Shown here: positions 1 through 64,000 of the stretch, piece after piece | How the letters are laid out: each line of letters starts with the position of its first letter | How positions within the stretch are numbered: the first letter of the stretch is position 1 | Source: Candidatus Udaeobacter sp. | GTDB taxonomy: Bacteria > Patescibacteriota > Patescibacteriia > Magasanikbacterales > GWA2-37-8 | Reading direction: 5' to 3' | Assembly: GCA_035473115.1 (NCBI GenBank) | Contig: DATION010000005.1 | Location: forward strand, 4,399-68,398 | DNA: 64,000 bases | Position numbers and translations under genes: made by a program | The notes under the pieces: model-generated | Seen by the model: only the letters and a program-made list of their open reading frames with translations | Database searches by the model: none | Told to the model about the DNA's origin: nothing

Positions 1-908
1 TTCACAAAAAATATGGCGGCGTAGTGCCAGAAATCGCAGGTCGGATGCATGCTGAAAAAATCGTGCCGCTTATCGATACCGCTTTAGCCGGACAAAAAAA
101 ACCGGATGCTATTGCGGTTACTGCCGGACCGGGATTAATTACCGGATTACTGGTTGGCGTGGAAGCGGCGCGAACCTTGTCTTATGCATTAAAGATTCCT
201 TTGATTAGAACTAATCATATAGAAGGCCATATTTATTCGGTAGAATTACAAGAAAAAAAATCATCAATTCAATTCCCTGCTTTATCACTAGTTGTCAGTG
301 GCGGCCATACCGAATTAATTTTGGCAAAAAAGCCAGGCCAATACAAACTGCTGGGAGCAACCAAAGACGATGCGGCCGGAGAATGTTTTGATAAAGTTGC
401 TAAACTGCTTGGACTTCCCTATCCGGGCGGACCGCAAATTTCTAAATTTGCTGAAACCGGAAATACCAAAACGATAAATTTTCCTCGACCGATGATGAGA
501 GAAGAAAATTACTTATTTAGTTTTGCCGGCTTAAAAACTTCCGCTTTATATTGGTTACGAGATAACAAATTAGACAATAAAATTACTATCAATGATTTTT
601 GCGCCAGTTTTGAACAAGCGATTATTGATGTTTTGGTTGCCAAAACAATTAAGGCTACTCAAGAGTATAAACCGAAAACAATAATTTTGGCCGGCGGTGT
701 CAGCGCCAACAAAAAGCTGCGCCAAACTTTAGAGCAAGTTGTGACTGAAAACTTTCCGGAAACTAATTTTATGCTTCCGCAAATGAAGTACGCAATGGAT
801 AATGGCGCGATGATCGCGGCAGCCGGGTACTACCATGCTTTAAAAAAAGATTTTACTTCTTGGCAAAAAATACAAGCTGACCCGAACTGGGAATTAACTA
901 TCAGATAA
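1..908 (+). CDS. tsaD: tRNA N6-adenosine threonylcarbamoyltransferase TsaD (Kae1/Gcp family), 5' end outside window
   Basis: In-frame upstream extension reads KKYGGVVPEIAGRMHAE (GGVVPEIA motif). The reported ORF starts at a GTG inside the gene. Stop codon TAA at 906-908. Confidence 0.9.
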   Translation, partial: HKKYGGVVPEIAGRMHAEKIVPLIDTALAGQKKPDAIAVTAGPGLITGLLVGVEAARTLSYALKIPLIRTNHIEGHIYSVELQEKKSSIQFPALSLVVSGGHTELILAKKPGQYKLLGATKDDAAGECFDKVAKLLGLPYPGGPQISKFAETGNTKTINFPRPMMREENYLFSFAGLKTSALYWLRDNKLDNKITINDFCASFEQAIIDVLVAKTIKATQEYKPKTIILAGGVSANKKLRQTLEQVVTENFPETNFMLPQMKYAMDNGAMIAAAGYYHALKKDFTSWQKIQADPNWELTIR

Positions 909-911
909 GAT

Positions 912-1005
912 TGTCATTCCGAACTTTGTGTGAGGAATCTATTCCATAAAGTATAGATCCCTCGTCACCCGCTCTTCGCGAAGAGCGGGTTAACTCGGGA
1001 TGACA
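912..1005 (+). repeat. Palindromic repeat family 1, copy 1 (TGTCATTCCGAA ... CTCGGGATGACA termini with internal hairpins)
   Basis: Near-identical to the reverse complement of 4476-4588 and to 37130-37219. Contains an inner GAGGAATCTAT/ATAGATCCCTC stem and an ACCCGCTCTTCG/CGAAGAGCGGGT hairpin. Lies 4 nt after the tsaD stop and overlaps the dnaE stop. Confidence 0.85.
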
Positions 1006-4000
1006 GTAAGCAATTCATCTTTTAACTCCTCGCAATCTTTAACCAAAAACGAGGTTTTAATTATTTTATCTTCAACTTTTAAAACCACCGGCTTATCCCC
1101 GGGATATTTTTTTAAAACACTTTTTATAGCATCAGCTTTATTTTTTAACTGCTCAGCGCTAACTATTATTTCAAAAGATTCATTTGCATCAAAAGAAACT
1201 TTTGATTCATCTGCTTCTTTTTTAGCATTATTTTGCGCGCCTACAGACATCTGCTTTGCCAAAATCGGAGCGTTTTCCGGCGTAAGCAAATAAGCTTTTT
1301 CTACAAACAACTTATCATCGCCTTCTTCTTCGGAAGTGCGGCCAATCACACAAACCGGTTTGCCTTCCACCCAAACATCAGCAGTAGTTTCATAAGTTTT
1401 CGGAAAGATTAACAACTCCAGATTGCTGGTAGTATCTAAAATTTTGGCAAACATCATGGCTTTGCCGCCGCGAGTGATTTTTTTCTTGGTTGAATCAATC
1501 ATACCCCCAACCACCACCCATTGATTTCTGGACTGACTGGACAAATCTTTAAGCGGAGTCAAAACATCCTTCATTATCTTTTGATAAATTGTAAACGGAT
1601 GCGAAGTAACATACAGACCAAGCAGTTCTTTTTCCCATAAGAGCTTTTCATCTTCACTAGCATTGGGCGCTGAGGCTAATTGAATTTTGGCAGACATATC
1701 TATATTGGTGCCGGCAAATAAAGAATTTTGATTGGCAGGACTTTTTTCATGAATCTGTTTAATAAAAGCCAAAATATTTTCTATATTCCCGGCCAAATAA
1801 CCGCGATCATAACCAAAACAATCCAATGCGCCGCATTTTATCAAACTTTCCAAAGATTTTTTATTCAAATCTCTATCCTGTACTCGGGTAAGCAAATCTT
1901 GCAAATTTTTATATTTACCATTGGCTTTGCGTTCACGATAAATAGCTTCGGCAATATGTTCACCCAGGTTTTTAATGCCATTTAAACCAAAACGGATATG
2001 CGGTTGCGATCCATCTTCGGGAGAAATCATCGCAAAATTCTTAAAGCTTTCGTTGATGTCCGGCGGCAAAACTTTTACTCCCATTCTTTCCGCTTCATAG
2101 ATAACTTCCGGTACTTTATCAATATCACCGCTTTCGGCAATCAAAATAGCGGTCATATATTGCACTGGAAAATTGGCTTTTAGATAAGCGGTCTGATAAG
2201 CCACCACCGCATAACTGGCCGCATGAGCTTTGTTAAAACCATAAGCGGCAAATGGTTCGATGCGCTGCCAAAGATTATTAATCTTCTCCGGCGGCAACTT
2301 GCCAATTTCTTTGGCGCCTTTATAAAACTTTTCTTTCTGCTTAGCCATTTCTTCGGGAATCTTCTTACCCATCGCTTTGCGGAATTTATCGGCTTCTTCC
2401 CAGTTATAACCGGCCAAATTTATCGCTGTAAGCAACACATCGTCTTGATAAACAATTAATCCCAAAGACTGATCCAGATAATCTTTCATTCTCGGATCTT
2501 CGTATTCTATCAACTGCGGATTATTTTTTCTTTGAATATAATCGGGGATAGAATCCATTGGGCCGGGGCGAAACAAAGCCACCATCGCCATGATATCAAA
2601 AATTGAAGTGGGTTTAAGTTCTTTTAAATATCTGGTCATGCCGGAACTGGCCAGCTGAAACACACCAACAGTTTCACCGCGCGCCAACATTTCATAAGTT
2701 TTTTTATCATCCCATGGATACAAATTGTGCACATCAATTTTTTTACCGGTTGTTTTGGCAATAATTTCTACGGCGTGACCTAAAATTGATAAATTGCGAA
2801 TACCCAAAAAATCCATCTTCAAAACTCCGGCTGCTTCCACCGAATGCATTTCGTATTGAGTAATTATTCTTTCACCGCCCGTTTCCAGCTGCACGGGAGT
2901 AAAATCAGTCAAAGGAGTCGGCGAAATAACTACCCCGGCCGCGTGAATAGAAGTATGCCGAGCACAGCCTTCTACTTTTTGCGCCAAGTCCAGCAAACGT
3001 TTGACATCGGCATTTTTTTCATATAACTTTTTTAATTCCGGTTCCAGGTTCAAAGCTTTAGCAATAGTCATCTGAAAACCTTGGGCGCCAAAAGGAATAA
3101 GTTTGGAGACTTGATCACAAAAAGAGTATGGAAAACCCAAAGCTCGCCCCACATCTCGCACTGCTCCGCGCGCGGCCATCGTACCAAAAGTAATAATTTG
3201 CGCCACTTTATCGGCCCCGTATTTTTTAGTTACATAAGCAATCATTTCGTCACGCTTATCATCGGCAAAATCACCATCCACATCCGGCGGGCTAGGACGA
3301 AACGGATTTAAAAATCTTTCAAAAGGAAGTTTAAAAAACAAAGGGTTAACTGTCACAATACCCATAGCATACGAAACTATAGATCCTGCCGCAGATCCTC
3401 TGGTTGTAACCATAATATTGTTATTGCGAGCATAACCAATATAATCAGCTACGGTTAAAAAATACGGCGAGTAGCCTTTGGTCGCGATAATATCCAATTC
3501 ATAATCGACGCGCTTTCTCACTTCATCCGTTATTTCTAGTAATTTTGGCAATTTTTCATATACTTGTTCGCGCAAATACTCATTAGCTGTTTTCCCTTCC
3601 GGAATTTCTATGGCCGGAAAGTGCCACTTGTTTAATTCTAAAACCAAATTGGCACGCTCAGCTATTTTTACGGTATTAGTAATTGCTTCCGGCGTATGTT
3701 TAAAACGATTAATAATATCTTTTGCCGGAGCCAAAGAACAATCAAAGCCGCTCATACTCATACGATTTTCTTCATCCAGCGTCCGGCCGTCTCTGATACA
3801 AGTCAAAATATCTTGCGCTTCGGCATCTTCCGGTTCTAAGTAATGTGAATCGCGAGTAACAATTAACGGAATGCCGGTGTCTTTAGATAGTTGAGCAAGT
3901 TTTGTATTCAATTCCATCTGTCCTTCCAGACCGGGCAGATCCATCATTTCCAAATAAAAATTTCCTTTACCAAAAATTTCTTCGTATTCTAAAGCAACTT

Positions 4001-4481
4001 TTTTAGCTTTGGCATAATTATCTTCTTTGCGTAAAATCCAAGGAATTTCTCCGCTAAAACAGGCCGAAGAAGCAACTAAGCCTTCATGGTATTGTTTTAA
4101 TAATTCTTTATCAATTCTTGGTTTATAATAAAAACCTTCCAAGTTAGACAGAGAAGAAAGTTTCATTAAATTTTTGTAGCCCGTATAATCTAAAGCTAAT
4201 AAAATAAGATGATAATATTTATCGTCTTTATCTTTATCAAAACGGCTACCCGGAGCCAAGTAGGCTTCCATGCCGATAATTGGTTTTATTCCCTCTTTTT
4301 GGCAGCACTCATAAAATTCAATGGCGCCATACATATTGCCATGATCGGTCAGCGCCAAAGCTTTATAACCTAAACTTTTGGCTTTAGACACCAAATCAGG
4401 AATTTTGGATAATCCGTCTAAAAGAGAATAATGGGAGTGAACGTGAAGATGGACAAAATCAGACATACTATTGGTTGTCAT
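990..4481 (-). CDS. dnaE: DNA polymerase III alpha subunit DnaE
   Basis: PHP-domain N-terminus with FVHLHVHSHYSLLDG and full-length polIII alpha homology. The reported ORF has a 29-aa N-terminal extension running through repeat copy 2. The most likely start is ATG 4479-4481 (MTTNSMSDFVH), alternatively 4466 (MSDFVHLHVHS). Confidence 0.9.
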   Translation of the reverse strand: MTTNSMSDFVHLHVHSHYSLLDGLSKIPDLVSKAKSLGYKALALTDHGNMYGAIEFYECCQKEGIKPIIGMEAYLAPGSRFDKDKDDKYYHLILLALDYTGYKNLMKLSSLSNLEGFYYKPRIDKELLKQYHEGLVASSACFSGEIPWILRKEDNYAKAKKVALEYEEIFGKGNFYLEMMDLPGLEGQMELNTKLAQLSKDTGIPLIVTRDSHYLEPEDAEAQDILTCIRDGRTLDEENRMSMSGFDCSLAPAKDIINRFKHTPEAITNTVKIAERANLVLELNKWHFPAIEIPEGKTANEYLREQVYEKLPKLLEITDEVRKRVDYELDIIATKGYSPYFLTVADYIGYARNNNIMVTTRGSAAGSIVSYAMGIVTVNPLFFKLPFERFLNPFRPSPPDVDGDFADDKRDEMIAYVTKKYGADKVAQIITFGTMAARGAVRDVGRALGFPYSFCDQVSKLIPFGAQGFQMTIAKALNLEPELKKLYEKNADVKRLLDLAQKVEGCARHTSIHAAGVVISPTPLTDFTPVQLETGGERIITQYEMHSVEAAGVLKMDFLGIRNLSILGHAVEIIAKTTGKKIDVHNLYPWDDKKTYEMLARGETVGVFQLASSGMTRYLKELKPTSIFDIMAMVALFRPGPMDSIPDYIQRKNNPQLIEYEDPRMKDYLDQSLGLIVYQDDVLLTAINLAGYNWEEADKFRKAMGKKIPEEMAKQKEKFYKGAKEIGKLPPEKINNLWQRIEPFAAYGFNKAHAASYAVVAYQTAYLKANFPVQYMTAILIAESGDIDKVPEVIYEAERMGVKVLPPDINESFKNFAMISPEDGSQPHIRFGLNGIKNLGEHIAEAIYRERKANGKYKNLQDLLTRVQDRDLNKKSLESLIKCGALDCFGYDRGYLAGNIENILAFIKQIHEKSPANQNSLFAGTNIDMSAKIQLASAPNASEDEKLLWEKELLGLYVTSHPFTIYQKIMKDVLTPLKDLSSQSRNQWVVVGGMIDSTKKKITRGGKAMMFAKILDTTSNLELLIFPKTYETTADVWVEGKPVCVIGRTSEEEGDDKLFVEKAYLLTPENAPILAKQMSVGAQNNAKKEADESKVSFDANESFEIIVSAEQLKNKADAIKSVLKKYPGDKPVVLKVEDKIIKTSFLVKDCEELKDELLTVIPS

Positions 4482-4588
4482 CCCGAGTGAACCCGCTCTT
4501 CGCGAAGGGCGGGTGACGAGGGATCTATACCGAATTATTAAATAATAATGTATAGATTCCTCACCCACTATGGGGATTCGGAATGACA
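4476..4588 (-). repeat. Palindromic repeat family 1, copy 2 (inverted relative to copy 1)
   Basis: Reverse complement matches copy 1, including the ACCCGC(C/T)CTTCGCGAAGAGCGGGT hairpin. It carries an extra AT-rich palindromic loop (ATTATTAAATAATAAT). The terminal ...TGTCAT supplies the dnaE ATG. Confidence 0.85.
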
Positions 4589-4680
4589 GTTTATAAGCTT
4601 ATTAACTCGCCTATCTTACCTTAAACTAAAAACAAAATCAACGAAAATTTGGCTTTCAAAAACCTACTCTATATAATCAA

Positions 4681-4718
4681 AAAACCCTCGAACCAATGCA
4701 AGCAAAGGTCCGAGGGCC
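4681..4718 (-). terminator. Rho-independent terminator downstream of the 4781-5275 gene
   Basis: On the minus strand: CCCTCG stem, 19-nt loop, CGAGGG, followed by a T6 run. Confidence 0.55.
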
Positions 4719-4780
4719 GAATCGCGTGTAGATATGACTCTACACCCGGGTCTGGTTGGACTACTGCTTAGTTAGAGCGG

Positions 4781-5275
4781 TTAGCCCGTTGCTTGAAATT
4801 TGAAGATCTGTTTACAGGCTGGAGACGGTGCGGAGGAAGGAGTTCCATCATTATTGAAGCCGTAAGCTTCTATAGTGAACTCAGCACCTTTTCCAAGTCT
4901 GCCCTGGATATGCCAGAACTCCAAGACCTTGTCGTTAATGCCACCGGGATACAGGATCCAACTTTCGAAGGTGGCGTCTTTGTGAACTAGGACTTTTGGG
5001 AAACTGAATACCCATTGAGGTAAGTCTGTTTTGGGATTGAATATCAGCAAGGCTATGTCGTTGATACGACTATCCACCTTTTCCCGATTTTCCTCGACCC
5101 GCAGCTGTCCACTTTGGACATAAACAGCTCCGTTATCTTCGATGAATCCGTCACAGACAGAGTAAGAGGAAACATCTCCTTTGGCTCCCGAAAGAATGGT
5201 CACTGACGAATCAGACTGACCATTGAGGCAAGCGCCAAAGAACAAACTGAGCAAAACAATCATACGCTGCCACAT
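4781..5275 (-). CDS. Hypothetical secreted protein (signal peptide), compositionally atypical
   Basis: N-terminal hydrophobic signal MWQRMIVLLSLFFGACLNG. Higher GC and G/C-ending codons than the surrounding genes. Strong SD (AAAGGAGGG) 6 nt before the ATG. Confidence 0.6.
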   Translation of the reverse strand: MWQRMIVLLSLFFGACLNGQSDSSVTILSGAKGDVSSYSVCDGFIEDNGAVYVQSGQLRVEENREKVDSRINDIALLIFNPKTDLPQWVFSFPKVLVHKDATFESWILYPGGINDKVLEFWHIQGRLGKGAEFTIEAYGFNNDGTPSSAPSPACKQIFKFQATG

Positions 5276-5402
5276 CGCGACCCTCCTTTAAATTTAACCT
5301 AACCCTTACCCAGACACCATGTCCAGTTAAAGGATTGATTATCCTAAAACAAAAACGATCACCTGTCAATGATCGAATTTGATTAATATAATTAATGATT
5401 TT

Positions 5403-5789
5403 TTATTTCTTCAAATGCTTGGCAGTGGTTCTCATTTTTTTGGCTGTTGCCTCGACTGCTTTATCGACAGCTTCTTTGGCCGCTGTATTCATTTTACCGG
5501 ATTCTTTGTTTATAAAAGCTTTAGCTTTTCTGCTTACCATATCTGTTACCATTCCTGCCATTCCGCCTCCGGCCATGTTTAATAAATTATGAATATTTTC
5601 TACTTTGCCGCGCACATAATTTATCGCTTCAGTCAAAATCTGCAAACGAGAGCGAAATTCTTCAGCGATTTCATTGGCATTTTTTAAAATTCTGGTAACG
5701 TAATAAAACATCCAGCACAAAAATACTGTAATCCACAAAACACAGAAGGCGATTACCAGATATAAGATATCTTTTGATGATTCAAACAT
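5403..5789 (-). CDS. Small membrane protein, DUF948-like (N-terminal TM helix plus coiled-coil)
   Basis: The ORF is trimmed to the ATG at 5789, which is preceded by a GGAGGGG SD. TM segment ILYLVIAFCVLWITVFLCWMFYYV, then a coiled-coil-like region. Confidence 0.55.
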   Translation of the reverse strand: MFESSKDILYLVIAFCVLWITVFLCWMFYYVTRILKNANEIAEEFRSRLQILTEAINYVRGKVENIHNLLNMAGGGMAGMVTDMVSRKAKAFINKESGKMNTAAKEAVDKAVEATAKKMRTTAKHLKK

Positions 5790-5853
5790 ATTCCCCTCCA
5801 AATTAAAAATTAAGCTGTGTATATTATAACACAAATTAATTTTTTCTACAAAG

Positions 5854-8367
5854 CTACCTTACTTCCGCGCCAAATTTTTCTCTCAAGATTTTAATTATTT
5901 CATTATGAACCTTATCAACTTCTTCGGTCACCAGAGTGCGTTCTCGATTTTGATACACGAAATGATAGGCCATGCTCTTGTAATTATCTCCCACACCTTT
6001 GCCTTCATAAACATCAAACAACTCTACCGACTGTAAAAGCGGATTGACTGCCGAAAGAGCGGCCATAATATCGCCATGGTTTATATTTTTCTTAACCGAA
6101 ATCGCCAAGTCTCTTTCTACGATTGGAAATTCCACCAGCGCGGAATATTTTTCCCCGGCTGCCGGCAAATCAACCACCATACTCAGATTTATTTTTACTA
6201 CTGCCACTCGTCCATCTAAACCAAAATTTTCTATTACTTGCGGATGCAGTTCATAAACAGAACCGACTATTTTTTCTCCCACTGCCAAACTAACTGAGCG
6301 AGTCGGATGGCGGCCAATACCGCCCGCATCTGATTTGGAAACTTCTAAACCAGGCAAAACTGTCTTGGCTAAAATATCTACCACTTCTCTGGCCTGCCAA
6401 AAAGGCGCATTATTTTTTTTCTCCAAACAGACGGCTGTTAGCCAAGTATCCTGGCCAGGCAACAAGCTGTCTTTGTTTGACTCAACTCGCAAACCTGGGT
6501 TTTCGCCGCGAAATACTTTGCCGATTTCAAATAGATTTAATCTGTCTCGTCCAGCTTGGTTATTCTCTAAATTTTCCAATAAATTTAATAATAAACAACG
6601 ACGCAAATATGGCTTTTCTTTTGATAACGGATTGTCCAGCTGCAAATATCTATCCGGGTTGTCGGTCATTTTTGCTATCTGCGCTCCGCTGACAAAAGAA
6701 TAATTATATACTTCGGTATAAGCCAAAGAATTAACCAAAATATTTTTGCATTGTCTTTCCAACTGTCTCAATTTATTTTCTTCAGGCGGATCAATAAAAA
6801 ACTCCGGCAGCTGCGGCGCAATTTTTTCATAGCCATAGATACGAACTACTTCTTCCACCAAATCTTCAGGAATAGAAATATCTTTGGTAGCTCGCCAGGT
6901 AGGAATCTTTACTTTAAATTCATCGCCGCTGGTTTTTATTTCAAAACCTAAATGTTCCAAAATTTTTATAATTTCTTTTTTAGCCAGCTTAACACCGATT
7001 TTTTTATGGAAGAAATCTAGACTAATAGCCAGCGGGCCTTGCTGTAAATTAAATTTAGCTTCATCAACAACTTTACTGACTACTTTGGCTTGCGGACAGC
7101 ATTCCACAATTAATTCCACAGCTCGCTCCAGAGCCAAAGCTGCCAAATTTGGATCTAAACTTTTTTCAAAGCGCGCTGAAGAATCGGTGCGCAAACCAAG
7201 CTTGGCCGAAGTTTTTCGGATAGAAGCGGCTTCAAAATTGGCTGATTCAAAAATAATTGTTTTAGTTCCATCGGTAATTCCGGAATCTAATCCGCCTTTT
7301 ATTCCGGCAATAGCTAAATTTTTATCTTTATCGCCAATCATTAACATTGAACTATCCAAATTTCTCTTTAGACCATCTAAGGTAACAAACTCTTCTCCAT
7401 CTTTTGCCTTGCGGACAACTATAGTAGAATTTGTAATTTTAGACGCATCAAAAGCATGCATCGGCTGACCCATATCAAGCATTATATAATTGGTAATATC
7501 CACAATATTATTTATCGATCTCTGCCCCACAGCTAGTAAAGCTTTCTGCAGCCACTGCGGAGATGGCTCTACACTTACCCCGGAAACTGCCACCGCCATA
7601 TAGCGCGGACATAATTTAGTGTCTTCAACTTCTACTTTTAAATTTATTTCTTTACTAGGCTTGATTTTGCCAGTTTTAAATTCTTTTAATTTTTTATTAA
7701 AAAGCACCGCCACCTCGCGGGCAATCCCATAATGTCCCCACAGATCCGGGCGATTACTTAAAGATTTATTATCTATTTCCAAAATTGAATCATCCAATCC
7801 CAAAGCTTCAGCCAGCGGACGGCCAACAAATTTATCTTTGTGGGAAGCCAGGTGCGGCGCGACAAAACCTTTGTTAGTACTGCCTAGTCCATGCGGCTGC
7901 TTGGCTTTGCCCACAATAAAAGATAGGTCTAAAATTTCTTTTTCATCCCGCAAAGGGAACATGCCTCCCAAACCGATTTCGGTAGAGGCGCAGATCATGC
8001 CCGCAGATTCTATTCCCCGAATAGCGGTCGGTTTTAATTCTATCAACTCGCCTTCGCCATGCCATTTTACTTTGGCGCCCACTTTGGCCAGAGCCACCAG
8101 CATTCCATCTTTTACATTGCTGCCGCCGCAAATAATCTGTAATTGCTCGTTACCAACATCGGCTTTGCATAATTTTAATTTATCGGCGTTGGGATGTTTT
8201 TCGCAGGTTATAATTTTACCCACGACAATATTTTCCAGGTTTTTGCCTTGAACTTCTATGCCTTCAACTTCTACGGTACTAGCCTTTAATTTTTCAGCCA
8301 CTTCCGCAGCCGAAATTGAATCAGGTAGATTAACGTATTTTTTTAGCCAATTGTAAGAAATTAACAT
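5854..8367 (-). CDS. pheT: Phenylalanine--tRNA ligase beta subunit
   Basis: 837 aa with full-length PheT architecture (tRNA-binding, B3/B4, B5, catalytic-like and FDX-ACB domains). Lies directly downstream of pheS. Confidence 0.93.
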   Translation of the reverse strand: MLISYNWLKKYVNLPDSISAAEVAEKLKASTVEVEGIEVQGKNLENIVVGKIITCEKHPNADKLKLCKADVGNEQLQIICGGSNVKDGMLVALAKVGAKVKWHGEGELIELKPTAIRGIESAGMICASTEIGLGGMFPLRDEKEILDLSFIVGKAKQPHGLGSTNKGFVAPHLASHKDKFVGRPLAEALGLDDSILEIDNKSLSNRPDLWGHYGIAREVAVLFNKKLKEFKTGKIKPSKEINLKVEVEDTKLCPRYMAVAVSGVSVEPSPQWLQKALLAVGQRSINNIVDITNYIMLDMGQPMHAFDASKITNSTIVVRKAKDGEEFVTLDGLKRNLDSSMLMIGDKDKNLAIAGIKGGLDSGITDGTKTIIFESANFEAASIRKTSAKLGLRTDSSARFEKSLDPNLAALALERAVELIVECCPQAKVVSKVVDEAKFNLQQGPLAISLDFFHKKIGVKLAKKEIIKILEHLGFEIKTSGDEFKVKIPTWRATKDISIPEDLVEEVVRIYGYEKIAPQLPEFFIDPPEENKLRQLERQCKNILVNSLAYTEVYNYSFVSGAQIAKMTDNPDRYLQLDNPLSKEKPYLRRCLLLNLLENLENNQAGRDRLNLFEIGKVFRGENPGLRVESNKDSLLPGQDTWLTAVCLEKKNNAPFWQAREVVDILAKTVLPGLEVSKSDAGGIGRHPTRSVSLAVGEKIVGSVYELHPQVIENFGLDGRVAVVKINLSMVVDLPAAGEKYSALVEFPIVERDLAISVKKNINHGDIMAALSAVNPLLQSVELFDVYEGKGVGDNYKSMAYHFVYQNRERTLVTEEVDKVHNEIIKILREKFGAEVR

Positions 8368-8370
8368 ATT

Positions 8371-9402
8371 TTAAAATTGTTCCAAAAATTTCATGTTGCC
8401 GCTTTCCAAGAGCCGCACATCTTCTATGCCATACTTAAGCATCACCATACGAGTCAAACCAAAACCAAAAGCAAAACCTTGATACTCATTTGGATCAATG
8501 CCGCCGGCGCGCAACACATTAGGATGAATCATGCCGCCTGGCATTGCTTCTAGCCAACCGGAATTTTTGCATACCCGACAGCCTTTGCCAGCGCAGATAA
8601 AACAGGTTACTTCTCCGCGCACGCCCGGCTCCACGAACGGATAATATTTTGGCATGAGACGAATTTTGGTATCTTTGCCAAACAGATGATCGGCCACTGC
8701 CTGAAACACGCCTTTCATGTGACTAAAATTTATTTTTTTATCAATCACTACGCCGTCAAGCTGATAAAAAGTATGTTCATGCCGCGGATCAGTTGATTCG
8801 TTGCGATAACATTTGCCCGGCACAATGGCCCGCAGCGGCGCGCCATATTTTTGCATGGCTCGCACCTGAACTGAAGTGGTATGAGTACGCATTACCCAAT
8901 CAGCATTGCCTTTGATATAAAAAGTATCCTGCATATCTCGAGCCGGATGAGTTTCGGGAATATTTAAAGCGGTAAAATTATAAAAATCACTTTCTAGTTC
9001 CGGACCGTCAAGCACCATAAAACCCATGGAGGTAAAAAAATCTTCCAAGTCATCCTGAATTAAAGTATTGGGATGAAAATGGCCAATCGCTTTTTTTGGC
9101 AAAGCTGGCTGAGTAATATCGACTCTTTCTTTTTCTAACATTTCATTAAGTCCGGCGGCCGAGAGTTCTTTTTTCTTAGCGGCTAAAGCGTCCTCAATTT
9201 CTTTTTTCACTTCGTTGGCCAAACGGCCAGTTTCTTTTCTGGCATCGTCGCTTAAATCTTTTAAACCTTTTAACAGATTGGTCAGCTCACCGCCACTACG
9301 CCCCAGAAGCTTAATTTCTAATTCTTCCAGCTGCATTTTATCTTTTATGGATTGCAAAGCCAACAGCGCTTCGGTTTTTAGTTGTGCGAATTTTGATTGC
9401 AT
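8371..9402 (-). CDS. pheS: Phenylalanine--tRNA ligase alpha subunit
   Basis: Class II aaRS motifs. Sits 3 nt upstream of pheT on the same strand. Confidence 0.93.
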   Translation of the reverse strand: MQSKFAQLKTEALLALQSIKDKMQLEELEIKLLGRSGGELTNLLKGLKDLSDDARKETGRLANEVKKEIEDALAAKKKELSAAGLNEMLEKERVDITQPALPKKAIGHFHPNTLIQDDLEDFFTSMGFMVLDGPELESDFYNFTALNIPETHPARDMQDTFYIKGNADWVMRTHTTSVQVRAMQKYGAPLRAIVPGKCYRNESTDPRHEHTFYQLDGVVIDKKINFSHMKGVFQAVADHLFGKDTKIRLMPKYYPFVEPGVRGEVTCFICAGKGCRVCKNSGWLEAMPGGMIHPNVLRAGGIDPNEYQGFAFGFGLTRMVMLKYGIEDVRLLESGNMKFLEQF

Positions 9403-9403
9403 A

Positions 9404-10645
9404 CTAAATTATTCTATTCCACAAATCTACAAAAAAACCTTTGAAATGACCTAAGTCTTTTACAGTAATAACTACCACCAAAATCATTAAAATTGCGAAG
9501 CCAACACCATGGGCAATCTGTTCATACTTTTGCGAAACTGATTGAAGTTTAATTTTACTAACAATCAAGAATAACAATCTACCGCCATCCAAAGCTGGGA
9601 TGGGTAAAATATTTAAGATCGCCAGGTTCAAAGAAAGTACGGCCATAAAATTTAACAGATAGCTAAAACCAAGCTTGGCTACTTGGCCAGTCATTACCGC
9701 TATACCAACCGGACCGGACAATGCTTCGCCCGCTCCCCGGCCGGCAAATAAACCAGCGATCAAATAATAGAAAGATAAAACTATCTCTTTCAGATAAAAA
9801 CCGGTTGTCAAAAATCCATAATATATTGCTTTGTACCACGGATAGCTGACTGTGCCGGCTTCAACTAGCCCAACGCCCAAACCGCCCTTGCCAGTATCCG
9901 GATAAATAAACGGATGAATTTTTTTAGTAATTCTTTCGTTACCTCTTTTTACGGTTATCTCAACATCTTGATCTTTAAAATTATTTACATAATTTTGCAT
10001 TTCAGTAATACTTGGTTTTTCCATTCCGCCCACATTGACCACTACATCTCCGGGCTGTATCCCAGCTAGTGCTGCCGGTTTACCAGACATAACTTGGGTA
10101 ATTTCCAAATGTTTATCTTTTACATTTACTCCCACAGGCAAATTGTCTATTGCCTGCGGCAAACCCAACATTAAACCTACAGAGAGTAAAATAAAAGCCA
10201 AAACCACATTCATCGTTACCCCGCCAAGCAGAGTTGCGGCTCGTTTCCAAAAACTCTGTGCGCTAAAACTGTCTGGACCAACTTCTTCGCCGTTTTCACC
10301 TTTAATCTGCACAAAACCACCTAGGGGAATTAAATTTAAAGAATATAAAGTTCCCTCCTCCGCTTCGCTTGGCAATGGCAGACCTGATTCTAATCCGTCG
10401 CTTACCATCTGTTTGCCTTTACCCCAAACTAGCTTCCATTTTTTTTCTCCATTGGAATTTTTTTGCCACTGTATTCCCAAAATTCGGGGTGGAAAGCCAA
10501 AGCCAAACTCATAGACCTTCATGCCGCTGCCGCGAGCAATTATAAAATGCCCAAATTCATGAGATAAGACCAAAACAGCCAAAACTGCGATAAAAATTAA
10601 AAAAGTTATCATAATTATTGATAAATTAACCTGTTTACTATACAA
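9404..10645 (-). CDS. rseP: RIP (site-2) zinc metalloprotease RseP
   Basis: HEFGHF zinc motif in the first TM region, a PDZ domain, and a polytopic membrane topology. Confidence 0.85.
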   Translation of the reverse strand: MYSKQVNLSIIMITFLIFIAVLAVLVLSHEFGHFIIARGSGMKVYEFGFGFPPRILGIQWQKNSNGEKKWKLVWGKGKQMVSDGLESGLPLPSEAEEGTLYSLNLIPLGGFVQIKGENGEEVGPDSFSAQSFWKRAATLLGGVTMNVVLAFILLSVGLMLGLPQAIDNLPVGVNVKDKHLEITQVMSGKPAALAGIQPGDVVVNVGGMEKPSITEMQNYVNNFKDQDVEITVKRGNERITKKIHPFIYPDTGKGGLGVGLVEAGTVSYPWYKAIYYGFLTTGFYLKEIVLSFYYLIAGLFAGRGAGEALSGPVGIAVMTGQVAKLGFSYLLNFMAVLSLNLAILNILPIPALDGGRLLFLIVSKIKLQSVSQKYEQIAHGVGFAILMILVVVITVKDLGHFKGFFVDLWNRII

Positions 10646-10648
10646 TAC

Positions 10649-10676
10649 CAGTCATTATATACTACGGTATATAATG
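10649..10676. promoter_or_regulatory. Perfect 12-bp inverted repeat (GTCATTATATAC-TACG-GTATATAATGAC) in the divergent rseP/lemA promoter region
   Basis: Seen directly in the sequence. It embeds a TATAAT-like hexamer. Confidence 0.4.
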
Positions 10677-10788
10677 ACCTCGTTCAGACAAGTAAAAATA
10701 AATTCTTACTTATCACTCACTTCGGATATTATATAGTAAGATTATAAAAAAGCCAATAGGAATATTTAATTCAATAATTTAAAGGAAT

Positions 10789-11349
10789 ATGCAAGCATTT
10801 TACGTTATTTTGGCAGGCATCGCAGTACTAACTTTATGGTTAGTGGCCATATATAATGGTTTGATCCGCGCCAAAAACCGAGTCGACGAATCCTTTAGTG
10901 ACATTGATGTCCAATTAAAACGCCGCTACGACTTAATACCTAATTTGGTAGCTACAGTCAAAGGCTACATGACTCATGAGCAAGAAACTTTGGTAAAACT
11001 TACTGAAGCCAGAACTGCAGCTATGAATATGGGTCAAAATGCCACTTTAATGGATAAAGAAAGGGTAGAAAACCAGCTGAGCCAAACTTTAAAATCTCTG
11101 TTTGCCGTAACTGAAAATTACCCGGAATTAAAAGCTAGTCAGAACTTTTTGCAATTACAGGATGAGATCAGCGATACGGAAAATAAAATCCAGGCTGCCC
11201 GCCGATTTTATAACGGCAATGTGCGCGACTTTAATATTAAAATCGCAGTCTTCCCTAACAATATGATTGCCGGTTCACTTGGATTTAAAAAATACGACTT
11301 CTTCCAAACTGTGGCTGCGGAAAAAGAAAATGTGCAGGTTAAGTTTTAA
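10789..11349 (+). CDS. lemA: LemA family membrane protein
   Basis: N-terminal TM helix followed by the LemA core (LIRAKNRVDESFSDIDVQLKRRYDLIPNLV). Confidence 0.85.
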   Translation: MQAFYVILAGIAVLTLWLVAIYNGLIRAKNRVDESFSDIDVQLKRRYDLIPNLVATVKGYMTHEQETLVKLTEARTAAMNMGQNATLMDKERVENQLSQTLKSLFAVTENYPELKASQNFLQLQDEISDTENKIQAARRFYNGNVRDFNIKIAVFPNNMIAGSLGFKKYDFFQTVAAEKENVQVKF

Positions 11350-11359
11350 TTGAACCAAT

Positions 11360-11776
11360 ATGGAAATGCGTAATACTGAATACAATGGAATATATAGAGG
11401 TTTTACTGAACCGAAAGATCAAGATTCAGCAATTGCTCAAATGAGAAAAGAGATCGCTGCGGAAGGAAATGAAACAGAAGACGAAGTAGATGGAAAAGAA
11501 AAAAAAGGAAAAGTTGGTCTGCAGTTAGATGAAAAGGTGGATATAAAAACCCCTAATAAATTATTTAGAGCTGCTCTTGAAAATGGTGTTAAACCAAAAG
11601 ATATAGTTTTTTACTCTGTAGCCGCAGGTATATTAAGATGGATTGATAATGGTGGCTCTACAGAAATTTTTTGTTATGCCAACAAAACTCCGGGAGAAAA
11701 TTACAGCATGTATATAAATACTAAAGGCAAAATTTCCGGTATCCGCACAGCTAATCAGACTGAGCTTAGCAACTAA
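11360..11776 (+). CDS. Hypothetical soluble protein (138 aa) between lemA and the M48 protease
   Basis: ORF only; I recognise no motif. Confidence 0.4.
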   Translation: MEMRNTEYNGIYRGFTEPKDQDSAIAQMRKEIAAEGNETEDEVDGKEKKGKVGLQLDEKVDIKTPNKLFRAALENGVKPKDIVFYSVAAGILRWIDNGGSTEIFCYANKTPGENYSMYINTKGKISGIRTANQTELSN

Positions 11777-11782
11777 ATAATT

Positions 11783-12667
11783 ATGTACTCCCAAATAGAT
11801 TCCAATAAAAGACAGTCTGTTTTATTGATGATGATTTTTATCGCCGTCATTATTGGTTTGGGTTATGTTTTTGACAAAGCTTCCGGCACTGGTTCTTATG
11901 GCGGAGTGTTTTTTGCCATCTTATTTTCTTTTGGCATGACCGCTGTTTCCTATTTTCAGGGGGACAAGATTGCTTTATGGTCCAGCCACGCCCAACCAAT
12001 TGCCAAAGCAGATAATCCTTATGTTTATCGCCTAATAGAAAATTTAGCTATAACCAATGGCACGCCTACGCCAAAAATTTATATCATCGAAGACCAAGCC
12101 ATAAACGCTTTTGCGACCGGCCGCAAACCAGAATTGGCTTCCATTGCCGTTACCACTGGCGCGATAGCCAAACTAACCAACGAAGAATTAGAAGGCGTGT
12201 TGGCACACGAACTTTCTCATGTAAAAAACTATGATATTCGGTTTATGACTTTGGTAGCCGTGCTAGTCGGCGCTATCGCGATACTTTCTAATATATTTTT
12301 ACGCAGCCGCTGGCTGCCTCGCCGCAACAACGATCGTGAAGGCGGAAATATTGGCGCTATTTTTATGATTATCGGAATAATTTTGGCAATTTTATCCCCT
12401 ATTATTGCCGAACTAATTAAGCTGGCGATTTCTCGTCGCCGTGAATACTTGGCTGATGCTTCTGGAGCACTACTCACTCGCTACCCCGAAGGTTTAGCCA
12501 AAGCGTTAGAAAAAATTGCTGCCGAAAATATACCGATGACAAGTGCTAGTCAAGCAACCGCGCATCTTTTTTTGGCCAACCCATTTGCCGGCCGCAAAGT
12601 TTCTGATTTATTTTCCACTCACCCGCCGATAATGGAACGTATTAAAAAATTACGAGAGATGGCTTAA
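11783..12667 (+). CDS. htpX: HtpX-like M48 family zinc metalloprotease
   Basis: HELSHV zinc-binding motif and multiple TM helices. Confidence 0.85.
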   Translation: MYSQIDSNKRQSVLLMMIFIAVIIGLGYVFDKASGTGSYGGVFFAILFSFGMTAVSYFQGDKIALWSSHAQPIAKADNPYVYRLIENLAITNGTPTPKIYIIEDQAINAFATGRKPELASIAVTTGAIAKLTNEELEGVLAHELSHVKNYDIRFMTLVAVLVGAIAILSNIFLRSRWLPRRNNDREGGNIGAIFMIIGIILAILSPIIAELIKLAISRRREYLADASGALLTRYPEGLAKALEKIAAENIPMTSASQATAHLFLANPFAGRKVSDLFSTHPPIMERIKKLREMA

Positions 12668-12679
12668 TTGTGAAAATAT

Positions 12680-13093
12680 ATGAAAATAGGAATTATTGGT
12701 AGCATGCACTTTAGTGAAAAAATGCTAGAGATTGCTAAAAATCTTAAAACACTCAACCACGAGCCAATTCTTTCAAATTTTATTAATGATTTCCCCGGAC
12801 AGAATGATGAAGAAAAAGAACGAATAAAACTTGATCAAAAATTTAACGAGGATGCTATGCGGCGCGATTGGGAAACCATGAAATCAGCCGACGCGCTTCT
12901 GGTAATAAATATGGAACGTCATGGCATACCCAACTATATTGGAGGCAACACGCTTTTTGAGTTAGCAGCCGGGTATTTCACTGGGAAAAAAATTTTTCTC
13001 TATAATCCTGTCCCTGAAATTCAGTATTACAAATCTGAAATTGAAGCAACTAAACCAACTATAATAAATGGAGATTTATCAAAAATAATATAA
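12680..13093 (+). CDS. Nucleoside 2-deoxyribosyltransferase-like protein
   Basis: N-terminal KIGIIGSM Rossmann start and a C-terminal ELAAGYFTGKKIF motif matching the NDT-family E-x-G-x-A-x3-GKP signature. Confidence 0.5.
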   Translation: MKIGIIGSMHFSEKMLEIAKNLKTLNHEPILSNFINDFPGQNDEEKERIKLDQKFNEDAMRRDWETMKSADALLVINMERHGIPNYIGGNTLFELAAGYFTGKKIFLYNPVPEIQYYKSEIEATKPTIINGDLSKII

Positions 13094-13095
13094 TT

Positions 13096-13521
13096 ATGGA
13101 TCAAAACAACCAATACCCAAAAGTCGGGGTCGGAGTAATGATTTTTAAAGATGGTAAAGTTTTATTAGGCAAAAGAAAAAACGCCCATGGCGAAGGTGCT
13201 TATGCTTGGCCAGGCGGCCATATGGAATATATGGAATCTTTTGCAGATTGCGCCAAAAGAGAAACAATGGAAGAAACAGGTATGGAAATAGAAAATGTTA
13301 GATTTCTTAGATTATATAATCTAAAAGAATACGCCCCTAAACATTATGTTGATGTTGGGCTTATAGCCGATTGGAAAAGTGGCGAACCAAAAATAATGGA
13401 GCCAGAAAAATGTGAGGGCTGGGATTGGTATGACATGGATAATTTACCTCAGCCTTTATTCAGTACTATTCCAAGCTACATTGAAGCTTACAAAACTGGC
13501 AGAAATTTTTTTGATAATTAA
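13096..13521 (+). CDS. Nudix hydrolase (MutT-like)
   Basis: Nudix box GGHMEYMESFADCAKRETMEETG. Confidence 0.8.
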   Translation: MDQNNQYPKVGVGVMIFKDGKVLLGKRKNAHGEGAYAWPGGHMEYMESFADCAKRETMEETGMEIENVRFLRLYNLKEYAPKHYVDVGLIADWKSGEPKIMEPEKCEGWDWYDMDNLPQPLFSTIPSYIEAYKTGRNFFDN

Positions 13522-13522
13522 A

Positions 13523-13852
13523 TTAACGACTGCGTGTCTGCGGATTTGGTCCAAACAATTTATCAAATACTGAAAGTTTACGCACAGTGTTGCGTTCATT
13601 TTTTAAAAACACTTCGCCGGATTCTTTGCCAATTTTCTGCACAACATACTCAAAGGCGCGCATATCATCTTCTAACTTGGCTTTAATAATCATTTTTGGT
13701 TTTAATCCGGTCTGTTTTATACGGGCAGAAATTTGCTGGCGCTTATTAAAATCAACATCCTTTTGATCTTCCTGGTTTTGGCGGCCAATACTTTCTCTTT
13801 TAGATAACCAACGACCGGCTGGGCTAACTGGCGTGGAAGACATTTTGGACAT
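13523..13852 (-). CDS. Hypothetical basic protein (109 aa)
   Basis: ORF only, Lys/Arg-rich. The true start may be internal. Confidence 0.35.
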   Translation of the reverse strand: MSKMSSTPVSPAGRWLSKRESIGRQNQEDQKDVDFNKRQQISARIKQTGLKPKMIIKAKLEDDMRAFEYVVQKIGKESGEVFLKNERNTVRKLSVFDKLFGPNPQTRSR

Positions 13853-13869
13853 AAATTAAAATTAATTAT

Positions 13870-14763
13870 TTATAAAGCTTCAACTTCTTCAATAATATCT
13901 TCCTCATCAACTTCAACCTCTGGAGTTTCTTGATATGGACCGCGGCGCTCTGCTGGCAACATTGTACCAATGGCTGCGGCCACAGTATCGGCATCTTCTT
14001 TTAATCTTCTGGAAACTCTGGAAAATTCCTTGACCTCATCGGCTGTCACAACTTCTCCCTGTTTGCGCTTATTCATAACTGTAGCAATAATTGAAACATC
14101 TAAAGGCAGTAATTTGATAGGCTTACCTACATGATAAGTACCTTCGGCTTTTTTCCTACCAGCCACAGCTTTAGCTAATTCCCAAGGCCCTTCCAAATTA
14201 ACTGATCCGCCGTTATATTCCAAAGCTGCGGGAATAATCATAGCTCCGCTTTTGTGGGCTAAATAAATAGCGCCTATGCCTGCTTTACGCATTTCTTCCT
14301 CTTTAGTCCAAGGATGTACAGCTATCCAGGGAGTTTTTCCTTTTTCAATACCTTCTTCTAATCCGGCGAAATCTGCTGGATTAAAAACTCCATGCTTGTT
14401 GCCACCCTTGCCTTTCTCATACGATAAAGGAGTAAAATTTTCTTTTCCAGCCAATTTAAATAATAAATTTTGCGCGGCAGTTCGCTTAAAATGAACTGAC
14501 TCAGCCGTAACTTGAATGTCTAAAATATCCCCCAGCGCTTCCACTGTTGCGGGAGCATCCAGATTAGAAAAATGCGACGTGGCAATGACAAATTTAGCGT
14601 TCGGGTTTTCTTTCAATTCTTGTTTAACTTCTTCTTTTCCTTCCACCTGAAAATTACGACAGAAAAAATCCACTATTTTCTTTACTCTTTCTCGAAATTT
14701 AGTGGGAGTTTCTCTTTTTTGGGTTTTTTCAACTTCCATTCCACCTCTAAAACCTTCACGCAT
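13870..14763 (-). CDS. Putative PlsC-like lysophospholipid acyltransferase
   Basis: HFSNLD resembles the HxxxxD acyltransferase motif. The assignment is tentative. Confidence 0.4.
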   Translation of the reverse strand: MREGFRGGMEVEKTQKRETPTKFRERVKKIVDFFCRNFQVEGKEEVKQELKENPNAKFVIATSHFSNLDAPATVEALGDILDIQVTAESVHFKRTAAQNLLFKLAGKENFTPLSYEKGKGGNKHGVFNPADFAGLEEGIEKGKTPWIAVHPWTKEEEMRKAGIGAIYLAHKSGAMIIPAALEYNGGSVNLEGPWELAKAVAGRKKAEGTYHVGKPIKLLPLDVSIIATVMNKRKQGEVVTADEVKEFSRVSRRLKEDADTVAAAIGTMLPAERRGPYQETPEVEVDEEDIIEEVEAL

Positions 14764-14785
14764 AAAAATAAATTAATACTAAGGT

Positions 14786-14896
14786 CAAATCATTATTGAT
14801 TTTTGCAGCGGCCATCGCACCCTCAGATGGGTGCCTGCAGGGCATTTGCCTGTCCCCTTTAGGGGGGCTGCCAGAAAATTAATAATAATTAATTAT
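14786..14896. repeat. Palindromic repeat family 2, copy A (core TTTTTGCAGCGGCCATCGCACCCTCAGATGGGTGCCTGCAGGGCATTTGCC with AT-rich inverted flanks)
   Basis: The core recurs at 40598-40681 and inverted at 24652-24735. Nested stems GCACCC/GGGTGC and TGCAG/CTGCA. Lies between two minus-strand genes. Confidence 0.7.
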
Positions 14897-16257
14897 TATT
14901 GTATTATACCACTAATCTCTTTTACTTTCTCTTTCATAATTTCTTCGCTGACTGCTTCTAAATTCAAACGCATTTTATTTTCCGTATTGGAAGCGCGGAC
15001 ATTAAACCAAAAATCCGGCCACTGGAAACTCAGACCATCAAAATCATATTGCAAATTAGCGCCGTATTTATCTTTTAATTTTTTAAAGACTGCTTCTTTG
15101 TCGGTAACGGCAAAATTGATTTCTCCGGACTGATGATATTTTTGCAGCGGCGTAACATATTCACTAAATTCTTTTCCGCTTCCCGACAACTCCTGCAAAA
15201 TCTTCAAGGTCATAATTTCCGGAACTTCAAATGTTCCGTGCGGCATCTTTAAAAAGAAATGCCCCGAAGATTCACCGGCAAAAACTGCTTCCACTTCGCG
15301 CATTTTTTCTTTTATCAAAGAATGACCTACTCTGGTTACCACCGGCACACCCCCTGCTTCCTCAATCATATCTATAGTAATTTTCCCTGGACGGATATCG
15401 TAACCCACTTTAGCGCCTGGATTATCGCGCAAAAAAATCTTGGCCAAAATACCGCGCAAAATTGCCGGCTCAATTGTCTTGCCTTTATTATCTACAAAAA
15501 ATATTCTGTCCGCATCGCCATCTAGAGCAATTCCCAAATCTGCGCCAGTCTCCAAAACTTTTTGCTGCAAAGCATGATTGTTTTCGTCTTTTAGCGGATC
15601 AGCTTCGTGATTAGGAAATCGGCCGTCGAGCTCAAAATACATTTTTATTAATTCACAAGGCAAATATTTAAACAATTCTGCCATTAGCGGCCCGCCCATG
15701 CCATTGGCGGTGTCTACCACAATTTTAAACGGTTTTATTTTCTGCAAATCAGCATAACCCAAAGCATACTTTATTTGCTCGGCCAAAACTCCTTCTAGTT
15801 TGGAAACATTTCCTTTTTTGACAACTTCGGGAAATTCATTAGCCTCTACCATATCTCTGACTTCCATAATACCGGTATCGCCGCTAATGGGCACGGCCGC
15901 AGCGCGGGTCATTTTAAAACCATTATACTGCGCTGGATTATGCGAAGCGGAAACTTGCAAACCAGCATCATAGCCATAATAGCTGACGCCGAAATAAAAA
16001 GTTGGGGTGGAAGCCAAACCAATATCTACCACATTTACTCCCTGGTCGGTGATGCCTTTGACTACAGATTCAAAAAGAGATGGCGAGGAAGCGCGCATGT
16101 CCTGGCCAACCGCTACAGTAATACTGTCTTTAGCGACTTCTTTTTTTATAAGTTCGGCAAAAGCCCGACCAACACGGTAAGCAATTTCTTCGTTTAATTC
16201 ACTAGGATAAACTCCTCGAATGTCATAGGCTTTAAAGATGTTTTTGGCGATTTGCAT
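14896..16257 (-). CDS. Phosphoglucomutase/phosphomannomutase family protein
   Basis: Active-site SASHNPAQYNGFK and an N-terminal KAYDIRG motif. Confidence 0.85.
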   Translation of the reverse strand: MQIAKNIFKAYDIRGVYPSELNEEIAYRVGRAFAELIKKEVAKDSITVAVGQDMRASSPSLFESVVKGITDQGVNVVDIGLASTPTFYFGVSYYGYDAGLQVSASHNPAQYNGFKMTRAAAVPISGDTGIMEVRDMVEANEFPEVVKKGNVSKLEGVLAEQIKYALGYADLQKIKPFKIVVDTANGMGGPLMAELFKYLPCELIKMYFELDGRFPNHEADPLKDENNHALQQKVLETGADLGIALDGDADRIFFVDNKGKTIEPAILRGILAKIFLRDNPGAKVGYDIRPGKITIDMIEEAGGVPVVTRVGHSLIKEKMREVEAVFAGESSGHFFLKMPHGTFEVPEIMTLKILQELSGSGKEFSEYVTPLQKYHQSGEINFAVTDKEAVFKKLKDKYGANLQYDFDGLSFQWPDFWFNVRASNTENKMRLNLEAVSEEIMKEKVKEISGIIQ

Positions 16258-16335
16258 AAAAAAATTATAATTGACTTTTTAGCTTAAATTAGTATATAAT
16301 AAGCAACATAATGAGTCAAAATTTAAACTAAAAAC

Positions 16336-18867
16336 ATGAACATCATTGACCGATTTTCCACTCACCTGCGTGAAGTTCTGGTTGGCAGCGTGCGCATTGC
16401 CACAGACCTAAAAAATCCTTCGGTAGAACCGATTCATCTTTTGCTGGCTTTATCTATGCAGAAAGGATCTGTGGCCAATGAAATTTTAAACCGATATAAA
16501 CTGGATACAAAAAATATCGAAAAAATTATTGCTGAATTAAAACCTGAAATTAATTTAACAACAAAAATTGACCCTTCGCCATTTTCGGCAAACTCCAAAT
16601 CTGCTTTAGAAAAAGCTTTGGTCATCGCCCAAAAAAATAGCCACAACTACTTGGGCACCGAACATCTACTCTCCGCTCTGCTTAACCTTAACGATTCATC
16701 AATAGAAGAGCTGCTTACCGGAAATAAAGTTAAAAAAACCGAACTAAACGAACAGCTGGAAATTGTACTAGCCACCGCTTCCCAATTTCCGCAAATTACT
16801 GAAATACCAGAAGTAATTAGTCATATGCAAGAAGGCTTATCCGACGACGCTATGCTGCAACAAATTTTGCCCACAGACAAAAAAAATAAGAAAAAAGAAT
16901 CAGCCCTAAATTTTTTTGCGGCCAATTTAACTAATCCTGATATTCAAGCTGACATTGATCCGGTAATTGGCCGGGAAACAGAGATCGAACGCATGATGCA
17001 GATTTTGTGCCGCCGCACCAAAAACAACCCGATTCTTTTGGGAGAACCGGGCGTGGGCAAAACAGCTATTGTTGAAGGTCTGGCCAAAAAAATCGCTGCC
17101 GGCGAAGTGCCAGACGCGCTGCTCAACAAAAAAATATACGCTCTAGATATGGGTATGCTTATTGCCGGCACAGCTTACCGCGGTGAATTCGAAGGCCGCT
17201 TGCGCCAAGTAATTGAAGATGTCAGCAGTGACCCAAATATAATTTTGTTTATTGACGAGCTGCACAACATTGTCGGCGCTGGCTCCAACCAAGGCACCAT
17301 GGACGCAGCCAACATTCTAAAGCCAGCTTTGGCGCGCGGCGAAATTCGCTGCATCGGCGCCACCACTCCGGCCGAATTTAAAAAACATATTGAAAGCGAC
17401 GCCGCTCTCGAAAGACGCTTCCAGCCGATTTATGTCAAAGAGCCATCGGTGGCCGACACGATTAAAATTCTTAGCGGCATAAAAAGTAACTACGAAATTT
17501 TTCATAACTTAAAAATTACTGACCAAGCTATAGCCAAAACTGTGCAACTGGCTGATCGTTATATCACCAACAAACTTTTGCCAGACAAAGCCATTGATCT
17601 TTTGGATGAAACTGCGGCAGCTAAACGTTTAAAAACCAAACCGACTCTGGCCGAAGCCAAATTATGGCGCCTGAAGCAAGAATTAGAAAAAACAATTTCT
17701 GCCAAAGAAGTTGCCGCTGGCAATGATAAATTTAACGAAGCAGTAAGACTAAAAGAAAAAGAAAAAATTCTGGAGCAGGAAATAAAATATTACAAAGAAA
17801 AAACTGCTCTGCAAAAAACTGCCAAAACAGAAACGGTTATTACTGAAGAAGATATAATTAACCAATTGGCAAAAATAATCGACACGCCGATTCGTGATTT
17901 ATTTATTAAAAAACAAGGCCGCGCTTCAATGGACGCTGCGCGACATGATTCCGCTGAATCAAATAATTTAATCAACTTTGAATCCGAACTGCAAAAACGC
18001 ATTATTGGCCAAGATGAAGTTTTGCATGAAGTCGCCCAAATTATCCAGCAAGCGCAGTTGGAACTTTCCAGCCCAAATCGCCCACTGGCTTCGTTTTTGT
18101 TTGTCGGCGAAAGCGGCGTGGGCAAAACCGAACTGGCAAAGTCTTTGGCGCAAACACTGTATCCAAACCAAAATTCTTTTATCCAGCTCAACATGAGTGA
18201 GTTTAACGAAAGTTTTAGTGTTTCTAAACTGCTTGGCTCCCCAGCCGGATATATTGGCTACAAAGAAAGCAACCAATTTACTGACCGGATTAAAATGAAT
18301 CCCTACTGCGTGGTTTTGCTAGATGAAATCGACAAAGCCCATAAAGATGTAACTAAACTTCTTTTGCAGATGTTGGAAAATGGCGAAATCACCGACTCAG
18401 TCGGCAAAAAAATATCCCTCAAGCACGCTGTGATTATCCTGACCACTTCACTGGGCGGAGAAGAAATGAAAAAAAATAATATCGGCTTTGAAAACAATAA
18501 CAATAATTCCGAAAACAAAAAACGGATCAAAGAAAAACTAAAAGAATTTTTCTCTCCCGAGCTTATAAACCGGTTGGATCAAATCTGTATTTTCAACAAT
18601 CTTACCAAAGCTGACCTGGCCAAAATTGCCGCTTTGGAAATTATTGATTTGAATAAACAGCTAGAGCAATACCACACCGCTATTAAAGCCGAAGACAAAA
18701 TCTTTGACTGGTTTGTCGGCCAGCTGACCGAAAAAAATAACGCCCGCGAAGTCCGCCGCCAAATCAGAAATCAGGTAGAAAAAATGATGGCTGAAATTAT
18801 CATGCAAGATAAAATAAAAACTCAACACAAGTTGGTTTTGCAGCAAAATAAATTGTCAGTAAAATAA
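16336..18867 (+). CDS. clpC: Clp-family AAA+ chaperone ATPase (ClpC-like)
   Basis: Clp N-domain repeats, two Walker A boxes (GEPGVGKT, GESGVGKT), a short coiled-coil middle domain, 843 aa. Confidence 0.85.
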   Translation: MNIIDRFSTHLREVLVGSVRIATDLKNPSVEPIHLLLALSMQKGSVANEILNRYKLDTKNIEKIIAELKPEINLTTKIDPSPFSANSKSALEKALVIAQKNSHNYLGTEHLLSALLNLNDSSIEELLTGNKVKKTELNEQLEIVLATASQFPQITEIPEVISHMQEGLSDDAMLQQILPTDKKNKKKESALNFFAANLTNPDIQADIDPVIGRETEIERMMQILCRRTKNNPILLGEPGVGKTAIVEGLAKKIAAGEVPDALLNKKIYALDMGMLIAGTAYRGEFEGRLRQVIEDVSSDPNIILFIDELHNIVGAGSNQGTMDAANILKPALARGEIRCIGATTPAEFKKHIESDAALERRFQPIYVKEPSVADTIKILSGIKSNYEIFHNLKITDQAIAKTVQLADRYITNKLLPDKAIDLLDETAAAKRLKTKPTLAEAKLWRLKQELEKTISAKEVAAGNDKFNEAVRLKEKEKILEQEIKYYKEKTALQKTAKTETVITEEDIINQLAKIIDTPIRDLFIKKQGRASMDAARHDSAESNNLINFESELQKRIIGQDEVLHEVAQIIQQAQLELSSPNRPLASFLFVGESGVGKTELAKSLAQTLYPNQNSFIQLNMSEFNESFSVSKLLGSPAGYIGYKESNQFTDRIKMNPYCVVLLDEIDKAHKDVTKLLLQMLENGEITDSVGKKISLKHAVIILTTSLGGEEMKKNNIGFENNNNNSENKKRIKEKLKEFFSPELINRLDQICIFNNLTKADLAKIAALEIIDLNKQLEQYHTAIKAEDKIFDWFVGQLTEKNNAREVRRQIRNQVEKMMAEIIMQDKIKTQHKLVLQQNKLSVK

Positions 18868-18879
18868 TTTTCTCCTATT

Positions 18880-19764
18880 ATGCCGGAGGGATCTGCCGCT
18901 CGAAAATTAGATACTATATCCCAACAAGAAGCGGGCGATTCTTTGGCTGCCGATAAAGCTTGGAGCGCGGTTGATTTTAGCAAATCCGGCGTCAATGACA
19001 ACGTTCAGCCTTCCACTCAGGAACCGGAAAAAGAAACAGATGCTCCGCCGGAAGATGAATCATCTTTTAACCAAAACGAACAAACCTCTCCACAAAACGA
19101 TTATTCACAAGGGCAACTAGACGACCAACAGCAATTTGAAGCAGCTGCCAACTTGAGCAATGATAAACAACGACAGCTTCGACAAATACAAATGGAAAGA
19201 AAAGCTCTGCAAACAGAACTGGAGGAACTGGAAAAAGACCTAACTGATTTTAAAAACTCAAGAGTAATGGGTTTTTTCTCAATTTTCCAGCCTAGAATAA
19301 ACCAACTTATTGACAGCCTGATTAACCAGCTAAAAAAACAGGCGCGTAACTTGGCTGATGAAGCAAAAGTTAATTTTTTAACGGCTATCCTCGTTACAGT
19401 TAATAGCTTGATCGGCACTCTAACCGGCTTAAAATTTTTTGCCGCTTTTTTGGATGCTCTTTTCATTTCCCAAGTATCTGCCGTAAAGCTGATTGCCAAA
19501 ACACTCGAAACCATCATAATTCCGATCATTCTGCTTTTAATAATGCCGATTTACGTACCATTTTTGACAGTACTCTTTATGATGGGCAAATTTCCTTTGC
19601 TCAAAGGCAAACTTACTCAAAACCTAATAAAGCTAATTGAAAAATTAAAAAAACAACGAGCTGTCTGGGATGCTGAGCTGGCCAAAGCAAAAAGAAAAGT
19701 AAATCTAAAAAAACAACTCAAATCGCTTAACAAATTTGAAAAACAAGTTAAAAAGTGGCGTTAG
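18880..19764 (+). CDS. Hypothetical membrane protein with acidic disordered N-terminus, coiled-coil and C-terminal TM helices
   Basis: ORF plus a hydrophobic C-terminal half. Confidence 0.4.
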   Translation: MPEGSAARKLDTISQQEAGDSLAADKAWSAVDFSKSGVNDNVQPSTQEPEKETDAPPEDESSFNQNEQTSPQNDYSQGQLDDQQQFEAAANLSNDKQRQLRQIQMERKALQTELEELEKDLTDFKNSRVMGFFSIFQPRINQLIDSLINQLKKQARNLADEAKVNFLTAILVTVNSLIGTLTGLKFFAAFLDALFISQVSAVKLIAKTLETIIIPIILLLIMPIYVPFLTVLFMMGKFPLLKGKLTQNLIKLIEKLKKQRAVWDAELAKAKRKVNLKKQLKSLNKFEKQVKKWR

Positions 19765-19797
19765 CGGCTGGATTACAAGTATCTTTTTAAGATTTTA

Positions 19798-19806
19798 TGG
19801 TATAAT
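19798..19806 (+). promoter_or_regulatory. Extended -10 element TGGTATAAT upstream of the 19842 gene
   Basis: Sequence motif only. Confidence 0.35.
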
Positions 19807-19841
19807 ATCTTCTAAAGTAAGCTAAGCTTGTTAAATTCACT

Positions 19842-21071
19842 ATGTCTCTCTCTAAAAGAATCCTGTTAATAATATCTTTTCTCGCTCTTGTAGGCCTGAT
19901 TGGCTATGGATTATATTTTATTTTTACTAGTACTGGCAAAATTGGCCAAGCTCCGCAACTGCCAGCTGGCAATATTACCACCACCGGGCAACTGCCGGTT
20001 TCTGGCCATGCGCCATCAACTACCCCTGGCACAACCAGAGGGCCAAATGGTGAAATTCTGCCAATATCGGGTGTTATCGAAACTACCACTCCGTCTTACT
20101 ATAAACCGGATGCTGTTAAACAGATTACCTCAGAAACCGCCATCTACCCATCTTTAAACACCGGCGGTGACCTCAGATTTTACAATGCAAACAATGGTAA
20201 ATTTTACCGAGCCATGCCCAGCGGCGAGATTAAAACTCTGTCCGATCAAGTATTTTATAACGCTCAAAAAGTTACCTGGGCAAAAAACATAAACGAAGCA
20301 GTTATAGAATACCCGGACAATTCAAAAATAATTTACAATTTTGACGCCAACAAACAGGTAACTTTACCAAAACATTGGCAAGATTTTTCTTTCTCGGCAG
20401 ACGGCGGCCAGATTGCAGCCAAAAGTATTGGCACAGATCCATCCAACCGCTGGCTGGTAATAGTTAATAATGACGGCACCGGAGCTAGGCTAATTGAACC
20501 AATGGGAGATAATGCCGACAAAGTTACCGTAGATTGGTCACCTAGCCAGCAGGTAGTAGCTTTTTCTCAAACGGGCGCTCCCCAAGGCGGAGAAAGACGC
20601 GAAGTTCTTTTTGTTGGTTTAAACGGAGAAAATTTTAAATCAGCTATCGTCGAAGGATCCGGATTTGAACCGAAATGGTCAACAACCGGCAAAAAATTAT
20701 TATATAGCGTCTACAGCGCCGGCAGTGATTTTAAACCAGAGCTATGGCTAGTTGACTCTTACGGCGACAGCATTGGCGATAATCGCCGTTTACTAAAACT
20801 TAACACTTGGGCGGATAAATGCACTTTTAGCAATGATGACACTGCCTTTTGCGCTGTCCCTAAAAATCTGCCGACTGGCGCGGGCATGTCTCGCGATATT
20901 GCCGCCAACAATTATGATGATTTATACAAGATAGACTTAAAAACCGGCTTAAAATCCCCTATTCCTCTAAACAGTAACTACAACATTACCAATATTTCTT
21001 ACGACCCTGGACATAATAAGATAATTTTTACCGATTTAAATAAAACCGGTGTTTTTGAGTCGCAACTCTAA
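19842..21071 (+). CDS. Membrane-anchored TolB-like beta-propeller (PD40/WD40-like) protein
   Basis: N-terminal TM, a Pro/Thr-rich linker, and repeated DWSP/FSADG beta-propeller-like segments. Confidence 0.5.
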   Translation: MSLSKRILLIISFLALVGLIGYGLYFIFTSTGKIGQAPQLPAGNITTTGQLPVSGHAPSTTPGTTRGPNGEILPISGVIETTTPSYYKPDAVKQITSETAIYPSLNTGGDLRFYNANNGKFYRAMPSGEIKTLSDQVFYNAQKVTWAKNINEAVIEYPDNSKIIYNFDANKQVTLPKHWQDFSFSADGGQIAAKSIGTDPSNRWLVIVNNDGTGARLIEPMGDNADKVTVDWSPSQQVVAFSQTGAPQGGERREVLFVGLNGENFKSAIVEGSGFEPKWSTTGKKLLYSVYSAGSDFKPELWLVDSYGDSIGDNRRLLKLNTWADKCTFSNDDTAFCAVPKNLPTGAGMSRDIAANNYDDLYKIDLKTGLKSPIPLNSNYNITNISYDPGHNKIIFTDLNKTGVFESQL

Positions 21072-21155
21072 ATTATATAAACTAAAAAGTTTATATAAAC
21101 TCATTCGCTCGGAAATAATTTGGCAAGCTAATTATTTCACTCACTCATTTCGCTT

Positions 21156-21800
21156 ATGAAAAAATTTTACTTCCTATTTCTTCTTGTGGTAATTATGGCC
21201 GGTTTTCTTTTTTATAAACAAATTATTCGCGCCCGGCAAATCACTGTTCACCGAACTACCGCGCCTTTAATATCCAATAATACCACTTTTATAGCAGACT
21301 CCGGCTCTCAACAGACCCTGGGCAACCCCGGAGCAGCTTTGACAGTAGTTGAATTTGTCGATATCAGCTGCGCTCGCTGCCTAACTTTGCATTCAGCCAT
21401 AAAAGACTTCACTACCAAGCACCCTCAAGACATTCGCCTTATTTGGAAAGATGATCCTAAGCCTGGAGTATTATCAAACTACACTCTGGCTCATCAAGCT
21501 GGTTACTGCGCCGGTCAACAAGAAAAATTCTGGCAGTTCCTAGATGCGGCAATCAGCCAACGCAACGATCTATCCGAAACGGGTTTGAAAAAAATTGCTT
21601 TTAGTTTAAATTTAGATTTAGACAAATTTAGCCAATGCCTCAATAGCCCGACCACCAAACAAGCTATTGCCGACTCGGTTCAGGCTGCCGACCAATTAGG
21701 CATCAGATCTCTGCCGGCAATTTTTGTAAACAACAAACTAATCAATACTGACAAAGAAGTAAATATTGAACAGATGCTGGGAAACTTTACCGCCAAATAA
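21156..21800 (+). CDS. DsbA-like thioredoxin-fold thiol:disulfide oxidoreductase (CxxC = CARC), membrane anchored
   Basis: Signal/anchor followed by an ISCARCLTLH CxxC motif. Confidence 0.75.
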   Translation: MKKFYFLFLLVVIMAGFLFYKQIIRARQITVHRTTAPLISNNTTFIADSGSQQTLGNPGAALTVVEFVDISCARCLTLHSAIKDFTTKHPQDIRLIWKDDPKPGVLSNYTLAHQAGYCAGQQEKFWQFLDAAISQRNDLSETGLKKIAFSLNLDLDKFSQCLNSPTTKQAIADSVQAADQLGIRSLPAIFVNNKLINTDKEVNIEQMLGNFTAK

Positions 21801-21801
21801 T

Positions 21802-23265
21802 ATGCAGAAAAAAAATAAACTGCCAATAAAAATATTTTTGATTTTTATCTTTTTTTTATTTGCTAATTTTGTCTTAAAAATAAACCCCAACGCCAATGCT
21901 TCCGAAATAGGCTGCTGCCAAAAAATCGAGTCTACTCTTGTTGGTGATGGGTCTTTTATTCAAAATTCTATTGAACAATGTTGGCATACGAGACCAGAGA
22001 ACTGCACTTCCTACGGGCCAGGTTTCAGCTGGGAATTTAAACCTGAACCCTGTAATACCATCCAAGAGTGTGCCAGCAATACTCAACCAGCTGCCGAAGC
22101 AAAATGTGATGCCAACGGCTGCGAAGATATAACCCAAGCCCCAACTAATTTTTCTAAATTACAAGCTGATGTCTTGGGCAACAAGCGCAAGCCACTGCTA
22201 GAAATAAATATTCCCGGACTTAATTTTTCCGACTTAGCATCCAGCAGTGATGATACTGGCACTTACATCTACGTTCCTTGGATACAAGAATTAATTTCCG
22301 CTTTATACAAATTCGGGATTGCCATAGTCAGCATCGTGGCCGTCGTAATAATAATTATTCAAGGAATGAGAGTTATTGTGTCTGGCGGCGGCGAAGGTAC
22401 AGGTGAGGCTTACAAGAAAATTTTCCAGTCCATAATCGGACTATTTATCGCCTGGGGATCCTATGCTATTTTATATAACATAAATCCGTCTCTGGTCCAA
22501 TTTAAAGCCTTAAAAGTTAAGGTGGTAGAAAGAGTGGAACTGCCAGCAGTGTTGCAAATGCAGACAACTCAGGGAGATACTCTTGCCAAAACGGATAACG
22601 GAGCAACTCCAGGTACATACACCCCAAGATTTTCCAGCTGCCCAATAACTCTAACCAGCGCCTCAAGCAATGACAAGTTATCGGCGCGCACCAAAGAATT
22701 TTTTGAAAAAATAGGTTCTGGATCAACTATCACCGGAGCAACACCGGCCGAACGTGTTTTACAAATCGCCGACGCAGCTGTTGAATGCGGTATAGCTATG
22801 GGATCATGTGGCCGAACGGCCGGAGAAATTTATAATCTAGCTGGAGTAATAACTGCCGCCTATCCTAACTCAAGCTGCCTTTTAACTAATCATGGCTGTG
22901 AACCTCAGGGAGACAAAGAGGTTCATTCCTTGCCAAGAGCTATCATTCTTAACTCATTAGTTACCCATACCGATGGCACAATAGTACCGATAACTGATGT
23001 ACAAAAATTGGTTTTTGGTGAAAATATTCCCGGCTGGCCAGATGCTTGGGCAGACCAATTACAACCCGGGGATGCCATTTGGGTTTATAATGGCAACGCT
23101 TTTGGCGGAAATCATACAGCTATTTTTGTCGGCTGGGGATCTGGCGGTAATGCGCAGGTAATACAAGGCAGCGCTGGCTTGGCAACTTTTAGAGGCTCCC
23201 TCTGTATCAAAAAAGAATGCGGAGATAAAATGCTGCCGATAATAAAAACTTTCCGACCAAAATAA
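21802..23265 (+). CDS. Cys-rich secreted/membrane protein with a two-TM pilin-like module and a C-terminal NlpC/P60- or CHAP-like domain
   Basis: Start trimmed to the ATG at 21802, just after the upstream stop. Signal peptide, Cys-rich segment, then two TM helices (IVSIVAVVIIIIQG ... IIGLFIAWGSYAILYNINP) paralogous to 47776-49248. The C-terminus PGDAIWVYNGNAFGGNHTAIFVGW resembles the His region of NlpC/P60 or CHAP peptidases. Confidence 0.6.
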   Translation: MQKKNKLPIKIFLIFIFFLFANFVLKINPNANASEIGCCQKIESTLVGDGSFIQNSIEQCWHTRPENCTSYGPGFSWEFKPEPCNTIQECASNTQPAAEAKCDANGCEDITQAPTNFSKLQADVLGNKRKPLLEINIPGLNFSDLASSSDDTGTYIYVPWIQELISALYKFGIAIVSIVAVVIIIIQGMRVIVSGGGEGTGEAYKKIFQSIIGLFIAWGSYAILYNINPSLVQFKALKVKVVERVELPAVLQMQTTQGDTLAKTDNGATPGTYTPRFSSCPITLTSASSNDKLSARTKEFFEKIGSGSTITGATPAERVLQIADAAVECGIAMGSCGRTAGEIYNLAGVITAAYPNSSCLLTNHGCEPQGDKEVHSLPRAIILNSLVTHTDGTIVPITDVQKLVFGENIPGWPDAWADQLQPGDAIWVYNGNAFGGNHTAIFVGWGSGGNAQVIQGSAGLATFRGSLCIKKECGDKMLPIIKTFRPK

Positions 23266-23297
23266 AAATATAATTCTGACTCACTTCACCTGTACCT

Positions 23298-24644
23298 ATG
23301 AAAAGCAATACCATTTTTTCCTGTTCTAACTGCGGCGCTCAATTCCAAAAATGGACTGGGCGCTGTTTAGAATGCGGCAAATGGGGCACAATTACTGAGA
23401 TCCAAGCCACTGCGCAGACTGCCGTGTCTAAAAAAGAACTGGCTTACCCCACAATTGAAACTACAACTTTAGAAAAAATAGACAGTAAAAAATTTACCCG
23501 ACTAAAAACAAACATTGAGGAATTAGATAGAGTTTTGGGCGGCGGTTTAGTACCTGGCTCTATTATTTTACTTGGCGGCGAACCGGGTGTTGGCAAATCA
23601 ACTTTGGCACTGCAGCTGGCCGCTATCATCCCCCATTCTCTTTATATTTCTGGAGAAGAATCGGTGGAACAAATAAAACTGCGGGCCGAACGCTTAAAAA
23701 TTTCTGCTAATACTTTAAAACTCGGCAATTCTACTGCCATAGAAAGTATTATTGAAACTATAAAACAAAATAAAGAATGCAATTTAGCAATTGTTGATTC
23801 TATCCAGACAGTTTATGCGGCCGAAGTGGAAGGCGAAGCTGGCAACATAAACCAAGTCCGCGCCTGTACCACCAAACTTCTGGAGCTGGCAAAATCAACT
23901 AATAAAACGATAATTCTTATCGGCCAAGTAACCAAAGAAGGCACAGTGGCCGGACCAAAAACTTTAGAACATTTGGTCGATGCAGTTTTATATTTAGAAG
24001 GCGATAAATATCATATTTTTCGAATTTTGCGCGCTGCCAAAAACCGCTTTGGCTCCACCGACGAAATCGGCGTATTCTCTATGGAAAGCCATGGCCTGCA
24101 AGAAATAAAAAACCCTTCTGAAGCCTTTCTGGCCGGACGAGGCGAGGCAGTGCCCGGATCAACCATTACCTGTTTAATGGAAGGCAGCCGGCCAGTGCTA
24201 ATAGAAATCCAAGCTCTGGTGACCAAAACAAACTTTGGCTATCCGCAAAGACGAGCTTCAGGATTTGATTTAAATCGTTTGCAGCTGCTGGTTGGAGTTT
24301 TAGGAAAACGCGCTGACTTACCGCTCGATACTTATGATATTTTTCTCAATGTCGTGGGCGGACTGGAAGCTTCCGAGCCAGCCGCAGATTTAGCAGTAGT
24401 TTTGGCTCTGGCTTCAGCTTTAAAAAATAAAGCTATTTCTAAAAACATTGCTTCCTTTGGAGAAGTTGGACTAGGCGGAGAAATCCGGCCGGTTTCGCAA
24501 ACAGAAAAACGCTTAAACGAAATTAAAAAAATGGGATTTGAATTTGCTGTTATTCCATCTTTAAAAAATCCAACTAAAATTTCAGGTCTTAAAATTGCTT
24601 CAGTTAAAAATGTAAAGGAATTGGTGGAACAGGTTTTGAAGTGA
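23298..24644 (+). CDS. radA: DNA repair protein RadA (Sms)
   Basis: N-terminal C4 zinc finger (CSNCGAQF...CLECGKW), a RecA-like Walker A (GGEPGVGKST), and a Lon-like C-terminal domain. Confidence 0.92.
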   Translation: MKSNTIFSCSNCGAQFQKWTGRCLECGKWGTITEIQATAQTAVSKKELAYPTIETTTLEKIDSKKFTRLKTNIEELDRVLGGGLVPGSIILLGGEPGVGKSTLALQLAAIIPHSLYISGEESVEQIKLRAERLKISANTLKLGNSTAIESIIETIKQNKECNLAIVDSIQTVYAAEVEGEAGNINQVRACTTKLLELAKSTNKTIILIGQVTKEGTVAGPKTLEHLVDAVLYLEGDKYHIFRILRAAKNRFGSTDEIGVFSMESHGLQEIKNPSEAFLAGRGEAVPGSTITCLMEGSRPVLIEIQALVTKTNFGYPQRRASGFDLNRLQLLVGVLGKRADLPLDTYDIFLNVVGGLEASEPAADLAVVLALASALKNKAISKNIASFGEVGLGGEIRPVSQTEKRLNEIKKMGFEFAVIPSLKNPTKISGLKIASVKNVKELVEQVLK

Positions 24645-24651
24645 ACGATTT

Positions 24652-24735
24652 AATAGGTGCTAATTTTTTTGTTTCCAAATGCCCTGCGGGCACCCTCCCG
24701 AGGGCGCGATGGAAACTGCTAAAATTGGCACCTAT
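24652..24735. repeat. Palindromic repeat family 2, copy C (inverted orientation) flanked by the 9-bp IR AATAGGTGC/GCACCTATT
   Basis: Its core CCAAATGCCCTGCGGGCACCCTCCCGAGGGCGCGATGG is the reverse complement of the copy A/B cores. The element is 84 nt, the same size as copy B. Confidence 0.65.
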
Positions 24736-24747
24736 TAAATTTAAAAA

Positions 24748-24821
24748 CTAAAATAAATAATAATTTTGCAGTGGCCATGCGATTATGCTCATTGGACACA
24801 AAAAATTATTATTTATTTTAG
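24748..24821 (-). terminator. Long hairpin (perfect 20-bp AT-rich IR with a 34-nt loop holding a partial family-2 core), likely the recG terminator
   Basis: CTAAAATAAATAATAATTTT pairs with AAAATTATTATTTATTTTAG. On the minus strand the hairpin is followed by a T-rich run. It sits immediately 3' of recG. Confidence 0.5.
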
Positions 24822-24838
24822 TTTTGATTTCCAGACCC

Positions 24839-26920
24839 CTATTCCAAATGGGTTTTATTCTCCCAATCTTTTACTTTTGCTAAAACCTGTGGAAAATCTT
24901 TTAAATTTAAAATAATACTTTTGGCCGCATCGCGGGCTTTTTTTATCAAATCTCTGTCGGTTAATTTGGCTAAATGCAAGTTCATTTCTCCGCTTTGCTC
25001 TTTGCCATAAACTTCTCCTGGACCACGTATTTCCAAATCTTTTTCCGCTAATTTAAAGCCGTCACTGGTTTGTTCAAAAAACTTTAATCTTTCTAAAGAT
25101 CGTTGAGAGTTTGTGTTGGTAAATAATAAACAATAAGATTGATGCTGCGACCGGCCTACCCGACCACGAAACTGATGCAGCTGTGCCAAACCAAAACTTT
25201 CCGCGCCCTCAATCATCATAATACTAGCATTAGGAATATCTATCCCAACTTCAATTACGGAAGTGGCGACCAATAAATCCAAACTACCCGATTTAAACTT
25301 AGCCATTACTCCTTCTTTTTCGAGAGGCTTTAGTTTGCCATGTAAAAAACCAATCCTTAAATCGGGAAAAATATTTTCTGATAATTTTTTATACTCAGCC
25401 ATCACAGTTTTTTTCTCAACGCCAAATAAAGAAAAATCTAAACCAGCTGGCTTTTTGTCTTCCTCAGCATCTTTGCTTTCTTCTATAAGCGGACAGACAA
25501 TAAAGGCTTGTCTGCCTTTTTTGATTTGCTCTTGGATAAAATCATACGCCTTGCTTCTATTAGCTGGTTCAACCACTCGAGTAATAATTTTTTTCCGTCC
25601 CGGCGGCAACTCATTAATAATAGAAATATCTAAATCTCCATAAATAACCAAGGCCAAAGACCGAGGAATTGGTGTAGCTGTCATGCTCAAAAAATGTACA
25701 CCCAAACCTTTTTGCTTGATTAACTTTCTTTGCTCTACGCCAAAACGGTGCTGTTCATCTACAATTACTAAGCCGAGTTTTTTAAAATTAACATTGTCTG
25801 TCAATAAAGCATGCGTGCCAACAATAATATTTATTTCTCCGCTATTTACCCGGCCAACAATTTCTTTTTTTACTTTAGCTGTTTGACTACCAGTCAACAA
25901 ACCAATATTTATATTTAACTTACTAAATAATTTGGTTAAAGATTGATAATGCTGTTGAGCCAAAATTTCTGTTGGCGCCATTAGCGCTACTTGATAACCA
26001 TTTAAAAAAGCATCATACGCTGCTATAGCTGCCACCACTGTTTTTCCGGAGCCAACATCTCCGGAAACCAAACGATTCATTGGTTTGGTTTTAGCAATAT
26101 CCTGTAAAATTTCCCAAGTAGAAATTTTTTGTGACTTAGTTAAAGTAAATGGCAAAGATTGTATAAAATCCTTAATTTTATCTTCCTTAAAAATTATTGG
26201 CGCAGCTTGCGCGGCTGATCTTTCCTGCCTAGCCAGCTCTGCTTGCAGCTGAACTAAAAATAACTCATCAAACTTTAACCTGTCAGTGCTTAATTTGAGA
26301 TCTTTATCATCTATGGGGAAATGAATACCTCGCAAAGCGCTTGCTAGCGGTGCCAAATCAGCTTGCTCCAAAACACTTTCCGGCAGCCACTCTTTTATTT
26401 TATCCGCTAAATCTAAAGATTGTTTAATCAAAAACCGAATCTGCTTTTGCGTTAAACCATGAGTAGTCGAATAAATTGGCACCAAGCGCGCAGTGTGAGT
26501 ATTTTTATCTTTAGAAAACTTCTCATAAATTGGACTGGTCAACTTTGGCCCCAACATATCAACCTGAACTTTCCCAGACAAATAGACAATATCTCCGACT
26601 TGCAGATTTTTGGTTATGAACGGTTGATTGAACCAAACTATTCGCAATGAACCGCTCTTATCCGAAACCAAAGCTTCGGTAATTGTTTTGCGGCTGCGAA
26701 AACTTTTTTTATTGGCAATCAACTCTACCTGACCACAAATAGTTACCATTTGTCCGGCTTGCAACTGTGCAATCGGTAAAATAGTTCGGTAATCTTCATA
26801 ACGGAAAGGAAAATAATACAACAAATCCTTGGCAGTTTTAACTCCAAGGTAGGCAAATTTTTTAGCTGTTTTTTTACCCACTCCTCCCAGTTCGGATATT
26901 GAAGTATTAAAATCTAGCAT
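24839..26920 (-). CDS. recG: ATP-dependent DNA helicase RecG
   Basis: Wedge domain, helicase motifs (GDVGSGKT, DEQHRFG). The ORF is trimmed to MLDFNTSISELGGVG. Confidence 0.9.
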   Translation of the reverse strand: MLDFNTSISELGGVGKKTAKKFAYLGVKTAKDLLYYFPFRYEDYRTILPIAQLQAGQMVTICGQVELIANKKSFRSRKTITEALVSDKSGSLRIVWFNQPFITKNLQVGDIVYLSGKVQVDMLGPKLTSPIYEKFSKDKNTHTARLVPIYSTTHGLTQKQIRFLIKQSLDLADKIKEWLPESVLEQADLAPLASALRGIHFPIDDKDLKLSTDRLKFDELFLVQLQAELARQERSAAQAAPIIFKEDKIKDFIQSLPFTLTKSQKISTWEILQDIAKTKPMNRLVSGDVGSGKTVVAAIAAYDAFLNGYQVALMAPTEILAQQHYQSLTKLFSKLNINIGLLTGSQTAKVKKEIVGRVNSGEINIIVGTHALLTDNVNFKKLGLVIVDEQHRFGVEQRKLIKQKGLGVHFLSMTATPIPRSLALVIYGDLDISIINELPPGRKKIITRVVEPANRSKAYDFIQEQIKKGRQAFIVCPLIEESKDAEEDKKPAGLDFSLFGVEKKTVMAEYKKLSENIFPDLRIGFLHGKLKPLEKEGVMAKFKSGSLDLLVATSVIEVGIDIPNASIMMIEGAESFGLAQLHQFRGRVGRSQHQSYCLLFTNTNSQRSLERLKFFEQTSDGFKLAEKDLEIRGPGEVYGKEQSGEMNLHLAKLTDRDLIKKARDAAKSIILNLKDFPQVLAKVKDWENKTHLE

Positions 26921-27156
26921 AATAATGCGGTTATTATAGCATAAAATAGACAATATAATAGCTATGTTAAGGCAAATTTGATACATTGACAAAACTCATA
27001 ATTTGTGTTACTATTATTTGTTGCTCTTTTTATCCGCATAAACTTCCTAGCGCTGTATTCATTATAAAATAGTAAATATAGCAATAGGGAGTTTTGCTAC
27101 AAAAAACAGCTTGAAGCAACAACTCTAAAGATGAGTTGTCAAATAAGGAGAGCGCT

Positions 27157-27507
27157 ATGTCTGGACAATCACTTGAAGAAACACTTCTTGCTCGCCTTGC
27201 GAAAATCAGGAGAACTGATTGCGAGCATATTCCTGGCTTCTTCACCGTAGTCCTGATTGTTAGGCACTACTTTGAAGAATACTCCGGTATTCGAGAAGGT
27301 GTACAAATGAGCCAAAGCTCATTACCGGAGCACCTCATAGCTGCACTCAAAATGGTTCAGAGCCAGAATATTGATGATGGCCGCATTAATACCTTACGGT
27401 ACCTGTACACTACGGAAGTAAGCTGGGGACATTTACCAGATATACAAACTCTAATAGAGAGGATAGCCCAAGACCCTGAAATAATCTTCAGAAGAAAGAC
27501 TACCTGA
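27157..27507 (+). CDS. Hypothetical protein, compositionally atypical
   Basis: Strong SD (AAGGAG) 6 nt before the ATG at 27157. GC and codon usage differ from the neighbours. No recognisable domain. Confidence 0.45.
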   Translation: MSGQSLEETLLARLAKIRRTDCEHIPGFFTVVLIVRHYFEEYSGIREGVQMSQSSLPEHLIAALKMVQSQNIDDGRINTLRYLYTTEVSWGHLPDIQTLIERIAQDPEIIFRRKTT

Positions 27508-27616
27508 CCGCCAACAGCATAAACGATCTGTGACAGGACCTTATCAAAGGCCGTCCCAACTCGTTATGATTATCAACTTGGTAATTATAACGAGGACGGT
27601 CTTCAAAAAAATATTA

Positions 27617-27652
27617 AAGAACACCCATAAAATTTTATGGGTGTTCTTTTTT
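27617..27652. terminator. Bidirectional rho-independent terminator (16-bp perfect palindrome AAGAACACCCATAAAA/TTTTATGGGTGTTCTT with flanking A/T runs) between convergent genes
   Basis: Seen directly in the sequence. Confidence 0.7.
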
Positions 27653-27670
27653 AACTCAACGAAATTCAAA

Positions 27671-29419
27671 TTATTCAATCACTCTAAACACTTCCGAAAC
27701 AGTAGTAATTTTTTCTAAAGCTTTTAATAACCCATCCTGCACCATAGTCACCATCCCGCTTTTAACAGCTAGTTCTTGAATAGCATATTCAGAAATTTCA
27801 GCGCTCAGTATGGCTTGTTCAATTTCTTTGTTCATCGTAAAAATTTCATAAATACCTACTCGGCCTTTGTAGCCTAAACCACTGCATTCTTCACAGCCTT
27901 TACCACGATAAAAATGCAAATTTTTTAAATCAACATTTTTCTTTTCTACTGCCGGCAAAGCTTCTAGATTTTTCTTTACCCGCTCCATCTGCTCAGCTGT
28001 GAGCGTTTCTTCTTCCTGACAATATGAACAAATTTTACGCACCAAACGCTGGCCAATTACCGAATTTAAAGCTGGCGCTAGTAAAAACGGCTTTACGCCC
28101 ATAGACAAAAAACGTGGAATAGTTCCCGAAGCGCTATTGGTATGAATGGTAGATAAAATCAGATGGCCAGTTAAAGCGGCTTGAATAGAAATTTCAGCAG
28201 TTTCTAAATCACGGATTTCACCAACCATACAGATATCCGGATCTTGACGCAGCAAGCTGCGCAGACCTTTGGCAAAGGTATAATCATGACTATAATCCAC
28301 CTGGCTTTGATTAATGCCTTCCATTTTAATTTCTACCGGATCTTCTAAGGTAATAATTTTAACACCAGGTTTATTCAAGGTTCGCAAAATTGCATACATG
28401 GTAGTGGTTTTTCCCGAACCAGTCGGACCGGTAGTAATTACCATGCCATTAGGCCGCTCAATTTCTTTTTTCAATTTGGCATAAACATCGCCGCGCAACC
28501 CCAGCTCATCAAAAGTGACTCCTTTTTGGCCGCTATGCAAAATTCTCATTACTACACTTTCACCAAAAACTGTCGGCATGGTGGAGACACGGATATCCAA
28601 GCTGCCAGAAGATAATTTTAAAGTTACTCGCCCATCTTGCGGCCGGTCAGTGATATTTATTTTTAAAGCTGCTAATAATTTGATGCGGGAAATAAATTTT
28701 TTCCATTGTTCTTTGGGCAAAGTTGCGACGTCGTGTAAAACGCCGTCAATACGATAGCGCACGACAATGCCGTTTTCTTCAGCTTCCACATGAATATCAG
28801 AAGAATCTACCTTTAAAGCCGAAGCGATCATTAAAGTCAAAATATCGCTAATAGAAATATTAGCAAACTGTTTTTCTAAACTTCTAAAATCAACCACACC
28901 GGCCTTGAACTTTTCCAGTTCTTCATCAGTAATATTGATATCTTTACTGACCGGTTTAACAATGGGCAAATTAGCATAGAGTTTTATCGCTTTAGCAAAG
29001 CTATTTTCCGAAATTAAGCATATCCCAGCCCGCGCATGATGCCTTTCGCCAATTTGATAAGCCAGCTCTTCAATTTCATTATTGTAATCCACACATCCTA
29101 AACGAATTTCTTCAGGCGAACTAAAAAAACAGATGATCTTTTTTTCTCTGGCTAAATCTTCCGGGATTATTCTTAAAGCTTCAGAACTAATCGGCAAAAC
29201 TGCTAAATCAATATATGGCAAACCAAACGCAGCTGCCTGTTTGGCCACCACTTCTTCTTTGGTCCGCAGATCAATTTCCTGAATTTTTTTAGCAAACTTT
29301 TCCGGAGCATTATTATTGCCATTAGAATTATTAGCGCTTGCTCCAGACGGAGGTACACCTACTACTGGCTTCTTGGCAGATTTACCAAGCAAACTATTGA
29401 TTGAAGGAAAGTCACTCAT
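27671..29419 (-). CDS. pilB: Type IV pilus / type II secretion assembly ATPase (PilB/GspE family)
   Basis: N-terminal GSPII_E domain, Walker A TGPTGSGKTTT, and a C-terminal Cys tetrad. Confidence 0.85.
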   Translation of the reverse strand: MSDFPSINSLLGKSAKKPVVGVPPSGASANNSNGNNNAPEKFAKKIQEIDLRTKEEVVAKQAAAFGLPYIDLAVLPISSEALRIIPEDLAREKKIICFFSSPEEIRLGCVDYNNEIEELAYQIGERHHARAGICLISENSFAKAIKLYANLPIVKPVSKDINITDEELEKFKAGVVDFRSLEKQFANISISDILTLMIASALKVDSSDIHVEAEENGIVVRYRIDGVLHDVATLPKEQWKKFISRIKLLAALKINITDRPQDGRVTLKLSSGSLDIRVSTMPTVFGESVVMRILHSGQKGVTFDELGLRGDVYAKLKKEIERPNGMVITTGPTGSGKTTTMYAILRTLNKPGVKIITLEDPVEIKMEGINQSQVDYSHDYTFAKGLRSLLRQDPDICMVGEIRDLETAEISIQAALTGHLILSTIHTNSASGTIPRFLSMGVKPFLLAPALNSVIGQRLVRKICSYCQEEETLTAEQMERVKKNLEALPAVEKKNVDLKNLHFYRGKGCEECSGLGYKGRVGIYEIFTMNKEIEQAILSAEISEYAIQELAVKSGMVTMVQDGLLKALEKITTVSEVFRVIE

Positions 29420-29431
29420 AAAAATTTGTGC

Positions 29432-30397
29432 CTACTTACCGAGCATGTGTTTAAAAAAGTGAATCACTCGGCTATTAATTCCTTCTTTGTGCATTTTAAC
29501 AAATAAAAATACCCAGGCGCTCGTGGTGTAAGCGTTAAAAAATCCGGCTATTAAAACAATTAATACTACCCATAGAAAAACTCCGACCGCAAAACCAACT
29601 GCAGCCAAAACAACCAAATTAGTAAGACCAGCCAAAAGCCAAATTAGCACAGCCGGTAAGAAAGCAAAAAATGCTGCTACTATAGCGGCGATAAGTAATA
29701 AAAAGTTAAGCAGCATTAATAAGACGCCTACTTCCAAAGAGACGAGCAAATGCTGGGAAAATATATTGTAGGCTTTGGCAATTGCCGCTTTAAACCCTTT
29801 GTTATCTATAACTAAAGCGCATAAGGTAAAAATAAAGATCACGGAAACAAACAAAGATACCAATAAAACCACTGTCAAAGCAACCGCTAGGCCTAAGCTC
29901 CAAATAAAGTTGGGCGAATAAATAAAATTTTTAAATACCAGCCAAAATAGAGCTAACAATAAAAGCAGAAAAGCTTGTCGAAGTACGTTTACCAAAAGAA
30001 TGCTCCAAAAATTTTTCAAGCTTCGTCCCCATGGTTTGGAAAGTTTGGGGTGTTTTTTGGTTTGCAGCCATTCGGACGCATAAAAAATAAGCGCCCCTTG
30101 AGAAGTGACCGCTAAAAAAATTAAAAAAATAACTATTGATAAAACTATACCTGCCAACCAGACAATTCCTAGAGTACTGCGTACATCACCCGACCAATTT
30201 AAGTTAATTACGGGTAAAAAAAAGTTGGTTTGTCCGGCCAAAGTTGTTTCCAACATGGCCCAAATTTTTCCAAAAATATCGCTAAATCCAAATTGGCCCA
30301 GCAAAACTGAGAATAACCCCAAAATCCATAGGGCTTTGTTGTGCCACACAACATCCCAAGCGTGGGAAAGGGTCTGGCGATAAGTTGGCTCTTTCAT
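29432..30397 (-). CDS. Polytopic integral membrane protein of unknown function
   Basis: At least 7 hydrophobic helices. No motif recognised. Confidence 0.5.
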   Translation of the reverse strand: MKEPTYRQTLSHAWDVVWHNKALWILGLFSVLLGQFGFSDIFGKIWAMLETTLAGQTNFFLPVINLNWSGDVRSTLGIVWLAGIVLSIVIFLIFLAVTSQGALIFYASEWLQTKKHPKLSKPWGRSLKNFWSILLVNVLRQAFLLLLLALFWLVFKNFIYSPNFIWSLGLAVALTVVLLVSLFVSVIFIFTLCALVIDNKGFKAAIAKAYNIFSQHLLVSLEVGVLLMLLNFLLLIAAIVAAFFAFLPAVLIWLLAGLTNLVVLAAVGFAVGVFLWVVLIVLIAGFFNAYTTSAWVFLFVKMHKEGINSRVIHFFKHMLGK

Positions 30398-30570
30398 ATA
30401 CGAAATGAATGAGAGAATGAATAGCTTGCTGATTCATTCTCGAATGAATGAGTATATATGGGCTTTAGCCCATATAATGAAATGAGTGAGCGAAATGATT
30501 AAATGTGTTTAATCATTTTCGAACGAATGAGAATATATCTTAATATAAACGAAATGAATTCAGTTTATTT
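30398..30570 (-). promoter_or_regulatory. Repeat-dense leader/upstream region: five copies of CGAA(A/T)GAATGAG-like 12-mers interleaved with three distinct palindromes
   Basis: The palindromes are GAATGAATAGCTTGCTGATTCATTC, TATATGGGCTTTAGCCCATATA and AATGATTAAATGTGTTTAATCATT. The unit ends immediately before the ATG of the 29432-30397 gene. Confidence 0.5.
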
Positions 30571-30587
30571 ATTATACCATAAAAAAC

Positions 30588-30626
30588 AAAATCCCCCCAA
30601 AGTTGGGAGGATCTGTTTTTCAGCTT
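30588..30626 (-). terminator. ftsH terminator hairpin (GATCCTCCCAAC/TTGGGGGGAT) followed by a T-run on the minus strand
   Basis: Seen directly in the sequence. Confidence 0.5.
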
Positions 30627-30627
30627 G

Positions 30628-32460
30628 TTACTCTCTCGGCCCTAAAATACGATTAATATCTTCTTGTTCAATTGTTTCTTTTACCATTAATTCTTTAACC
30701 ATCTCGTCTAGCTGCGTGCGATGCGAATCTACAATTGCTTTGGCTTTCTTCTCAGCTTCAGCCAAGAAAGCGCTTACTTCCTTATCAATAGCTTCGGCAG
30801 TTTTTTCGCTGTAATCCTTTTGCTCAGATGAACCGCCGCCTAAAAAAATTGCTTCCTGATGATCACCAAATGTGCGTGTTCCCAGAGAGCTCATACCATA
30901 GCGAGTGACCATGCCTTGAGCAACTTGAGTAGCATTTTTTAGATCAGATGACGGACCGGTAGAAATCATTTCCTCGCCAAAAATCGCTTTTTCCACTACA
31001 TAACCGCCCAACATCATGGCTAATTCATCTTTGAACTGTGCCAAAGTATGATAATACTTGTCTTCAGTCGGCATTTTAAGAGTATAACCACCGGCGCTGC
31101 CGCGAGATATTACGGAAACTTTACGGACCGGATCGCAATGAATAGAATAATGACCGACAATCGCATGGCCAGCTTCGTGATAGGCAGTCATCTTTTTTTC
31201 TTGCTCGCTGATAACGCGATTTTTTCTTTCCGGACCAAGCAAAACTTTTTCAATACTTTCTAAGATTTCTAACTCACCAACTTTTTTCAGGCCGCGGCGG
31301 ACAGTTAAAATTGCCGCTTCATTTAACAAGTTAGCCAAATCAGCTCCGGAAAATCCGGGTGTGCGTTCGGCAATTTTGCGCAAGGAAACTTCCTCAGCCA
31401 AAGGTTTATTTTTAGCATGAATGCCTAAAATTTCTTCACGATCTTTTATATCAGGCAAATCCAGAGTTACTCGTCTATCAAAACGGCCTGGTCGGAGCAA
31501 AGCTGGGTCAAGCACATCCGGACGGTTGGTAGCAGCGACCACAATTACTCCCAGATTAGGGTCAAAACCATCCATCTCCACCAAAATTTGATTTAGAGTC
31601 TGCTCTCTTTCATCATGACCTCCGCCCATACCTGTGCCGCGGCGTCTGCCTACTGCATCAATTTCATCAATAAAGACAATCGCTGGAGCATCTTTTTTGG
31701 CTTTACTAAACAGATCACGCACGCGGGAAGCGCCCACACCCACAAACATTTCCACAAATTCGGAACCAGACATATTGAAAAACGGCACATTAGCTTCTCC
31801 GGCTACCGCTCGAGCTAATAAAGTTTTTCCGGTTCCCGGACTGCCGACCAGCAATACTCCTTTAGGAATTTTGGCGCCCATTTCAGTAAACTTTTTTGGA
31901 TCTTTTAAGAAATCAACTATTTCGACTAATTCTTGTTTGGATTCTTTGGCTCCGGCCACATCGGCAAAAGTTTTTTTGTTTTTATCATCTGGCCCAGTCT
32001 GGCGCGGATTACTTTGGCCAAAGCCCATGGCTTTATTATTCATACCTTGCACGCCGCGAGTCATGAAGTAAAAAAATAAAATAAATATAGCCAGTGGCAG
32101 TAATACCGGCAATAAGTTAGCCAGCCAAAACTTCCACGAGCTCTCGCCTTTAACTTCGATAGATAATTTGCTTAAAGAAGAACTGGTCACGCCATAACTT
32201 CTGATAATTTCGCCAAAAGTTCCGTTTGGTTCTTTTAAGACAGTCTGCTGCTTTGCTTTTTCGTCTTTTAACTGCAAACTTAGATTATCTCCTTGGATAA
32301 TAACCTTATTCACCTGCTCAGCATTTATTTCTTCTACCATTTTACTGATACTAACTGTTTCTGGAGCTTTATCTTGCTGGTTTTTTATTAACCCCAAAAC
32401 TCCGGCAATCAAAAATAAAGCCAAAAAAACTATCAAGAAATTTTTTAAGAAATTGCGCAT
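30628..32460 (-). CDS. ftsH: ATP-dependent zinc metalloprotease FtsH
   Basis: AAA Walker [12 protein letters not shown] region, and the HEAGHAIVG zinc motif. Confidence 0.93.
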
Positions 32461-32582
32461 ATTTATAGTAATTAAATATAAACTTTCAGTTTCTAAAATA
32501 TACCTTATTTTTTACAGAAAAGCAAGGGTTAGCCCAAAACAAAACACCCTCCGCAGCACGGAAGATGTTTTGAGTTAAACGA

Positions 32583-33794
32583 TTACTTTTTAGCAGCCTT
32601 TTTCTTTTCTTTGGCTGGAGCTTTAGTTTTTTCTTCTTTTTCTTCTGCCTCGGCTGGCGCTTCAACTTTTTCCACTTTTTTCACTTTACCTTTTACACCA
32701 AAAAGTCTTAAACCCAAGCGGTGCTCTGGCGGTTCCAAAGAAACAATTTCAAAGTCAGTAGTCTGGCCAATTTTGAATTTATCACCAATATTGCCAGTGC
32801 CTTCATCGGTAAGTTCCGAAATATGAGCCAAACCATGAATATCCTTATCCAAGGCCACCATCAAACCAAACGGTTCAATCTTCAAAATCTTGCCGGCAAC
32901 TTTGTCGCCAACTTTATATTTATCTTTAACCATCTTCCATGGATCATCTACCAAACGTTTGATGGATAGATAGATTTTTGATCTGTCCAACTGAATAATT
33001 TGCGCTTTAATTCTGTCGCCAACTTTCAAGATATCTTTTGGATGATCAATACGCTGCCAAGCAATCTCGGAAATATGAACCAAGCCTTCTAAGTCCTGGC
33101 CAAACTTTACAAAAGCGCCAAATGAAGTGAGGGCGCTGATTTCACCTTCCACTACATCGCCAACTTTGTAAGATTCTAGTACTGCTTTTTGAGCGTCTTC
33201 CCAAACTGCTTTTTCGGAAACGATTAATTTTTCTTCTTTTTCATTAACATCAATAACTTTTACTTCCATTTCTTTACCGATAAGTTCACGCAATTTTTCT
33301 AAAATACGATTCTTGTCTCCGCCCATAACGCGCGGATAGTGCTCCGGATTTAATTGAGAAACCGGCACAAAACCAGGCAAACCTTCTACCTGTACCATCA
33401 AACCGCCTTTGTTGGCAGCCAAAACTTTGGCTTTGATAGTAATACTGTCTTGCATCCACTTGCGAACATTGTCCCAAGCGCGAGCAAAACCGGCAATACG
33501 GAATGACAATTCCATTTCACCGTTTTCGTTTTCTAATTCCAAAACTGTTGCTTCGACTTCATTGCCAACTTTTAAATTAGCGTATTCTTTAGCTTCACCA
33601 AATAGTTCGCGGCCGCGGACTACACCCACGGTTAAACCTTCAATATCAACATGCACTTCACCTTTGTCGATAGAAATAATTTTACACTTTACCACGTCGC
33701 CAACTTTAGGGATGGTTAAAGCGTATGACGAAAACAAGGTTTTAAAATCTTGTTTTTCTAAATCTTTTTCTTCTGATTTTTCGTGTTTAGTCAT
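32583..33794 (-). CDS. rpsA: 30S ribosomal protein S1 (four S1 domains, Lys-rich C-terminal tail)
   Basis: Repeated S1-domain signatures. Confidence 0.8.
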   Translation of the reverse strand: MTKHEKSEEKDLEKQDFKTLFSSYALTIPKVGDVVKCKIISIDKGEVHVDIEGLTVGVVRGRELFGEAKEYANLKVGNEVEATVLELENENGEMELSFRIAGFARAWDNVRKWMQDSITIKAKVLAANKGGLMVQVEGLPGFVPVSQLNPEHYPRVMGGDKNRILEKLRELIGKEMEVKVIDVNEKEEKLIVSEKAVWEDAQKAVLESYKVGDVVEGEISALTSFGAFVKFGQDLEGLVHISEIAWQRIDHPKDILKVGDRIKAQIIQLDRSKIYLSIKRLVDDPWKMVKDKYKVGDKVAGKILKIEPFGLMVALDKDIHGLAHISELTDEGTGNIGDKFKIGQTTDFEIVSLEPPEHRLGLRLFGVKGKVKKVEKVEAPAEAEEKEEKTKAPAKEKKKAAKK

Positions 33795-33903
33795 AATATT
33801 TTATAAATAACAAAAAAATTTTTCTTATCCTTTTCGGTCAGAACCGAAGCAAGGTTTCTTCCTCTAAATTGGGAAGAATTCACAAATAAATTTTACTGAT
33901 TTA

Positions 33904-33932
33904 AGTATACAATATTAATCTAAATCTGTCAA
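33904..33932 (-). promoter_or_regulatory. Sigma70-type promoter for rpsA (TTGACA, 17-nt spacer, TATACT)
   Basis: Read on the minus strand. It predicts a ~100-nt structured leader containing TTCGGT/ACCGAA and TTCTTCC/GGAAGAA stems. Confidence 0.5.
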
Positions 33933-33943
33933 TACAAACAAAT

Positions 33944-33984
33944 CCCGCCTTCCTCCGAAGAGAAATGGCGGGGCAGGTTTTTTT
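33944..33984 (+). terminator. Terminator-like hairpin (CCCGCC...GGCGGG followed by T7) inside the rpsA/gyrB divergent region
   Basis: Seen in the sequence. Its function (sRNA end, attenuator, or rpsA leader structure) is unresolved. Confidence 0.35.
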
Positions 33985-34096
33985 CACTAACGATTCCCTC
34001 CTCTCCAACCTTCCAGAAAATAACTTACACCAAGCAAAACTGATGCAAATTAGACCTTGCTAACCGCCTGTTACTATGTTAAAATATTTTTGTTAA

Positions 34097-36274
<2,178 letters not shown>

Positions 36275-36283
36275 CTTTTATTT

Positions 36284-36811
36284 ATGAAAAGACAAATTTT
36301 TTATTTATTATTAGGTCTTTTCCTTTTAGTCTCGCCCGCATATGCCAAACAGTCTCAGGAATTAAAAACTTGCAAAACAACTACCTGTTTAATCTCGCAG
36401 ATAAAAAATTGCAATTCTGGCACAGCTATAGTAACAAATAGCGCTCCAGACCCTTTACAGATGTCACTTCAAACAGCGACTAAAAATTATAAAATCTTAA
36501 AAAGCGGTGAGGGAAAATGTAAATTTATTTCTACAGTAGTAAAAAACAGCTTTAAATATTCAAGCTTTACAAAAAATAGTTTGAAAAAACAAGGCTTATC
36601 TACAAAAGATATAAATAAGAAAGAAAAAGAGATGGCCTCCATTCTCAAAAATACAACTGAGACTTGCGAAGCTATAAATAAAGACCTAGCCACATATTTA
36701 AATGATTCTTTTAAAGGAAGAATTACTTCAATCAGCTGCACGTTTGACGACTTAAAAACCTCTCATTGTATTTTTAAACCAAACGTTAACTGCACTACCA
36801 CTCTAAAATAG
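36284..36811 (+). CDS. Hypothetical Cys-rich secreted protein
   Basis: Signal peptide MKRQIFYLLLGLFLLVSPAYA and 8 Cys residues. Confidence 0.5.
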   Translation: MKRQIFYLLLGLFLLVSPAYAKQSQELKTCKTTTCLISQIKNCNSGTAIVTNSAPDPLQMSLQTATKNYKILKSGEGKCKFISTVVKNSFKYSSFTKNSLKKQGLSTKDINKKEKEMASILKNTTETCEAINKDLATYLNDSFKGRITSISCTFDDLKTSHCIFKPNVNCTTTLK

Positions 36812-36847
36812 GAACAATTGAATTATCCATCTTCACTAGGCGTGCTC

Positions 36848-36876
36848 TTGACTTTTTTCTAATTCCAGTGTATTAT
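36848..36876 (+). promoter_or_regulatory. Sigma70-type promoter for secE-nusG-rplK (TTGACT, 17-nt spacer, TATTAT)
   Basis: Seen in the sequence. A small GNRA hairpin ACAGCC-GCAA-GGCTGT follows in the leader. Confidence 0.5.
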
Positions 36877-36934
36877 TAAAGTATTCAAATTAAGACAGCC
36901 GCAAGGCTGTTTTAAAATCCAAATAAATTAACGT

Positions 36935-37123
36935 ATGTTTACAGCTATAAAAAACTACTTTGTCGGAGCTTACCAGGAAATGAGAAAAGTTACCTGGCCG
37001 ACCAAAAACCAGACTATTAACTACAGCATAATGGTAATAGCCTTAAGCGTAGGCATGGCTCTATTTTTTGGCTTATTAGACTATATATTTAACTTTGGCG
37101 TAAGCACATTATTTTTAAAGTAA
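36935..37123 (+). CDS. secE: Preprotein translocase subunit SecE
   Basis: 62-aa single-TM protein with a conserved WPTKNQ-like motif (VTWPTKNQTI). Immediately upstream of nusG. Confidence 0.85.
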   Translation: MFTAIKNYFVGAYQEMRKVTWPTKNQTINYSIMVIALSVGMALFFGLLDYIFNFGVSTLFLK

Positions 37124-37129
37124 TTTAAC

Positions 37130-37219
37130 TGTCATTCCGAATCCCCACTCAGGGGGTGAGGAATCTATTCATTTTAAAGTAAAGATCCCTCGTCGGCTAC
37201 GGCCTCACTCGGGATGACA
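37130..37219 (+). repeat. Palindromic repeat family 1, copy 3
   Basis: TGTCATTCCGAA...TGAGGAATCTAT...AGATCCCTCGTC...CTCGGGATGACA. Its terminal GGGATGACA creates a spurious upstream ATG for nusG. Confidence 0.85.
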
Positions 37220-37231
37220 AACACATTGTAT

Positions 37232-37777
37232 ATGGCAAAACAGACCCTCAACCTTGGCAAACGCTGGTATGTGCTCCACACTTACAGCGGCTACGAAGAA
37301 AACGTAAAAAGCAATCTCGAGCAACGTATCGAGTCTTTTGCCATGCAAGACAAAATTTTTCATATTTTGGTTCCTAAAGAAAAGAAAATAAAAATCAAAA
37401 ACAGCAAACGTTCAGTGGTGGAAGAAAAAATGTTCCCGGGATACGTCTTAGTAGAGATGATTGTAACGGACGATTCTTGGTATGTGGTTCGCAATACTCC
37501 TAATGTTACCGGTTTCGTTGGCTCTGGCACTACCCCAACCCCAATTGATCAAGCTGAAGTTGATGGTTTAGTAAAACGAATGTCCGCTTCCGAACCGCAA
37601 CACAAAATTGACTTTGAAGTTAATACTCCGGTACGTATCACTGATGGACCGTTTAAAAACTTTGAAGGCAAAGTAAGTAATGTTGATCAAGAAAGAGGCA
37701 AAGTTAAAGTTCTTATCACGATGTTCGGTCGCGAAACGCCGGTAGAACTTGACGCAATGCAGGTTAAAAAGATTTAA
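37232..37777 (+). CDS. nusG: Transcription termination/antitermination factor NusG
   Basis: [16 protein letters not shown] domain and a C-terminal KOW. Start trimmed to [14 protein letters not shown]. Confidence 0.9.
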
Positions 37778-37842
37778 TTAACAAAATTGTTAATAACGGA
37801 TTGGTTCCTTCCAGGGACGCTTCTCAATCCACATTTATTTAT

Positions 37843-38268
37843 ATGGCCAAAAAAATTACAGCGCAAATCAAATTGCAAATCATGGGCGGAGCTGCTAACC
37901 CAGCGCCACCAGTCGGTCCAGCTTTAGGTCAACACGGTGTGAATATCCAAGCTTTTGTTAAAGAATTCAATGACAAAACTCAGGATAAAAAAGGCGAAGT
38001 AGTGCCAATTATCATTACTGTTTACGAAGATCGCAGCTTTAGCTTTATAATGAAAACTCCACCGGTTCCGGAATTGATCAAAAAAGCGGCTGGCATCACC
38101 AAAGGCTCTGCCAAACCATTGCAAGATAAGGTTGGCAAAATTACCAAAGCTCAAGTTCGCCAAATCGCCGAAAAGAAAATGCCTGACTTAAACGCTCATA
38201 CAGTTGAAGCAGCCATGAGTATGGTAGAAGGCACAGCACGGAATATGGGTGTAACGGTTGAAGGATAA
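37843..38268 (+). CDS. rplK: 50S ribosomal protein L11
   Basis: [35 protein letters not shown]. Start trimmed to MAKKI. Confidence 0.92.
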
Positions 38269-38333
38269 AAAGATACAGCGTCGCGTTTCAAAGGACGTCA
38301 CGCGACGTGATTTCGTTAAATCAAAATAAAAAA

Positions 38334-38360
38334 TCGAGCTAATTGGCTCGGTTTTTTATT
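38334..38360 (+). terminator. Rho-independent terminator after rplK (CGAGC/GCTCG plus T6)
   Basis: Seen in the sequence. It is preceded by a second hairpin, CGTCGCG/CGCGACG, at 38276-38309. Confidence 0.6.
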
Positions 38361-38371
38361 TTAAAAACTAT

Positions 38372-38608
38372 TTAGCTTTCCCAGAAAAACACGGCATACG
38401 GACCTCCTTCACAGCTAGTACCAATCCTTCCAAAAGGAACCCACGATATTTTATACTGACAGTTTGTATGGAATGTACCATCTCTTTTTGCATTTTCATT
38501 ATAAATTTTGTTACTTATTTTTTTATTATTCAGCCATGGCGCCCAAGTGAAGAAAAATAAAATAATGCTTATAAAAACTAAAAATAATTTTATCAACTTA
38601 TTTTTCAT
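38372..38608 (-). CDS. Small hypothetical membrane/secreted protein (78 aa)
   Basis: ORF with an N-terminal hydrophobic segment. Confidence 0.35.
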   Translation of the reverse strand: MKNKLIKLFLVFISIILFFFTWAPWLNNKKISNKIYNENAKRDGTFHTNCQYKISWVPFGRIGTSCEGGPYAVFFWES

Positions 38609-38617
38609 TTAACTACT

Positions 38618-39721
38618 TTAAGCAATAAACATCGCATCGCCAAAGCTAAAAAACCGATACTTTTCCTCTACCGCTTTTTTATAACATTCTAATACGAATT
38701 CTCTGTCCCCAGCAAAAGCAGACACCAGCGCTAACAGAGTTGATTTTGGCAAATGAAAATTAGTAATTAAAGCATCTACCGCTTTAAACTTAAAACCAGG
38801 ATAAATAAAAATATTAATTTCACCGGTATATGGACGCACAACTGGACCTGCTTCATTTTTTCCTGCAAAAGCAAGTGCAACACCTTCCAAAGTACGAACT
38901 GTAGTTGTGCCCACCGCCACCACTCGCCTGCCTTCAGCCTTAGCCTGATTTATTAAATCAGCATTTTTGGCAGTTACCTCCACCCATTCGCTATGCATTT
39001 TATGTTCTTCTAGACTTTCAGTTTTGACCGGCAAAAATGTTCCTAAGCCAACATGCAAAGTCACTTCGGCAAACTCTACACCTTTAGCTTTTAATTTTTC
39101 TATAAGTTCGGGCGTAAAATGAAATCCAGCTGTAGGCGCAGCTACCGAACCTTCTTCTTTGGCATAGACAGTTTGATATCTCTCGCTTGAAGATTGATTT
39201 TCTACATATGGAGGCGTTGGCACTTCGCCATATTTATTGGCTTTAGCCCGTACCGACATATCGTCTTCAGCAAACTCAATTAAATAGGTGCCATCATTCT
39301 CTTTTAGCATCACTTCGGCGCTAAAATCCTGAGCAAAAACTATTTTCATTCCCAAACGCAGCTTTCTGCCGGGTTTAGCCAAAACTTTCCAAACCCTATT
39401 ATTTTCCATGGGCTTAATCAAAAAAATTTCTACTGATGGTACATTTAAAATTCTATCGGTAGAATCAATTCCTTTTTTTACTTTTACTATTTTTTCATCC
39501 AAAACCAAAGTACCGCGCAACCTAGCCTTAAAAACTTTGCTGTTATTCCAAACTAGCAAGTCGCCTGATTTTAAATAATCAACAATATCAAAAAAATGTT
39601 TGTGCTTAATCTTTTTTCCAGTTCGACCAACAATCATCAGCCGCGAACTATCCCGTGGTTCAAGTGGAATTTGAGCAATTAATTGTTTTGGTAAATTATA
39701 ATCAAAATCTGCAGTCAACAT
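38618..39721 (-). CDS. queA: S-adenosylmethionine:tRNA ribosyltransferase-isomerase
   Basis: N-terminal FDYNLPKQLIAQIPLEPRDSSRLM and full-length QueA similarity. Confidence 0.9.
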   Translation of the reverse strand: MLTADFDYNLPKQLIAQIPLEPRDSSRLMIVGRTGKKIKHKHFFDIVDYLKSGDLLVWNNSKVFKARLRGTLVLDEKIVKVKKGIDSTDRILNVPSVEIFLIKPMENNRVWKVLAKPGRKLRLGMKIVFAQDFSAEVMLKENDGTYLIEFAEDDMSVRAKANKYGEVPTPPYVENQSSSERYQTVYAKEEGSVAAPTAGFHFTPELIEKLKAKGVEFAEVTLHVGLGTFLPVKTESLEEHKMHSEWVEVTAKNADLINQAKAEGRRVVAVGTTTVRTLEGVALAFAGKNEAGPVVRPYTGEINIFIYPGFKFKAVDALITNFHLPKSTLLALVSAFAGDREFVLECYKKAVEEKYRFFSFGDAMFIA

Positions 39722-39724
39722 ATT

Positions 39725-40579
39725 TTATTTTCGTAAATATTTTGCTTTGTTGGCATTCTGCTCATCTAAAGTATGGCCGTAATGCATATGTCCGTCTTTG
39801 TCCGACAAGAAATACCAATAACTATTTTTCTCCGGATAGATAGCTGCTTTGATCGAGTCTAGTCCCGGATTAGAAATTGGACCAGGGGGCAAACCTTTGT
39901 ATTTATAGGTATTCCAAGGTGAATTAACATCCCGTTCTTTATCCGTAGTAAACACATCACCAGTCCTATCGACTGCATAATGGACACTAGAATCAACTTG
40001 CAAGGCCCAACCTTTGGCCAGACGGCGCCATAGAATATCAGCCACTATCGCTCTATCTTCAGGATATTTAACTTCTTTTTCAATAATACTGGCCATGGTT
40101 AAAATTTCATGAAAACTATGATTTTGTGCTGTTCCTATTACATCTACTACATCTACGCTTAATTCACCGTTTCTTTCTTTTAAGAATTTTTCAAATATAC
40201 TCTCCAGACTGCTATCTGCAAAAACTCGATAAGTTTCTGGAGCTAAATAGCCTTCATAGCTTAAATTATACGGTTTTAAATTCCAGACTCCTTCAACGCT
40301 GCTCAACAAACGCTTGGCTTCAAAATCAGAACGATAAACCTTGGCCGGAGAGCCGGAAATTTTATAAACATCTTCGGTAGTGCTGGCAAAACCTTTTAAA
40401 ACCAAATAATCGGCCACTTGCCGTAAATTCCAGCCGGGAATAATAGTTAAAACTACTTCCTCTCGCGGAGGCAAAGGAACATATTTTGGATGAACTCTTT
40501 GATAATACCAAACACTGCTAGCTGCGGCGGCTAAACAGATAAACATGGAAATCAAAATTGATTTTTGATTGAATGACAT
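39725..40579 (-). CDS. mltG: Endolytic murein transglycosylase MltG (YceG family)
   Basis: N-terminal TM anchor followed by a YceG-like domain. Confidence 0.8.
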   Translation of the reverse strand: MSFNQKSILISMFICLAAAASSVWYYQRVHPKYVPLPPREEVVLTIIPGWNLRQVADYLVLKGFASTTEDVYKISGSPAKVYRSDFEAKRLLSSVEGVWNLKPYNLSYEGYLAPETYRVFADSSLESIFEKFLKERNGELSVDVVDVIGTAQNHSFHEILTMASIIEKEVKYPEDRAIVADILWRRLAKGWALQVDSSVHYAVDRTGDVFTTDKERDVNSPWNTYKYKGLPPGPISNPGLDSIKAAIYPEKNSYWYFLSDKDGHMHYGHTLDEQNANKAKYLRK

Positions 40580-40597
40580 AAAAAATTAGCTAGTTTA

Positions 40598-40681
40598 ACC
40601 AATACTGATTTTTGCAGTGGCCATCGCACCCTCAGGAGAGTGCCCGCAGGGCATTTGGCTACAAGAAAATTAGTATTGGTT
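40598..40681. repeat. Palindromic repeat family 2, copy B, flanked by the 10-bp IR AACCAATACT/AGTATTGGTT
   Basis: Core TTTTTGCAGTGGCCATCGCACCCTCAGGAGAGTGCCCGCAGGGCATTTGGC. Lies between two minus-strand genes. Confidence 0.7.
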
Positions 40682-40689
40682 AAATATAT

Positions 40690-41382
40690 TTACTCAACCC
40701 AATTTTCTTTGGCCCATTCTAATCTTTCTGGCACGCCGATATCTACCCACGGCTTATCTGACTCATACACATACAGATCAGTCATTTTTGGAAAAACATC
40801 ATACTCAATACTAAATGATTTTTGATCTGGAAAATATTTTTTTGCTTGAGTGTTAAACAGATAAATTCCGCCATTTATATAACCCGGCTGGTGCAAGCCT
40901 TCTTTTTCTTTGAATTTTTTAAGATGAAAACTTTTGTTATATTCCAAAGTTCCATAACTGGCAGCATCTTCTACTTTTGACCCAAGAATAATTCCGTCGC
41001 TTTCCGGCAATAAATATTTTGCCATATCCGGCAAATCTATAGTAGTTAAAACATCACCGTTTAAGATAATGGTTGGATCGTTTTGCTTAGACAGGTATTC
41101 CCAAGCATGCTTAATGGCGCCACCAGTACCCAATTTTTCTTGCTCAATGGCATAAATTAAATCTACTCCGTCTTTGTGCAAACCAACAGTTTCGTGCAAA
41201 ACTTCAGCCAGATGACCGGCAGCCAAAACAACTTCGGTAATACCTAAACTTTTTAGTTTTTCCAGTTGCCACTGCAAAACTGTTTTGCCTTTAATTTCTA
41301 GTAAAATTTTTGGTATGCTTTTGGTAATTTCTCCCAAACGAGTAGATAAACCACCGCATAAAATTATAGCATTCAAATTCAT
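40690..41382 (-). CDS. Sugar-phosphate nucleotidyltransferase (NTP_transferase family)
   Basis: AIILCGGLSTRLGEITKSIPK signature. Start trimmed to MNLNAIIL, leaving a 4-nt overlap with the upstream gene. Confidence 0.75.
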   Translation of the reverse strand: MNLNAIILCGGLSTRLGEITKSIPKILLEIKGKTVLQWQLEKLKSLGITEVVLAAGHLAEVLHETVGLHKDGVDLIYAIEQEKLGTGGAIKHAWEYLSKQNDPTIILNGDVLTTIDLPDMAKYLLPESDGIILGSKVEDAASYGTLEYNKSFHLKKFKEKEGLHQPGYINGGIYLFNTQAKKYFPDQKSFSIEYDVFPKMTDLYVYESDKPWVDIGVPERLEWAKENWVE

Positions 41383-41903
41383 AGGAAACTCATTACACAA
41401 TAGGCTAAACTTGTAGCAAATAACGCTACGCCAATTCCACCCAAAATATCTAATGGATAATGCAACCCGGCATAAACCCTTCCCCAAACTACCCATAAAG
41501 CCATTATTAACAAAGCCCAAGCGCCGGGCAGATGAAAAAGAAAAGCCATAAAGGCGATAAGAAAAGCAGACATGCTATGATCGGAAGGGAAAGTTTTCCA
41601 ACTTGAAAGCGGTTTAAATAAAAGTTTAGTTTGCGGATAAGAAATATACGGACGAGGCTCGTGCAGAGATAAGCCGATCAAAAAATTTATTAGCCAGCTA
41701 ACTACCCAAGCTACAGCCAAAAAAATCAAAGGCAAAAATACCAACCTTTTGTCCGGCGCGCGATCTATTAAATCACTGGCAACATACCAGGCAACCATTG
41801 CCACTACCACTAATTCTGCGCCAGCTCGACCAAAACTATCCAATAACTTGGATTTGCCTGATAAACCATTAATTTTTAGGAAAATTTCTGTATTCATACC
41901 CAT
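41379..41903 (-). CDS. PAP2-family membrane phosphatase (undecaprenyl-diphosphate / phosphatidate phosphatase-like)
   Basis: PSDHS and RVYAGLHYPLD PAP2 motifs, with TM helices. Confidence 0.8.
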   Translation of the reverse strand: MGMNTEIFLKINGLSGKSKLLDSFGRAGAELVVVAMVAWYVASDLIDRAPDKRLVFLPLIFLAVAWVVSWLINFLIGLSLHEPRPYISYPQTKLLFKPLSSWKTFPSDHSMSAFLIAFMAFLFHLPGAWALLIMALWVVWGRVYAGLHYPLDILGGIGVALFATSLAYCVMSFL

Positions 41904-41999
41904 AAAAAGTAATGGTATTTTAACAGCTTAAAATACGTTTGGCAATGCTATATTAAGACTTGAAATTATTATAAATAATGCTATACTTACTCCAAAATT

Positions 42000-42072
42000 G
42001 CGCCTGTAACTCATCGGTTAGAGTGCCACCCTTATAAGGTGGAAGCAGATGGTTCGATTCCATCCAGGCGCA
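42000..42072 (+). tRNA. tRNA with anticodon UAU (tRNA-Ile, AUA-decoding)
   Basis: Hand-folded cloverleaf: acceptor GCGCCTG/CAGGCGC, D arm ACTC/GAGT, anticodon stem CCACC/GGTGG with loop CTTATAA (U33, UAU, A37), T arm GATGG-TTCGATT-CCATC, discriminator A. No encoded CCA. Confidence 0.75.
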
Positions 42073-42097
42073 CAAAACTTGTATTTTCTCTAAAAAA

Positions 42098-42148
42098 CAG
42101 ATGCATCTGCGTAGTTCGCGGAAAATGAAAATTTATTTTCATTTTCCG
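42098..42148. promoter_or_regulatory. Two adjacent perfect palindromes downstream of the tRNA: CAGATGCATCTG and the 14-bp-arm CGGAAAATGAAAAT-tt-ATTTTCATTTTCCG
   Basis: Seen in the sequence. They could be an operator, a terminator, or an attachment-site remnant. Confidence 0.4.
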
Positions 42149-42255
42149 GTTCTCTAACAGATATAATGTTTTTATTTAAAAATAAAATTTGCTTTATATA
42201 GTATTACAGCTATAATAAATTTATCTCCACTACTTACCCAGACAAGGAGTATTTT

Positions 42256-42690
42256 ATGTCAGTTAAATGGGAAGCTCCTCCCGATGGCAGAAAATGGGAA
42301 ATCCATCAATTACAAGGGGTGATAGCAAGGCAGGTAATAATTGACTATAGCTGGCCAATACTAAACTGGTGGATTTTGAAAAAAATTAACCGGTGGTTAA
42401 TGAAACCAGCGATCATAATCAGTATTGACGCGGAAGACTTGTTCATTTTCAATCAAATAGTGATCGAAGTCGAACCTTCGTTTCCATTTGGGATAGAAGG
42501 CAGAATAATGGTACAATTGGAAAATGAAGGGTGGTTTGAAAAATTCCCTGAAGGAACAAAGGTAAAGGTATCGCTAGGAATGCCTAAGGGCTGGGAAACG
42601 ATATTCACCAATAGCTACAGCATCGAGGTGCTACAGGTGGAACCTCTTCCTGATCCACAATCAGAGCTATTGGTGATAAATGAATTTTGA
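42256..42690 (+). CDS. Hypothetical protein, compositionally atypical, adjacent to the tRNA
   Basis: Strong SD AAGGAG 8 nt upstream. G/C-richer codon usage. Followed by a GC-rich hairpin (CCCGCCA...TGGCGGG) and a T5 run. Confidence 0.45.
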   Translation: MSVKWEAPPDGRKWEIHQLQGVIARQVIIDYSWPILNWWILKKINRWLMKPAIIISIDAEDLFIFNQIVIEVEPSFPFGIEGRIMVQLENEGWFEKFPEGTKVKVSLGMPKGWETIFTNSYSIEVLQVEPLPDPQSELLVINEF

Positions 42691-42795
42691 TTTCCGCCTC
42701 CCCCTCCCACCCGCCACGTCTCCGGACCTGGCGGGACAATGTTTTTAATAAGCCTTTTCTTTACTATTTTAAAGCAAAATGCTACAATTCACTTA

Positions 42796-43749
42796 ATGAA
42801 AACCTCAATTTTAAACAACATAAAAGTCTCAAAAACCAATGCCGACCAGCGGCTTGATGTTTTTTTAGCCAAAAAATTAAAAATAACCCGCTCACAAGTC
42901 CAGAAAATGATTGAGATGGAACAAGTTTTCGTAAATAATAAATTACCAAAAAAACCTGGTGACAATTTGAGAGCTGACGCGATTATTGAAATAAAAAAAG
43001 GCAAAATCACGGCCGCTGCTTCCGAAAAAAAATCAGAAGCCAAAATAAAATTTGACGTAAAAATTGTTGCCGAAACTCCGGATTATGTTGTAGTCGAAAA
43101 ACCTATCGGCATGCTGGTTCACCCAACTATGGCCGAAGAAAAAAATACTTTGGCTAATTTTATAGTCAAAAAATATCCAGCCATAAAAAAAGTTGGCGAT
43201 GATCCAATGCGTCCGGGTATAGTTCACCGACTCGATAAAGAAGCTTCCGGACTAATGGTAATTGCTCGAACACAAAAAATGTTCAACCACTTAAAAGAGC
43301 AATTTAAAAACCGAACCATTACCAAAGAATATATCGCTTTGGTTCATGGACCAATGCCAAGAAATTGGGACGAAATTAACTTCCCGATATCTAGATCCGA
43401 GACATCTGATCGCATGGCTGCTATCCCCACTAGTGAAGCCGAGCGCGGCAAAGAAGCTAAAACAGAATTTTTGGTAGAAAAAAATTATGTAAATTTTTCT
43501 CTGCTGCGGATAAAAATCCATACTGGCCGTATGCACCAAATTCGTGTTCATATGCTGGCCTACAATCACCCGCTGGTTGGCGATCCGCTATATTTTCAAA
43601 AAAAACAAAAACGAGTTTGGGACGAAAGATTAGGTAGGCTTTTTTTACACTCCACCAAGCTCGGCTTCGTTGATCTGGCCGGAGAAACTCAGGAATTTTT
43701 ATCCCCTTTACCAAAGGAGTTAGATGAATTCTTAAAATTATTAAAGTAA
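42796..43749 (+). CDS. rluD: RluA-family 23S rRNA pseudouridine synthase (RluD-like, with S4 domain)
   Basis: S4 domain (LDVFLAKKLKITRSQVQKMI) and the catalytic HRLDKEASGLMVIART. Start trimmed to MKTSILNN. Confidence 0.85.
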   Translation: MKTSILNNIKVSKTNADQRLDVFLAKKLKITRSQVQKMIEMEQVFVNNKLPKKPGDNLRADAIIEIKKGKITAAASEKKSEAKIKFDVKIVAETPDYVVVEKPIGMLVHPTMAEEKNTLANFIVKKYPAIKKVGDDPMRPGIVHRLDKEASGLMVIARTQKMFNHLKEQFKNRTITKEYIALVHGPMPRNWDEINFPISRSETSDRMAAIPTSEAERGKEAKTEFLVEKNYVNFSLLRIKIHTGRMHQIRVHMLAYNHPLVGDPLYFQKKQKRVWDERLGRLFLHSTKLGFVDLAGETQEFLSPLPKELDEFLKLLK

Positions 43750-43750
43750 T

Positions 43751-44347
43751 ATGTCGGACAATCAGGGTTTATTTGTAATAATTTCTTCACCAACCGGTGG
43801 CGGCAAGGATACAGTCATAGAACATTTAGTAAAAATATTTCCCAACTCCACTCGACTTATTACTACCACTTCACGCTCGCCTCGCCCCACCGACCAACAA
43901 GGCGTGACTTATAATTTTATCTCTAAAGAAGACTTTGAAGCCAAAATAAAACAAGATTATTTTTTGGAATACAATAATTTTGCCGGCAATTATTATGGCA
44001 CTCCTAAAAATTATTTATCAAATCTCTTAAAGCAGCATTCTCTGGTTTTCTCTAATATCGATGTCAACGGCAAACATAGCCTGGACCGATTAGAAATAGC
44101 CAACTTATCATGTTTTCTTCTGCCAGAAAGCATGGAAATCCTAAAAAACCGGGCTAAAAAGCGCGGTGGCATGACCGAACAGATGCTTGAAGATAGAATG
44201 AAAATCGGTCTGGAAGAGATAGCCAAGGCCAAAGACTATGATTATCAGGTTACTAACTATGAAGGAAAGCTAGACCAAACCGTAGACACTATAGCTAAAA
44301 TTATCAAAAAACACCTAGGAAATAGCCTACCAGTTGACAAAAAATAA
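43751..44347 (+). CDS. gmk: Guanylate kinase
   Basis: P-loop SSPTGGGKDT and a GMP-binding region (TTTSRSPRP...YNF). Confidence 0.88.
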   Translation: MSDNQGLFVIISSPTGGGKDTVIEHLVKIFPNSTRLITTTSRSPRPTDQQGVTYNFISKEDFEAKIKQDYFLEYNNFAGNYYGTPKNYLSNLLKQHSLVFSNIDVNGKHSLDRLEIANLSCFLLPESMEILKNRAKKRGGMTEQMLEDRMKIGLEEIAKAKDYDYQVTNYEGKLDQTVDTIAKIIKKHLGNSLPVDKK

Positions 44348-44398
44348 ATAATAGGCTAAGATATGCCAACAAACAGTTAAACCTAAGTTATTATTTTT

Positions 44399-44734
44399 AT
44401 GACAGAAGCTACAGCAACTACCGCCTATAAACCGGGAATGGTAGTCAAAGTTCACCAAAAAATCAAAGAAACCAATACTAAAGGAGAAGAAAAGGAACGT
44501 GTCCAGATTTTTGAAGGCATAATTATTGCCGCCAAACACGGCCAAGAATCCGGCGGCACAATTACCGTTCGCAAAATTGCCAGCGGTGTGGGTGTAGAAA
44601 AAATTTTCCCTATTCACTCCCCTGCTATCAGCAAAATCGAAGTAGTAAAACAATATGAAGTTAGCCGCGCTAAATTAAACTTCTTACGCGATCCGGAATT
44701 TAAACGAAAAATGAAAGAAAAGAAAGTAGCTTAA
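44399..44734 (+). CDS. rplS: 50S ribosomal protein L19
   Basis: RVQIFEGIIIA...ITVRKIASGVGVEKIFPIHSPAISKIEVV. Confidence 0.9.
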   Translation: MTEATATTAYKPGMVVKVHQKIKETNTKGEEKERVQIFEGIIIAAKHGQESGGTITVRKIASGVGVEKIFPIHSPAISKIEVVKQYEVSRAKLNFLRDPEFKRKMKEKKVA

Positions 44735-44745
44735 AAAATACCAAA

Positions 44746-44773
44746 CTAAAAACCTCCTACTCGGGAGGTTTTT
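44746..44773. terminator. Bidirectional terminator (A5-CCTCC-TACTCG-GGAGG-T5) between the convergent rplS and uvrA
   Basis: Seen in the sequence. Confidence 0.65.
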
Positions 44774-44788
44774 AGTTTATATTCAAAT

Positions 44789-47632
44789 CTAAATTGTCTT
44801 TAGGTATTTGCCTGTCCAACTATCTTTAGCTTTCATTACTTCTTTTGGCGTGCCTTGAGCAACCAACCGGCCGCCATGACGGCCGCCTCCCGGACCCATA
44901 TCAATTATCCAATCCGAACAAGCAATTATTTCCAAATTATGTTCAATAATCACCACGGTATTGCCTTTGCTTACCAAACGATTAAGCACCTGCAAAAGAT
45001 GTTTAATATCTTCAAAATGCAGACCAGTAGTTGGTTCATCTAAAATATATAAAGTTCTGCCAGTAGAGCTGCGCGATAATTCTGTAGCTAACTTTACCCG
45101 CTGGGCTTCACCACCGGATAAATTGGTCGCTGGCTGACCTAAATGCATATAACCTAAGCCGACCTCGCGCAAAATGTTAAGCTTATCGGCAATATTTGAT
45201 ACATCGCTAAAAAAGGTTCGGGCTTCATCTACGGTCATGTTTAAAACATCGGCAATATTTTTATTGCGATAGTGGACTTCTAAAGCTTCTTTGTTATAGC
45301 GAGCGCCATCACATTCATTGCACTGCACATAAACATCAGCCAAAAACTGCATCGGAATTCGCATATAGCCTTCACCAGCGCAAGCTTCACAGCGGCCACC
45401 GCCTTTGACATTAAAACTAAACTTGCCGGCATCGTAGTTGTTCATTCTTGCTTCCGGCAGATCGGCAAATAAATCTCTGATTAAAGTAAAGACACCGGTA
45501 TAAGTGGCTGGGCTGGAACGCGGGGTGCGGCCAATTGGCGATTGATTAATGGCAATGACTTTATCTATATTAGCTATGCCTTTAATATCTTTATGCTCAC
45601 CCGGTTCGTCTTTGGCGCGATAAAAATGCTTAGACAAAGCTTTGCCCAAAATATCTATCACCAAAGTTGATTTTCCAGAACCGGAAACTCCGGTTACACA
45701 AACCAATTTACCCAGCGGAATTTCCACATCCACGTTTTGCAAATTAAAAGCTTTAGCACCAATTATTTTTAATGATTTTTTATCAGCTGATTTTTTACCA
45801 GCTTCTGGGGCGCAAGTTATTTTTTCCCGACCGGATAAATAATCACCGGTTAAAGAATTTTTTGTCTTTTTTATCTGCGCTACTGTGCCTTGAGCCATAA
45901 TCTGTCCGCCGCCCACACCAGCCCCCGGGCCAACATCGATTATATAATCTGCCGCTTCCATCATGGCGCTGTCATGCTCGACCACAATCACGCTATTACC
46001 CATATCACGCAGCGATCTGAGAGTTTCGATTAACATTTTATTATCTTTTGGATGCAAACCAATGCTTGGTTCGTCTAAAATATATATAACACCAATTAAC
46101 CCGGTAGAAAGCTGAGTAGCCAATCTGGTACGGGTCACTTCTCCGCCGGATAAAGTATTCATTGATCTGTCTAAAGCCAAATAATTCAGACCCACTTTTC
46201 CTAAGCTTTCCAATCTTTGCAAGATTTCTTTTAAGACAGGCTTGGCAATCATGGTTCTTTGAGCTTGGCTTAGTCCGGTTGAACCCACAGTGTTCAAAAT
46301 TTTTGTCGGCATTACTTTAAAAAAAGCAATATTGTCTTCAATGCTTAAGGCCGATAAATCAGCAATATTATAATCGCCTATTTTAACAGCCAAAGAATTT
46401 TTGTTTAAACGCTTACCTTCGCAAACCGGACAAACAGTTTCTCGCATATACTGCTCAATCTCTTTGCGTACATACTCGGAATCGGTTTCCAGATGTCTCT
46501 GCAATAAATTGGGAATAACACCAGAAAAAACTGTTTTCTTGCCATCAACTATATATTCTTCATTCCCAGTGCCCTGCAAAATTATATTTTTTATTTTTTG
46601 ATCGAATTCTTTGACCGGAGTATTTATAGAAAAACTATGCTTTTCGGCTACAGCGGCAATAATTTTGTGATACCAATTTTGATTGCCGGTAATTCTCATC
46701 CACGGCTGAATCGCGCCTTCGGCCAAAGTTAAACGATCATTGGGAATAACCAACTGTTCATCTACTTCTTGGGTAATGCCCAAACCAGTGCAGCGCGGAC
46801 AGGCTCCATAAGGACTGTTAAAGCTGAAGCTGCGCATATCAAGCGGCGGCACTACTTTGCCGCACTTTGGACATAAGCCAATGGTAGAAAAAGTTTCATC
46901 TTTTTTATTATTAGAAACTATTACCAAACCATTGCTTAAATCCAGAGCCACTTCTACCATCTTCATTAAATCCTGCTTTTTAACATCTTCAATCTTTCCT
47001 ACCATCAAATCAACATTGTATGTTTTATCCTCAAAAAATTTAAACTTGGCCAAATCATTTATTTTCATCAATTCACCATTTACTCGCACCCATTCATAGC
47101 CTGATTTTTCTACTTTTTCCAACAGACTGCCGGCTTTAACTTTAGCCGCTTTCACTAAAGGAGAAAGCACCAGCAGCTCCCCATCTTTTCTGGTTCGGCG
47201 GCGAATTTCTTCCAAAATAGATCCGGGCGTATAAAAACGCACAGCTTCATGACAATCCGGACAGTACTGTTGGCCGATTTTAGAAAACAACAAACGCAAA
47301 TAATCATAGATTTCGGTGACGGTACCGACAGTGGAACGAGGATTTTGCGTATAACTTTTTTGATCAATGGCAATAGTTGGTGACAAACCATCAATACTAT
47401 CTACGTCCGGCTTATCCCGCACTTCCATGAATTGGCGGGCGTAAGAAGAAAGCGATTCGGCATAACGGCGCTGGCCTTCGGCATAAATAGTATCAAAAGC
47501 TAGGCTGGATTTTCCTGAACCTGATAAACCGGTAATTACCACCAATTTATTTTTAGGAATTTCTAAAGAAACGTTTTTTAAATTATGAACACGAGCGCCT
47601 TTAATGATGAGTTTATCGTGTTGATTTGGCAT
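44789..47632 (-). CDS. uvrA: Excinuclease ABC subunit A
   Basis: Two ABC ATPase modules with zinc fingers. Start trimmed to [21 protein letters not shown]. Confidence 0.93.
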
Positions 47633-47677
47633 ATTTACAGAAAAAGTATGAATAAAAGACAAAAATGTTGACGAGTC

Positions 47678-47707
47678 ATTATAGCCATTTTTTTAATGTC
47701 TTGTCAA
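47678..47707 (-). promoter_or_regulatory. Near-consensus sigma70 promoter for uvrA (TTGACA, 18-nt spacer, TATAAT)
   Basis: Read on the minus strand. Confidence 0.5.
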
Positions 47708-47730
47708 CCCATAGAGCGCCAATACCAAAA

Positions 47731-47757
47731 AAGCCCCGCCAACTGAATTGGCGAGGC
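47731..47757 (-). terminator. Rho-independent terminator for the 47776-49248 gene (AGCCTCGCCAA/TTGGCGGGGCT plus a T-run)
   Basis: Seen on the minus strand. Confidence 0.55.
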
Positions 47758-47775
47758 TTTCATAAAATAACTTTA

Positions 47776-49248
47776 TTATCGATATTTGCTCTCCCAATAA
47801 GCTTTATTTTTGTTGGTTATTTCATTGCCAGAATCCTCCACGCCAGCCACATCTAAATCTAAACGTGCGCCTTTGATAATTTCATCCAGAGAAAATAAAT
47901 ATTTTTGGTCAACTTTATAAACCGAATCAGCCATAGCTGAGTACCTACCTAAATCAACGCCGCCTTTGCCAATTAAGTGCGGTTTATTACCGACAACAAT
48001 TGAATTTTTTATCATATTAAAATCAGCCACAAACCCTTTGACACCATCTGCTCCGTTGCCAGCTCCAAACTGATCACAACGATGCATGGCTTCGTTGATA
48101 ACATCGGAAGCTTTTGAACTTACCGCATACCGACCTTCAGCCGTTGTGCCTCTGCCATCATCTCCAAACTCAAGAGTGGTAAGAAAATCTGTTAAGGCTT
48201 GATGCGAACTGCCCCAATTATGAACCAGTTGGCTTAGATCTTTACATACTACCATCAGCTGAATCTTGCCTGTTGGTGGACAATCCCATGGACCGCCAAG
48301 ATCACCGGCTTGATTTGATATAGCTCCTTCAAAGAAGCCGCAATTTTTTAAAGGACTGGTATAAGATATTCTGCCTGCCAAGCGCACATCACCACATTCA
48401 TAAAACTTTCCATCTTCAGAAAAACAAGATTTTTGATTACCATTTTCTATCGGACAAATATCACCCCGACAATCAGTCTCGCCGCCATTTTCGGCAAAAA
48501 ATCTGCTGCCGCAAGCAAACTGCGGTTCAGTTTTTGGATTTATCCATTTAAATCCGTCCTCTTTGCCGGCGGCAGCGGCAGTAGAAATTGGCGTAGTCTG
48601 CGTTTCTTTGGGAGCGGCGAACATAAATTTAATTGTGCCACTGTTAGCCCCTTCAATGTCAGCGCAAAACTCCGGCATCAAGCTCTGTGATCTGATCAGC
48701 CAAACCTGCGGCAGACGCAAATTAACTAACGCCGGGTTAATTGTGTTTAGAATAAAATAAGACATGTAAGCGATAAAAAGACCGATAAAAGCTCCGCCAA
48801 TTCTTTTTTTGGCGCTGCTGATAGCTTCGCTATTGCCGCCCGAAGTGATCCATTGCGCTCCGGCGATAACAATCACAATCACGGCCACGATACTGGCAAT
48901 GCTTAAAAGGTATTTATACATTAAAACTATAAATTCGCCGACATTGGAAAATTCTGATTTACCACCAAAAGAAATTTCGGTTTTGCTTGTTCCGGCCGGC
49001 AAACATTTACCCCACTGATCATCGCCTTCGCCGCCTGTGCAAGGAGCAGCCGAAGCGTCAGAAATAAACCCGCTGCTATTGTCAGCCGCCCCAAACTGTT
49101 TCCTAATTGTCTCGCAAGCTTTTCTATGCCAGCAAAAAGGGTTAAGTTCGGGCAACTGACTATTAGGATCGGTAGTGGCGGCGCTGGCCGAAAAAGAGAT
49201 AAAAAAACTAAATAAAATTATTGCGCTGATTGTTATTTTTTTTAACAT
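47776..49248 (-). CDS. Cys-rich secreted/membrane protein; paralog of 21802-23265 across the two-TM pilin-like module, with a different Cys-rich C-terminal domain
   Basis: Signal peptide and Cys-rich segment, then IASIVAVIVIVIAGAQWITSGG...IGLFIAYMSYFILNTINPALV. This is about 50% identical over ~75 aa to the module in the 21802 protein. Confidence 0.6.
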   Translation of the reverse strand: MLKKITISAIILFSFFISFSASAATTDPNSQLPELNPFCWHRKACETIRKQFGAADNSSGFISDASAAPCTGGEGDDQWGKCLPAGTSKTEISFGGKSEFSNVGEFIVLMYKYLLSIASIVAVIVIVIAGAQWITSGGNSEAISSAKKRIGGAFIGLFIAYMSYFILNTINPALVNLRLPQVWLIRSQSLMPEFCADIEGANSGTIKFMFAAPKETQTTPISTAAAAGKEDGFKWINPKTEPQFACGSRFFAENGGETDCRGDICPIENGNQKSCFSEDGKFYECGDVRLAGRISYTSPLKNCGFFEGAISNQAGDLGGPWDCPPTGKIQLMVVCKDLSQLVHNWGSSHQALTDFLTTLEFGDDGRGTTAEGRYAVSSKASDVINEAMHRCDQFGAGNGADGVKGFVADFNMIKNSIVVGNKPHLIGKGGVDLGRYSAMADSVYKVDQKYLFSLDEIIKGARLDLDVAGVEDSGNEITNKNKAYWESKYR

Positions 49249-49269
49249 AAAATTATAATGGCAAATTTT

Positions 49270-49992
49270 TTACAATTCTTTAACCAATTTTTCCCATGCT
49301 TCCCACGGCACTACGCCTTGCGTTTTTTGGCCGTTGATAAAAAAAGTTGGTGTCCCACCTACGCCAAACCTATAACCATCAGCATAATCACGATTTACTT
49401 TGGTGGCAGTCTGATTGTTGGTTAAACATTTTTGTAATTTATCTAAATCCAGATCATTTTGCGAAGCCAGGTTGGCTATATCTGTCGGCGAAAGAGTGAC
49501 CGGCAAAGCATCTTGCTGAGCAAACAAATAATTATGAGTTTTCCAATATTTCCCCTGCTCGTAAGCGCAGACGGCAATTTGTGATAACTTGTCAGTGCCG
49601 GGATGAAGAGATTTGGCCGGAAAATTTCTAAAAATTAATTTTATTTTATAGCCGTATTGATTGGCCAGCCTTTCCATTGTCGGCCAAACTTCTTTGGTAA
49701 ACGGACAGCGAAAATCACCAAAAACCACTATGGTTATGGGTGCGTTAGGATTGCCTAAATAAGGAAAATCGCCTTTTTCCAAAACAGACCTATCTATTTT
49801 TTCTTGGCTCTGGTTGCCGCCCTGCAAAGCGGTAAAGCCACCATAGACCTGCTGCTGCAACAAGCTGCCTTGACCATGTTTTATTTGCCACCAAAATTTA
49901 ACGGTAATAGCGCCAAAAGCAAGCACAACAAAAAGCACCAAACCACCTAAACCTAAAAGGGCTACGCCCCACCCTGTTTGATACCAACGCAT
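49270..49992 (-). CDS. DsbA-like thioredoxin-fold protein, membrane anchored, CxxT variant motif (CPFT)
   Basis: N-terminal TM, then FGDFRCPFTKEVW in a thioredoxin-fold context. Immediately upstream of its Cys-rich partner gene. Confidence 0.6.
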   Translation of the reverse strand: MRWYQTGWGVALLGLGGLVLFVVLAFGAITVKFWWQIKHGQGSLLQQQVYGGFTALQGGNQSQEKIDRSVLEKGDFPYLGNPNAPITIVVFGDFRCPFTKEVWPTMERLANQYGYKIKLIFRNFPAKSLHPGTDKLSQIAVCAYEQGKYWKTHNYLFAQQDALPVTLSPTDIANLASQNDLDLDKLQKCLTNNQTATKVNRDYADGYRFGVGGTPTFFINGQKTQGVVPWEAWEKLVKEL

Positions 49993-50134
49993 AGATTAAC
50001 AAATATAACAGTGTAAAATTAAGGCTAAATTATGGTAATATTATACTACATATATAACAAACAACAAAACATTAACCATATTAATAAACAGGTTGTTTCG
50101 CTAAATTTTTACTATAAACCAGTGCCCAGCCTGG

Positions 50135-50163
50135 TTGACAAACTTTCTGATTAATGATACAAT
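50135..50163 (+). promoter_or_regulatory. Sigma70-type promoter for secG (TTGACA, 17-nt spacer, TACAAT)
   Basis: Seen in the sequence. Confidence 0.5.
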
Positions 50164-50193
50164 GAACTTACTCTAAAATGCTTCCTAAATATT

Positions 50194-50412
50194 ATGTCCG
50201 CAAATTTTTTTAATATCATTCAATTTATTTTAGCCGCTTTACTGGTAACAGTAATTCTTTTGCAGCAAAAAGGCACCGGCCTGAGCGGAGTTTTTGGCGG
50301 TTCCAGCAATATCTACAGCACCAAACGCGGTGTAGATAAAATTTTGTATTTTTCCACGATTATAATCTCTATAGTATTTTTTAGTCTTTCTTTACTTAGA
50401 CTGGCCTTCTAA
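50194..50412 (+). CDS. secG: Preprotein translocase subunit SecG
   Basis: Two TM helices and a conserved LLQQKGTGLSGVFGG loop. Confidence 0.8.
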   Translation: MSANFFNIIQFILAALLVTVILLQQKGTGLSGVFGGSSNIYSTKRGVDKILYFSTIIISIVFFSLSLLRLAF

Positions 50413-50485
50413 AAAAGCCAGCTCTTCGTCGTTTTAACTCTCGGGAATAAATCCCAGATAACAGTTGTAAATAAAAAAGCCTTCT

Positions 50486-52459
50486 ATGCCATGGTCCAAA
50501 CTATTTTTTTGGATTAAAAAAAAACAAGGTTATCGGAGTGCCGCTCTGCCCTCTACTAATTTTGATCGAAAATTATTAAAAAAAATCCGCCTAAGTTCCA
50601 TTCCCAGCTGGTCGCAATTTAAATACCTGGGAAGTTTTCTGACAAAAACTGAAAAAATCGCTCTAAACACGGCGCTGGCAATTTTTTTCTTAGGAGCCAT
50701 CGGTTGGGGAATTGTCTGGTTTATCCAAAATAACACCATAATCCCAGCCAGCGGCGGAGATTACAGTGAAGCTCTGATTGGCCAACCCAAATATATCAAT
50801 CCACTTTTTGCTTCTGCCAATGATGTAGATGCTGATTTAACTTCTTTAATGTATTCCGGATTATTTAAATACGATGATCAGCAAAAATTAATCACCGACT
50901 TAGCCGACAACTATTCAGTCAGCCAAGATGGAAAAACCTACGATGTGAATTTACGCACCAACCTAAAATGGTCAGATGGCGAACCGCTCAATGCTGATGA
51001 TGTAATCTATACTTTTGAATCAATCCAAGACCCGGAAGTAGGCAGTCCACTACTAACGACTTTTCAAAGCGTGCAGATAGAGCGCACCGGTGATTATTCG
51101 ATTCGTTTTACTCTAAAAGAACCATTCGCTCCGTTTTTAAACAGTCTTACAGTTGGAATTTTACCGCAGCATACTTGGTCTAATGTTCCCCCATCGGCTA
51201 TCAAACTAGCCAAAACAAACTTGCAGCCTGTTGGTTCAGGTCCGTGGAAATTTAGCAAATTAGCCAAAGATTCCGCCGGCGGCATTCAAAGCTATACTCT
51301 TGATCTAAATAAAAATTACTACAAAAACAGCCCTTACTTGCAAACTTTAACTTTTAAATTTTATACAGATTATACCGCAGCAGCCAGCGCTCTAAAAAGC
51401 CAAGACATAATGGCCGCCAGCTTTTTATCAAATGACTCGGCAAAAAAAATCGCCGGTAAAAATTTTCAGCTATACAAATTCACTCTGCCCCAATATACAG
51501 CTATATTTTTTAACCAAGATGCAGCTCCAGTCTTAAAAGATAACTCCATGCGCTTGGCTTTGAATTTAGCCATTAATAAACAAGATGTTTTAACCAAAGG
51601 ACTTAACAGTGAAGGTGAAATAATAAATTCTCCAATTCTAAAAAATGAAATCGGTTATAACTCTTCAATCGCCTTTCCGGAATTTAATATAGAAAAAGCA
51701 AATGAAATTTTAGAAAAAAACTGGAAAAAAATTCAACCGGAAGATTTCTTTAAGATCGAATATGATGCGGCTCTAAAAAATAAACAGGCCGAACTTGATG
51801 CTTTGGCAAAAAACTCTGCCTCCTCAACTGAGGCCACTACCACTCCGCCAGATATGGAAAAAATTACCAAAGAAATCAGTGATACTGTCCGCCAAGAAAT
51901 GGACCCGGACCAAAGTTTCTACAGAAAAAATAGCAGTAACGAAATCTTAGCAATTACCCTAACTACCGCTGACACTCCGGAATACCAACAAGTCGCTCAA
52001 ACTATCGCCAAAATGTGGCGCGCTGTGGGCGTAAAAACAAAAATTGAAGCGATTGATACCAACCAGATATCTCGAGAAGCTTTGCGAAACAGAGACTATC
52101 AAGCTTTGCTTTATGGAGAAATTGTGGGTAATGACCCAGATCCATATCCATTTTGGCATTCTTCGCAAATCAATTATCCGGGATTAAACCTGTCTTTGTT
52201 CCTAGACAGAAGCGCTGACAAAATCTTAGAAGATGCTCGCGCTCTAACCAATGAACAGATCCGAGCTGATCTATACGAAAAATTCCAACAAATTTTAGCC
52301 AAAGAGGTTCCAGCCGTATTCCTTTACACACCAACTTATAATTTCCTAGCCAACAAACAGATCAAAGGTATAACTTTCCAACAAATATTTTCTCCGGCTG
52401 ACCGATTTAATAATTTAAATAACTGGTATATCAAAACAAAACGTCAGTGGAAAAAATAA
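50486..52459 (+). CDS. ABC transporter substrate-binding protein, family 5 (oligopeptide/dipeptide/nickel type), membrane anchored
   Basis: SBP_bac_5-like motifs (LVGQPKYINPL, KWSDGEPLNADDVIYTFE, LPQHTW). Confidence 0.75.
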   Translation: MPWSKLFFWIKKKQGYRSAALPSTNFDRKLLKKIRLSSIPSWSQFKYLGSFLTKTEKIALNTALAIFFLGAIGWGIVWFIQNNTIIPASGGDYSEALIGQPKYINPLFASANDVDADLTSLMYSGLFKYDDQQKLITDLADNYSVSQDGKTYDVNLRTNLKWSDGEPLNADDVIYTFESIQDPEVGSPLLTTFQSVQIERTGDYSIRFTLKEPFAPFLNSLTVGILPQHTWSNVPPSAIKLAKTNLQPVGSGPWKFSKLAKDSAGGIQSYTLDLNKNYYKNSPYLQTLTFKFYTDYTAAASALKSQDIMAASFLSNDSAKKIAGKNFQLYKFTLPQYTAIFFNQDAAPVLKDNSMRLALNLAINKQDVLTKGLNSEGEIINSPILKNEIGYNSSIAFPEFNIEKANEILEKNWKKIQPEDFFKIEYDAALKNKQAELDALAKNSASSTEATTTPPDMEKITKEISDTVRQEMDPDQSFYRKNSSNEILAITLTTADTPEYQQVAQTIAKMWRAVGVKTKIEAIDTNQISREALRNRDYQALLYGEIVGNDPDPYPFWHSSQINYPGLNLSLFLDRSADKILEDARALTNEQIRADLYEKFQQILAKEVPAVFLYTPTYNFLANKQIKGITFQQIFSPADRFNNLNNWYIKTKRQWKK

Positions 52460-52484
52460 TTTAGAACACTGCTAGAATAATTCA

Positions 52485-52566
52485 GGGCGAGTGGCGGAAC
52501 TGGTATACGCGTACGTCTCAGAAGCGTATGGAGCAATCCTTGAGGGTTCGAGTCCCTCCTCGCCCA
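52485..52566 (+). tRNA. tRNA-Leu (anticodon CAG), long variable arm
   Basis: Acceptor GGGCGAG/CTCGCCC, anticodon stem TACGT/GCGTA with loop CTCAGAA, long variable arm, T arm GAGGG-TTCGAGT-CCCTC. Confidence 0.8.
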
Positions 52567-52625
52567 CAAGAGCAGTACAAATTTCTTCTCTTAATTTAAA
52601 ATTTAAACCTCTTAATTAATAAAAT

Positions 52626-54509
52626 ATGACAAAAGATCAGACCACCACGCAGAACTCGACCCCGCTAAGACCGCCTACTAACGGTCTTTCCAGATACCCG
52701 CAAAGACAACGGCGAGTATTTCATACCGGCAGAACTCAAGCTAGTTCCACCGGACAAATTAAACCGCAAACAAAAATGTTTGAGGCTTCTTCAGCAAATT
52801 TAAAAAATGAGACTTTGCATCAAGCGCAAACTTCCCTGCCTGATAGCGGCAAAAAACTGCGAGTGGCTGTTATCGGCGGTCTGGAAGAAATCGGCCGCAA
52901 CTGTACAATGTTTGAATACGGCGATGATATCATTCTCGTTGATTTAGGATTACAGTTTCCGGAAGAAGATATGCCTGGAATCGATTATATCATTCCCAAC
53001 ATGGGCTATCTTAAAGGCAAAGAAAAAAATGTTCGCGGCGTAGTTATCACTCACGCCCATTACGATCATATCGGCGGCATTCCTCATCTTATTCCCATGC
53101 TTGGCTATCCGCCAATTTACGGTTTGCCGCTAACTAACGCTATCATCAAAAAACGCCAGGAAGATTATAAAGGCTTGCGACCTTTAAGCTTGCATAATGT
53201 TGGCTTAAACGACAAATTAAGTTTGGGCGCTTTTCAGTTAGAATTTTTCCACTTGAATCACAATATCCCAGATTCAATGGGTGTGGTCATTAAAACTCCG
53301 GAAGGAACAATTATCCATACCGGCGACTGGAAATTTGATTATCAGCCAACTGGCGAGCAGCCAGCTGACTTGCAAAAAATTGCCAAGATCGGCAGTGAAG
53401 GCGTGCTGGCATTATTATCCGACAGTACCAACGCTTCTCAGCCCGGTCACCAAATCTCTGAATCAGAAATCGGCATGAACTTGGAAGATATTATCACTAA
53501 ATCTCCCGGCCGAATTATTATCGGTACATTTGCCTCTTTACTTACTCGTATCAAACAAATCATTGAAGCTTCCGAAAAACATGGCAAAGTGGTAGCGCTC
53601 GGCGGTTTTAGTATAAAAACCAACGTAGAAATCGCCAAAGAACTGGGATACATGAAATTTAACCCAAAAACTTTGGTGGATATGCGTCAATTGGAAAATT
53701 ATCCGCATAACAAAGTGGTAGTCATTTGTACGGGCGCTCAGGGAGAAAAAAACGCTTCTTTAATGCGCATTGCCAACGGCGAACACCGAGAAATAAAACT
53801 TATTCCCGGCGATACGGTAGTGTTTTCATCTTCAGTTATCCCCGGCAATGAGCGTATGGTGCAGCGCCTCAAAGACACCATTTTCCGCAAAGGCGCTGAA
53901 GTTATTCATCACCAAATGATGGATGTGCATGCCGGCGGACACGCTAAAATGGAAGATGTAAAATTAATGATTCGTCTGCTTGCTCCAAAATACTTTGTAC
54001 CAATTCACGGCAATCATTTCCTTTTGCGCTACAACGGCAAAATTGCCGAAGCTATGGGTTATTCAAAAGATAAAATTTTCATCGCTGATAATGGCCAGGT
54101 AATGGAATTTAAGCAAGGTGAGGGCGTGCTGACAAAAAATAAAATCCAGTCCGACCATGTGTTTGTTGACGGTCTGGGCGTAAGTGATGAAACTAATATT
54201 GTTTTACGCGACCGCCAAGTACTGGCCGAAGATGGCATGGTGGTAATCATTGCCACTGTAGATAGCAAGACTGGCAAGCTAATCCAAAATCCCGATATTA
54301 TTTCCCGTGGCTTTGTATTCTTAAAAGAACATAAAGAATTAATCGAAGACTTGCGCCATAGAGTGAAGAAAACGGTCAGCGATTCGGATCCGTTATCTTG
54401 GGCTGATACCAATAATATAAAAAATAAACTGCGAGATTATGTTGGCCAGTTCCTGTTTACCAAAACTGAAAAACGGCCGATGATTTTGCCGGTGATTATA
54501 GAAGTATAA
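52626..54509 (+). CDS. rnj: Ribonuclease J (metallo-beta-lactamase / beta-CASP)
   Basis: HAHYDHIGG motif, beta-CASP and C-terminal domains. The ~70-aa low-complexity N-terminal extension may reflect a later true start. Confidence 0.85.
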   Translation: MTKDQTTTQNSTPLRPPTNGLSRYPQRQRRVFHTGRTQASSTGQIKPQTKMFEASSANLKNETLHQAQTSLPDSGKKLRVAVIGGLEEIGRNCTMFEYGDDIILVDLGLQFPEEDMPGIDYIIPNMGYLKGKEKNVRGVVITHAHYDHIGGIPHLIPMLGYPPIYGLPLTNAIIKKRQEDYKGLRPLSLHNVGLNDKLSLGAFQLEFFHLNHNIPDSMGVVIKTPEGTIIHTGDWKFDYQPTGEQPADLQKIAKIGSEGVLALLSDSTNASQPGHQISESEIGMNLEDIITKSPGRIIIGTFASLLTRIKQIIEASEKHGKVVALGGFSIKTNVEIAKELGYMKFNPKTLVDMRQLENYPHNKVVVICTGAQGEKNASLMRIANGEHREIKLIPGDTVVFSSSVIPGNERMVQRLKDTIFRKGAEVIHHQMMDVHAGGHAKMEDVKLMIRLLAPKYFVPIHGNHFLLRYNGKIAEAMGYSKDKIFIADNGQVMEFKQGEGVLTKNKIQSDHVFVDGLGVSDETNIVLRDRQVLAEDGMVVIIATVDSKTGKLIQNPDIISRGFVFLKEHKELIEDLRHRVKKTVSDSDPLSWADTNNIKNKLRDYVGQFLFTKTEKRPMILPVIIEV

Positions 54510-54523
54510 AAATATACTAAATA

Positions 54524-54556
54524 AAAAATCCTCTTTAAATCAGAGGATTTTTTATT
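54524..54556 (+). terminator. rnj rho-independent terminator (AATCCTCT...AGAGGATT plus a T-run)
   Basis: Seen in the sequence. Confidence 0.65.
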
Positions 54557-54576
54557 TTTCATAATTAAGTTTACCT

Positions 54577-55019
54577 GTCCTTTTCTTTTAAAAGAAAAGG
54601 ACCTAAAGAAACTGCGAGCGGCGGAATTACTCAGAGCCAGACAGGACTCGTTCTCGCTGCTCTCGTGAACTCGCTCGACCGTTTCCAACGGTCGGCTCAA
54701 ACAGCACGAGAGCTCTTTTAAAGACCGCTCCAACTCATCTCTGTCTGCTAACTTCATAATTCCAATGCTCGCCCGAACCGTCCATTGTCCGTTGTCCGTC
54801 GTTCGATCCGAGCATATGGACTTTGGCCGAACTGGCCACGGTGATGGTGAACGGTCCCTTTCGCTTGACGAAAGGGATTTGTCCTGCTGTTTGAGACCAC
54901 CTGTTATAGACAGGTGGTTGAGTTCAGGACAAAAGAGAGACAGAACAGTTGGCAGTTCGAGACAAAGGACATCCGCTCGGCGAGTTTTTCTTACGCTTTT
55001 TGCTCGGTCAAAAAGCGTA
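54577..55019. ncRNA. Candidate large structured noncoding RNA of unknown class (GC-rich block of consecutive strong hairpins); strand undetermined
   Basis: Local GC is clearly above the surrounding AT-rich sequence (by eye). Perfect stems include GTCCTTTTCTTTT/AAAAGAAAAGGAC, GCTCTCGTG...CACGAGAGC enclosing CGACCG/CGGTCG, GCTCG-CGAAC...GTTCG-CGAGC, CCCTTTCG/CGAAAGGG, GTCCTG[ACCACCTGT/ACAGGTGGT]CAGGAC and TACGCTTTTTG/CAAAAAGCGTA. No credible ORF on either strand. Confidence 0.45.
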
Positions 55020-55033
55020 GAGGGGTTGGTGTT

Positions 55034-55062
55034 TTGCGTATAAACCATAAAAAAGCTATAAT
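55034..55062 (+). promoter_or_regulatory. Sigma70-type promoter (TTGCGT, 17-nt spacer, TATAAT) for the dehydrogenase gene
   Basis: Seen in the sequence. Confidence 0.55.
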
Positions 55063-55080
55063 ACATTTAAATTAAAATAT

Positions 55081-56097
55081 ATGCCCTCAAAACTCAAAGT
55101 TTCCTTCTACGGCATCTGGCCGGAAATGAAAGAGTATATCAGCGCTAAAATGTCTAAATTCGATACAGCCATTTTTAGCGAAAAAATTAATGAAAAAAAT
55201 TTAGATCCTAAAACCGAAGTTTTAGCTGTTTTTATCGAAACTCAGATCAATAAAAAAATAACAGATAAACTGCCTAATCTTAAAATGATAGCCACCATGA
55301 GCACTGGCTTTGACCACATTGATCTGGCTGCGGCAAAGAAACAAAACATACCTGTCTGCAATGTACCCGCTTACGGAGAAAATACGGTAGCCGAACATGC
55401 CATGGCCTTAATTTTAGGCCTAACTCGTAAACTTTTTCCTTCTGTAAAAAGAGTCAAAGAAGGCACTTATGACTTCCAAGGACTGCGCGGTATAGATTTA
55501 AAAGATAAAACTTTAGGTGTAATTGGCACAGGACATATCGGGGCTCATCTAATAAAAATGGCCAAAGGTTTTGAATTAAATATACTGGCTTTTGACGCTT
55601 TTCCTAATAAAAAACTAGAAAAAGAACTGGGATTTAAATATGTTTCTCTACCTGAACTTTTAGCCAAGTCAGATATTATTTCTTTGCATACACCGCTTTT
55701 ACCCACAACTTATCATTTAATAAACAAAAAAAATATTAAAGAAACCAAAAATGGAGCCTACATAATAAATACGGCTCGCGGCGGTCTGATTGATCCCGAA
55801 GCTCTAGTCTGGGGCTTGCAAAGTAATCATTTAGCTGGCGTTGGGCTGGATGTTTTGGAAGATGAAAATTTAATTCAGAATCATGAACAGGTGATTTCTT
55901 GTGAAGACTGTAAAATTAAAACTACTCTCTTAAACAAAATCATTATTGCCCATCCTAACGCCATTGTGACTCCGCATAATGCTTTCAATAGCACCGAAGC
56001 CATTCAACGAATTATTGATGTGACGATAGATAACATAAAATCTTTTGCTGAGGGCAAAACCAAAAATGATGTTACCGTTGCAAAGAACAAAAAATAA
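55081..56097 (+). CDS. D-isomer-specific 2-hydroxyacid dehydrogenase (D-lactate dehydrogenase-like)
   Basis: NAD-binding GVIGTGHIGAHLIKMA, with catalytic-domain / NAD-binding-domain architecture. Confidence 0.78.
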   Translation: MPSKLKVSFYGIWPEMKEYISAKMSKFDTAIFSEKINEKNLDPKTEVLAVFIETQINKKITDKLPNLKMIATMSTGFDHIDLAAAKKQNIPVCNVPAYGENTVAEHAMALILGLTRKLFPSVKRVKEGTYDFQGLRGIDLKDKTLGVIGTGHIGAHLIKMAKGFELNILAFDAFPNKKLEKELGFKYVSLPELLAKSDIISLHTPLLPTTYHLINKKNIKETKNGAYIINTARGGLIDPEALVWGLQSNHLAGVGLDVLEDENLIQNHEQVISCEDCKIKTTLLNKIIIAHPNAIVTPHNAFNSTEAIQRIIDVTIDNIKSFAEGKTKNDVTVAKNKK

Positions 56098-56105
56098 TCT
56101 TAAAA

Positions 56106-56137
56106 AAACACTCCGCAATTACGGAGTGTTTTTTTAT
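56106..56137. terminator. Bidirectional terminator (A7-ACACTCCG-CAATTA-CGGAGTGT-T7) shared by the dehydrogenase gene and the minus-strand rnpB
   Basis: Seen in the sequence. Confidence 0.7.
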
Positions 56138-56510
56138 AGCATAAGCCGAATTTTGTTCCCAATTTTAATCGGGAGATGATCATTTCTCTGGGTTTGGCGT
56201 TGCCACCAACCTCAAGCGAGCGAACTTTTTACCACGCCCTTCGCGAAGGACGTGGCTCTGCTCTTGCGTTCAAGTAAGGATTTAGACGTTTCACCTTTCG
56301 ACTTATTACCTCCATCGAAAGTTAAGCAATATTTTTGATTTCCCAAAAATTTGAGGTTTGCTTTCTCTTTCTTTTCAAAAAGAGACGTTTCTGTTCGCAC
56401 CTCGAGCCTTGCGGCCGACGGGGGTTACCCGCTACCTTTCTCCTTAGTTTTCACCAAGGGAACGTTCGGACTTTCCTCCCTACCAAGTGACAGGGCGATC
56501 ATCGCTATAC
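56136..56510 (-). ncRNA. rnpB: RNase P RNA
   Basis: The minus-strand reading contains GGGAGGAAAGUCCGAAC (P4/CR-I, compare E. coli GGAGGAAAGUCCGGGC), GGAGAAAGGUAGCGGGUAACC (compare GGUGAAAGGGUGCGGUAAGAGC), and a 3'-terminal ACAAAAUUCGGCUUAUGCUAU (compare ACAGAACCCGGCUUAUCGG). P1 pairing AUAGC/GCUAU. ~375 nt, GC-rich. Confidence 0.7.
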
Positions 56511-56622
56511 GCCAATATATTAGCATGAATTAATGGTTTTGTCAATCTTATTTGTAGTCAAAAACTTGCTTGCTTAAAGGATAAAACTGCGGTAAAATAG
56601 GCTAAAATTAAAGACTTAGAAT

Positions 56623-58044
56623 ATGAAAAAACTGGAACTTGTTTTAGCTTTTATCCAGCTGCCTCTGGACTATATAATGATTACTCTAGCCGGAATAACC
56701 GCTTATACTTTACGTTTTACCGCCACCAGCCAAAATATCCGCCCGGTTTTATTTAATTTAGCTTGGGAAAAATACTGGCCTCTGGTTTTACTTACCGCCT
56801 TAGGCTGGATTATTATTTTTGCTTTGGCCGGACTCTACAATACTTATCCCAATCGCAAGCTGGCCAGTGATCTAACGCGGGTGATCTTTGCCTGTTCGAC
56901 CGGTTTTGCCGCTATTACTATTTACGTTTTTTTTACTCTGCAAAAATTTGATTCCCGTTTTTTAGTCCTGGCCAGCTGGATTTTAGCGATAATTTATGTT
57001 TCTATCGGACGAATTTTAATGAACGGCTTAAAAAAACTTTTATACCGAGCCGGTTTTGGTTTACGACAAACAGTTTTAATCGGCAAAAAAGCTATCTCTG
57101 AACAGATTAAAGAAGCTATCAATTTACGACCGGGTTTGGGTTATAAATTAGTTAGCATCTATGAGCACTTTGATGATCAGACAAGTTTATCTATTTTAAA
57201 AAATAATCCGGATGAGATAATCTTTACTGATCCGAAAGCCAATGAGTTCGAAGTTCTGCAAGCGATAGAATTTGCCAATGAACATCATATTATTTTTAAA
57301 TATTCAGCGGATCTATTTTCTACTATTTCTACCAATATGGCCGTCAGCACAATTGCCGGCATTCCAATTATCGAACTGCGCCTGACTCGCCTGACCGGCT
57401 GGAATAGAATTATCAAAAGATTTTTTGATGTGGTTGGCAGTTTATTTTTAATAATTTTATTTTTACCGCTGCTGGTTGCGATTTATTTAGCAATTATCAT
57501 TGAGACCGGCTTCCCGGTAATTTATAAAAATGAACGCGTCGGCCAAAACGATAGAAAATTTTTCACTTTAAAATTTCGCTCAATGTATAAAAAAGATAGC
57601 ACCGGCCCACAGTTCGGCCAGCAAGGCGAAGAAGCTTTGCGCCAAGAACAAGAACTCATTGCCACACAAAACAGCAAATCCGGCCCGATTTACAAAATAA
57701 AAAATGATCCCCGTATTACTCCGTTTGGCAAATTTATCAGACGCTGGAGCCTGGATGAACTGCCACAATTTTTTAATGTTTTAAAAGGTGAAATGAGCTT
57801 GGTTGGGCCGCGCCCGCATCAGCCGCGCGAAGTAAGCGGCTATGAACGCCGACACAAAATCATCCTGGCCATCAAACCCGGCATTACCGGTTTATCGCAA
57901 ATTTCCGGACGCAGTAATTTAAGCTTTGAAGAAGAGATGAACTTAGATACATTTTATATTGAAAACTGGAGTATATATATGGATTTAATTATTTTATTTA
58001 AAACTCCATTTATTGTTTTAACCAGAAAAGGTTCCATTATTTAG
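56623..58044 (+). CDS. Polyprenyl-phosphate sugar phosphotransferase (bacterial sugar transferase, WbaP/CpsE-like initiating enzyme)
   Basis: Five N-terminal TM helices and a C-terminal catalytic domain (LVGPRPHQPRE...KPGITGLSQISGRSNLSFEE). Confidence 0.85.
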   Translation: MKKLELVLAFIQLPLDYIMITLAGITAYTLRFTATSQNIRPVLFNLAWEKYWPLVLLTALGWIIIFALAGLYNTYPNRKLASDLTRVIFACSTGFAAITIYVFFTLQKFDSRFLVLASWILAIIYVSIGRILMNGLKKLLYRAGFGLRQTVLIGKKAISEQIKEAINLRPGLGYKLVSIYEHFDDQTSLSILKNNPDEIIFTDPKANEFEVLQAIEFANEHHIIFKYSADLFSTISTNMAVSTIAGIPIIELRLTRLTGWNRIIKRFFDVVGSLFLIILFLPLLVAIYLAIIIETGFPVIYKNERVGQNDRKFFTLKFRSMYKKDSTGPQFGQQGEEALRQEQELIATQNSKSGPIYKIKNDPRITPFGKFIRRWSLDELPQFFNVLKGEMSLVGPRPHQPREVSGYERRHKIILAIKPGITGLSQISGRSNLSFEEEMNLDTFYIENWSIYMDLIILFKTPFIVLTRKGSII

Positions 58045-58050
58045 AATAAT

Positions 58051-59169
58051 ATGCGCATTGCTTTGGTACATGATTATCTGGCGCAAGATGGTGGCGCCGA
58101 AAGAGTTTTAAAAACCATGCATGAAATATGGCCGGAAGCGCCAATTTTTGTTTTATTCCATGATAAAAATAAAATAAAATTTTTTGATGACAAAAATATT
58201 CAAGAATCTTTTTTAGCCAACCTGCCTTTTAGCAACTCGTTTTATCAATGGTATCTGCCCTGGATGCCGCTGGCTACCGAACAGCACAACTTAAAAGATT
58301 TTGACGTGGTAATTTCTACGGCTAGCATGTTTGCCAAAGGTGTAATTACCGGGCCAAACACACTGCATATTTCTTACTGCCATACACCGCCCCGCTTTTT
58401 GTGGGCCGACAACCACAACTACATTGCTGATTTAAAACAAAATAATTTCATTAAATTTATCTTGCCTCATTTTATTCATCGACTGCGAATTTGGGACAAA
58501 ATGAGCGTAGACCGAGTAGACCATTTCGTGGCCAATTCACGCACTGTTCAACAAAGAATCAATAAATATTACCGCCGTGAAAGCGAAGTGATTTATCCTC
58601 CGGTCGAACTTACCTCCTGCTCTTTGCAAAAAACCGGCGACTACTATGCCGCTGGCGGCAGACTGGTTGGCTACAAAAGGTTTGATTTGATTGTTAAAGC
58701 TTTTAACCGGCTAAAATGGCCGCTAAAAATTTTTGGCGACGGGCCGGAACTGAAAAAACTTAAAAAAATAGCCAAAGATAATATAGAATTTTTGGGACAA
58801 ATTTCTGATGAAGAAAAATACGGTATTCTGGCCGGCGCGCGCGCCTTTATCCATCCCCAACTGGAAGATTTTGGCATTACAGCCGTAGAGGCGATGGCTT
58901 GCGGCCGGCCGGTAATTGCTTTTTCTCAGGGCGGAGCTACCGAAACGGTTGTTAACAATGAAACCGGAGTATTTTTTCATGCGCAAACTTGGGAGTCTTT
59001 GCTGGACAAACTTTTGCATTTTAATTATGAAAATTGGGACAGCGGTAAAATCCGCGAACAGGCCGCCAAATTTGGCTCAATATACTTTAAAACCAACCTG
59101 CAAAAATATGTGGCCGACCGATACGAAGAATTCAGTAAAGGATTTAATCAGCAATCTCTAATCGGTTAA
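58051..59169 (+). CDS. Glycosyltransferase family 4
   Basis: EDFGITAVEAMACGRPVIAF (E-x7-E region). Confidence 0.8.
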   Translation: MRIALVHDYLAQDGGAERVLKTMHEIWPEAPIFVLFHDKNKIKFFDDKNIQESFLANLPFSNSFYQWYLPWMPLATEQHNLKDFDVVISTASMFAKGVITGPNTLHISYCHTPPRFLWADNHNYIADLKQNNFIKFILPHFIHRLRIWDKMSVDRVDHFVANSRTVQQRINKYYRRESEVIYPPVELTSCSLQKTGDYYAAGGRLVGYKRFDLIVKAFNRLKWPLKIFGDGPELKKLKKIAKDNIEFLGQISDEEKYGILAGARAFIHPQLEDFGITAVEAMACGRPVIAFSQGGATETVVNNETGVFFHAQTWESLLDKLLHFNYENWDSGKIREQAAKFGSIYFKTNLQKYVADRYEEFSKGFNQQSLIG

Positions 59170-59171
59170 TT

Positions 59172-60371
59172 ATGAAAAAGATCGGCATTGATATTCGTTG
59201 CTTAATGTCTCCGCTGCGCGCCGGCGTGGGTGAATATACCCACGAACTGCTGAGCGCTATTTTTAAGCTTGATAAAGAAAACCAGTATTGGCTTTTTTAT
59301 AATTCCCATACAGATGTCTTTGCCCATATTCCACTTTGGTCAGGAAGCAATATTCATTATGTAGCCACCAAATGGCCGAACAAACTATTTAACGCTTTTA
59401 TAAAAATATTTGGCTGGCCAAAACTGGATAAATTAATTTCCCGCAACGGCAAGCTGGATTATTTTTTTTCACCCAACTTTAATTTTACGGCCTTATCCAA
59501 AGATACAAAAAATATTTTAACTGTCCATGATTTATCATTTAAATTTTTTCCACAATTTTTCTCCTTAAAACAAAAATTATGGCACTGGGCAATAAACCCA
59601 AAAAAACAGTGTCAACAAGCCAGTTTTATAATTACTCCTTCGGAAAATACCAAACGGGATATTGTGGATTATTATAAAATCCCAGCAGAAAAAATAAAAG
59701 TTGCGGGCGGCGGTTTATCGGGAATTTTCGTCTGTCATTCTGAGCGTAGCGAAGAATCCCTTAAACCAAGCCAAAGGGATCCTTCGGTCGCTTCACTCTC
59801 TCAGGATGACATACGAAAAAAATATAATTTACCAAATAAATTTATTCTCTGTTTGGGAGCGGTTGAATCGCGAAAAAATATCATTGGCTTAATTGAAGCT
59901 TTTGAAAAATTTTCCAAAACTACAACGGGCTATTCTTTGGTAATTGCCGGCAGTGGCCGAGGCTGGAAAAATAAAAAAATATACGCTCGAGCTTTGGCTT
60001 CACCGCTGCGCAATAATATCGAATTTATCGGTTATGTGGATGCGCAAGATAAGCCAACTCTATACTCTATGTCTGAACTGTTTGTTTATCCAAGTTTTTA
60101 TGAAGGATTTGGTTTTCCGGTTTTGGAGGCCATGGCCTGCGGTGTGCCGGTAATAACTTCTAACCGATCTTCTTTGCCGGAAATTACCGAAGGCGCAGCC
60201 TATTTAATTAACCCCAACCGCCCAGCTGAAATCGCTGCAGCAATTACAAAACTGATTTCTGACACAAAGCTACGAGAATATTTTATAAAAAAAGGACTAG
60301 AGCAGGTTAAGAAATTTAGTTGGCAAGCCGCAGCTCAAAAATGGCTAGATATTTTAAATAAATCAACTTAA
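59172..60371 (+). CDS. Glycosyltransferase family 4 carrying an in-frame palindromic-element insertion
   Basis: EGFGFPVLEAMACGVPVITS. An extra ~27 aa (VCHSERSEESLKPSQRDPSVASL) sits between the two Rossmann halves and is encoded by repeat copy 4. Confidence 0.8.
   Translation: MKKIGIDIRCLMSPLRAGVGEYTHELLSAIFKLDKENQYWLFYNSHTDVFAHIPLWSGSNIHYVATKWPNKLFNAFIKIFGWPKLDKLISRNGKLDYFFSPNFNFTALSKDTKNILTVHDLSFKFFPQFFSLKQKLWHWAINPKKQCQQASFIITPSENTKRDIVDYYKIPAEKIKVAGGGLSGIFVCHSERSEESLKPSQRDPSVASLSQDDIRKKYNLPNKFILCLGAVESRKNIIGLIEAFEKFSKTTTGYSLVIAGSGRGWKNKKIYARALASPLRNNIEFIGYVDAQDKPTLYSMSELFVYPSFYEGFGFPVLEAMACGVPVITSNRSSLPEITEGAAYLINPNRPAEIAAAITKLISDTKLREYFIKKGLEQVKKFSWQAAAQKWLDILNKST
59733..59811 (+). repeat. 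Palindromic repeat family 1, copy 4, inserted in-frame inside the GT4 coding sequence
   Basis: TGTCATTCTGAG...GAAGAATCCCTT...AAGGGATCCTTC...CTCAGGATGACA. Its terminal stems show compensatory changes relative to copies 1-3 (CCGA/TCGG becomes CTGA/TCAG). Confidence 0.8.
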
Positions 60372-60377
60372 AATTTT

Positions 60378-61490
60378 ATGCCAAAAATCCTCATTCTTCA
60401 CGACTATTTCCTCTATAAAGGCGGCGGCGAAAGGCTCGTAATTAGCCTAGCCAAAAACCTTGGCGCAGATATTGCTACGGCTTTTATCGCCAAAGACGCT
60501 TTTGATCCGCGAGAGAGTGATATAAAAACAATTGAGCTATACAAAGAAAAACCTTGGTCGCGCCTACCCGGATTTAGGTATCTGCAAGTACAATTTTCTT
60601 TTTTATTTAAAACCAAATTTGCTCAAAATTACGACACTATAATCTATAGCGGCGATTGCCTCATAGCGCTTTTACGATTACAAAATAAAAAAAATATCGC
60701 CTATATGCATACTCCGCCGCGGCACTTATACGATGCTTATGAAGAACGCTTGAGTTCATACCCGCTCTGGAAAAAAATAATCTTCGTACCGTTTGTTTTA
60801 TTCAATCGCTGGCGTTTTAAATTTTTAGCCACAAAACTAGATACAATTGTTACTAACTCCAAAAATACCCAAGCTAGAATAAAAACATATTTGGGGTTAA
60901 ATTCAGTCGTAGTTTATCCGCCTTGTGATACTTTGCCATTTAAAAATCTTGGCAACGAAGGATACTTCTTTTCTTGGGCGCGGCTGTATCCGATTAAAAG
61001 AGTCGATAAAATTGTCGAAGCGTTTATTGGTTTGCCGGATAAAAAATTAATTATCGCTTCTAGCGGCCCGGATCTGGAAAAAATCAAAAGCCTGGCCGCT
61101 GGCCACCCAAATATTACAATTCTTGGCTGGATAAATGATGAACAATTATTAAATTACCTCGGAAAATGTCTAGCCACCATTTATATCCCAATCCGCGAAG
61201 ATTTTGGCATGAGTGCGGTTGAGTCTATGCAAGCCGGTAAACCGGTAATTGGCGTAGCTGAAGGCGGATTATTAGAAATTATTAATGACAACAAAAACGG
61301 CCTGCTGCTTGAACCAGATTTTGATTTAGCCAACTTACGCGAAACAATTAACCAAATGACTCCGAATTTGGCTAAAACAATGGAAAATAACTGCTATGAA
61401 ACAGCCAAAAAATTTAGCGAACAAACTTTTATTACAGGCATGAAAAATGTCATCTATGCACATAGTCCATTATCCAAAAAAGTGGTATAA
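60378..61490 (+). CDS. Glycosyltransferase family 4
   Basis: EDFGMSAVESMQAGKPVIGV. Confidence 0.8.
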   Translation: MPKILILHDYFLYKGGGERLVISLAKNLGADIATAFIAKDAFDPRESDIKTIELYKEKPWSRLPGFRYLQVQFSFLFKTKFAQNYDTIIYSGDCLIALLRLQNKKNIAYMHTPPRHLYDAYEERLSSYPLWKKIIFVPFVLFNRWRFKFLATKLDTIVTNSKNTQARIKTYLGLNSVVVYPPCDTLPFKNLGNEGYFFSWARLYPIKRVDKIVEAFIGLPDKKLIIASSGPDLEKIKSLAAGHPNITILGWINDEQLLNYLGKCLATIYIPIREDFGMSAVESMQAGKPVIGVAEGGLLEIINDNKNGLLLEPDFDLANLRETINQMTPNLAKTMENNCYETAKKFSEQTFITGMKNVIYAHSPLSKKVV

Positions 61491-61520
61491 TAAGTGTGTA
61501 TTTTTTGATAGTAAATATCA

Positions 61521-64000
61521 ATGCCTAAACGAGCAAAAAAACTAAACTTGCGGCACTGCGCTCTCTGCCAAAAAGTTGGCCATAATAAATCAACTTGCCC
61601 AACTAACAAGCAAACATTCCCAGAACCGGCGCAGCTTTCCATAAGCACAGAAAAAAAGGCATCTCAACCGCTTAAATTTTTTGTGCACCATGTCAACTAC
61701 AATGACCACCAATCCCCTCATCTCATTAATCTCAAAGAACACAAAGATAATTTATATGAAACCATAGAAGCGGTCGCACCCGCAGAAGAAACTGACTCAT
61801 ATCTTTATCAGAACTCATCAGCCAAAAATAAAACCCCAAATCTTGCGCCTTCATTTTCTACAAAAACTAGTTCTGCCAACACTCCGTCTATACCATCTCC
61901 AAAAGAAATAACCTCTGCAAATTTTGCCAAACAAACATCTGCGCCAAAGCTTTATAACTTTAAACAAAACACCAAAACTATCGCCGATAAGCTGCTGGCC
62001 ATTGCCGCTCCCAAACATTTGGTTAGCGCCGCTTTGTTAATTTTATTTGTATTATTTGTCCCAACCAAAGCCCGCACCTATTATTTTGATCTAAAATCCA
62101 CTGCTGACACCGTGGCCAACCACAGCACTGCCGGATTTTCATCTCTGCACGATTCCACCTCGGCGCTAATTAAAGGCGACATTGCTGGCGCTCAAGGATC
62201 CTTAACCAACGCCTTACAAAGCTTTGATCAAGCGGTCACTGTTTTAAACAGCCAGCACCAGCTTTTACAAAAAATCGCCGCCGCAGTGCCAATAATGAAC
62301 AATGAAATTAAAAGCCGAGAAAAATTAATTACCGCCGGCCAAGAAATCTCTTTGGGCAATACTTACCTGCTCAAAGGCTTATCAGAAATTAATACCAACA
62401 GTTCTACTATCACCGAAAACCTGAAATCCCTTGGCAACCACCTGGAATACTCCTTGCCTCACTACCGCACAGCTTTGGCTGATTTACAAAAAGTTGATTC
62501 CGATGTTCTGCCCTTTGAATATCAAAGTACTTTCAAAGAATTCCGCATACTTTTTAACGCTTATGTCGGTGATTTAGAAAATATCGCCAAACTTGATAGC
62601 ACCATCCAAGAAGTATTTGGCGGCCAAGGATTGCGCCGCTATTTATTAATCTTCCAAAACCCGGCTGAACTGCGGCCAACCGGAGGTTTTATGGGCAGTT
62701 TTGCTTTGCTCGATATTAAAGACGGCCAGATAGTAAAAATAGATATTCCAGCCGGAGGAACTTACGATCTGCAAGGACAACTAACCGAATACGTAATTCC
62801 ACCTACTCCTCTTTTGTTGTCCAACAAACGCTGGGAATTCCAAGATGCCAACTGGTTTCCTGATTTTCCAGCCAGTGCCAAAAAAATACTCTGGTTTTAC
62901 CGCCACAGCCGCAACTTAACTGCCGACGGAGTTATTTCGATAAACGCCAATGTACTCAACAGACTTCTCTCCATAATAGGACCAATTGCCGAACAAAATC
63001 ATAATATCGTTATTGATCAAAAAAATGCTTTGGATACAATTCAAAATATTGTCGAATACGGATCAGAAAAAAAAGAAAATAAACCAAAGCAAGTTATCTC
63101 TGACTTAGCGCCAGTGTTTATTGATAATTTCAAACAAATGAAGGCAGGCGCTATTTTGCCGATGCTGACAAACCTGCAGGAAGCTTTACAGCAAAAAGAG
63201 ATCCAATCCTATTTTACCGACGAAAATACCGAAAACACCATCAAAGAATTCGGCTGGAGCGGTGAGATTTTTAAAACCAATCCAGACCAAGATTATTTAC
63301 TCGTTGTAAATACCAATATCCAAGGACAAAAAAGTGATGCCAAAATAAAACAGACAATCAGCCATCAAGCTGTGGTTCAGCCGGACGGCACTATTTTAGA
63401 TAGCGTAGTTATCACCAGAGAACATACTGGCAACCCTGAAGAAAAAATGTATGGCCAAACCAATATAGACTACTTGCGACTTTATGTGCCAGCTGGCAGT
63501 GAACTGGTAAAGGCTAGCGGCTTTATCTGGCCTGATGAACAAAAATTCAAAGCTCCGGAAAACTGGTATAAAAAAGACGCAATGCTTAGCGACACAGAAA
63601 AAGAAACTAGCATTGATAGCCAGTCCGGCACCCGTATTACCGACGAATTTGGTAAAACAGCTTTTGCTAATTGGATAATTACCGAACCTGGCCAGACTAA
63701 TCAAGTCCAATTTATCTACAAACTGCCGTTTAAAGCTTGGGAACAGCCAACTGACGCCAACCTAAGCAGCTGGGCAAAAATTTTCCAATCCGAAATACCA
63801 ACTTCAAAATACCAGCTCGTAGCGCAAAAACAATCCGGTATTACCAGTAATTTTGATAGCCAAATAATTTATCCTGAAGGCTGGTCTCCTATCTGGCAAG
63901 ACGGCAACGGAATAACACTAGCAACAAACGGCGCAGCCATTAACCAAACCGAATTAAATACCGACAATGTCTGGAGTTTAGTAATGAAAAAAAATAGCAA
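61521..64000 (+). CDS. DUF4012-domain membrane protein with an N-terminal CCHC zinc-knuckle-like motif; 3' end outside window
   Basis: Absent from the ORF track because no stop falls in the window. Hand translation from the ATG at 61521 is open to position 64000 (more than 826 aa). Features: C-x2-C-x4-H-x4-C (CALCQKVGHNKSTC), the TM segment LVSAALLILFVLFV, and the DUF4012-like motif LLIFQNPAELRPTGGFMGSFALLDIKDG. Confidence 0.7.
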   Translation, partial: MPKRAKKLNLRHCALCQKVGHNKSTCPTNKQTFPEPAQLSISTEKKASQPLKFFVHHVNYNDHQSPHLINLKEHKDNLYETIEAVAPAEETDSYLYQNSSAKNKTPNLAPSFSTKTSSANTPSIPSPKEITSANFAKQTSAPKLYNFKQNTKTIADKLLAIAAPKHLVSAALLILFVLFVPTKARTYYFDLKSTADTVANHSTAGFSSLHDSTSALIKGDIAGAQGSLTNALQSFDQAVTVLNSQHQLLQKIAAAVPIMNNEIKSREKLITAGQEISLGNTYLLKGLSEINTNSSTITENLKSLGNHLEYSLPHYRTALADLQKVDSDVLPFEYQSTFKEFRILFNAYVGDLENIAKLDSTIQEVFGGQGLRRYLLIFQNPAELRPTGGFMGSFALLDIKDGQIVKIDIPAGGTYDLQGQLTEYVIPPTPLLLSNKRWEFQDANWFPDFPASAKKILWFYRHSRNLTADGVISINANVLNRLLSIIGPIAEQNHNIVIDQKNALDTIQNIVEYGSEKKENKPKQVISDLAPVFIDNFKQMKAGAILPMLTNLQEALQQKEIQSYFTDENTENTIKEFGWSGEIFKTNPDQDYLLVVNTNIQGQKSDAKIKQTISHQAVVQPDGTILDSVVITREHTGNPEEKMYGQTNIDYLRLYVPAGSELVKASGFIWPDEQKFKAPENWYKKDAMLSDTEKETSIDSQSGTRITDEFGKTAFANWIITEPGQTNQVQFIYKLPFKAWEQPTDANLSSWAKIFQSEIPTSKYQLVAQKQSGITSNFDSQIIYPEGWSPIWQDGNGITLATNGAAINQTELNTDNVWSLVMKKNS

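Follow-up and report, generated by a model that had tools for sequence, protein, structure and literature searches.

Four copies of a structured palindromic repeat lie in one stretch of 64,000 nucleotides from a CPR-like genome (the window, below), and the question they raise is what kind of element this is, and whether it acts at the level of RNA or of DNA. A preliminary description placed the copies at 912-1005 (+), 4476-4588 (inverted), 37130-37219 (+) and 59733-59811 (+), and these coordinates and orientations are all borne out here. Each copy is a doublet of two arms. The copies and their parts, with the gene that hosts the fourth copy, are as follows.

912..1005, + strand: copy 1, a doublet of two SRM-type hairpin arms set head-to-head, between convergent genes
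912..941, + strand: T-type arm of copy 1 (ATTCC..GGAAT), its apical part short and degenerate
954..1005, - strand: C-type arm of copy 1 (ATCCC..GGGAT), with a 10-bp apical hairpin ACCCGCTCTT/AAGAGCGGGT
4476..4588, - strand: copy 2, a doublet in the opposite orientation, directly upstream of the dnaE start (ATG at 4466)
4476..4527, + strand: C-type arm of copy 2, its apical hairpin identical to that of the C-type arm of copy 1
4553..4588, - strand: T-type arm of copy 2, with apical hairpin CCCA..TGGG
37130..37219, + strand: copy 3, a doublet in the secE-nusG spacer
37130..37167, + strand: T-type arm of copy 3
37182..37219, - strand: C-type arm of copy 3
59733..59811, + strand: copy 4, a doublet in frame within a family-1 glycosyltransferase gene
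59733..59760, + strand: T-type arm of copy 4, its second variable pair T-A (ATTCT..AGAAT)
59776..59811, - strand: C-type arm of copy 4 (ATCCT..AGGAT), its apical part degenerate, folding weakly when alone
59172..60371, + strand: host gene of copy 4, glycosyltransferase family 1, 399 aa

The 12-mer TGTCATYCYGAR has eight exact matches in the window, which make up four inward-facing pairs of termini and confirm the 12-nt terminal inverted repeats reported earlier. Allowing one mismatch gives 10 matches where 1.03 are expected, and 0 of 100 shuffles reach 10; the one-mismatch matches at 9048 and 33497 have no arm structure and are dismissed as chance. The 12-mer search finds no copies in the window beyond the four. 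The inner GARGAATC/GATCCYTC boxes and the optional extra hairpins are present as well. The preliminary description had suggested folding each copy, and whole elements do fold far better than shuffled sequence on either strand (z = -4.3 to -8.0 as RNA, -3.4 to -5.9 as DNA). The claim of a real family of structured palindromic repeats is upheld.

Copy 1 lies where a convergent pair of genes meets, with a tsaD-like ORF ending at 908 and dnaE ending at 990; the stop codon of dnaE and its final five codons (TVIPS) come from the C-type arm of copy 1 (954..1005). Copy 2 is inverted with respect to copy 1, and the two show 96% identity over 55 nt when compared as complementary strands. A composite transposon around dnaE, made from inverted copies 1 and 2, was considered and rejected: there are no duplications, and dnaE is an ordinary essential gene. 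Copy 4 supplies the peptide CHSERSEESLKPSQRDPSVASLSQDD in the linker that joins the two domains of the glycosyltransferase. The preliminary description did not mention that this copy is intragenic and not intergenic.

All four window copies are head-to-head heterodimers of one T-type and one C-type arm. Read 5' to 3' on its own strand, an arm has the layout TGTC / ATYCY / GA / variable hairpin / GA / RGRAT / C, that is, an unpaired TGTC tail, a 5-bp stem ATYCY/RGRAT opening with A-T and T-A, a 2x2 GA/GA internal loop (hence GA-type arms, below), a variable apical hairpin, and an unpaired C(TC) tail, with an overall length of 25-49 nt. Within a doublet the + strand carries the left arm and the - strand the right arm; the whole element resembles one long imperfect palindrome because both arms belong to a single hairpin family, inverted. 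Complementary variable bases inside the arms lengthen the inverted repeat, by at least 3 bp in 71 of 191 doublets where about 12 would be expected. In its canonical short form the element reads TGTCATTCTGAG-CGAAGC-GAAGAATC-TC...GA-GATCCTTC-GCTTCG-CTCAGGATGACA, and the apical hairpins of the two arms vary independently (e.g. copy 1 and loci L024, L032 and L050). Outside the window, adjacent arms are found in a short +- configuration 44 times, in a short -+ configuration 28 times, as ++ 7 times and as -- 4 times.

The unpaired tails are near-invariant. In 254 arms that were anchored on the stem alone, the upstream bases are T in 89%, G in 98%, T in 99% and C in 98%, and the downstream base is C in 99%; the TGTC...C tails are intact in all eight window arms. 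An arm thus has a direction, and the members of a doublet run on opposite strands. Taken singly as ssDNA, the eight window arms all fold to one topology. In isolation the short arms have only marginal stability (-0.7 to -6.3 kcal/mol, z about -1), and the minimum-energy fold of a free strand is a long-range extended hairpin, not the local arms, so the evidence for local hairpins is comparative and not thermodynamic.

The comparison covers 258 arms, drawn from loci unselected for the stem-pair feature. The first variable stem pair is T-A in 159 arms, C-G in 66, G-C in 24, A-T in 1 and non-Watson-Crick in about 8, while the second is T-A or C-G. In 76 doublets from unbiased loci (one doublet may count on both strands), the diagnostic position is Watson-Crick within the left arm in 75 and within the right arm in 75, and across the arms in only 26. 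Fifteen doublets have arms that differ at the pair substituted in copy 4; in these, pairing within the arm is kept and pairing across the arms is lost. Arm subtypes combine freely (T/T 18, T/C 10, C/T 6, G/T 3, G/C 3, C/C 2). By this comparison the conserved structure is a separate predicted hairpin for each half, not a long terminal stem.

Two earlier observations can be reinterpreted in these terms. The compensatory C-G to T-A change reported for copy 4 is real, and is explained within each arm rather than by a terminal stem. The conserved wobble and mismatch are also present, as a fixed T:G and a fixed A:C, only as the product of two arm subtypes: one of each appears at fixed places, whichever strand is read, because the copies are T-type plus C-type heterodimers, and the subtypes ATTC..GAAT and ATCC..GGAT are each Watson-Crick within themselves. 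The broader proposal, that pairing is kept by compensatory changes, holds once more arms are compared (75 of 76 within the arm).

The repeat element is not specific to CPR bacteria. A scan of one genome per species with the pattern TGTCATTCYGAR-N(3-33)-GARGAATC-N(8-38)-GATCCYTC finds at least 120 loci, from about twenty phyla by record title, which agrees with an expectation of many additional copies elsewhere and does not uphold the idea of a CPR-specific feature. The loci listed include Acidobacteriota, Nitrospirota, several classes of Pseudomonadota, Clostridia, Bacteroidota (among them cultured Pedobacter and Mucilaginibacter), Chloroflexota and Planctomycetota, and further Verrucomicrobiota, Omnitrophota, Gemmatimonadota, Aquificota, Deinococcota, Chlorobiota and several Patescibacteria. 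Listed loci and window together hold at least 137 instances, 92 of them with an exact right terminus, and some genomes carry tandem arrays (L031, L091, L006).

The preliminary description did not recognise the element as a named family. It does in fact belong to described groups, the CGTC/TGTC-tagged REPs (PMC3733652) and the NTS/Ssn-related motifs (SRMs; PMC11893778). The CGTC-tagged REPs were catalogued by Di Nocera et al. 2013, BMC Genomics 14:522 (PMC3733652), at that time mainly from alpha-Proteobacteria and five phyla and with no dedicated enzyme then known; they include dRS3 of Neisseria and RPE-4 and RPE-6 of Rickettsia. Their tag is "changed to TGTC in many repeats", and a CCTC variant is also accepted. 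They are mostly head-to-head dimers, often heterodimers, with structured spacers that have complementary ends; some dimers are intragenic and encode 20-30 aa, and some units supply the ends of ORFs (PMC3733652). Like them, the window arms show a TGTC tag (8 of 8 arms; 89-99% per tag base elsewhere), a stem starting with A-T and a short unpaired 3' tail, and the window copies are head-to-head dimers (4 of 4), with copy 4 in frame. The differences are in the stem, 8-9 bp with a 4-5-nt loop in CGTC-tagged REPs as against 5 bp plus GA/GA loop plus variable hairpins in the window arms, and in the 3' tail, which is CCA in CGTC-tagged REPs and CTC or CTA in GA-type arms. Copy 4 also recalls the Rickettsia palindromic elements (RPE), reportedly found in protein-coding genes by Ogata et al. 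in 2000: in both cases a palindromic repeat sits in frame in a gene, and the peptide that it adds is tolerated in a linker or at the protein surface, but neither the lineage of the host nor the subtype of the sequence is the same. RPE-1, a longer class, is an element of another kind.

The NTS of Neisseria is CGTCATTCCCGCGMAVGCGGGAATCYRG, which contains dRS3 (Chenal et al. 2025, Nat Commun 16:2388, PMC11893778). SRMs across bacteria flank ssnA, a 94-aa single-domain GIY-YIG gene of CDD family cd10448, and about 19% of SRM-rich genomes have no Ssn homolog (PMC11893778). SsnA recognises the hairpin only as ssDNA (neither dsDNA nor RNA nor the reverse strand is bound), and its cut falls a few nucleotides upstream of the hairpin. 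Cleavage depends chiefly on the three bases 5' of the palindrome, and binding on the C directly 3' of it (PMC11893778). In N. meningitidis, SsnA lowers transformation by NTS-bearing DNA. The arrangement NTS-ssnA-NTS has been likened to an IS, and an analogy to REP/RAYT drawn, although mobility was not demonstrated (PMC11893778).

The window repeats share with NTS and SRM an oriented hairpin with 5' (H)GTC, a stem opening ATTCC...GGAAT and an invariant C after the stem. They also share many dispersed copies in many phyla, and an IS-like layout of arm, gene and arm, on one or both sides of a GIY-YIG gene of about 94 aa. They differ from the continuous GC-rich stem of NTS in having a 5-bp stem, a GA/GA internal loop and a variable-length apical hairpin, and from NTS/SRM as published in their grouping as tight head-to-head doublets that combine two subtypes. 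They occur in a CPR-like genome, a group unmentioned in PMC11893778, and one window copy is in frame in a gene, where 2% of NTS are reported as intragenic (PMC11893778). Unlike NTS-ssnA, the variant has no nuclease gene within the window. The published motif HGTCWYN(0-2)YYVSBRHN(0-5)WNVSBRGN(0-2)RNCYNB finds 0 matches in the window and 0 among 586 GA-type arms; the NTS consensus and the arms at locus L042 do match this degenerate motif. What places the window arms among the SRMs is the set of shared features together with the associated gene, and not the definition as published.

The associated gene is found at related loci. A BLASTN search of plasmids with a canonical copy yields matches in two Planktothrix plasmids, one of which has a 94-aa GIY-YIG gene set amid copies of the element. 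A GIY-YIG gene (PF01541, E = 8e-16) lies between arms in L121, L095 and L042, and the homologs that adjoin the element in L095 (Portnoybacteria) and L042 (proteobacterial) have 56-61% identity, a range of 51-56% being also given for that of L042. A metagenome scan with the Planktothrix-plasmid, L095 and L042 proteins gives 544 relatives among 600 candidates. At the loci of the best 80 of these 544, the terminal 8-mer is found upstream (within 160 nt) in 60, downstream (within 170 nt) in 64, and 49 loci have it on both flanks; the background rate is 0.06 per 170 nt. The usual unit consists of left arm, ATG...stop and right arm, about 350-400 bp in all; in a minority layout the gene stands between two complete doublets (e.g. 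L095). Arm-flanked genes, as at L140, L132, L135, L143, L163, L095 and L121, encode single-domain GIY-YIG proteins of 92-97 aa in many phyla.

These proteins match only PF01541, and their nearest solved structures are the UPF0213 proteins 1ZG2 and 1YWL, the match being weak. Scans of the nuclease with NCBIfam and PADLOC find no specific family, and a homolog search for a name that would link it to Neisseria SsnA returns generic names only. The arms that flank the L042 homolog agree with the Neisseria NTS consensus at 26 of 28 positions and also fit the published SRM motif. The probable link of these nucleases to the Ssn family rests on their size, their single-domain architecture and the NTS-like arms at L042. 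In all-against-all BLASTP of the ORFs within 2 kb of 137 copies, no neighbour family is found in more than 7 of 120 loci. Since the same two arms, extended inward by a few complementary bases, flank GIY-YIG genes, the window elements represent a tiny IS-like unit (arm - ssn - arm) in its gene-less, MITE/REPIN-like form. A tblastn search finds no GIY-YIG/Ssn gene within the 64-kb window, and the window copies may be orphans, without a cognate nuclease in the source genome.

The glycosyltransferase gene and the secE-nusG spacer give a view of gain and turnover. The closest ortholog of the glycosyltransferase (81% identity, 377 aa) lacks the insert at both the protein and the DNA level, and has a 9-aa native linker where the window protein has a 27-aa insert. 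The filled site is longer than the empty one by 54 nt, where a clean insertion would add 79 nt, and the junctions are thus imprecise. In other orthologs the same linker is occupied by SRM-derived inserts that differ from this one (CHSEKSEES...SLGMT, VIPT..EES...GGMT, and an NTS-type SFPQQRESR...AAGMT), and this site has therefore been colonised repeatedly. A related strain, L203, has copy 3 at the same secE-nusG site, but there the right arm has exchanged its apical hairpin for that of copies 1 and 2. This replacement indicates exchange between copies.

It is very probable, on all of this evidence, that the window repeats are head-to-head pairs of SRM hairpins, of the CGTC/TGTC-tagged REP class, which act as DNA and not as RNA. 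The quite improbable alternative is a structured non-coding RNA, such as a terminator, an mRNA stabiliser or a processing site, co-transcribed with the flanking genes. The predicted folds are strong (on both strands, as it happens), all four window copies can be read as sense to some neighbouring gene, and REP-type repeats are known to affect mRNA stability in other bacteria (PMC3733652). The sense orientation noted in the preliminary description turns out to be a small-sample effect. Over 137 instances, with crude gene calls (greedy longest ORFs), co-directional copies are sense in 26 cases and antisense in 21, and intragenic copies are sense in 8 and antisense in 12; 18 instances lie between convergent and 14 between divergent genes, with no divergent depletion. 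In the absence of an orientation bias, the RNA-level role proposed earlier is not favoured. No T-run or other flank consensus is found beside the elements. Rfam gives no match at the copies or across the whole window at the gathering threshold, and at E <= 1, for four loci with canonical copies, only chance matches to miRNA hairpins. The conserved tails are strand-specific and lie on opposite strands, which fits recognition of DNA and not a single transcript, and RNA with the sequence of the DNA target was not bound by SsnA (PMC11893778). A hammerhead-like ribozyme core (CUGAG...GAAG), picked out by eye, was also rejected, as the CUGANGA/GAAA spacing is not there and no strand bias is seen.

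A second alternative keeps the DNA-level role and changes the enzyme. Classical REPs or REPINs, mobilised by a RAYT (a tyrosine HUH transposase of the IS200/IS605 type), have the same architecture of hairpin units recognised as ssDNA, in inverted doublets that fold to a long hairpin. They too have two doublet units that differ consistently, an enzyme gene flanked by its own repeats, no target duplication, and an intergenic, occasionally intragenic, distribution; Di Nocera et al. class both kinds as REPs (PMC3733652). This is nevertheless very unlikely here. The tag is TGTC and not GTAG, the gene between the arms encodes a hydrolytic GIY-YIG nuclease and not a Y1 transposase, the 120 loci compared hold no other recurrent neighbour family, and no RAYT flanked by CGTC-type units was found by Di Nocera et al. 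(PMC3733652). REP/RAYT repeats are moreover species-specific, whereas the GA-type repeat sequence is common to many phyla. A conventional MITE, moved by the DDE transposase of an IS that recognises TG...CA terminal inverted repeats, would suit the TG...CA termini and the small, dispersed, multi-copy elements, and yet is hardly credible: 108 full copies show no target-site duplication of 2-5 bp at any boundary offset and no flank consensus, no neighbour family resembles a transposase, and the cargo between the arms is a nuclease of 92-97 aa. IS3/IS21-type TG..CA ends and an integron attC were likewise rejected, there being no core sites or duplications. It is a more serious, if still doubtful, possibility that the repeats are of the class preferred here but are inert fossils in this genome, with no nuclease and no activity, merely tolerated, even as residues of a protein linker. 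Consistent with this are the lack of an Ssn gene within the 64-kb window, the degenerate apical parts of two arms (912-941 and 59776-59811), and the SRM-rich genomes, about 19%, that lack an Ssn homolog (PMC11893778). Against it, a 55-nt stretch is 96% identical between copies 1 and 2, the tail bases critical to Ssn are intact in 8 of 8 arms, and the recent exchange of an apical hairpin in the related strain speaks for ongoing turnover, for which gene conversion alone could suffice.

If the SRM pairs of the preferred reading work as the Neisseria SsnA-NTS pair does, a cognate Ssn nuclease would bind each arm only when it is single-stranded, during replication, repair or DNA uptake, and would cut a few nucleotides 5' of the TGTC tail. 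A doublet would then, by the same analogy, receive one nick outside each end, on opposite strands. Cleavage may drive the spread of doublets through copying or homing by way of host repair, which is speculative. GIY-YIG nucleases hydrolyse DNA, without the covalent intermediates used by known transposases. Such a nuclease cannot itself join DNA, and spread would therefore depend on the replication or repair machinery of the host, through copying or homing-like conversion. A cellular role in this organism, possibly to limit recombination of incoming ssDNA as in Neisseria, is speculation from the same analogy.

The repeat class and its association with Ssn were known already, and the novelty is modest: a GA-bulged arm type missed by the published SRM motif, the breadth of this variant, and its presence and in-frame insertion in a CPR-like genome. 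For annotation, the repeats should not be called a new RNA family, and they should be recognised as a source of false N-terminal extensions and odd peptides in gene calls (e.g. CHSERSEES, VIPS, GMT). GA-type arms are abundant and yet missed by the published motif; motif-based surveys therefore undercount the system. Ssn enzymes are under development as site-specific cutters of ssDNA, and new pairs of enzyme and site may be useful tools.

For the biology of the family, the Ssn/SRM system, characterised in Neisseria, is extended to a distinct arm variant in about twenty phyla including CPR. Mobility is where the free combination of subtypes, the gene between the same arms, and the linker recolonised in some orthologs and empty in the closest one have their bearing. 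It is conceivable, and we offer it tentatively, that two GA-type arms and the ssn gene between them (arm - ssn - arm, about 350-400 bp) form an autonomous mobile element, active and mechanistically of a new class, spread not by a transposase but by a hydrolytic, ssDNA-specific GIY-YIG nuclease that cuts beside its own hairpins and by copying through host repair or replication. The window doublets would be its MITEs, able to colonise protein linkers in frame in CPR bacteria with their streamlined genomes. If this is true, arm - ssn - arm would be among the smallest gene-bearing mobile units known.

Insertion of the doublets, which are head-to-head pairs of TGTC-tagged hairpin arms, into coding sequence is seen in the family-1 glycosyltransferase that hosts copy 4 in frame (window 59172-60371), whose inter-domain linker is a recurrent landing site for repeats. 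Several of its orthologs (P0006, P0010, P0015, P0029 and P0033 were compared) carry differing repeat-derived peptide inserts at the same linker position, one of them carries two elements there, and the linker of the closest ortholog, P0002, has no insert.

Repeats also distort ORF calls in the window, at 990-1007, 4464-4483 and 37214-37234. An arm of copy 1 supplies the stop codon and the last five codons (TVIPS) of dnaE. Within the terminal GGATGACA, copies 2 and 3 carry an ATG that is in frame with dnaE and nusG, respectively, and that creates false N-terminal extensions of both; in an exact-protein look-up, NusG is on record only with its start at 37232.

A similar look-up finds the identical glycosyltransferase protein on record, encoded on a 189-kb contig under the NCBI label "MAG TPA: Candidatus Udaeobacter sp." (Verrucomicrobiota). 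Because G+C in the window is 39.7% and the close homologs come from Patescibacteria (Magasanikbacteria/Parcubacteria), this label may reflect mis-binning. A scan of the whole window against Rfam at the gathering threshold returned nothing beyond three genes:

Rfam matches in the window
56132-56508, minus strand, RNase P RNA, bacterial class A (105.6 bits)
42000-42072, plus strand, tRNA gene
52485-52566, plus strand, tRNA gene

The window holds a second intergenic repeat family, unrelated to the doublets, in three copies that share a conserved core of approximately ATTTTTGCAGYGGCCATCGCACCCTCAGRAGGGTGCCYGCAGGGCATTTGG:

Copies of the second intergenic repeat, distinct from the Ssn-type doublets
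14788-14851, plus strand
24648-24725, minus strand
40597-40685, plus strand

In two copies the core is enclosed by an outer stem, whose sequence changes between copies while complementarity is kept (AATAGGTGCC/GCACCTATT vs. CCAATACTG/AGTATTGG). In the RNAalifold prediction, 9 of 29 pairs have both sides changed, and the family has no match in Rfam. The family may represent either a candidate structured RNA or a further palindromic element.

Elsewhere, four doublets form a tandem array in Pedobacter nototheniae (L031, 3490-4130; period about 134 nt), with truncated solo arms in the spacers, and four form another in a Clostridiales MAG (L091; period about 125 nt). The Planktothrix agardhii plasmid NZ_LR882964.1 (L121; regions of note 700-1700 and 2940-3140) has a GIY-YIG gene and several full or partial repeat copies between drmA and an MmeI/PglX-type gene, a DISARM/BREX-like defence setting. 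In the sister plasmid (L122) a PIN-domain gene pair occupies this position instead, and in both plasmids the annotated MmeI/PglX-type gene holds an internal doublet.

A related strain (L203, 230-330) has a doublet at the same secE-nusG site as copy 3 (window 37130-37219), between flanks approximately 95% identical. The apical hairpin of its right arm is of the CACCCGC..GCGGGT type, as in window copies 1 and 2, whereas copy 3 has GGCTACGGCC. This difference suggests that copies have undergone exchange or gene conversion with one another.

Follow-up and report, generated by a model that had tools for sequence, protein, structure and literature searches.

Palindromic MITE-like elements at both ends of dnaE probably derive from elements that code for a GIY-YIG nuclease

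We analysed a 64,000-nucleotide stretch of DNA (the window) in which dnaE lies between two inverted copies of a short palindromic repeat. The whole of the evidence makes it probable that these copies, c1 and c2, are separate insertions of a non-autonomous, MITE-like palindromic element derived from longer elements that code for a GIY-YIG nuclease. That dnaE is bracketed so precisely comes from two spots where this very compact genome tolerates insertions; the bracketed segment forms no functional unit. The consequences for dnaE look small, and the element family looks like the more interesting result.

Results

Four palindromic elements in the window

Allowing at most one mismatch, we counted 9 occurrences of the motif TGTCATYCCGA in the window, where 1.12 were expected, and none of 100 shuffles reached 9. 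The paired ends of four elements, c1 to c4 (Table 1), account for eight of them. The ninth, a one-mismatch half-site at 33498-33508 within an S1-domain gene, has no partner stem and was taken as chance. All four copies are 79-113 nt long, have TGTCATYCYGA ends and lack coding capacity, as is characteristic of MITEs, and each repeat joins two hairpin modules, TGTCAT-NNN-GA...GA-NNN-ATC, into an inverted doublet. Copies c1 and c2 lie in opposite orientation, 3470 nt apart, and have in common a 55-nt arm with 96% complementarity. The original prediction that inverted repeat copies flank dnaE and span about 3.7 kb was borne out, the measured span being 3677 nt. As single-stranded DNA, c1 is predicted to fold at -22.3 kcal/mol (z -6.1) and c2 at -24.6 kcal/mol (z -5.7).

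Table 1. Coordinates of the elements and of the dnaE features that they touch
Feature	Position	Strand	Remarks
c1	912..1005	+	94 nt; starts 3 nt past the tsaD stop codon
c1 left module	912-939	+	TGTCATTCCGA...GAGGAATC
c1 right module	about 956-1005	+	GATCCCTCG...CTCGGGATGACA
Element-derived end of the dnaE CDS	990..1005	-	third base of T codon, V I P S, TAA (990-992)
dnaE CDS per homologues	990..4466	-	1158 aa, MSDFVHLHVHS start
Probable native dnaE start codon	4464..4466	-	9 nt downstream of the c2 end
c2	4476..4588	-	113 nt; inverted relative to c1
GTG opening the mechanical 1192-aa ORF	4566..4568	-	ORF 990-4568; 29-aa extension reads through c2
Promoter-like boxes	4604..4641	-	TTGATT (4641-4636), 17 nt, TAAGAT (4618-4613), then AGGCGAGTT (4612-4604); conserved with relatives
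c3	37130..37219	+	90 nt; secE-nusG spacer
c4	59733..59811	+	79 nt; stem variant TTCT/AGAA and TCCT/AGGA

Effects of the insertions on dnaE

On the minus strand, the dnaE ORF ends in ...CTT ACT GTC ATC CCG AGT TAA (1010-990). As predicted, copy 1 encodes the end of DnaE, since V, I, P, S, the TAA and the third base of the T codon all lie within c1. The DnaE tails of element-free relatives are different (...EELKNLLG, ...EELKEII and ...ELGQVI), and the ends of their dnaE genes overlap tsaD by 8-12 nt. An element-derived DnaE tail and stop codon are supported, and apart from its last five residues the DnaE protein is unaltered. Copy c1 would have landed where dnaE and tsaD overlap tail to tail, taken the place of a few non-conserved codons at the end of dnaE and provided a stop. 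Deleting c1 or c4 in silico did not restore the frame or the linker of the relatives, so the insertions were not clean or were later reworked; because the exact empty sites could not be reconstructed from these deletions, we give no precise target sequence.

We then considered the other end of the gene, where c2 had been proposed to supply the dnaE start. The ATGACA end of c2 (4481-4476) does hold the first in-frame ATG of the dnaE ORF (4481-4479), but this is not the true start codon. It lies five codons upstream of the probable native MSDFVHLHVHS start (ATG 4466-4464), within the terminal stem of the predicted single-stranded DNA hairpin. An M-x-x-F-(V/T)-HLHVHS start was found in nearly all of the 70 closest DnaE homologues listed; the NCBI protein that matches at 100% identity is 1158 aa long and begins with MSDFVHL; and the 1163-aa form is absent from a collection of 15 billion proteins. 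The relative L203 carries the same element in the same place, but there 7 nt separate the ATGACA end from the MSD start codon downstream, and the two are in different reading frames. The 29-aa N-terminal extension noted earlier exists as a GTG-started 1192-aa ORF that crosses c2, and both this extension and the ATG of c2 are read-through artefacts. Comparison of the DnaE termini with relatives thus upheld an element-derived C-terminal end and did not support an element-supplied start, the probable native one lying further in.

Upstream of c2 are promoter-like boxes conserved with relatives. They match the consensus at 8 of 12 positions and are not listed by a consensus promoter scan. In element-free relatives an ATG directly follows this stretch, and judging from these sequences dnaE looks leaderless there. 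Copy c2 is placed between the conserved boxes and the start codon, and its insertion into the gap between the -10 box and the start codon would have created a leader of about 145 nt; we infer the dnaE promoter and leader from sequence conservation only. We also looked within c2 and at its end for a promoter able to restore a leaderless dnaE, and saw no convincing -10 box.

Copies at nusG and in a glycosyltransferase gene

The ATGACA end of c3 places an in-frame ATG at 37214, six codons before the nusG ATG at 37232. NusG is on record as a 181-aa protein, the length of nearly its whole 90% cluster, and the ATG within copy 3 is indeed spurious, with the native start at 37232. Copy c4 is translated in frame as CHSERSEESLKPSQRDPSVASLSQDD in a GT4 glycosyltransferase ORF (59172-60371), and the peptide lies in the linker between the two Rossmann domains. 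Element-type peptides occur in this same interdomain linker in 23 of 120 GT4 orthologues. Separately, a module was observed in frame within pheT of a Rickettsiales MAG.

Occupancy and gene order in relatives

Three relatives (L001, L204 and L206) have empty sites at both dnaE ends, while the dnaE sites are filled in P0017 and in its 94%-identical sister L203, whose DNA was used for comparison. The window and L203 share c2 and also short stretches of flank, about 15 nt long on one side and 7-9 nt long on the opposite side; closer relatives lack c2. Occupancy is patchy in the relatives at both dnaE boundaries and at the glycosyltransferase linker, and element presence varies among relatives with DnaE 87-94% identical. 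Relatives show the same order, tsaD><dnaE-pheT-pheS-M50, whether or not they carry elements. The dnaE gene order is therefore ancestral, and no fixed inversion was seen in the relatives examined. A composite transposon carrying dnaE was rejected in view of the conserved synteny.

These observations bear on the view that the hairpins are host-selected signals, such as bidirectional terminators, mRNA stabilisers or 5'-UTR regulators, and that the pair inverts or regulates dnaE. Copy c1 is indeed flanked by convergent genes and c2 does sit in the dnaE leader; the predicted folds of both are strong, and their 55-nt arms are 96% alike. Yet no U-tract follows the hairpins and a terminator scan does not list them; Rfam 15 gave no match at gathering score for the whole window, nor at E<=1 for c2; some copies lie in frame inside genes; and relatives with so similar a DnaE differ in carrying the elements. 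Moreover, dnaE has its ancestral orientation in every relative examined, and inversion would separate it from its conserved promoter. We regard this view as very improbable.

Module anatomy and distribution

The module has the layout TGTCAT-NNN-GA-[variable hairpin, minimally GC-GNA-GC]-GA-N'N'N'-ATC. The variable triplets were fully complementary in 155 of 171 modules, with 15 stem types, whereas shuffles averaged 25.8 and never exceeded 42. The retrieved loci held 119 convergent module pairs, and their sizes are bimodal, with one class at 60-180 nt and another at 340-500 nt. At 93 of the 119 pairs no direct repeat abuts the ends, and hence there is no sign of target duplication, and the remainder fits chance; the flanks show only a bias, Y preceding the left end and R following the right end. 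At least 120 loci were found to contain the module; they come from many bacterial phyla, including Chloroflexota, Acidobacteriota, Bacteroidota, Proteobacteria, Planctomycetota, Nitrospirota, Firmicutes and Patescibacteria, and from one Nanoarchaeota MAG. At least 120 IMG/VR contigs contain it too. Insertion sites are many and unrelated. No description of this element family was found in the literature searched.

Full-length elements carry a GIY-YIG nuclease gene

Longer elements with the same ends, about 350-650 nt in size (354-652), contain one small GIY-YIG nuclease gene; exact examples of an ORF between terminal inverted repeats are L038, L014 and L122. The nuclease consists of 82-96 aa, the GIY-YIG domain alone. 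It matches PF01541 (E 5.6e-15 and 2e-11) and PDB 1zg2/1ywl (UPF0213), and SLX1 weakly, whereas NCBIfam has no model for it. We clustered 1375 ORFs near modules in 120 loci all-against-all in search of a transposase. None of the recurrent families among them is a DDE, HUH, serine or tyrosine enzyme, and GIY-YIG is the only element-linked protein family. The gene is present in only 3-4 of the 120 module-selected loci and nowhere within the 64-kb window.

The reciprocal sample comprised 80 metagenome loci chosen solely by similarity of the GIY-YIG protein. Upstream of the gene, 42 of 73 loci had a forward module; downstream of it, 34 of 67 had a reverse one; and 26 of 60 had both, so that about half of the loci have no detectable module on a given side. 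The subterminal motifs of c4 (GAAGAATCCCTTAAA / AAAGGGATCC) and those of c1-c3 (GGAATCTAT / ATAGATCC) are common to the full-length elements. On sequence grounds, the window copies look like internal-deletion (MITE-like) derivatives of full-length elements, because the latter carry the same modules around the GIY-YIG gene.

Repeats of the REP/REPIN type, moved by a RAYT (an IS200/IS605-like Y1 HUH transposase), would make the GIY-YIG link secondary. The elements do resemble them in that imperfect palindromes form inverted doublets, about 80-110 nt long and without target duplication, and in that the single-stranded folds are strong. Their hairpins consist of GNA triloops with a C-G closing pair and of tandem G.A pairs, motifs known for great stability in single-stranded DNA, as in d(GCGNAGC) mini-hairpins. 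But no transposase recurs near the 120 loci, where GIY-YIG is the only linked family, and the protein-first search found about 50% of GIY-YIG loci flanked by modules. Furthermore, the same ends occur across phyla, REP families being lineage-specific; many copies are intragenic rather than extragenic; and a GTAG-type tetranucleotide is absent. A RAYT origin is quite unlikely in our assessment.

The GIY-YIG gene might instead be a homing endonuclease that invaded the centre of pre-existing doublets, which would be primary, spread by a host-borne or other mechanism, and not descend from the gene-bearing form by deletion. The architecture would be identical under either reading, doublets are far more numerous than gene-bearing copies, and the patchy same-site occupancy with shared flanks (c2 and L203) resembles homing. 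Against this, the minimal domain of 82-96 aa lacks the DNA-binding module typical of homing endonucleases, the module gives the nuclease gene a ribosome-binding site at a fixed distance, suggesting an integrated unit, and nothing else able to move doublets was found among the neighbouring ORFs. Such an invasion seems unlikely, somewhat less so than a RAYT origin.

A published survey regards the stand-alone GIY-YIG proteins as housekeeping nucleases passed on for the most part vertically, and does not mention repeats flanking their genes; it also describes a GIY-YIG domain recently inserted inside an HsdR gene, which fits mobility (Dunin-Horkawicz et al. 2006, PMC1564403).

Discussion

In our preferred explanation, descent of c1 and c2 from nuclease-coding elements, the full-length parent would consist of two modules as terminal inverted repeats around one UPF0213/Slx1-like GIY-YIG gene, with GGAGGAAT in the module acting as the ribosome-binding site of that gene. 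The nuclease would mobilise the elements through the hairpin or branched DNA formed by their ends. To our knowledge, GIY-YIG enzymes are nucleases, not transposases, and we know of no strand-transfer activity among them. In a compact genome, only insertions that do little harm would be expected to survive. Read inward, the conserved part of an element end presents no stop codon in any frame, and read outward it offers an ATG in one frame; ORFs consequently run into the element and gene callers obtain false starts.

A bolder proposal, which we put forward tentatively and consider possible but on balance doubtful, is that these repeats are non-autonomous members of an undescribed class of prokaryotic mobile element that extends over most bacterial phyla. 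Its sole gene would be a minimal Slx1-like GIY-YIG nuclease and its ends covarying hairpins with a GNA triloop and tandem G.A pairs. It would move without target duplication, via hairpin or branched DNA or by break repair with co-conversion of flanks, and would re-land in the same tolerant spots, also in frame. If so, this nuclease family would join the known kinds of transposition enzyme, and 'housekeeping' UPF0213 proteins would be recast as largely selfish.

For dnaE itself, the evidence supports a DnaE with a five-residue tail and stop codon from selfish DNA, and the dnaE mRNA probably acquired a structured leader of about 145 nt. False start codons are offered to gene callers at dnaE and nusG. 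With the same ends occurring in most bacterial phyla, in genes and in viral contigs, systematic errors in annotated start codons and ORF lengths are likely, and many 'hypothetical' peptide segments such as CHSERSEES, VIPSEARN and ...LGMT are likely to come from elements. If the GIY-YIG link is causal, the family would represent a very small and very widespread type of transposon with an unusual enzyme and would give the UPF0213 family a direct, testable function. Recurrent in-frame insertions are natural experiments on which protein positions tolerate extra segments.

Several known systems resemble the family in part. Rickettsia palindromic elements (RPEs), which Ogata and colleagues are said to have described in 2000, are reportedly short palindromes often found in frame within protein-coding genes. 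By description, the likeness lies in short palindromes scattered in a small genome, in in-frame copies translated as additional peptide segments where the protein tolerates them (here in the linker between the GT4 domains and at the C-terminus of DnaE) and in short copies that encode no transposase; RPEs are known from Rickettsia, however, whereas the window family spans many phyla and has gene-bearing full-length members. REP, BIME and REPIN sequences likewise consist of imperfect palindromes in inverted doublets, lack target duplication and probably act while single-stranded or extruded, but the window family has no linked Y1 transposase, is also intragenic, has ends conserved across phyla and includes a GIY-YIG gene. 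With IS200/IS605, hairpins and the lack of duplication fit, but the window family has true inverted repeats, and neither TnpA nor TnpB was found near the elements.

Bacterial MITEs, such as Correia elements and other insertion-sequence derivatives formed by deletion, are likewise 80-110 nt long and present in many copies; they too have terminal inverted repeats, ends like those of a longer coding element and effects on the ends or leaders of neighbouring genes. The window family differs in lacking target-site duplication, in that its inverted repeats are covarying hairpins, and in a parent that encodes a nuclease domain of about 85-95 aa, not a DDE transposase. GIY-YIG homing genes of the I-TevI type, whether free-standing or carried by introns, share a selfish GIY-YIG nuclease gene and patchy same-site occupancy with shared flanks; the window family, in contrast, has no NUMOD or other DNA-binding domain and no intron or intein host, and it has its own inverted repeats and many sites per genome instead of a single cognate target. 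The protein of the full-length elements belongs with the UPF0213/Slx1-like stand-alone GIY-YIG proteins.

Four hairpin-ended repeat copies in the window

The pattern TGTCATYCCGA, with at most one mismatch, occurred nine times in the window (1.12 expected; 0 of 100 shuffles equalled nine), and eight of these matches formed the paired ends of four elements, c1-c4. The ninth (33498-33508), a half-site without a partner in an S1-domain gene, looked like chance and was rejected as an element. Copies c1 and c2, which bracket dnaE, had in common a 55-nt arm with 96% complementarity in inverted orientation; its identity (53/55) was interrupted into shorter perfect stretches, and the CCCGAG-type end of both copies faced dnaE. 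The stem changes of c4 were compensatory, TTCT/AGAA and TCCT/AGGA replacing TTCC/GGAA and TCCC/GGGA. As single-stranded DNA, c1-c4 were predicted to fold at -16.6 to -24.6 kcal/mol (z scores -3.5 to -6.1) into a branched structure with both ends paired and the arms as inner hairpins. The original prediction had described the repeat and the gene ends accurately, and its coordinates, the inverted orientation and the shared arm were all confirmed.

Positions of the repeat copies found in the window
Feature	Position	Description
c1	912-1005	End-motif pair
c2	4476-4588	End-motif pair; orientation opposite to c1
c3	37130-37219	End-motif pair
c4	59733-59811	End-motif pair; stem variant
Second repeat family	14788-14851	
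Second repeat family	40597-40660	
Second repeat family	24648-24725	Reverse

The second repeat family (about 55-75 nt, core TTTTGCAGYGGCCATCGCACCCTCAGGAGGGTGCCCGCAGGGCATTTGG, 82-86% identity) had two copies directly upstream of minus-strand gene starts and a third between convergent genes, and gave no match at gathering score in Rfam. Separately, in c1 and c2 the right module had a variable hairpin (CCCGCYCTTCGCGAAGRGCGGG; 965-988 and 4493-4516) nearly identical to a terminator-like hairpin upstream of dnaE in the relative L206 (ACCCCGCCCTTCGCGAAGAGCGGGGTTTTT, about 605-635); other hairpins may be swapped into, or captured by, the apical part of a module.

In NCBI, proteins of this contig carry the label Candidatus Udaeobacter sp. 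(Verrucomicrobiota). All close homologues of its DnaE, NusG and glycosyltransferase came from Patescibacteria or Magasanikbacteria, which makes mis-binning or mislabelling of the contig probable, and the window appears to belong to a Patescibacteria genome close to Magasanikbacteria.

A widespread module linked to a GIY-YIG nuclease gene

Each copy was a doublet of two inverted modules, TGTCAT-NNN-GA-(variable hairpin)-GA-N'N'N'-ATC, the minimal module being GTCATTCC-GA-GC-GNA-GC-GA-GGAAT. In DNA, both the GC-GNA-GC mini-hairpin and tandem G.A pairs have unusual stability. We scanned with a single pattern, taking one genome per species, and obtained at least 120 loci, which included Chloroflexota, Acidobacteriota, Bacteroidota, Planctomycetota, Nitrospirota, Firmicutes, Verrucomicrobiota, Proteobacteria (one Rickettsiales MAG among them), several Patescibacteria and one Nanoarchaeota MAG; the same pattern was present in at least 120 IMG/VR contigs. 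Modules lay largely in convergent pairs of bimodal size (60-180 nt and 340-500 nt), target duplication was absent in 93 of 119 pairs, and the flanks showed no more than a preference for pyrimidine outside the left end and for purine outside the right one. Covariation was assessed in protein-selected loci, with modules anchored solely by GTCAT-NNN-GA...GA-NNN-ATC. Fully complementary triplets occurred in 155 of 171 modules and in 15 different stem types (shuffles averaged 25.8 and reached at most 42), and covariation therefore strongly supports the module stem. A rival explanation of the hairpins is that they are signals selected by the host. No description of the family was found in the full texts searched, which came from one library.

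Within coding sequence, a 329-nt pair lay inside a DnaE2-like ORF of a Sulfotelmatobacter MAG (L015, 4480-4808) and a 62-nt doublet inside pheT of a Rickettsiales MAG (L012, 4082-4143); both ORFs stayed open. A further copy of the initial 11-18 nt of the element end often preceded a complete module by 8-12 nt (L004, L016, L025, L049, L063, L090, L099, L108, L202), and L202, the Planktothrix agardhii plasmid NZ_LR882964.1, carried three tandem 23-nt units of end sequence (CTGTCATTCTGAGTTCTCCTGTG) at 1520-1590. Such repeated end segments may be footprints of repeated insertion or excision, or extra binding sites.

Clustering of 1375 neighbouring ORFs revealed no recurrent transposase near the modules; mobilisation of the REPIN/RAYT kind is a rival explanation for their spread. 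A small GIY-YIG ORF (PF01541) lay exactly between inverted modules in two loci (L038, L014) and adjoined one module in a third (L006). The layout on the ORF strand was TGTCATTCCGA-hairpin-GGAGGAATCC-TTTC-ATG...stop-reverse module, and therefore the module supplies the ribosome-binding site of the nuclease gene. In a reciprocal search that started from an alignment of these three nucleases, 80 metagenome loci were picked by protein similarity alone. A forward module stood within 160 nt upstream of the gene in 42 of 73 of these loci, a reverse module downstream in 34 of 67, and modules on both sides in 26 of 60; the elements so delimited measured 354-652 nt. A cultured example was the P. agardhii plasmid, where the nuclease gene stands amid doublets and the triple 23-nt stutter. 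Because the nuclease matched the UPF0213 structures 1zg2 (E 1e-10) and 1ywl (E 2e-9), and SLX1 weakly, it is a stand-alone prokaryotic Slx1-like nuclease.

No GIY-YIG gene was found within the 64-kb window. Subterminal motifs were common to full-length elements and to c4 (GGAATCCCTTAA / TTAAGGGATTCC) or c1-c3 (GGAATCTAT / ATAGATCC), from which we infer that the window copies are internal-deletion derivatives of gene-bearing elements. Doublets would thus derive from the gene-bearing form, and the nuclease would mobilise them, either by acting on ends in hairpin or branched form or by way of break repair. The most serious rival is that the nuclease gene is an invader of pre-existing palindromes. 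A 2006 survey of the GIY-YIG superfamily described the stand-alone Slx1-like group as mostly vertically inherited, did not mention repeats, and reported a single case of recent insertion, a GIY-YIG domain within an HsdR gene (PMC1564403). The element family is unusual and of more interest than its effect on dnaE, which appears minor.

Ends of dnaE and nusG

The minus-strand dnaE 3' end read CTT ACT GTC ATC CCG AGT TAA, with (T)VIPS and the stop inside c1. Since the DnaE tails of relatives were short and unrelated (...EELKNLLG, ...EELKEII, ...ELGQVI) and dnaE and the convergent tsaD overlapped by 8-12 nt in element-free L001, L204 and L206, TVIPS* is a genuine element-derived tail that took the place of a non-conserved one. 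The claim that c1 donates the stop codon was thus borne out.

The claim that c2 donates the start codon was not. The ATGACA end of c2 contains the earliest ATG in frame (4481-4479), and the mechanical ORF opens at a GTG 29 codons farther upstream, reading through c2. Nearly all of the best 70 DnaE homologues listed began with M-x-x-F-(V/T)-HLHVHS, and the NCBI protein 100% identical to the window DnaE is 1158 aa long, beginning with MSDFVHL (ATG 4466-4464); no 1163-aa form was on record among the protein records searched. At nusG, c3 placed an ATG (37214) six codons upstream of the start, and its prediction as spurious held, the recorded form having 181 aa, as do nearly all members of its 90% cluster. 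Because homologues and recorded forms start downstream, the ATGs inside c2 and c3 are accidents of the ATGACA end. The predicted single-stranded fold also favours ATG 4466, since the element's ATG falls within the terminal stem and ATG 4466 lies 9 nt beyond the stem base in open AU-rich sequence.

Shine-Dalgarno sequences were almost absent from about 40 gene starts inspected in the window (e.g. 13096, 49248, 55081), so their lack at ATG 4466 is normal here. Upstream regions were rich in AT and in many cases had a TATAAT-like box very near the ATG. At dnaE, L001, L204 and L206 had TA[AC]GAT exactly 9 nt before the ATG and a TTGATT or TTGCTT box 17 nt upstream of this -10 box, a layout typical of leaderless mRNAs, which suggests that this lineage often uses leaderless translation. 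The promoter-like boxes were retained in the window and L203; if this conserved promoter is still used, c2 would create a leader of about 145 nt, mostly hairpin.

Between the small ORF and dnaE, a minus-strand 164-aa ORF (4781-5275) had a signal-peptide-like N-terminus, no Pfam match and, alone among the starts inspected, a clear Shine-Dalgarno (AAAGGAGGG). GC content was 0.46-0.49 in its region (4690-5330), against 0.29-0.42 around. It is probably acquired DNA, because it was absent at the corresponding position in L001, L203, L204, L205 and L206.

Filled and empty sites at both dnaE boundaries

By DnaE identity, the window, L001, L206, L205 and L204 formed clade A (86-89% among themselves), and the protein record P0017 and L203 formed clade B (94% mutual, about 79% to clade A). 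On the 5' side, the window and L203 shared one block (15 nt, element, 7-9 nt) that exactly filled the interval from AGGCGAGTT to the dnaE ATG, and the gap in the P0017 contig was apparently too short for an element. On the 3' side, P0017 ended in TVIPN*, and L203 had a different family member (TGTCATCCTGAACTTGTTTCAGGATC...CAGCATGACA), read in another frame and contributing L-S-S and a TGA stop. Element occupancy was discordant with the DnaE tree, and therefore implies, on these comparisons, one or more of repeated hot-spot gain, lateral spread with flanks, and precise loss.

The two spots also took other insertions: L205 had an unrelated, direct-repeat-rich insert of about 105 nt at the 5' site (about 560-700, GGTCAAGTTGGTCAAGTT...) and an unrelated AT-rich palindrome at the 3' site (about 4235-4300). 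L203 also had another palindromic insert (3010-3066; core GCGATCG), in frame after dnaE codon 3 (MSD-PSTRSRLAIGTGQVLFIIME-FVHLHVHS), giving either 20 extra residues in DnaE or a translation restart at an internal ATG.

The suggestion that the inverted pair allows inversion found no support. The gene order M50-pheS-pheT-small ORF-dnaE><tsaD was constant in all relatives examined, so the assembled dnaE orientation is ancestral. Physically, c1 and c2 could conceivably mediate an inversion, which would part dnaE from its promoter; nothing here suggests one.

In-frame insertion in a glycosyltransferase linker

Copy c4 lay in frame within a GT4 glycosyltransferase ORF (59172-60371), between Glyco_transf_4 (residues 18-178) and Glycos_transf_1 (211-375). 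The closest empty orthologue read ...SEIF-NKPTFDKQK-IKQKYNLP, and the window ...SGIF-VCHSERSEESLKPSQRDPSVASLSQDD-IRKKYNLP. Among 120 orthologues compared, the linker exceeded 20 residues in 25 and element-type peptides were found in 23, in several kinds and frames (CHSE..., VIPT..., VILSEAKNL...LRMT, HPELVSGS...MLKQVQHD); some linkers held half elements or two elements. The interdomain linker is thus hit repeatedly, and in frame, by several element subfamilies. Like the Rickettsia palindromic elements, elements of the c4 type insert in frame in a protein-coding gene.

Follow-up and report, generated by a model that had tools for sequence, protein, structure and literature searches.

The window, that is the whole 64-kb stretch of DNA analysed here, carries two bicistronic units, at 21156-23265 on the forward strand and at 47776-49992 on the reverse strand. 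In each unit a gene for a membrane-anchored DsbA-family protein (DsbA1, DsbA2) comes first and is followed by a gene for an exported protein of about 490 residues (X1, X2). These coordinates, and the same order and orientation in both units, had been predicted from the DNA and were confirmed from the open reading frames (Table 1). The two genes are separated by 1 nt in cassette 1 (DsbA1/X1) and by 21 nt in cassette 2 (DsbA2/X2), and the ATG of X1 at 21802 is also the start in the public gene calls. The terminator-like hairpin and the sigma-70 consensus next to cassette 2, both from a consensus scan, suggest that DsbA2 and X2 form their own transcription unit, apart from uvrA. Housekeeping genes (clpB, radA, recG, uvrA, secG and RNase J) surround the cassettes.

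Table 1. Features of the two DsbA/exported-protein cassettes (positions in the 64-kb window).
Feature	Position	Strand	Description
DsbA1	21156..21800	+	214 aa; N-terminal membrane anchor; active site CARC (Pfam, PDB relatives, motif)
X1	21802..23265	+	487 aa; signal peptide, Cys-rich N-ectodomain, PF18895 hairpin, NlpC/P60-like C-domain; public P0001
X1 signal peptide	21802..21900	+	aa 1-33; predicted cleavage ANA|SE (AxA read from sequence); hydrophobic aa 5-31
X1 N-terminal ectodomain	21901..22251	+	aa 34-150; 8 Cys (38, 39, 60, 68, 84, 90, 102, 107)
X1 pilin-like module	22252..22551	+	aa 151-250; beta-hairpin lead-in, helix 159-193, SGGGEG..K loop, helix 199-227, INPSLV (BLASTP, A1, AF2)
X1 C-terminal NlpC/P60-like (papain-fold) domain	22609..23262	+	aa 270-487
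DsbA2	49270..49992	-	240 aa; N-terminal membrane anchor; active site CPFT (monothiol) (Pfam, PDB relatives)
X2	47776..49248	-	490 aa; signal peptide, 4-Cys N-ectodomain, PF18895 hairpin, 300-aa Cys-rich C-domain; public P0074
X2 N-terminal ectodomain	48973..49179	-	aa 24-92; four invariant Cys, C39, C45, C70, C82 (58-sequence A3)
X2 pilin-like module	48670..48972	-	aa 93-193; helices 103-135 and 140-169, SGGNSE..KKR loop, INPALV (BLASTP, A1, AF2)
X2 C-terminal ectodomain	47779..48669	-	aa 194-490; 10 Cys; invariant C195, C246, C260, C265, C275, C285
Terminator-like hairpin	47729..47761	-	15-bp stem and T-run, directly 3' of the X2 stop codon (consensus scan only)
Perfect sigma-70 consensus (TTGACA-18-TATAAT)	47678..47707	-	upstream of uvrA (consensus scan only)

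The description of the two units as a duplicated cassette holds in that they are paralogous, but not in the sense of a recent event. No DNA similarity between the two cassettes was found, and between the two DsbA types identity is only about 20% (37-40% within a type), so a recent segmental duplication was rejected. The DsbA1 and DsbA2 proteins themselves share 25% identity (E = 6e-17), and judged from these comparisons the cassettes are ancient paralogues.

X1 and X2 align by BLASTP over the hairpin module only, with 38 of 88 residues identical (43%, E = 4e-10); the shared module of the original prediction (about 50% identity over some 75 residues) is therefore real, although the identity is slightly lower and the stretch longer. 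Both proteins have an N-terminal hydrophobic segment followed by two long hydrophobic helices with a short loop, and AF2 predicts a helix-loop-helix for the module in both. Three alignments were used, of the module (A1), of the X1 family (A2) and of the X2 family (A3, 58 sequences). In A1 the mean column identity is 54%, with invariant glycine and proline residues and an INPxLV motif, the flanking domains being unrelated; as read from this conservation, the constraint on the module is greater than a passive anchor would need. At 487 and 490 residues X1 and X2 exceed the size of stand-alone pilins, with extra domains flanking the module on either side.

The module matches the Pfam family PF18895 (T4SS_pilin) with 26.2 bits in X2 (E = 8.4e-6, aa 111-169) and 22.2 bits in X1 (E = 1.5e-4, aa 160-218), both just below the gathering score of 26.6. 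At E ≤ 1e-3 this family is matched by 58/58 X2 relatives (best 5.2e-10) and 52/73 X1 relatives (best 7.3e-8), and many relatives carry a precomputed PF18895 match. For TrbC/VirB2 (PF04956), X2 scores 19.5 bits (E = 1.1e-3, cut-off 27.9), and four of the 58 X2 relatives reach E ≤ 1e-3, the best with 5.6e-6; another of the better values among relatives is 6.7e-5. An hhalign comparison of A1 with eight bona fide plasmid VirB2/TrbC proteins (MPF_T) was weak (probability 8.5%, E = 0.004), with equivalent helices aligned. A profile search with the module matched 42,055 representative clusters, and sequence-profile searches of the PDB with A1, A2 and A3 gave chance matches only. NCBIfam returned only sub-threshold hints, to 'pilin-like' families of Mycoplasma ICE (E = 0.013 and 0.088), and PHROGs gave no match. 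By profile homology the hairpin most likely belongs to PF18895, which comprises the VirB2-like "pilins" of Patescibacteria; both window proteins lie just under its cut-off. The likeness to pilins, put forward at first as an architectural analogy, is better described as homology, near the cut-off in the window and general in relatives, a few of which also match PF04956. The arrangement, originally said to fit no described system, can be placed among the VirB2-like pilins of the Patescibacteria type IV secretion system (T4SS) (PMC12102498). The long, DsbA-paired forms of the module are not described in that study, and the DsbA-module pairing, held across the phylum, is apparently undescribed so far.

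The domains on either side of the module differ between the two proteins. The N-terminal ectodomain of X1 is variable among relatives (A2), and its AF2 pLDDT is below 50. In its fold the C-terminal domain resembles solved NlpC/P60 or CHAP domains; in Pfam there was no NLPC_P60 or CHAP match at E ≤ 1, and a PDB profile search was negative. In the AF2 model the putative nucleophile C336 (SCGRTAG) precedes helix 338-346 and the putative catalytic histidine H438 (GGNHTAIFVGW) is part of strand 437-445; the two residues, conserved to at least 90% in A2, would form the catalytic pair. The domain is an NlpC/P60-like cysteine peptidase with predicted activity on peptidoglycan. The C-terminal domains had been called Cys-rich and unrelated; they are indeed unrelated, X1 and X2 aligning over the hairpin only, but that of X1 is not merely Cys-rich. 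A holin-endolysin-like reading (two transmembrane segments and a hydrolase) was rejected, since there is a Sec signal peptide, an N-terminal ectodomain and homology to PF18895, and no phage context is seen.

The enzymatic head of X1 is replaced in its relatives, in which C39_2 (11), Amidase_2 (6), SLT (5), GDSL (3), VanY (3), M23 (3) and M15_4 (2) domains were found. The same ClpB-U-U-DsbA1-X1-RadA-RecG slot holds a C39_2 head in one related locus (L131) and an SLT head in another (L133). The head at this slot is swapped among at least eight enzyme families, the pre-module segment and hairpin being kept in orthologues. Such swapping fits variable targets (host walls, or local clearing of the wall for a surface machine) better than a housekeeping autolysin. 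X2 is present in single copy and in conserved synteny throughout the phylum; ten cysteines are invariant across its 58 relatives, 4 in the N-domain and 6 in the C-domain. Its AF2 model is confident (pLDDT 85.2, pTM 0.74), and no solved relative of the 300-aa C-domain was found.

Cysteine makes up 3.1% of X1 and 2.9% of X2, compared with 0.77% in the 45 other ORFs of the window, an enrichment of about four-fold (binomial p about 8e-6 and 4e-5). None of these residues lies in the hairpin module of either protein, and the number in X1 is even once the putative nucleophile C336 is excluded. The DsbA proteins are clear members of the Thioredoxin_4 family (63.4 bits for DsbA1 and 82.7 for DsbA2, cut-off 23.2) and the DSBA family (49 and 57.3 bits, cut-off 25.6), as tested with PF13462/PF01323, and have a predicted thioredoxin fold with the DsbA-type helical insertion. 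Their PDB relatives are 3gyk, 7rgv and 6eez for DsbA1 and, for DsbA2, include BdbD (3eu3, E = 5.8e-10) and Staphylococcus aureus DsbA (3bci); ScsC is also among the relatives of these proteins. Each has a single N-terminal hydrophobic anchor (aa 1-26 in DsbA1, aa 5-37 in DsbA2) and is probably extracytoplasmic. The predicted CxxC active site is present in DsbA1 (CARC), but DsbA2 has CPFT instead; among DsbA2-type orthologues 43 have CPxC and 35 of 78 CPx[S/T]. In five DsbA1-type orthologues the active site lacks cysteine altogether, although the partner proteins are still Cys-rich. With a monothiol DsbA2 and Cys-less DsbA1 orthologues, the view that each DsbA oxidises its partner is too simple: the idea of disulfide-dependent maturation by a dedicated DsbA gains from the conserved pairing and the Cys-rich partners, but not in an oxidase-only form. 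Among the scanned ORFs of the window, neither DsbB nor VKOR turned up. DsbA2 matches the Pfam TraF family (PF13728) below its cut-off of 23 (14.8 bits, E = 0.025), over 33 residues only, and the likeness of these proteins to TraF is functional rather than familial.

The conservation of the pairing was followed in 128 related loci, retrieved through the module gene with A3 as the query for genomes and A2 for metagenomes. In these loci each of the DsbA-like ORFs has a module gene directly behind it (112/112), and the immediate upstream neighbour of the module gene is a same-strand DsbA gene in 77/77 evaluable X2-type and 32/33 evaluable X1-type loci; these counts are not independent observations because both cassettes sit within phylum-wide synteny blocks and one phylum was sampled. 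The median gap between DsbA and module gene is 3-10 bp. At one locus (L116) a module protein rich in cysteine is encoded without a DsbA gene upstream. The original prediction had named two outcomes that would speak against it, a module from an unrelated known family and a DsbA adjacency not conserved in other genomes, and neither was observed.

The adjacency might also be inherited gene order without functional coupling, striking only because one strongly syntenic phylum was sampled. Flanking genes are kept almost as well as DsbA, with uvrA after X2 in 73 of 80 loci and secG upstream in 61 of 80. However, two independent paralogous pairs occur at separate loci of one genome, and the pairing outlasts broken upstream synteny (secG/SBP) in about 12 loci (e.g. 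L029, L030, L032, L036 and L059). The gaps of 1-21 nt suggest co-translation, cysteine is found in the exported domains only, and the terminator-like hairpin and promoter bound exactly DsbA2 and X2. We consider mere inheritance of gene order very improbable.

We think it probable, though well short of certain, that X1 and X2 of this ultrasmall, monoderm CPR bacterium (Magasanikbacteria) are surface proteins exported through Sec and stabilised by disulfides, that a VirB2-like hairpin anchors them and that dedicated DsbA paralogues bring about their maturation. The basis is the observed gene order, domains, family membership, cysteine pattern, conserved pairing and head swapping. After cleavage of the signal peptide, the VirB2-like two-helix hairpin (PF18895) would lie in the membrane with its short SGG..K/R loop in the cytoplasm, which would place the N- and C-terminal Cys-rich domains both outside the cell. 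The N-terminal hydrophobic segments with AxA sites in X1 and X2 and the Lys/Arg residues after the loop are consistent with this predicted topology. The upstream DsbA gene would be co-transcribed, and probably translationally coupled, with the module gene, and its membrane-anchored, outward-facing product may fold the ectodomains of its partner by forming or shuffling disulfides and/or by acting as a holdase. X1 would present an NlpC/P60-type peptidoglycan peptidase at the 'head-swapping' locus, its activity and target being presumed, as would be any interaction with a T4SS. X2 would present a domain that is conserved across the phylum, does not look enzymatic and probably serves in binding or as a structural element.

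Co-localised T4SS genes, which had been thought worth looking for, were not found: VirB4, VirD4 and VirB6 are absent from the 64-kb window and from the 8-10 kb around the related cassettes. Large VirB4-like ORFs near the latter were rejected, the candidates being NUDIX-domain, LytR and DUF4012 proteins. The PilB-type ATPase at 27671-29419, mentioned earlier as context for the pilin-like module, is part of type IV pilus/T2SS machinery and not of a T4SS; it is uninformative on a VirB2-like module, and a link of the cassettes to this different system was rejected. At least one cassette-bearing genome has VirB4-TrsD-VirB3 elsewhere (Table S3, PMC12102498), and the X2 orthologue KKQ41219.1 is absent from the VirB2 list of the same T4SS survey.

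A plainer explanation is that the hairpin is a mere membrane anchor and X1 and X2 serve ordinary envelope maintenance, as an autolysin and a structural protein, with DsbA supplying disulfides and no link to a T4SS or pilus. It would account for the housekeeping neighbourhood, for the lack of any T4SS gene within 8-40 kb, for the single-copy, syntenic and phylum-wide X2, for the weak hhalign result against true VirB2 and for the missing KKQ41219.1, whereas it leaves aside the strong constraint on the module, the PF18895 homology, with some relatives matching TrbC too, and the VirB4-TrsD-VirB3 genes of at least one cassette genome. The swapping of the X1-slot hydrolase would also be unusual for a housekeeping autolysin. 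We regard this explanation as unlikely, while giving it real weight, and prefer that of DsbA-matured surface proteins held by a pilin-type hairpin.

X1 and X2 could, conversely, be true polymerising pilins, whose hairpins would assemble with phospholipid into a VirB2-type filament via the CPR T4SS, the ectodomains decorating or tipping the fibre and DsbA acting as a TraF-like assembly factor. This would agree with the PF18895 and TrbC homology, with the essential VirB2-like pilin array of Southlakia (PMC10633639; PMC12857230) and with the redox-dead DsbA1 orthologues, which parallel TraF, itself without a CXXC. Against it, no genomic link to virB4 is seen, and the window has no short pilin gene, the module search having given two matches only. 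In addition, the terminal ectodomains, of about 120 and 240-300 aa, are far larger than anything that VirB2/TraA packing is known to tolerate, and we hold polymerisation to be decidedly improbable.

In a more novel reading, the hairpin would be a delivery handle, by which VirB4/VirB6 of the CPR T4SS, encoded elsewhere, would pull X1/X2-type subunits from the membrane and build them into a conjugative-type filament or attach them at its tip or base. The result would be an 'armed pilus' whose wall-degrading enzymes are interchangeable (the X1 slot) and whose binding domain is conserved (X2); with it the epibiont could breach or grip the host envelope. The DsbA paralogues, of which some are redox-dead, would then serve as assembly chaperones in the manner of TraF and not as general oxidases. 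We offer this as a speculation, and a rather improbable one.

The role of the Patescibacteria T4SS has been called 'completely unknown' (PMC11665869). The present finding bears on the function of this essential system and of its 'pilins', since large surface proteins, rich in predicted disulfides, contain the pilin-like module as well. The conserved slot with swapped hydrolases provides candidate enzymes for opening host or own cell walls, and a private DsbA paralogue for each module protein would tie oxidative folding to epibiont surface biology. Surveys that rely on HMM coverage and virB4 proximity miss proteins of the X1/X2 type, so the CPR VirB2-like repertoire and the apparent absence of VirB1 may need re-reading.

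The PF18895/VirB2-like pilins of the Patescibacteria T4SS (PMC10633639; PMC12102498) likewise have a signal peptide and a two-helix hairpin with a short loop, and CPR hosts. They are short, stand-alone proteins, often encoded in arrays of 2-11 genes beside virB4, whereas X1 and X2 have about 490 residues, Cys-rich domains flanking the hairpin and an upstream DsbA paralogue, and lie away from virB4. The TrbC/VirB2 pilins (PF04956; Agrobacterium tumefaciens VirB2, RP4 TrbC) equal the X1/X2 module in hairpin topology and length; X1 and X2 differ in their large extra domains, in their monoderm host and in the absence of evidence for cyclisation or processing signals. In polymorphic toxin/effector loci a constant N-terminal delivery module carries swapped C-terminal heads, and the X1 slot similarly combines a constant N-terminal part (pre-module segment and hairpin) with differing C-terminal enzymatic domains. 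Unlike those loci, it has no evident immunity gene, carries wall-hydrolase heads rather than nucleases or deaminases, and is chromosomal and syntenic.

The T4SS wall hydrolases VirB1 and, in Gram-positive systems, PrgK/TcpG/TrsG (cited in PMC12102498) are also membrane-tethered (SLT, CHAP/NlpC-P60, M23) and act in a secretion or pilus context; they are encoded inside T4SS operons with a plain transmembrane anchor, whereas the X1 hydrolase is fused to a pilin-like module and lies away from virB4. Among dedicated thioredoxin-fold partners, the F-plasmid proteins TraF and TrbB function in pilus/T4SS assembly (PMC11315126), and like DsbA1 and DsbA2 this group has redox-inactive members (TraF without CXXC; five Cys-less DsbA1-type proteins). 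TraF and TrbB are DsbC-like and periplasmic, whereas DsbA1 and DsbA2, of the DsbA/BdbD type, carry a helical insert and are anchored in the membrane. In the latter respect they resemble MdbA, which acts in Actinomyces pilus assembly (PMC5478893), and BdbD (3eu3); these DsbA-like oxidoreductases of monoderms are membrane-bound, face outward and assist the folding of exported proteins of the surface or of pili. A genome has a single MdbA or BdbD, which serves as a general oxidase together with VKOR or BdbC, whereas here there are two paralogues, each with one client gene, and one of the two is monothiol.

Open reading frames were found for both cassettes of the original prediction, which had described a duplicated pairing of a DsbA-like oxidoreductase with a cysteine-rich, pilin-like protein, and this observation stands with two corrections. 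The active site of DsbA2 reads CPFT and not CxxC, and, since cassettes 1 and 2 show no similarity when compared at the DNA level, "duplicated" has to be read as anciently paralogous pairs and not as a recent copy. Alignment of the exported proteins X1 and X2 is confined to some 88 residues, of which 43% are identical (E 4e-10). The two-helix hairpin that they have in common (the module) is free of cysteines, all of which lie outside it, 15 in X1 (3.1%) and 14 in X2 (2.9%), compared with a figure of 0.77% for 45 further ORFs in the window. In both proteins the N-terminal hydrophobic leader ends in an AxA site, as read by eye from the sequence. In a consensus scan of the window, X2 is separated from uvrA by a hairpin resembling a terminator and by a perfect match to the sigma-70 consensus. 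We consider it probable that X1 and X2 are Sec-exported, disulfide-stabilised, hairpin-anchored surface proteins, and that a dedicated DsbA assists the folding of each. A further protein of the window, encoded directly 3' of gyrB, has a signal peptide, eight cysteines (4.6%) and no Pfam match, and from its sequence is likely another disulfide-bonded exoprotein.

Coordinates and strands of the features discussed
Feature	Position	Strand	Remark
Membrane-anchored protein, 294 aa	18880-19764	+	
Membrane-anchored protein, 409 aa	19842-21071	+	
DsbA1 ORF, 214 aa	21156-21800	+	cassette 1
X1 ORF, 487 aa	21802-23265	+	one base after DsbA1
PilB/T2SSE ATPase	27671-29419	-	Pfam T2SSE, 399 bits
Polytopic membrane protein, 321 aa	29432-30397	-	after the ATPase
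Cysteine-rich protein, 175 aa	36284-36811	+	
tRNA-Ile, anticodon TAT	42000-42073	+	
X2 ORF, 490 aa	49248-47776	-	21 bases after DsbA2
DsbA2 ORF, 240 aa	49992-49270	-	cassette 2
tRNA-Leu (CAG)	52485-52567	+	
RNase P RNA, class A	56132-56508	-	105.6 bits, just above gathering score 100
One sugar transferase (Bac_transf) and three GT4 glycosyltransferases	56623-61490	+	surface-polysaccharide locus

The pilin-like character proposed for the module is borne out by its relatives, as the Pfam family PF18895 (T4SS_pilin) is matched by 58 of 58 full-length X2 relatives at E<=1e-3 (best 5.2e-10) and by 52 of 73 X1 relatives; X2 and X1 themselves score 26.2 and 22.2 bits, both below the cut-off of 26.6. 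There is also a weak match of X2 to the TrbC/VirB2 Pfam family, TrbC is matched by 4 of the 58 X2 relatives (best 5.6e-6), and the NCBI product names of some relatives are "pilin" or "TrbC/VirB2 family protein". When the module was aligned by hhalign with eight bona fide MPF_T VirB2/TrbC plasmid proteins, the equivalent helices were paired, albeit weakly (probability 8.5%, E 0.004). Taken together, these matches make membership of PF18895 well supported, while kinship with classical VirB2 would rest mainly on Pfam-level links. That X1 and X2 are themselves true polymerising pilins seems to us improbable. In the AlphaFold2 models, the module opens with a beta-hairpin and continues as two long helices (159-193 and 199-227 in X1; 103-135 and 140-169 in X2) with an SGG-containing loop between them. 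Run against 1.84 billion proteins at E<=1e-3, a profile of the module retrieved 42,055 representative clusters, so the family is very large. Some retrieved proteins (P0201, P0204, P0196 and P0206) carry 6-11 tandem module copies per polypeptide (for example, 11 matched stretches in 1147 aa), and are apparent "poly-pilin" proteins, mostly cysteine-poor.

The VirB2-like hairpin would anchor X1 and X2 in the membrane with both ends outside. A reading in which it is no more than an anchor for envelope proteins of housekeeping type seems to us rather unlikely, because the module, with 54% mean column identity, invariant Gly/Pro and an INPxLV motif, is much more conserved than the unrelated domains that flank it; such conservation would point to a specific interaction and not to a passive anchor.

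The pairing was followed in 80 genome loci, drawn from distinct species of Magasanikbacteria, and in 48 metagenome loci retrieved with the X1 family. In these loci, chosen through the module gene, that gene is immediately preceded on its own strand by a DsbA-like ORF in all 77 genome loci having upstream DNA and in 32 of the 33 evaluable metagenome loci, the sole exception (L116) coming from a different, higher-GC organism. Conversely, all 112 DsbA-like ORFs in the 128 loci (1.72 Mb) are directly followed by a module gene, at a median gap of 3-10 bp, and five further module genes are tandem second copies. The predicted DsbA adjacency is thus conserved, with counts that are not independent because gene order in the entire neighbourhood is conserved across the phylum (uvrA in 73/80 loci and secG in 61/80, around X2). 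This synteny would fit an adjacency that is merely inherited. However, there are two paralogous pairs at separate loci within one genome, the pairing is kept in about 12 loci with broken upstream synteny, and cysteines are restricted to the exported parts, all of which argues against a purely historical pairing and leaves it very unlikely. In L015, L038, L082, L084 and L110, two tandem module proteins stand behind one DsbA gene. The source MAG carries the NCBI label "Candidatus Udaeobacter sp.", and the titles of many related GTDB records (among L003-L082) read "uncultured Gammaproteobacteria bacterium". Such labels are probably mistaken, since all informatively named relatives and the gene content indicate Magasanikbacteria/Patescibacteria.

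The NlpC/P60-like C-terminal domain (head) of X1 was found in only 28 of 73 X1 relatives, the remainder keeping the pre-module segment and the hairpin with a different C-terminal domain: Peptidase_C39_2 (11), Amidase_2 (6), SLT (5), GDSL lipase/esterase (3), VanY (3), M23 (3), C70 (3) or M15_4 (2). Head variants share one chromosomal slot, PGM-ClpB-U-U-DsbA1-X1-RadA-RecG (L082 and L131-L133 among the loci compared), occupied by C39_2 in L131 and by SLT in L133. X1 would act as a tethered wall peptidase of the NlpC/P60 type, encoded at a locus where heads are swapped, and X2 would carry a conserved domain, probably binding or structural; the target may be the cell's own wall or a host wall, and any use of the T4SS by X1 and X2 would be hypothetical. 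Between clpB and DsbA1, co-directional and with short gaps, the window encodes a 294-aa and a 409-aa protein, both membrane-anchored and with no Pfam or PHROG match, which may be part of the cassette-1 unit; similar-sized proteins occupy the equivalent slot of L082 and L131-L133.

No VirB4, VirD4 or VirB6 was found in the 64-kb window, nor in the 8-10 kb around the cassettes of the related loci. The PilB-type ATPase noted in the original prediction is present and belongs to type IV pilus/T2SS machinery rather than to a T4SS, the window otherwise holding housekeeping genes. The polytopic membrane protein encoded after it has no Pfam match and is not recognisable as a PilC. Magasanikbacteria do possess a T4SS: VirB4, TrsD, VirB3 and coupling proteins of GW2011_GWA2_37_8 appear in Table S3 of PMC12102498. 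The X2 orthologue of this genome, KKQ41219.1, is absent from the VirB2 entries of that table. The same paper reports on short pilins of the VirB2-like type and on arrays, with no mention of DsbA, disulfides or pilin-hydrolase fusions, and a full-text literature search combining Patescibacteria, DsbA and pilin found no paper. The PF18895, DsbA and NlpC/P60 families are already known, but we could not find in the literature a description of their combination, namely a pilin-like module inside two-ectodomain proteins of about 490 aa, a private DsbA paralogue per protein, separation from the T4SS locus, and a single conserved slot at which hydrolase heads can be exchanged. This arrangement bears on CPR and T4SS biology.

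Judged by their profile matches, DsbA1 and DsbA2 are clear DsbA-family members (Thioredoxin_4, 63.4 and 82.7 bits; DSBA, 49 and 57.3 bits), with solved-structure relatives that include B. subtilis BdbD, S. aureus DsbA and ScsC. They are 25% identical, and each has one N-terminal hydrophobic anchor. These dedicated and probably co-translated paralogues would aid the folding of X1 and X2. The first active-site cysteine is invariant in DsbA2-type proteins (n=78), where the site is CPxC in 43 and CPx[S/T], as in the window, in 35. The nearest relatives of the window DsbA2 (in loci L003-L081) all have Thr at the site, making it part of a monothiol DsbA lineage that adjoins a 14-cysteine client. DsbA1-type sites are mostly CxxC (CARC in the window), and the active-site Cys is absent in five orthologues (L111, L114, L115, L118 and L119), which still lie directly upstream of module genes with Cys-rich products. 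No DsbB or VKOR gene was found among the window ORFs scanned. The CPx[S/T] sites and the Cys-less orthologues suggest that the DsbA partner is probably more than an oxidase, with isomerase, mixed-disulfide or holdase roles likely. The F plasmid offers a parallel to this variation: its TrbB is a CXXC-bearing isomerase/chaperone, whereas TraF has the fold, lacks the CXXC, and is yet required for pilus extension (PMC11315126). By analogy, the Cys-less DsbA1-type orthologues may be redox-dead, TraF-like partners.

Follow-up and report, generated by a model that had tools for sequence, protein, structure and literature searches.

The REP and BIME sequences of enterobacteria are short extragenic palindromes that are transcribed with their neighbours, occurring singly or in clusters with conserved linker motifs. 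An intergenic site that carries one may lack it in its ortholog, and they are thought to stabilize mRNA and to affect the expression of the flanking genes. Within one genome the REP copies draw on one or a few stems, neighbouring units face opposite ways, and a RAYT transposase is associated with them. The BOX elements of Streptococcus pneumoniae (boxA-boxB(n)-boxC) and the Correia elements of Neisseria are modular repeats of ~100 nt with strong predicted secondary structure and a variable number of tandem internal modules. These are intergenic, lie near gene starts, are co-transcribed and can alter downstream expression; the Correia elements duplicate a TA target and have terminal inverted repeats. 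Perfect, wobble-free hairpins whose arms change together can also be generated at the level of DNA, by quasipalindrome template-switch mutagenesis. The CPR/Patescibacteria have small genomes, in which repeats and regulation are usually said to be scarce.

The array at 30398-30570 of the window (the whole stretch of 64 kb that was analysed) consists of two adjoining copies of a short repeat element, not described before, that is built of hairpins and boxes. Each unit of ~75-80 nt comprises a TATAT-stem hairpin (hairpin 1), box1 (CTCATTCGYTCG), an A-rich hairpin (hairpin 2) and box2 (CTCAYTCATTTCG), followed by three nucleotides and the ATG. Hairpin 1 has an outer stem of TTATAT/ATATAA with variable inner pairs, and hairpin 2 has a variable, A-rich 5′ arm. 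Copies are dispersed over the genomes of a single group, the ultra-small groundwater Magasanikbacteria, usually right before a start codon. The element is like REP/BIME in being dispersed, extragenic, and single or clustered, the comparison being one of description. Yet its stems vary between copies with perfect compensation, the conserved parts are the single-stranded boxes, the units of the array are co-oriented, and it adjoins start codons whereas REPs mostly follow genes. With BOX and Correia it shares the character of a small modular structured repeat near gene starts; there is no sequence relationship, and Rfam finds nothing. To the register box2 - 3 nt - ATG, and to service as the initiation region where Shine-Dalgarno (SD) sequences are essentially lacking, we know of no counterpart. 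Like a MITE the element has sharply bounded filled and empty versions at orthologous sites. However, in contrast to Correia elements its left end (TTATAT...) and right end (...CTCAYTCATTTCG) do not form inverted repeats, and thus it is not a classical MITE.

Table 1. Features of the array and of the further copies of the element in the window
Feature	Position	Strand	Remarks
Intrinsic terminator of ftsH	30589..30614	-	11-bp stem, then T-run; a terminator stands at the equivalent place in orthologous loci
Extended -10 promoter	30571..30579	-	TGGTATAAT; predicted transcription start ~30564
Box0	30550..30561	-	GAATTCATTTCG; box2-like remnant, homologous to CTTACATTTCG at the equivalent place in L006
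Hairpin 1, upstream unit (weak)	30534..30547	-	5 bp, TATAT-TAAG-ATATA; from folding and alignment
Box1, upstream unit	30520..30531	-	CTCATTCGTTCG; motif match
Hairpin 2, upstream unit	30493..30518	-	perfect inverted repeat, 11-bp arms, 4-nt loop CACA
Box2, upstream unit	30478..30490	-	CTCACTCATTTCA; motif match; also box0 of the downstream unit
Hairpin 1, downstream unit	30455..30476	-	TATATGGGCT-AA-AGCCCATATA; perfect, 10-bp arms, 2-nt centre
Box1, downstream unit	30441..30452	-	CTCATTCATTCG; motif match
Hairpin 2, downstream unit	30413..30441	-	perfect, 10-bp arms, 9-nt loop CAGCAAGCT
Box2, downstream unit	30401..30413	-	CTCATTCATTTCG; then TAT, then ATG at 30397-30395
Gene, 321-aa multi-pass membrane protein	29432..30397	-	conserved in Magasanikbacteria; no Pfam family
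Copy 2, single unit, before dsbA	21066..21158	+	covariance model 101 bits; ortholog copy in L110
Copy 3, degenerate, upstream of lemA (10789)	10646..10730	+	covariance model 37 bits, E = 0.0005-0.002, outside the seed

The sequence-only reading had described repeated boxes alternating with palindromes between the ftsH terminator and the ATG of the membrane-protein gene, and we locate there five CTCAYTCATTTCG-like boxes and three perfect inverted repeats. The palindromes are indeed three in number and perfect, but their lengths are 22, 26 and 29 nt rather than the 22-25 nt given, and a fourth, weak hairpin had been overlooked. This is hairpin 1 of the upstream unit, a degenerate TATAT..ATATA hairpin that has lost its G+C core. 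The boxes are spaced at 38-41 nt in most units, and the direct-repeat families of the array have a period of 77-79 nt. Perfect hairpins with a stem of 9 bp or more number 19 in the 64 kb, compared with 3-6 in shuffles, and three of the 19 are crowded into 106 nt of the array. The fold of the minus-strand RNA, which the same reading had proposed as a check, has a free energy of -47 kcal/mol (z = -5.6). The proposed search with the box motif gave a divided answer. A loose 12-mer allowing two mismatches has 10 matches across the window against 10.8 expected, while the full module is specific. At no more than one mismatch GAATGAATGAG is found four times in 64 kb, all within the array (1.17 expected; four or more in 3 of 100 shuffles). 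Elsewhere the motif recurs only inside the same module, and the arrangement is kept in some relatives, contrary to the outcome that the first reading had named as its refutation.

The array is flanked by ftsH and the membrane-protein gene, with a pilB-type ATPase gene, recG and rpsA also in the neighbourhood; the 321-aa gene is the first upstream of that for the PilB-type ATPase (27671-29419). Unit-by-unit alignment of the array agrees with the single-unit versions in two loci of relatives, L108 and L006, and with the dsbA copy. Hairpin 1 of the downstream unit is kept in both L108 and L006, and the TATATG in its 5′ arm repeats the TATATG that contains the real start codon. The two versions of hairpin 2 belong to different types. 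That of the upstream unit is similar to the one in L006 (loop AACA), while that of the downstream unit is of the dsbA/L110/L008 type, sharing its loop with the dsbA copy (TGGCAAGCT) and L110 (TAGCAAGCT) on stems that differ. Since the two sequences match different relatives, a simple recent tandem duplication is less likely than two subtypes lying side by side.

The promoter of this gene is conserved. TGNTATAAT/TGNTATACT is present upstream of the ATG of the ortholog in nearly all of ~80 orthologous loci, and in the window it forms an extended -10 box placed 8 nt after the terminator. The array is entirely downstream of this box and would therefore be transcribed as a 5′ UTR of ~165 nt, beginning at about +3 of the predicted transcript. 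A multi-hairpin 5′ leader, one of the two possibilities first suggested for the array, is thus very probable, and it may act as a riboregulator. We also noted -10-like hexamers (TATACT, TATATT, TATAAT) at the junction of hairpin 1 and box1 in five of eight copies. An internal promoter there seems unlikely; the hexamers have none of the TG extension typical of promoters in this lineage, and are expected by chance in TATA-rich stems.

The genome is essentially without Shine-Dalgarno sequences: an SD-like motif precedes 2 of 40 genes, and there is T at -1 in 32 of the 40. The anti-SD motif is absent in a subgroup of Parcubacteria (PMC9297842). At four independent genes, those of the 321-aa protein and dsbA in the window, the L025 gene and clpB of L110, the ATG follows box2 after 3 nt. 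The idea that box2 replaces an SD sequence was dropped because such motifs are lacking genome-wide. In the downstream unit box2 is a G-poor translation-initiation region, whose UUCAU can pair with the AUGAA of the start, and a predicted UCAU:AUGA pairing of 4-5 bp closing a 7-nt loop recurs in most copies of the module. RNA thermometers of the ROSE or fourU kind mask the ribosome-binding site or the AUG by pairing that is labile to temperature; in this genome there is no SD sequence to sequester. The upstream AUGs of the array are predicted to be buried (P(unpaired) ≤0.06) and the start region to be weakly paired; the genuine AUG is itself partly paired in the prediction, with P unpaired 0.10 in the window.

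How widespread is the element? There are three loci (four units) in the 64 kb, and more copies at other genes in relatives. The array is not a regulatory invention of this locus but two tandem copies of a dispersed module that is also found at dsbA and lemA. Besides these two copies, a covariance model matches the window at 30395-30479 (80 bits), L111/L108, L110 and L006, with further matches in L025 (between pilB and the next gene) and L063. In L197 (6120-6240) the module is found in reverse orientation, in an rpsA leader (39 bits). It is co-oriented with the downstream gene at six of seven independent sites, so that the RNA may be what matters. The dsbA copy is intercistronic, beginning 2 nt past the stop codon of a 409-aa ORF and ending at the ATG of the gene for a DsbA-like thioredoxin (21156-21800). 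The genes carrying the module are those of the membrane protein next to ftsH, dsbA, lemA-htpX and clpB, all connected with the envelope or proteostasis. An Rfam search of the whole window gave only RNase P and two tRNAs above threshold and no match for the module, and permissive scans of 30300-30700 and 21030-21200 gave nothing near threshold. In viral contigs that had been selected because they contain exact matches to a box (740 kb), the covariance model has no match; the 78 exact matches in these contigs have no covariance-model support, and we regard them as chance.

The element comes and goes at fixed positions. At the array locus the arrangement is kept in L108, L006/L060 and L063, but it is absent from the 82%-identical ortholog L107, and thus the conservation upstream of orthologs that the first reading had proposed to check is only partial. 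At the dsbA junction the element is present in the window and in L110 but missing in L111, L112, L192, L193 and L197, while in L196 the junction holds a different palindromic element. Unrelated palindromic elements occupy the identical sites in other lineages. Compared with L112, where the site is empty, the window has at lemA an insertion of 74 bp with the 8-bp direct repeat ATTATATA on either side (10654-10661 and 10728-10735), and this copy sits upstream of sequence conserved with the empty site rather than adjoining the ATG. The rpsA site is empty in the window. Thus filled and empty versions with precise boundaries are available for the lemA, dsbA, rpsA and 321-aa-gene sites. We found no clean empty site for the L025 copy among the relatives, because these have a promoter-bearing spacer at that position. 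In L108 the basal leader is intact as far as TTTAT, and the element follows. TATATG stands at both ends of the downstream unit of the array, and at the sites other than lemA and the array the AT-rich similarity extends over only 4-5 nt. The lemA insertion is thus the one case with a clean target duplication; in the AT-rich start contexts the duplication is short and possibly a coincidence. Neither the window nor the loci of relatives revealed a transposase, recombinase or other mobilizing function.

Where orthologous copies are retained, they are far better conserved than fourfold-degenerate sites. The dsbA copy is identical to that of L110 at 71 of 83 positions (fourfold sites 93/213), the downstream unit of the array to L108 at 67 of 80 (38/89), and L108 to L006 at 68 of 75 (25/65). 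The loop of hairpin 1 is identical in the dsbA copy of the window and in L110. Such strong conservation, including that of the loop, exceeds what a selfish element needs, and points to a host function.

Both hairpins are preserved by compensated change. RNAalifold applied to a MAFFT alignment recovered hairpin 1 only, missing hairpin 2 because its length differs between copies, and so the structure was set by hand and re-fitted with a covariance model. With a bias towards structure that comes from supplying it by hand, pairing extends to 93% of cells (70% in shuffles, 36-57% in slid controls), 16 of 19 pairs have double-sided changes, and the stems have 36 double-sided changes against one that is one-sided. 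The swaps are fully compensated Watson-Crick pairs, and G.U pairs are scarce (4/210). Perfect stems and a near absence of G.U are compatible with RNA and DNA structure alike and do not discriminate between them. Nor does a strand test. No asymmetry was seen within the module family, where 4 G.U pairs in sense stand against 19 in antisense (most of these owed to antisense boxes rich in purines), or in unrelated hairpin leaders (66 against 59), and the test is uninformative. Quasipalindrome template switching fits the way in which the stems change, but it is a mutational process and leaves the boxes, the dispersal and the conservation between orthologs unexplained.

We consider it moderately probable that the array consists of two tandem copies of a lineage-specific palindromic insertion element of Magasanikbacteria-like CPR bacteria, akin to REP, BOX and MITE sequences. 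It would spread by insertion at the DNA level into TATAT(A/G), that is into -10-like boxes and the common TAT-ATG start context, duplicating the target. A second insertion into the duplicated target, or an unequal crossover, would then give the order target-element-target-element-target that we see as an array of repeats and palindromes. Target-duplicating insertion would also account for the (A)TG that follows each box, and for the constant 3 nt between box2 and the start codon. Once transcribed, the leader would be a chain of hairpins burying the duplicated upstream AUGs. Between these the C/U-rich, G-poor boxes would be single stranded, the last of them serving as the initiation region without Shine-Dalgarno pairing. 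Effects on mRNA stability and on the accessibility of the start site are likely, the function of the element at the level of RNA being an inference.

A more speculative extension, possible but tentative, is that the element seeks out start codons as a 'leader cassette', a non-autonomous element by which anti-SD-less CPR bacteria are provided with a ready-made initiation region. Insertion at TAT-ATG or TATA with duplication of the target would supply a G-poor box2 and its spacing to the AUG. The hairpins would neutralize the duplicated start codons, and an array would lengthen whenever the element inserted again into the target that it had itself duplicated. Genes might in this way be freed from upstream cistrons and fitted out to be translated independently, the copies then coming under purifying selection. 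If true, this would show operon rewiring, for example in the uncoupling of dsbA from its upstream gene. An element that delivers or shapes the initiation region would offer a handle on the choice of start sites in uncultured bacteria.

Could the module instead be a dedicated cis-regulatory RNA leader, selected before envelope and proteostasis genes and not mobile? It might be a platform for binding protein or the ribosome, with the single-stranded boxes as recognition sites, or a cold- or heat-sensitive mask of the start codon in which the UCAU of box2 pairs with AUGA. Much of the evidence above would suit such a leader: conservation far above fourfold sites, covariation of both hairpins, the conserved boxes and hairpin 2 loop, the constant distance from box2 to the ATG, the predicted start-codon pairing, the predominant co-orientation and the kind of gene served. 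Against this, the module is missing at the same genes in the closest relatives, one copy is reversed in an rpsA leader, and the lemA copy is away from the ATG. Unrelated palindromic elements at the identical sites also speak against it, as does the near absence of G.U pairs with no sense/antisense asymmetry, and the set of genes is too small for an enrichment test. We therefore regard the immobile leader as doubtful, and prefer a dispersed insertion element.

An array of protein-binding sites on DNA, the other role proposed from sequence inspection, is improbable. On this view a transcription factor or nucleoid protein would bind the boxes, direct-repeat sites with a spacing of ~39-41 bp, and act on the promoter as a roadblock or an activator; the palindromes would be either operators or cruciform-forming spacers. 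Regular box spacing is in keeping with this, as is the start of the array close to that of the predicted transcript, and Watson-Crick stems without wobble are to be expected if both DNA strands matter. An operator role for the palindromes is nevertheless unlikely. Their sequence varies from copy to copy while the pairing stays perfect, so that the sequence is not what is read, and no single dimeric factor could recognize them all. Moreover, all five boxes lie downstream of the -10, most copies of the module are intercistronic or adjoin a start codon rather than a promoter, the motif is absent from the other promoters in the 64 kb, and there is no adjacent regulator gene.

The sequence-only reading was right that this is not a CRISPR array: the repeats are degenerate and of 12-13 nt, not near-identical and of about 23-47 nt, and the 'spacers' are perfect palindromes where a CRISPR array would have unique sequences of similar length that are not self-complementary. 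A closer comparison is with TIGR arrays, in which a dual-repeat unit of ~36 nt comprises an edge repeat, a 9-nt spacer A, a conserved loop repeat and a 9-nt spacer B, in 5-15 units (PMC12045711). TIGR systems are frequent in CPR bacteria, and like our array they have short repeats (8-12 nt) and variable segments (~9-12 nt), with variable palindromes in their stem-loop variants (PMC12045711; bioRxiv 10.64898/2026.09.09.750476). The period of 38-41 nt (a unit of ~39 nt against 36 nt) and the 12-13-nt 'edge' box give the array a superficial periodicity of this type. However, TIGR units have two independent spacers, box C/D motifs and an adjacent Nop-domain Tas gene, whereas here the two arms of every unit are exact complements, the 'loop repeat' varies (AA, CACA, CAGCAAGCT, TAAG), and the UG...CCA framing of box D/C is lacking. 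A spacer would not fit into hairpin loops of 2-9 nt. There are only four units, single units precede start codons elsewhere, and the same 'spacers' are retained by orthologous copies and conserved between species. A Nop or Cas domain was found in none of 23 ORFs scanned around the three copies in this 64-kb part of the genome, nor is there a Nop-domain Tas gene among the ORFs within ~15 kb of any of them. Processing of variable spacers into small guide RNAs of CRISPR or TIGR type is therefore highly implausible.

With the covariance model the module is separated cleanly from background. It could thus be used to annotate leaders with fewer false calls of small ORFs and of CRISPR or TIGR arrays, and to trace strain-level variation in groundwater metagenomes. 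The element is not alone in this DNA. At least three families of small palindromic elements are present in the 64-kb window, in contrast to the repeat-poor picture of the CPR/Patescibacteria, and one of these families lies exactly at start codons in a lineage essentially without Shine-Dalgarno-guided initiation.

We regard the array in the leader of the gene for the 321-aa membrane protein as two tandem units of a dispersed, palindromic insertion element, a reading that is well supported; both the mechanism of the element's mobility and its effect on expression we infer. On the minus strand 173 nt separate the extended -10 element from the ATG. The leader runs GAATTCATTTCG, a weak hairpin TATAT-TAAG-ATATA, CTCATTCGTTCG, a hairpin with 11-bp arms, CTCACTCATTTCA, the hairpin TATATGGGCT-AA-AGCCCATATA, CTCATTCATTCG, the hairpin GAGAATGAAT-N9-ATTCATTCTC, CTCATTCATTTCG and TAT, followed by the ATG. 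The sequence-only reading had described this alternation of short boxes and palindromes correctly but without the fourth, weak hairpin, and the palindromes measure 22, 26 and 29 nt. It had also proposed a multi-hairpin leader; the position was right, but the structure is that of the tandem pair.

Positions of the leader, the copies of the element and other elements (window numbering unless a relative's locus, L plus number, is named)
Feature	Positions	Strand	Remark
rpsA	32583-33794	minus	first in order along the minus strand
ftsH	30628-32460	minus	after rpsA
Intrinsic terminator	30589-30614	minus	between ftsH and the array
Perfect extended -10 element TGGTATAAT	30579-30571	minus	directly after the terminator T-run
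Gene for 321-aa multi-pass membrane protein	29432-30397	minus	after the array; no Pfam family
PilB-type ATPase gene	27671-29419	minus	after the 321-aa gene
TATATG at both ends of downstream unit	30476-30471, 30400-30395
Two perfect hairpins of dsbA copy	21073-21138
lemA copy	10646-10730		upstream of lemA
8-bp direct repeat ATTATATA flanking lemA insertion	10654-10661, 10728-10735
Copy in rpsA leader, L197/L198	6120-6240	reverse orientation
Promoter and leader of rpsA	33795-33945	minus
clpB promoter and conserved sequence	16270-16335	plus
The same, L110	2975-3030
The same, L192	1185-1255
Third dispersed repeat, intergenic	14829-14846	minus
Third dispersed repeat, intergenic	24678-24695	plus
Third dispersed repeat, intergenic	40638-40655	minus
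Third dispersed repeat, L110	3070-3105		inserted clpB leader
Glycosyltransferase-like ORF	59172-60371
Palindromic element within this ORF	59734-59810	plus	in frame
Leader hairpin, L058	1403-1500		321-aa gene
Spacer element, L005	3974-4062		between 321-aa gene and pilB
Spacer element, L011	3273-3361		between 321-aa gene and pilB
RNase P RNA	56132-56508	minus

The arrangement exceeds chance locally. The degenerate 12-mer, suggested earlier as a search probe, is not enriched by itself across the window, but its 11-mer core (≤1 mismatch) has four matches in the 64 kb against 1.17 expected, and all of them fall in the array. The window contains 19 perfect hairpins whose stems reach 9 bp or more, shuffles 3–6, and three of the 19 fall in a 106-nt stretch of the leader. 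The predicted fold of the minus-strand leader RNA is stable (z = -5.6), and that of the opposite strand is about as stable (z = -4.2).

Direct-repeat analysis reveals a second-order period of 77–79 nt in the array, and a hairpin scan of the window found two further perfect hairpins upstream of a gene for a DsbA-like thioredoxin. There the sequence reads TAA-AT, TTATATAAACT-AAA-AGTTTATATAA, ACTCATTCGCTCG, GAAATAATT-TGGCAAGCT-AATTATTTC, ACTCACTCATTTCG, CTT and ATG, so that the order of parts is that of the array unit; this copy reaches from 2 bases past the stop codon of a 409-aa ORF to the dsbA start codon. The suggested check upstream of orthologs showed exactly one unit in the leader of the 321-aa gene ortholog in L108 (71% protein identity) and in L006/L060 (57%). 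The corresponding leader has the 3′ half of the unit alone in L008/L061, and a unit interrupted by the contig end in L063. From the period and these single units it follows that the array is two modules in series. Each comprises hairpin 1, whose outer stem TTATAT/ATATAA is conserved and whose inner pairs are GGGC/GCCC, AAAC/GTTT, AGGC/GCCT or AC/GT; box1, CTCATTCGYTCG; hairpin 2, variable in sequence and A-rich in its 5′ arm; and box2, CTCAYTCATTTCG, which is followed by 3 nt and ATG. Hairpin 2 of the upstream unit (loop CACA) is similar to its counterpart in L006 (loop AACA); that of the downstream unit (loop CAGCAAGCT) is similar to the ones in the dsbA copy, L110 (loop TAGCAAGCT) and L008. 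Thus the two units look like different subtypes side by side and not a fresh duplication.

A covariance model with two hairpins, seeded with eight units, confirms the module as a family. It recovers its seeds, a degenerate and non-seed third copy in the window upstream of lemA (37 bits, E ~0.001), a copy between pilB and the next gene in L025 (70 bits) and a reversed copy within the rpsA leader of L197/L198 (39 bits). In 740 kb of viral contigs chosen for an exact match to either box it finds nothing at E ≤1. In the fitted alignment pairing holds for 93% of cells (shuffles 70%, slid partners 36–57%), and 16 of 19 pairs have changes on both sides, figures that are somewhat inflated because the alignment was fitted to the structure. 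Compensation is nevertheless evident by eye, for example where GAAATAATT/AATTATTTC of the window corresponds to AAAATATTT/AAATATTTT in L110 with the loop kept.

The element is patchily distributed among relatives. The closest ortholog of the 321-aa gene (L107, 82%) has a 75-nt leader unrelated to it, about half of the roughly 80 orthologous loci have an unstructured leader of 26–40 nt behind the same promoter, and many others carry unrelated long hairpins. The dsbA junction carries the element in the window and in L110, is occupied by a GTCATTCTGAGC-type element in L196, and empty, with the genes abutting, in L111, L112/L113, L192, L193 and L197. At lemA an insertion of 74 bp sets the window apart from L112; the start of this insert is an inverted copy of 11–12 nt of the pre-existing flank, creating hairpin 1. 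The clpB leader of L110 has an insertion of ~100 nt with the 3′ end ACTCATTCATTTCG-CTT-ATG, absent from clpB of the window. The basal leader of L108 is preserved as far as CTATTTAT, where the element follows; this junction, together with the TATATG bounding the downstream unit, suggests that the element entered at a TAT-ATG context and duplicated it. Such an insertion would generate the (A)TG after each box, the mini-ORF (ATG GGC TAA) in hairpin 1, the constant 3 nt between box2 and the start codon, and the target-element-target-element-target layout of the array.

Is the element maintained at the level of RNA or DNA? Element identity is 71/83 for the dsbA copy against L110 (fourfold sites of flanking genes 93/213), 67/80 for the downstream unit against L108 (38/89) and 59/77 against L006 (23/68), and 68/75 for L108 against L006 (25/65). 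A sliding comparison puts conservation of the element level with that of neighbouring coding DNA, with no special high-identity tract around it. The strong conservation of orthologous copies implies that an element, once placed, is retained by selection or some homogenizing process. Stems contain G•U pairs in just 4 of 210 cases, with no sense/antisense bias, and their changes fall in 36 double-sided cells against one that is one-sided. These properties fit DNA-level upkeep of perfect palindromes, of which template-switch correction is one example; they fit a need for full Watson–Crick pairing as well, and are no proof of RNA function. A role at the level of RNA or the gene draws on co-orientation with the gene at six of seven independent sites, the fixed register of box2 and ATG, and location downstream of a conserved promoter.

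Among the 40 window ORFs of at least 150 aa, a Shine–Dalgarno (SD)-like motif precedes two, which leaves the genome essentially without such motifs, and T occupies position -1 in 32; upstream regions are A/U-rich and G-poor. This scarcity agrees with the reported lack of an anti-SD motif in a subgroup of Parcubacteria (PMC9297842). Most promoters in the window belong to the extended -10 class TGNTATAAT, and their leaders are short. Without SD guidance, how accessible a site is locally should govern where translation starts. The predicted ensemble hides the three upstream AUGs of the array inside strong stems (P unpaired ≤0.06) and leaves the genuine start region only weakly paired (mean 0.49–0.64 over -12 to +5); between AUGA(A) of the start and UCAU of box2, pairing is predicted to be possible in most copies. 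The ancestral stop-start coupling of dsbA, TAAT-ATG in L111 and L112, is broken where the element intervenes, and DsbA there is three residues shorter at its N-terminus. Given the broken coupling, we infer that the element permits independent initiation of dsbA.

Interspersed palindromic repeats are known as REP/BIME, the pneumococcal BOX and the Neisseria Correia elements. These are closest in kind, being likewise extragenic, transcribed, modular, clustered and polymorphic. Yet the conserved parts of our element are the single-stranded boxes and not the stems, and it lacks terminal inverted repeats and is locked to start codons. It has no Rfam match, and a search of the literature, with incomplete coverage, turned up no account of repeats of this kind in CPR bacteria. 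[quoted passage not shown] A CRISPR array, already rejected in the sequence-only reading, fails on repeat length, the nature of the spacers and, among those 23 ORFs, the absence of cas genes.

The leader site of the 321-aa gene is a hotspot at which palindromes form or insert. Leader length is bimodal across orthologous loci, at ~30 nt or 80–170 nt. Unrelated hairpins, such as those in L058, L030, L088, L020, L078, L089, L015/L100, L056 and L062, have arms made of tandem runs of a short motif and then the inverse run, as with the heptad AACTAAC of L058 (six copies plus inverse), TAAAGTYNN (four copies) or AACAATWTAAC.... The leaders include an AAAGTY class and an AACAATTAACAA class, and GTCATTCTGAGC...GGATGAC elements occupy this leader in L003, L027 and L109. 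In L005 and L011 the spacer element (GAAGC..GCTTCG hairpin, AAAAAGAAAAT-ACA-TTTTCTTTTTT hairpin, ACTCACCCC...ATG) matches the model weakly at 19–23 bits, and is possibly a distant member of the module family.

Another palindromic element adds ~26 residues to the glycosyltransferase-like ORF (protein GIF-VCHSERSEESLKPSQRDPSVASLSQDD-IRKK; DNA GTCATTCTGAGCGTAGCGAAGAATCCC...GGGATCCTTCGGTCGCTTCACTCTCTCAGGATGAC), and recalls the palindromic elements that Rickettsia carries in frame. Members of its family also occupy the 321-aa-gene leader of L003/L027, the dsbA junction of L196 and, in L197, the spacer ahead of pilB. The third of the dispersed repeats, AATGCCCTGCRGGCACCC then GAGGGYGCGATGG, is G+C-rich and hairpin-forming; three intergenic copies lie in the window against 0.02 expected, and a whole-window scan brought it to no Rfam family's gathering threshold.

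In three genomes the clpB promoter TTGACT-17-TATAAT is followed by the conserved AGTCAAAA(T)TTT, possibly the operator of a CtsR-like heat-shock repressor. The rpsA gene has a consensus promoter TTGACA-17-TGTATACT and a leader of ~110 nt that contains hairpins of its own (cttcccaatttagaggaag; ccttgcttcggttctgaccgaaaagg) and may serve S1 autoregulation; the rpsA leader of L197 holds the reversed module copy. The window has ~40% G+C, and its protein relatives place it in the Magasanikbacteria (CPR/Patescibacteria). All protein relatives and synteny agree on this, so that the NCBI label of the source MAG, 'Candidatus Udaeobacter sp.', and that of several relatives, 'uncultured Gammaproteobacteria', look like mislabelled bins. 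The RNase P RNA scores 105.6 bits, barely over the Rfam gathering threshold of 100 bits, in keeping with reports that structured RNAs are reduced in CPR bacteria.
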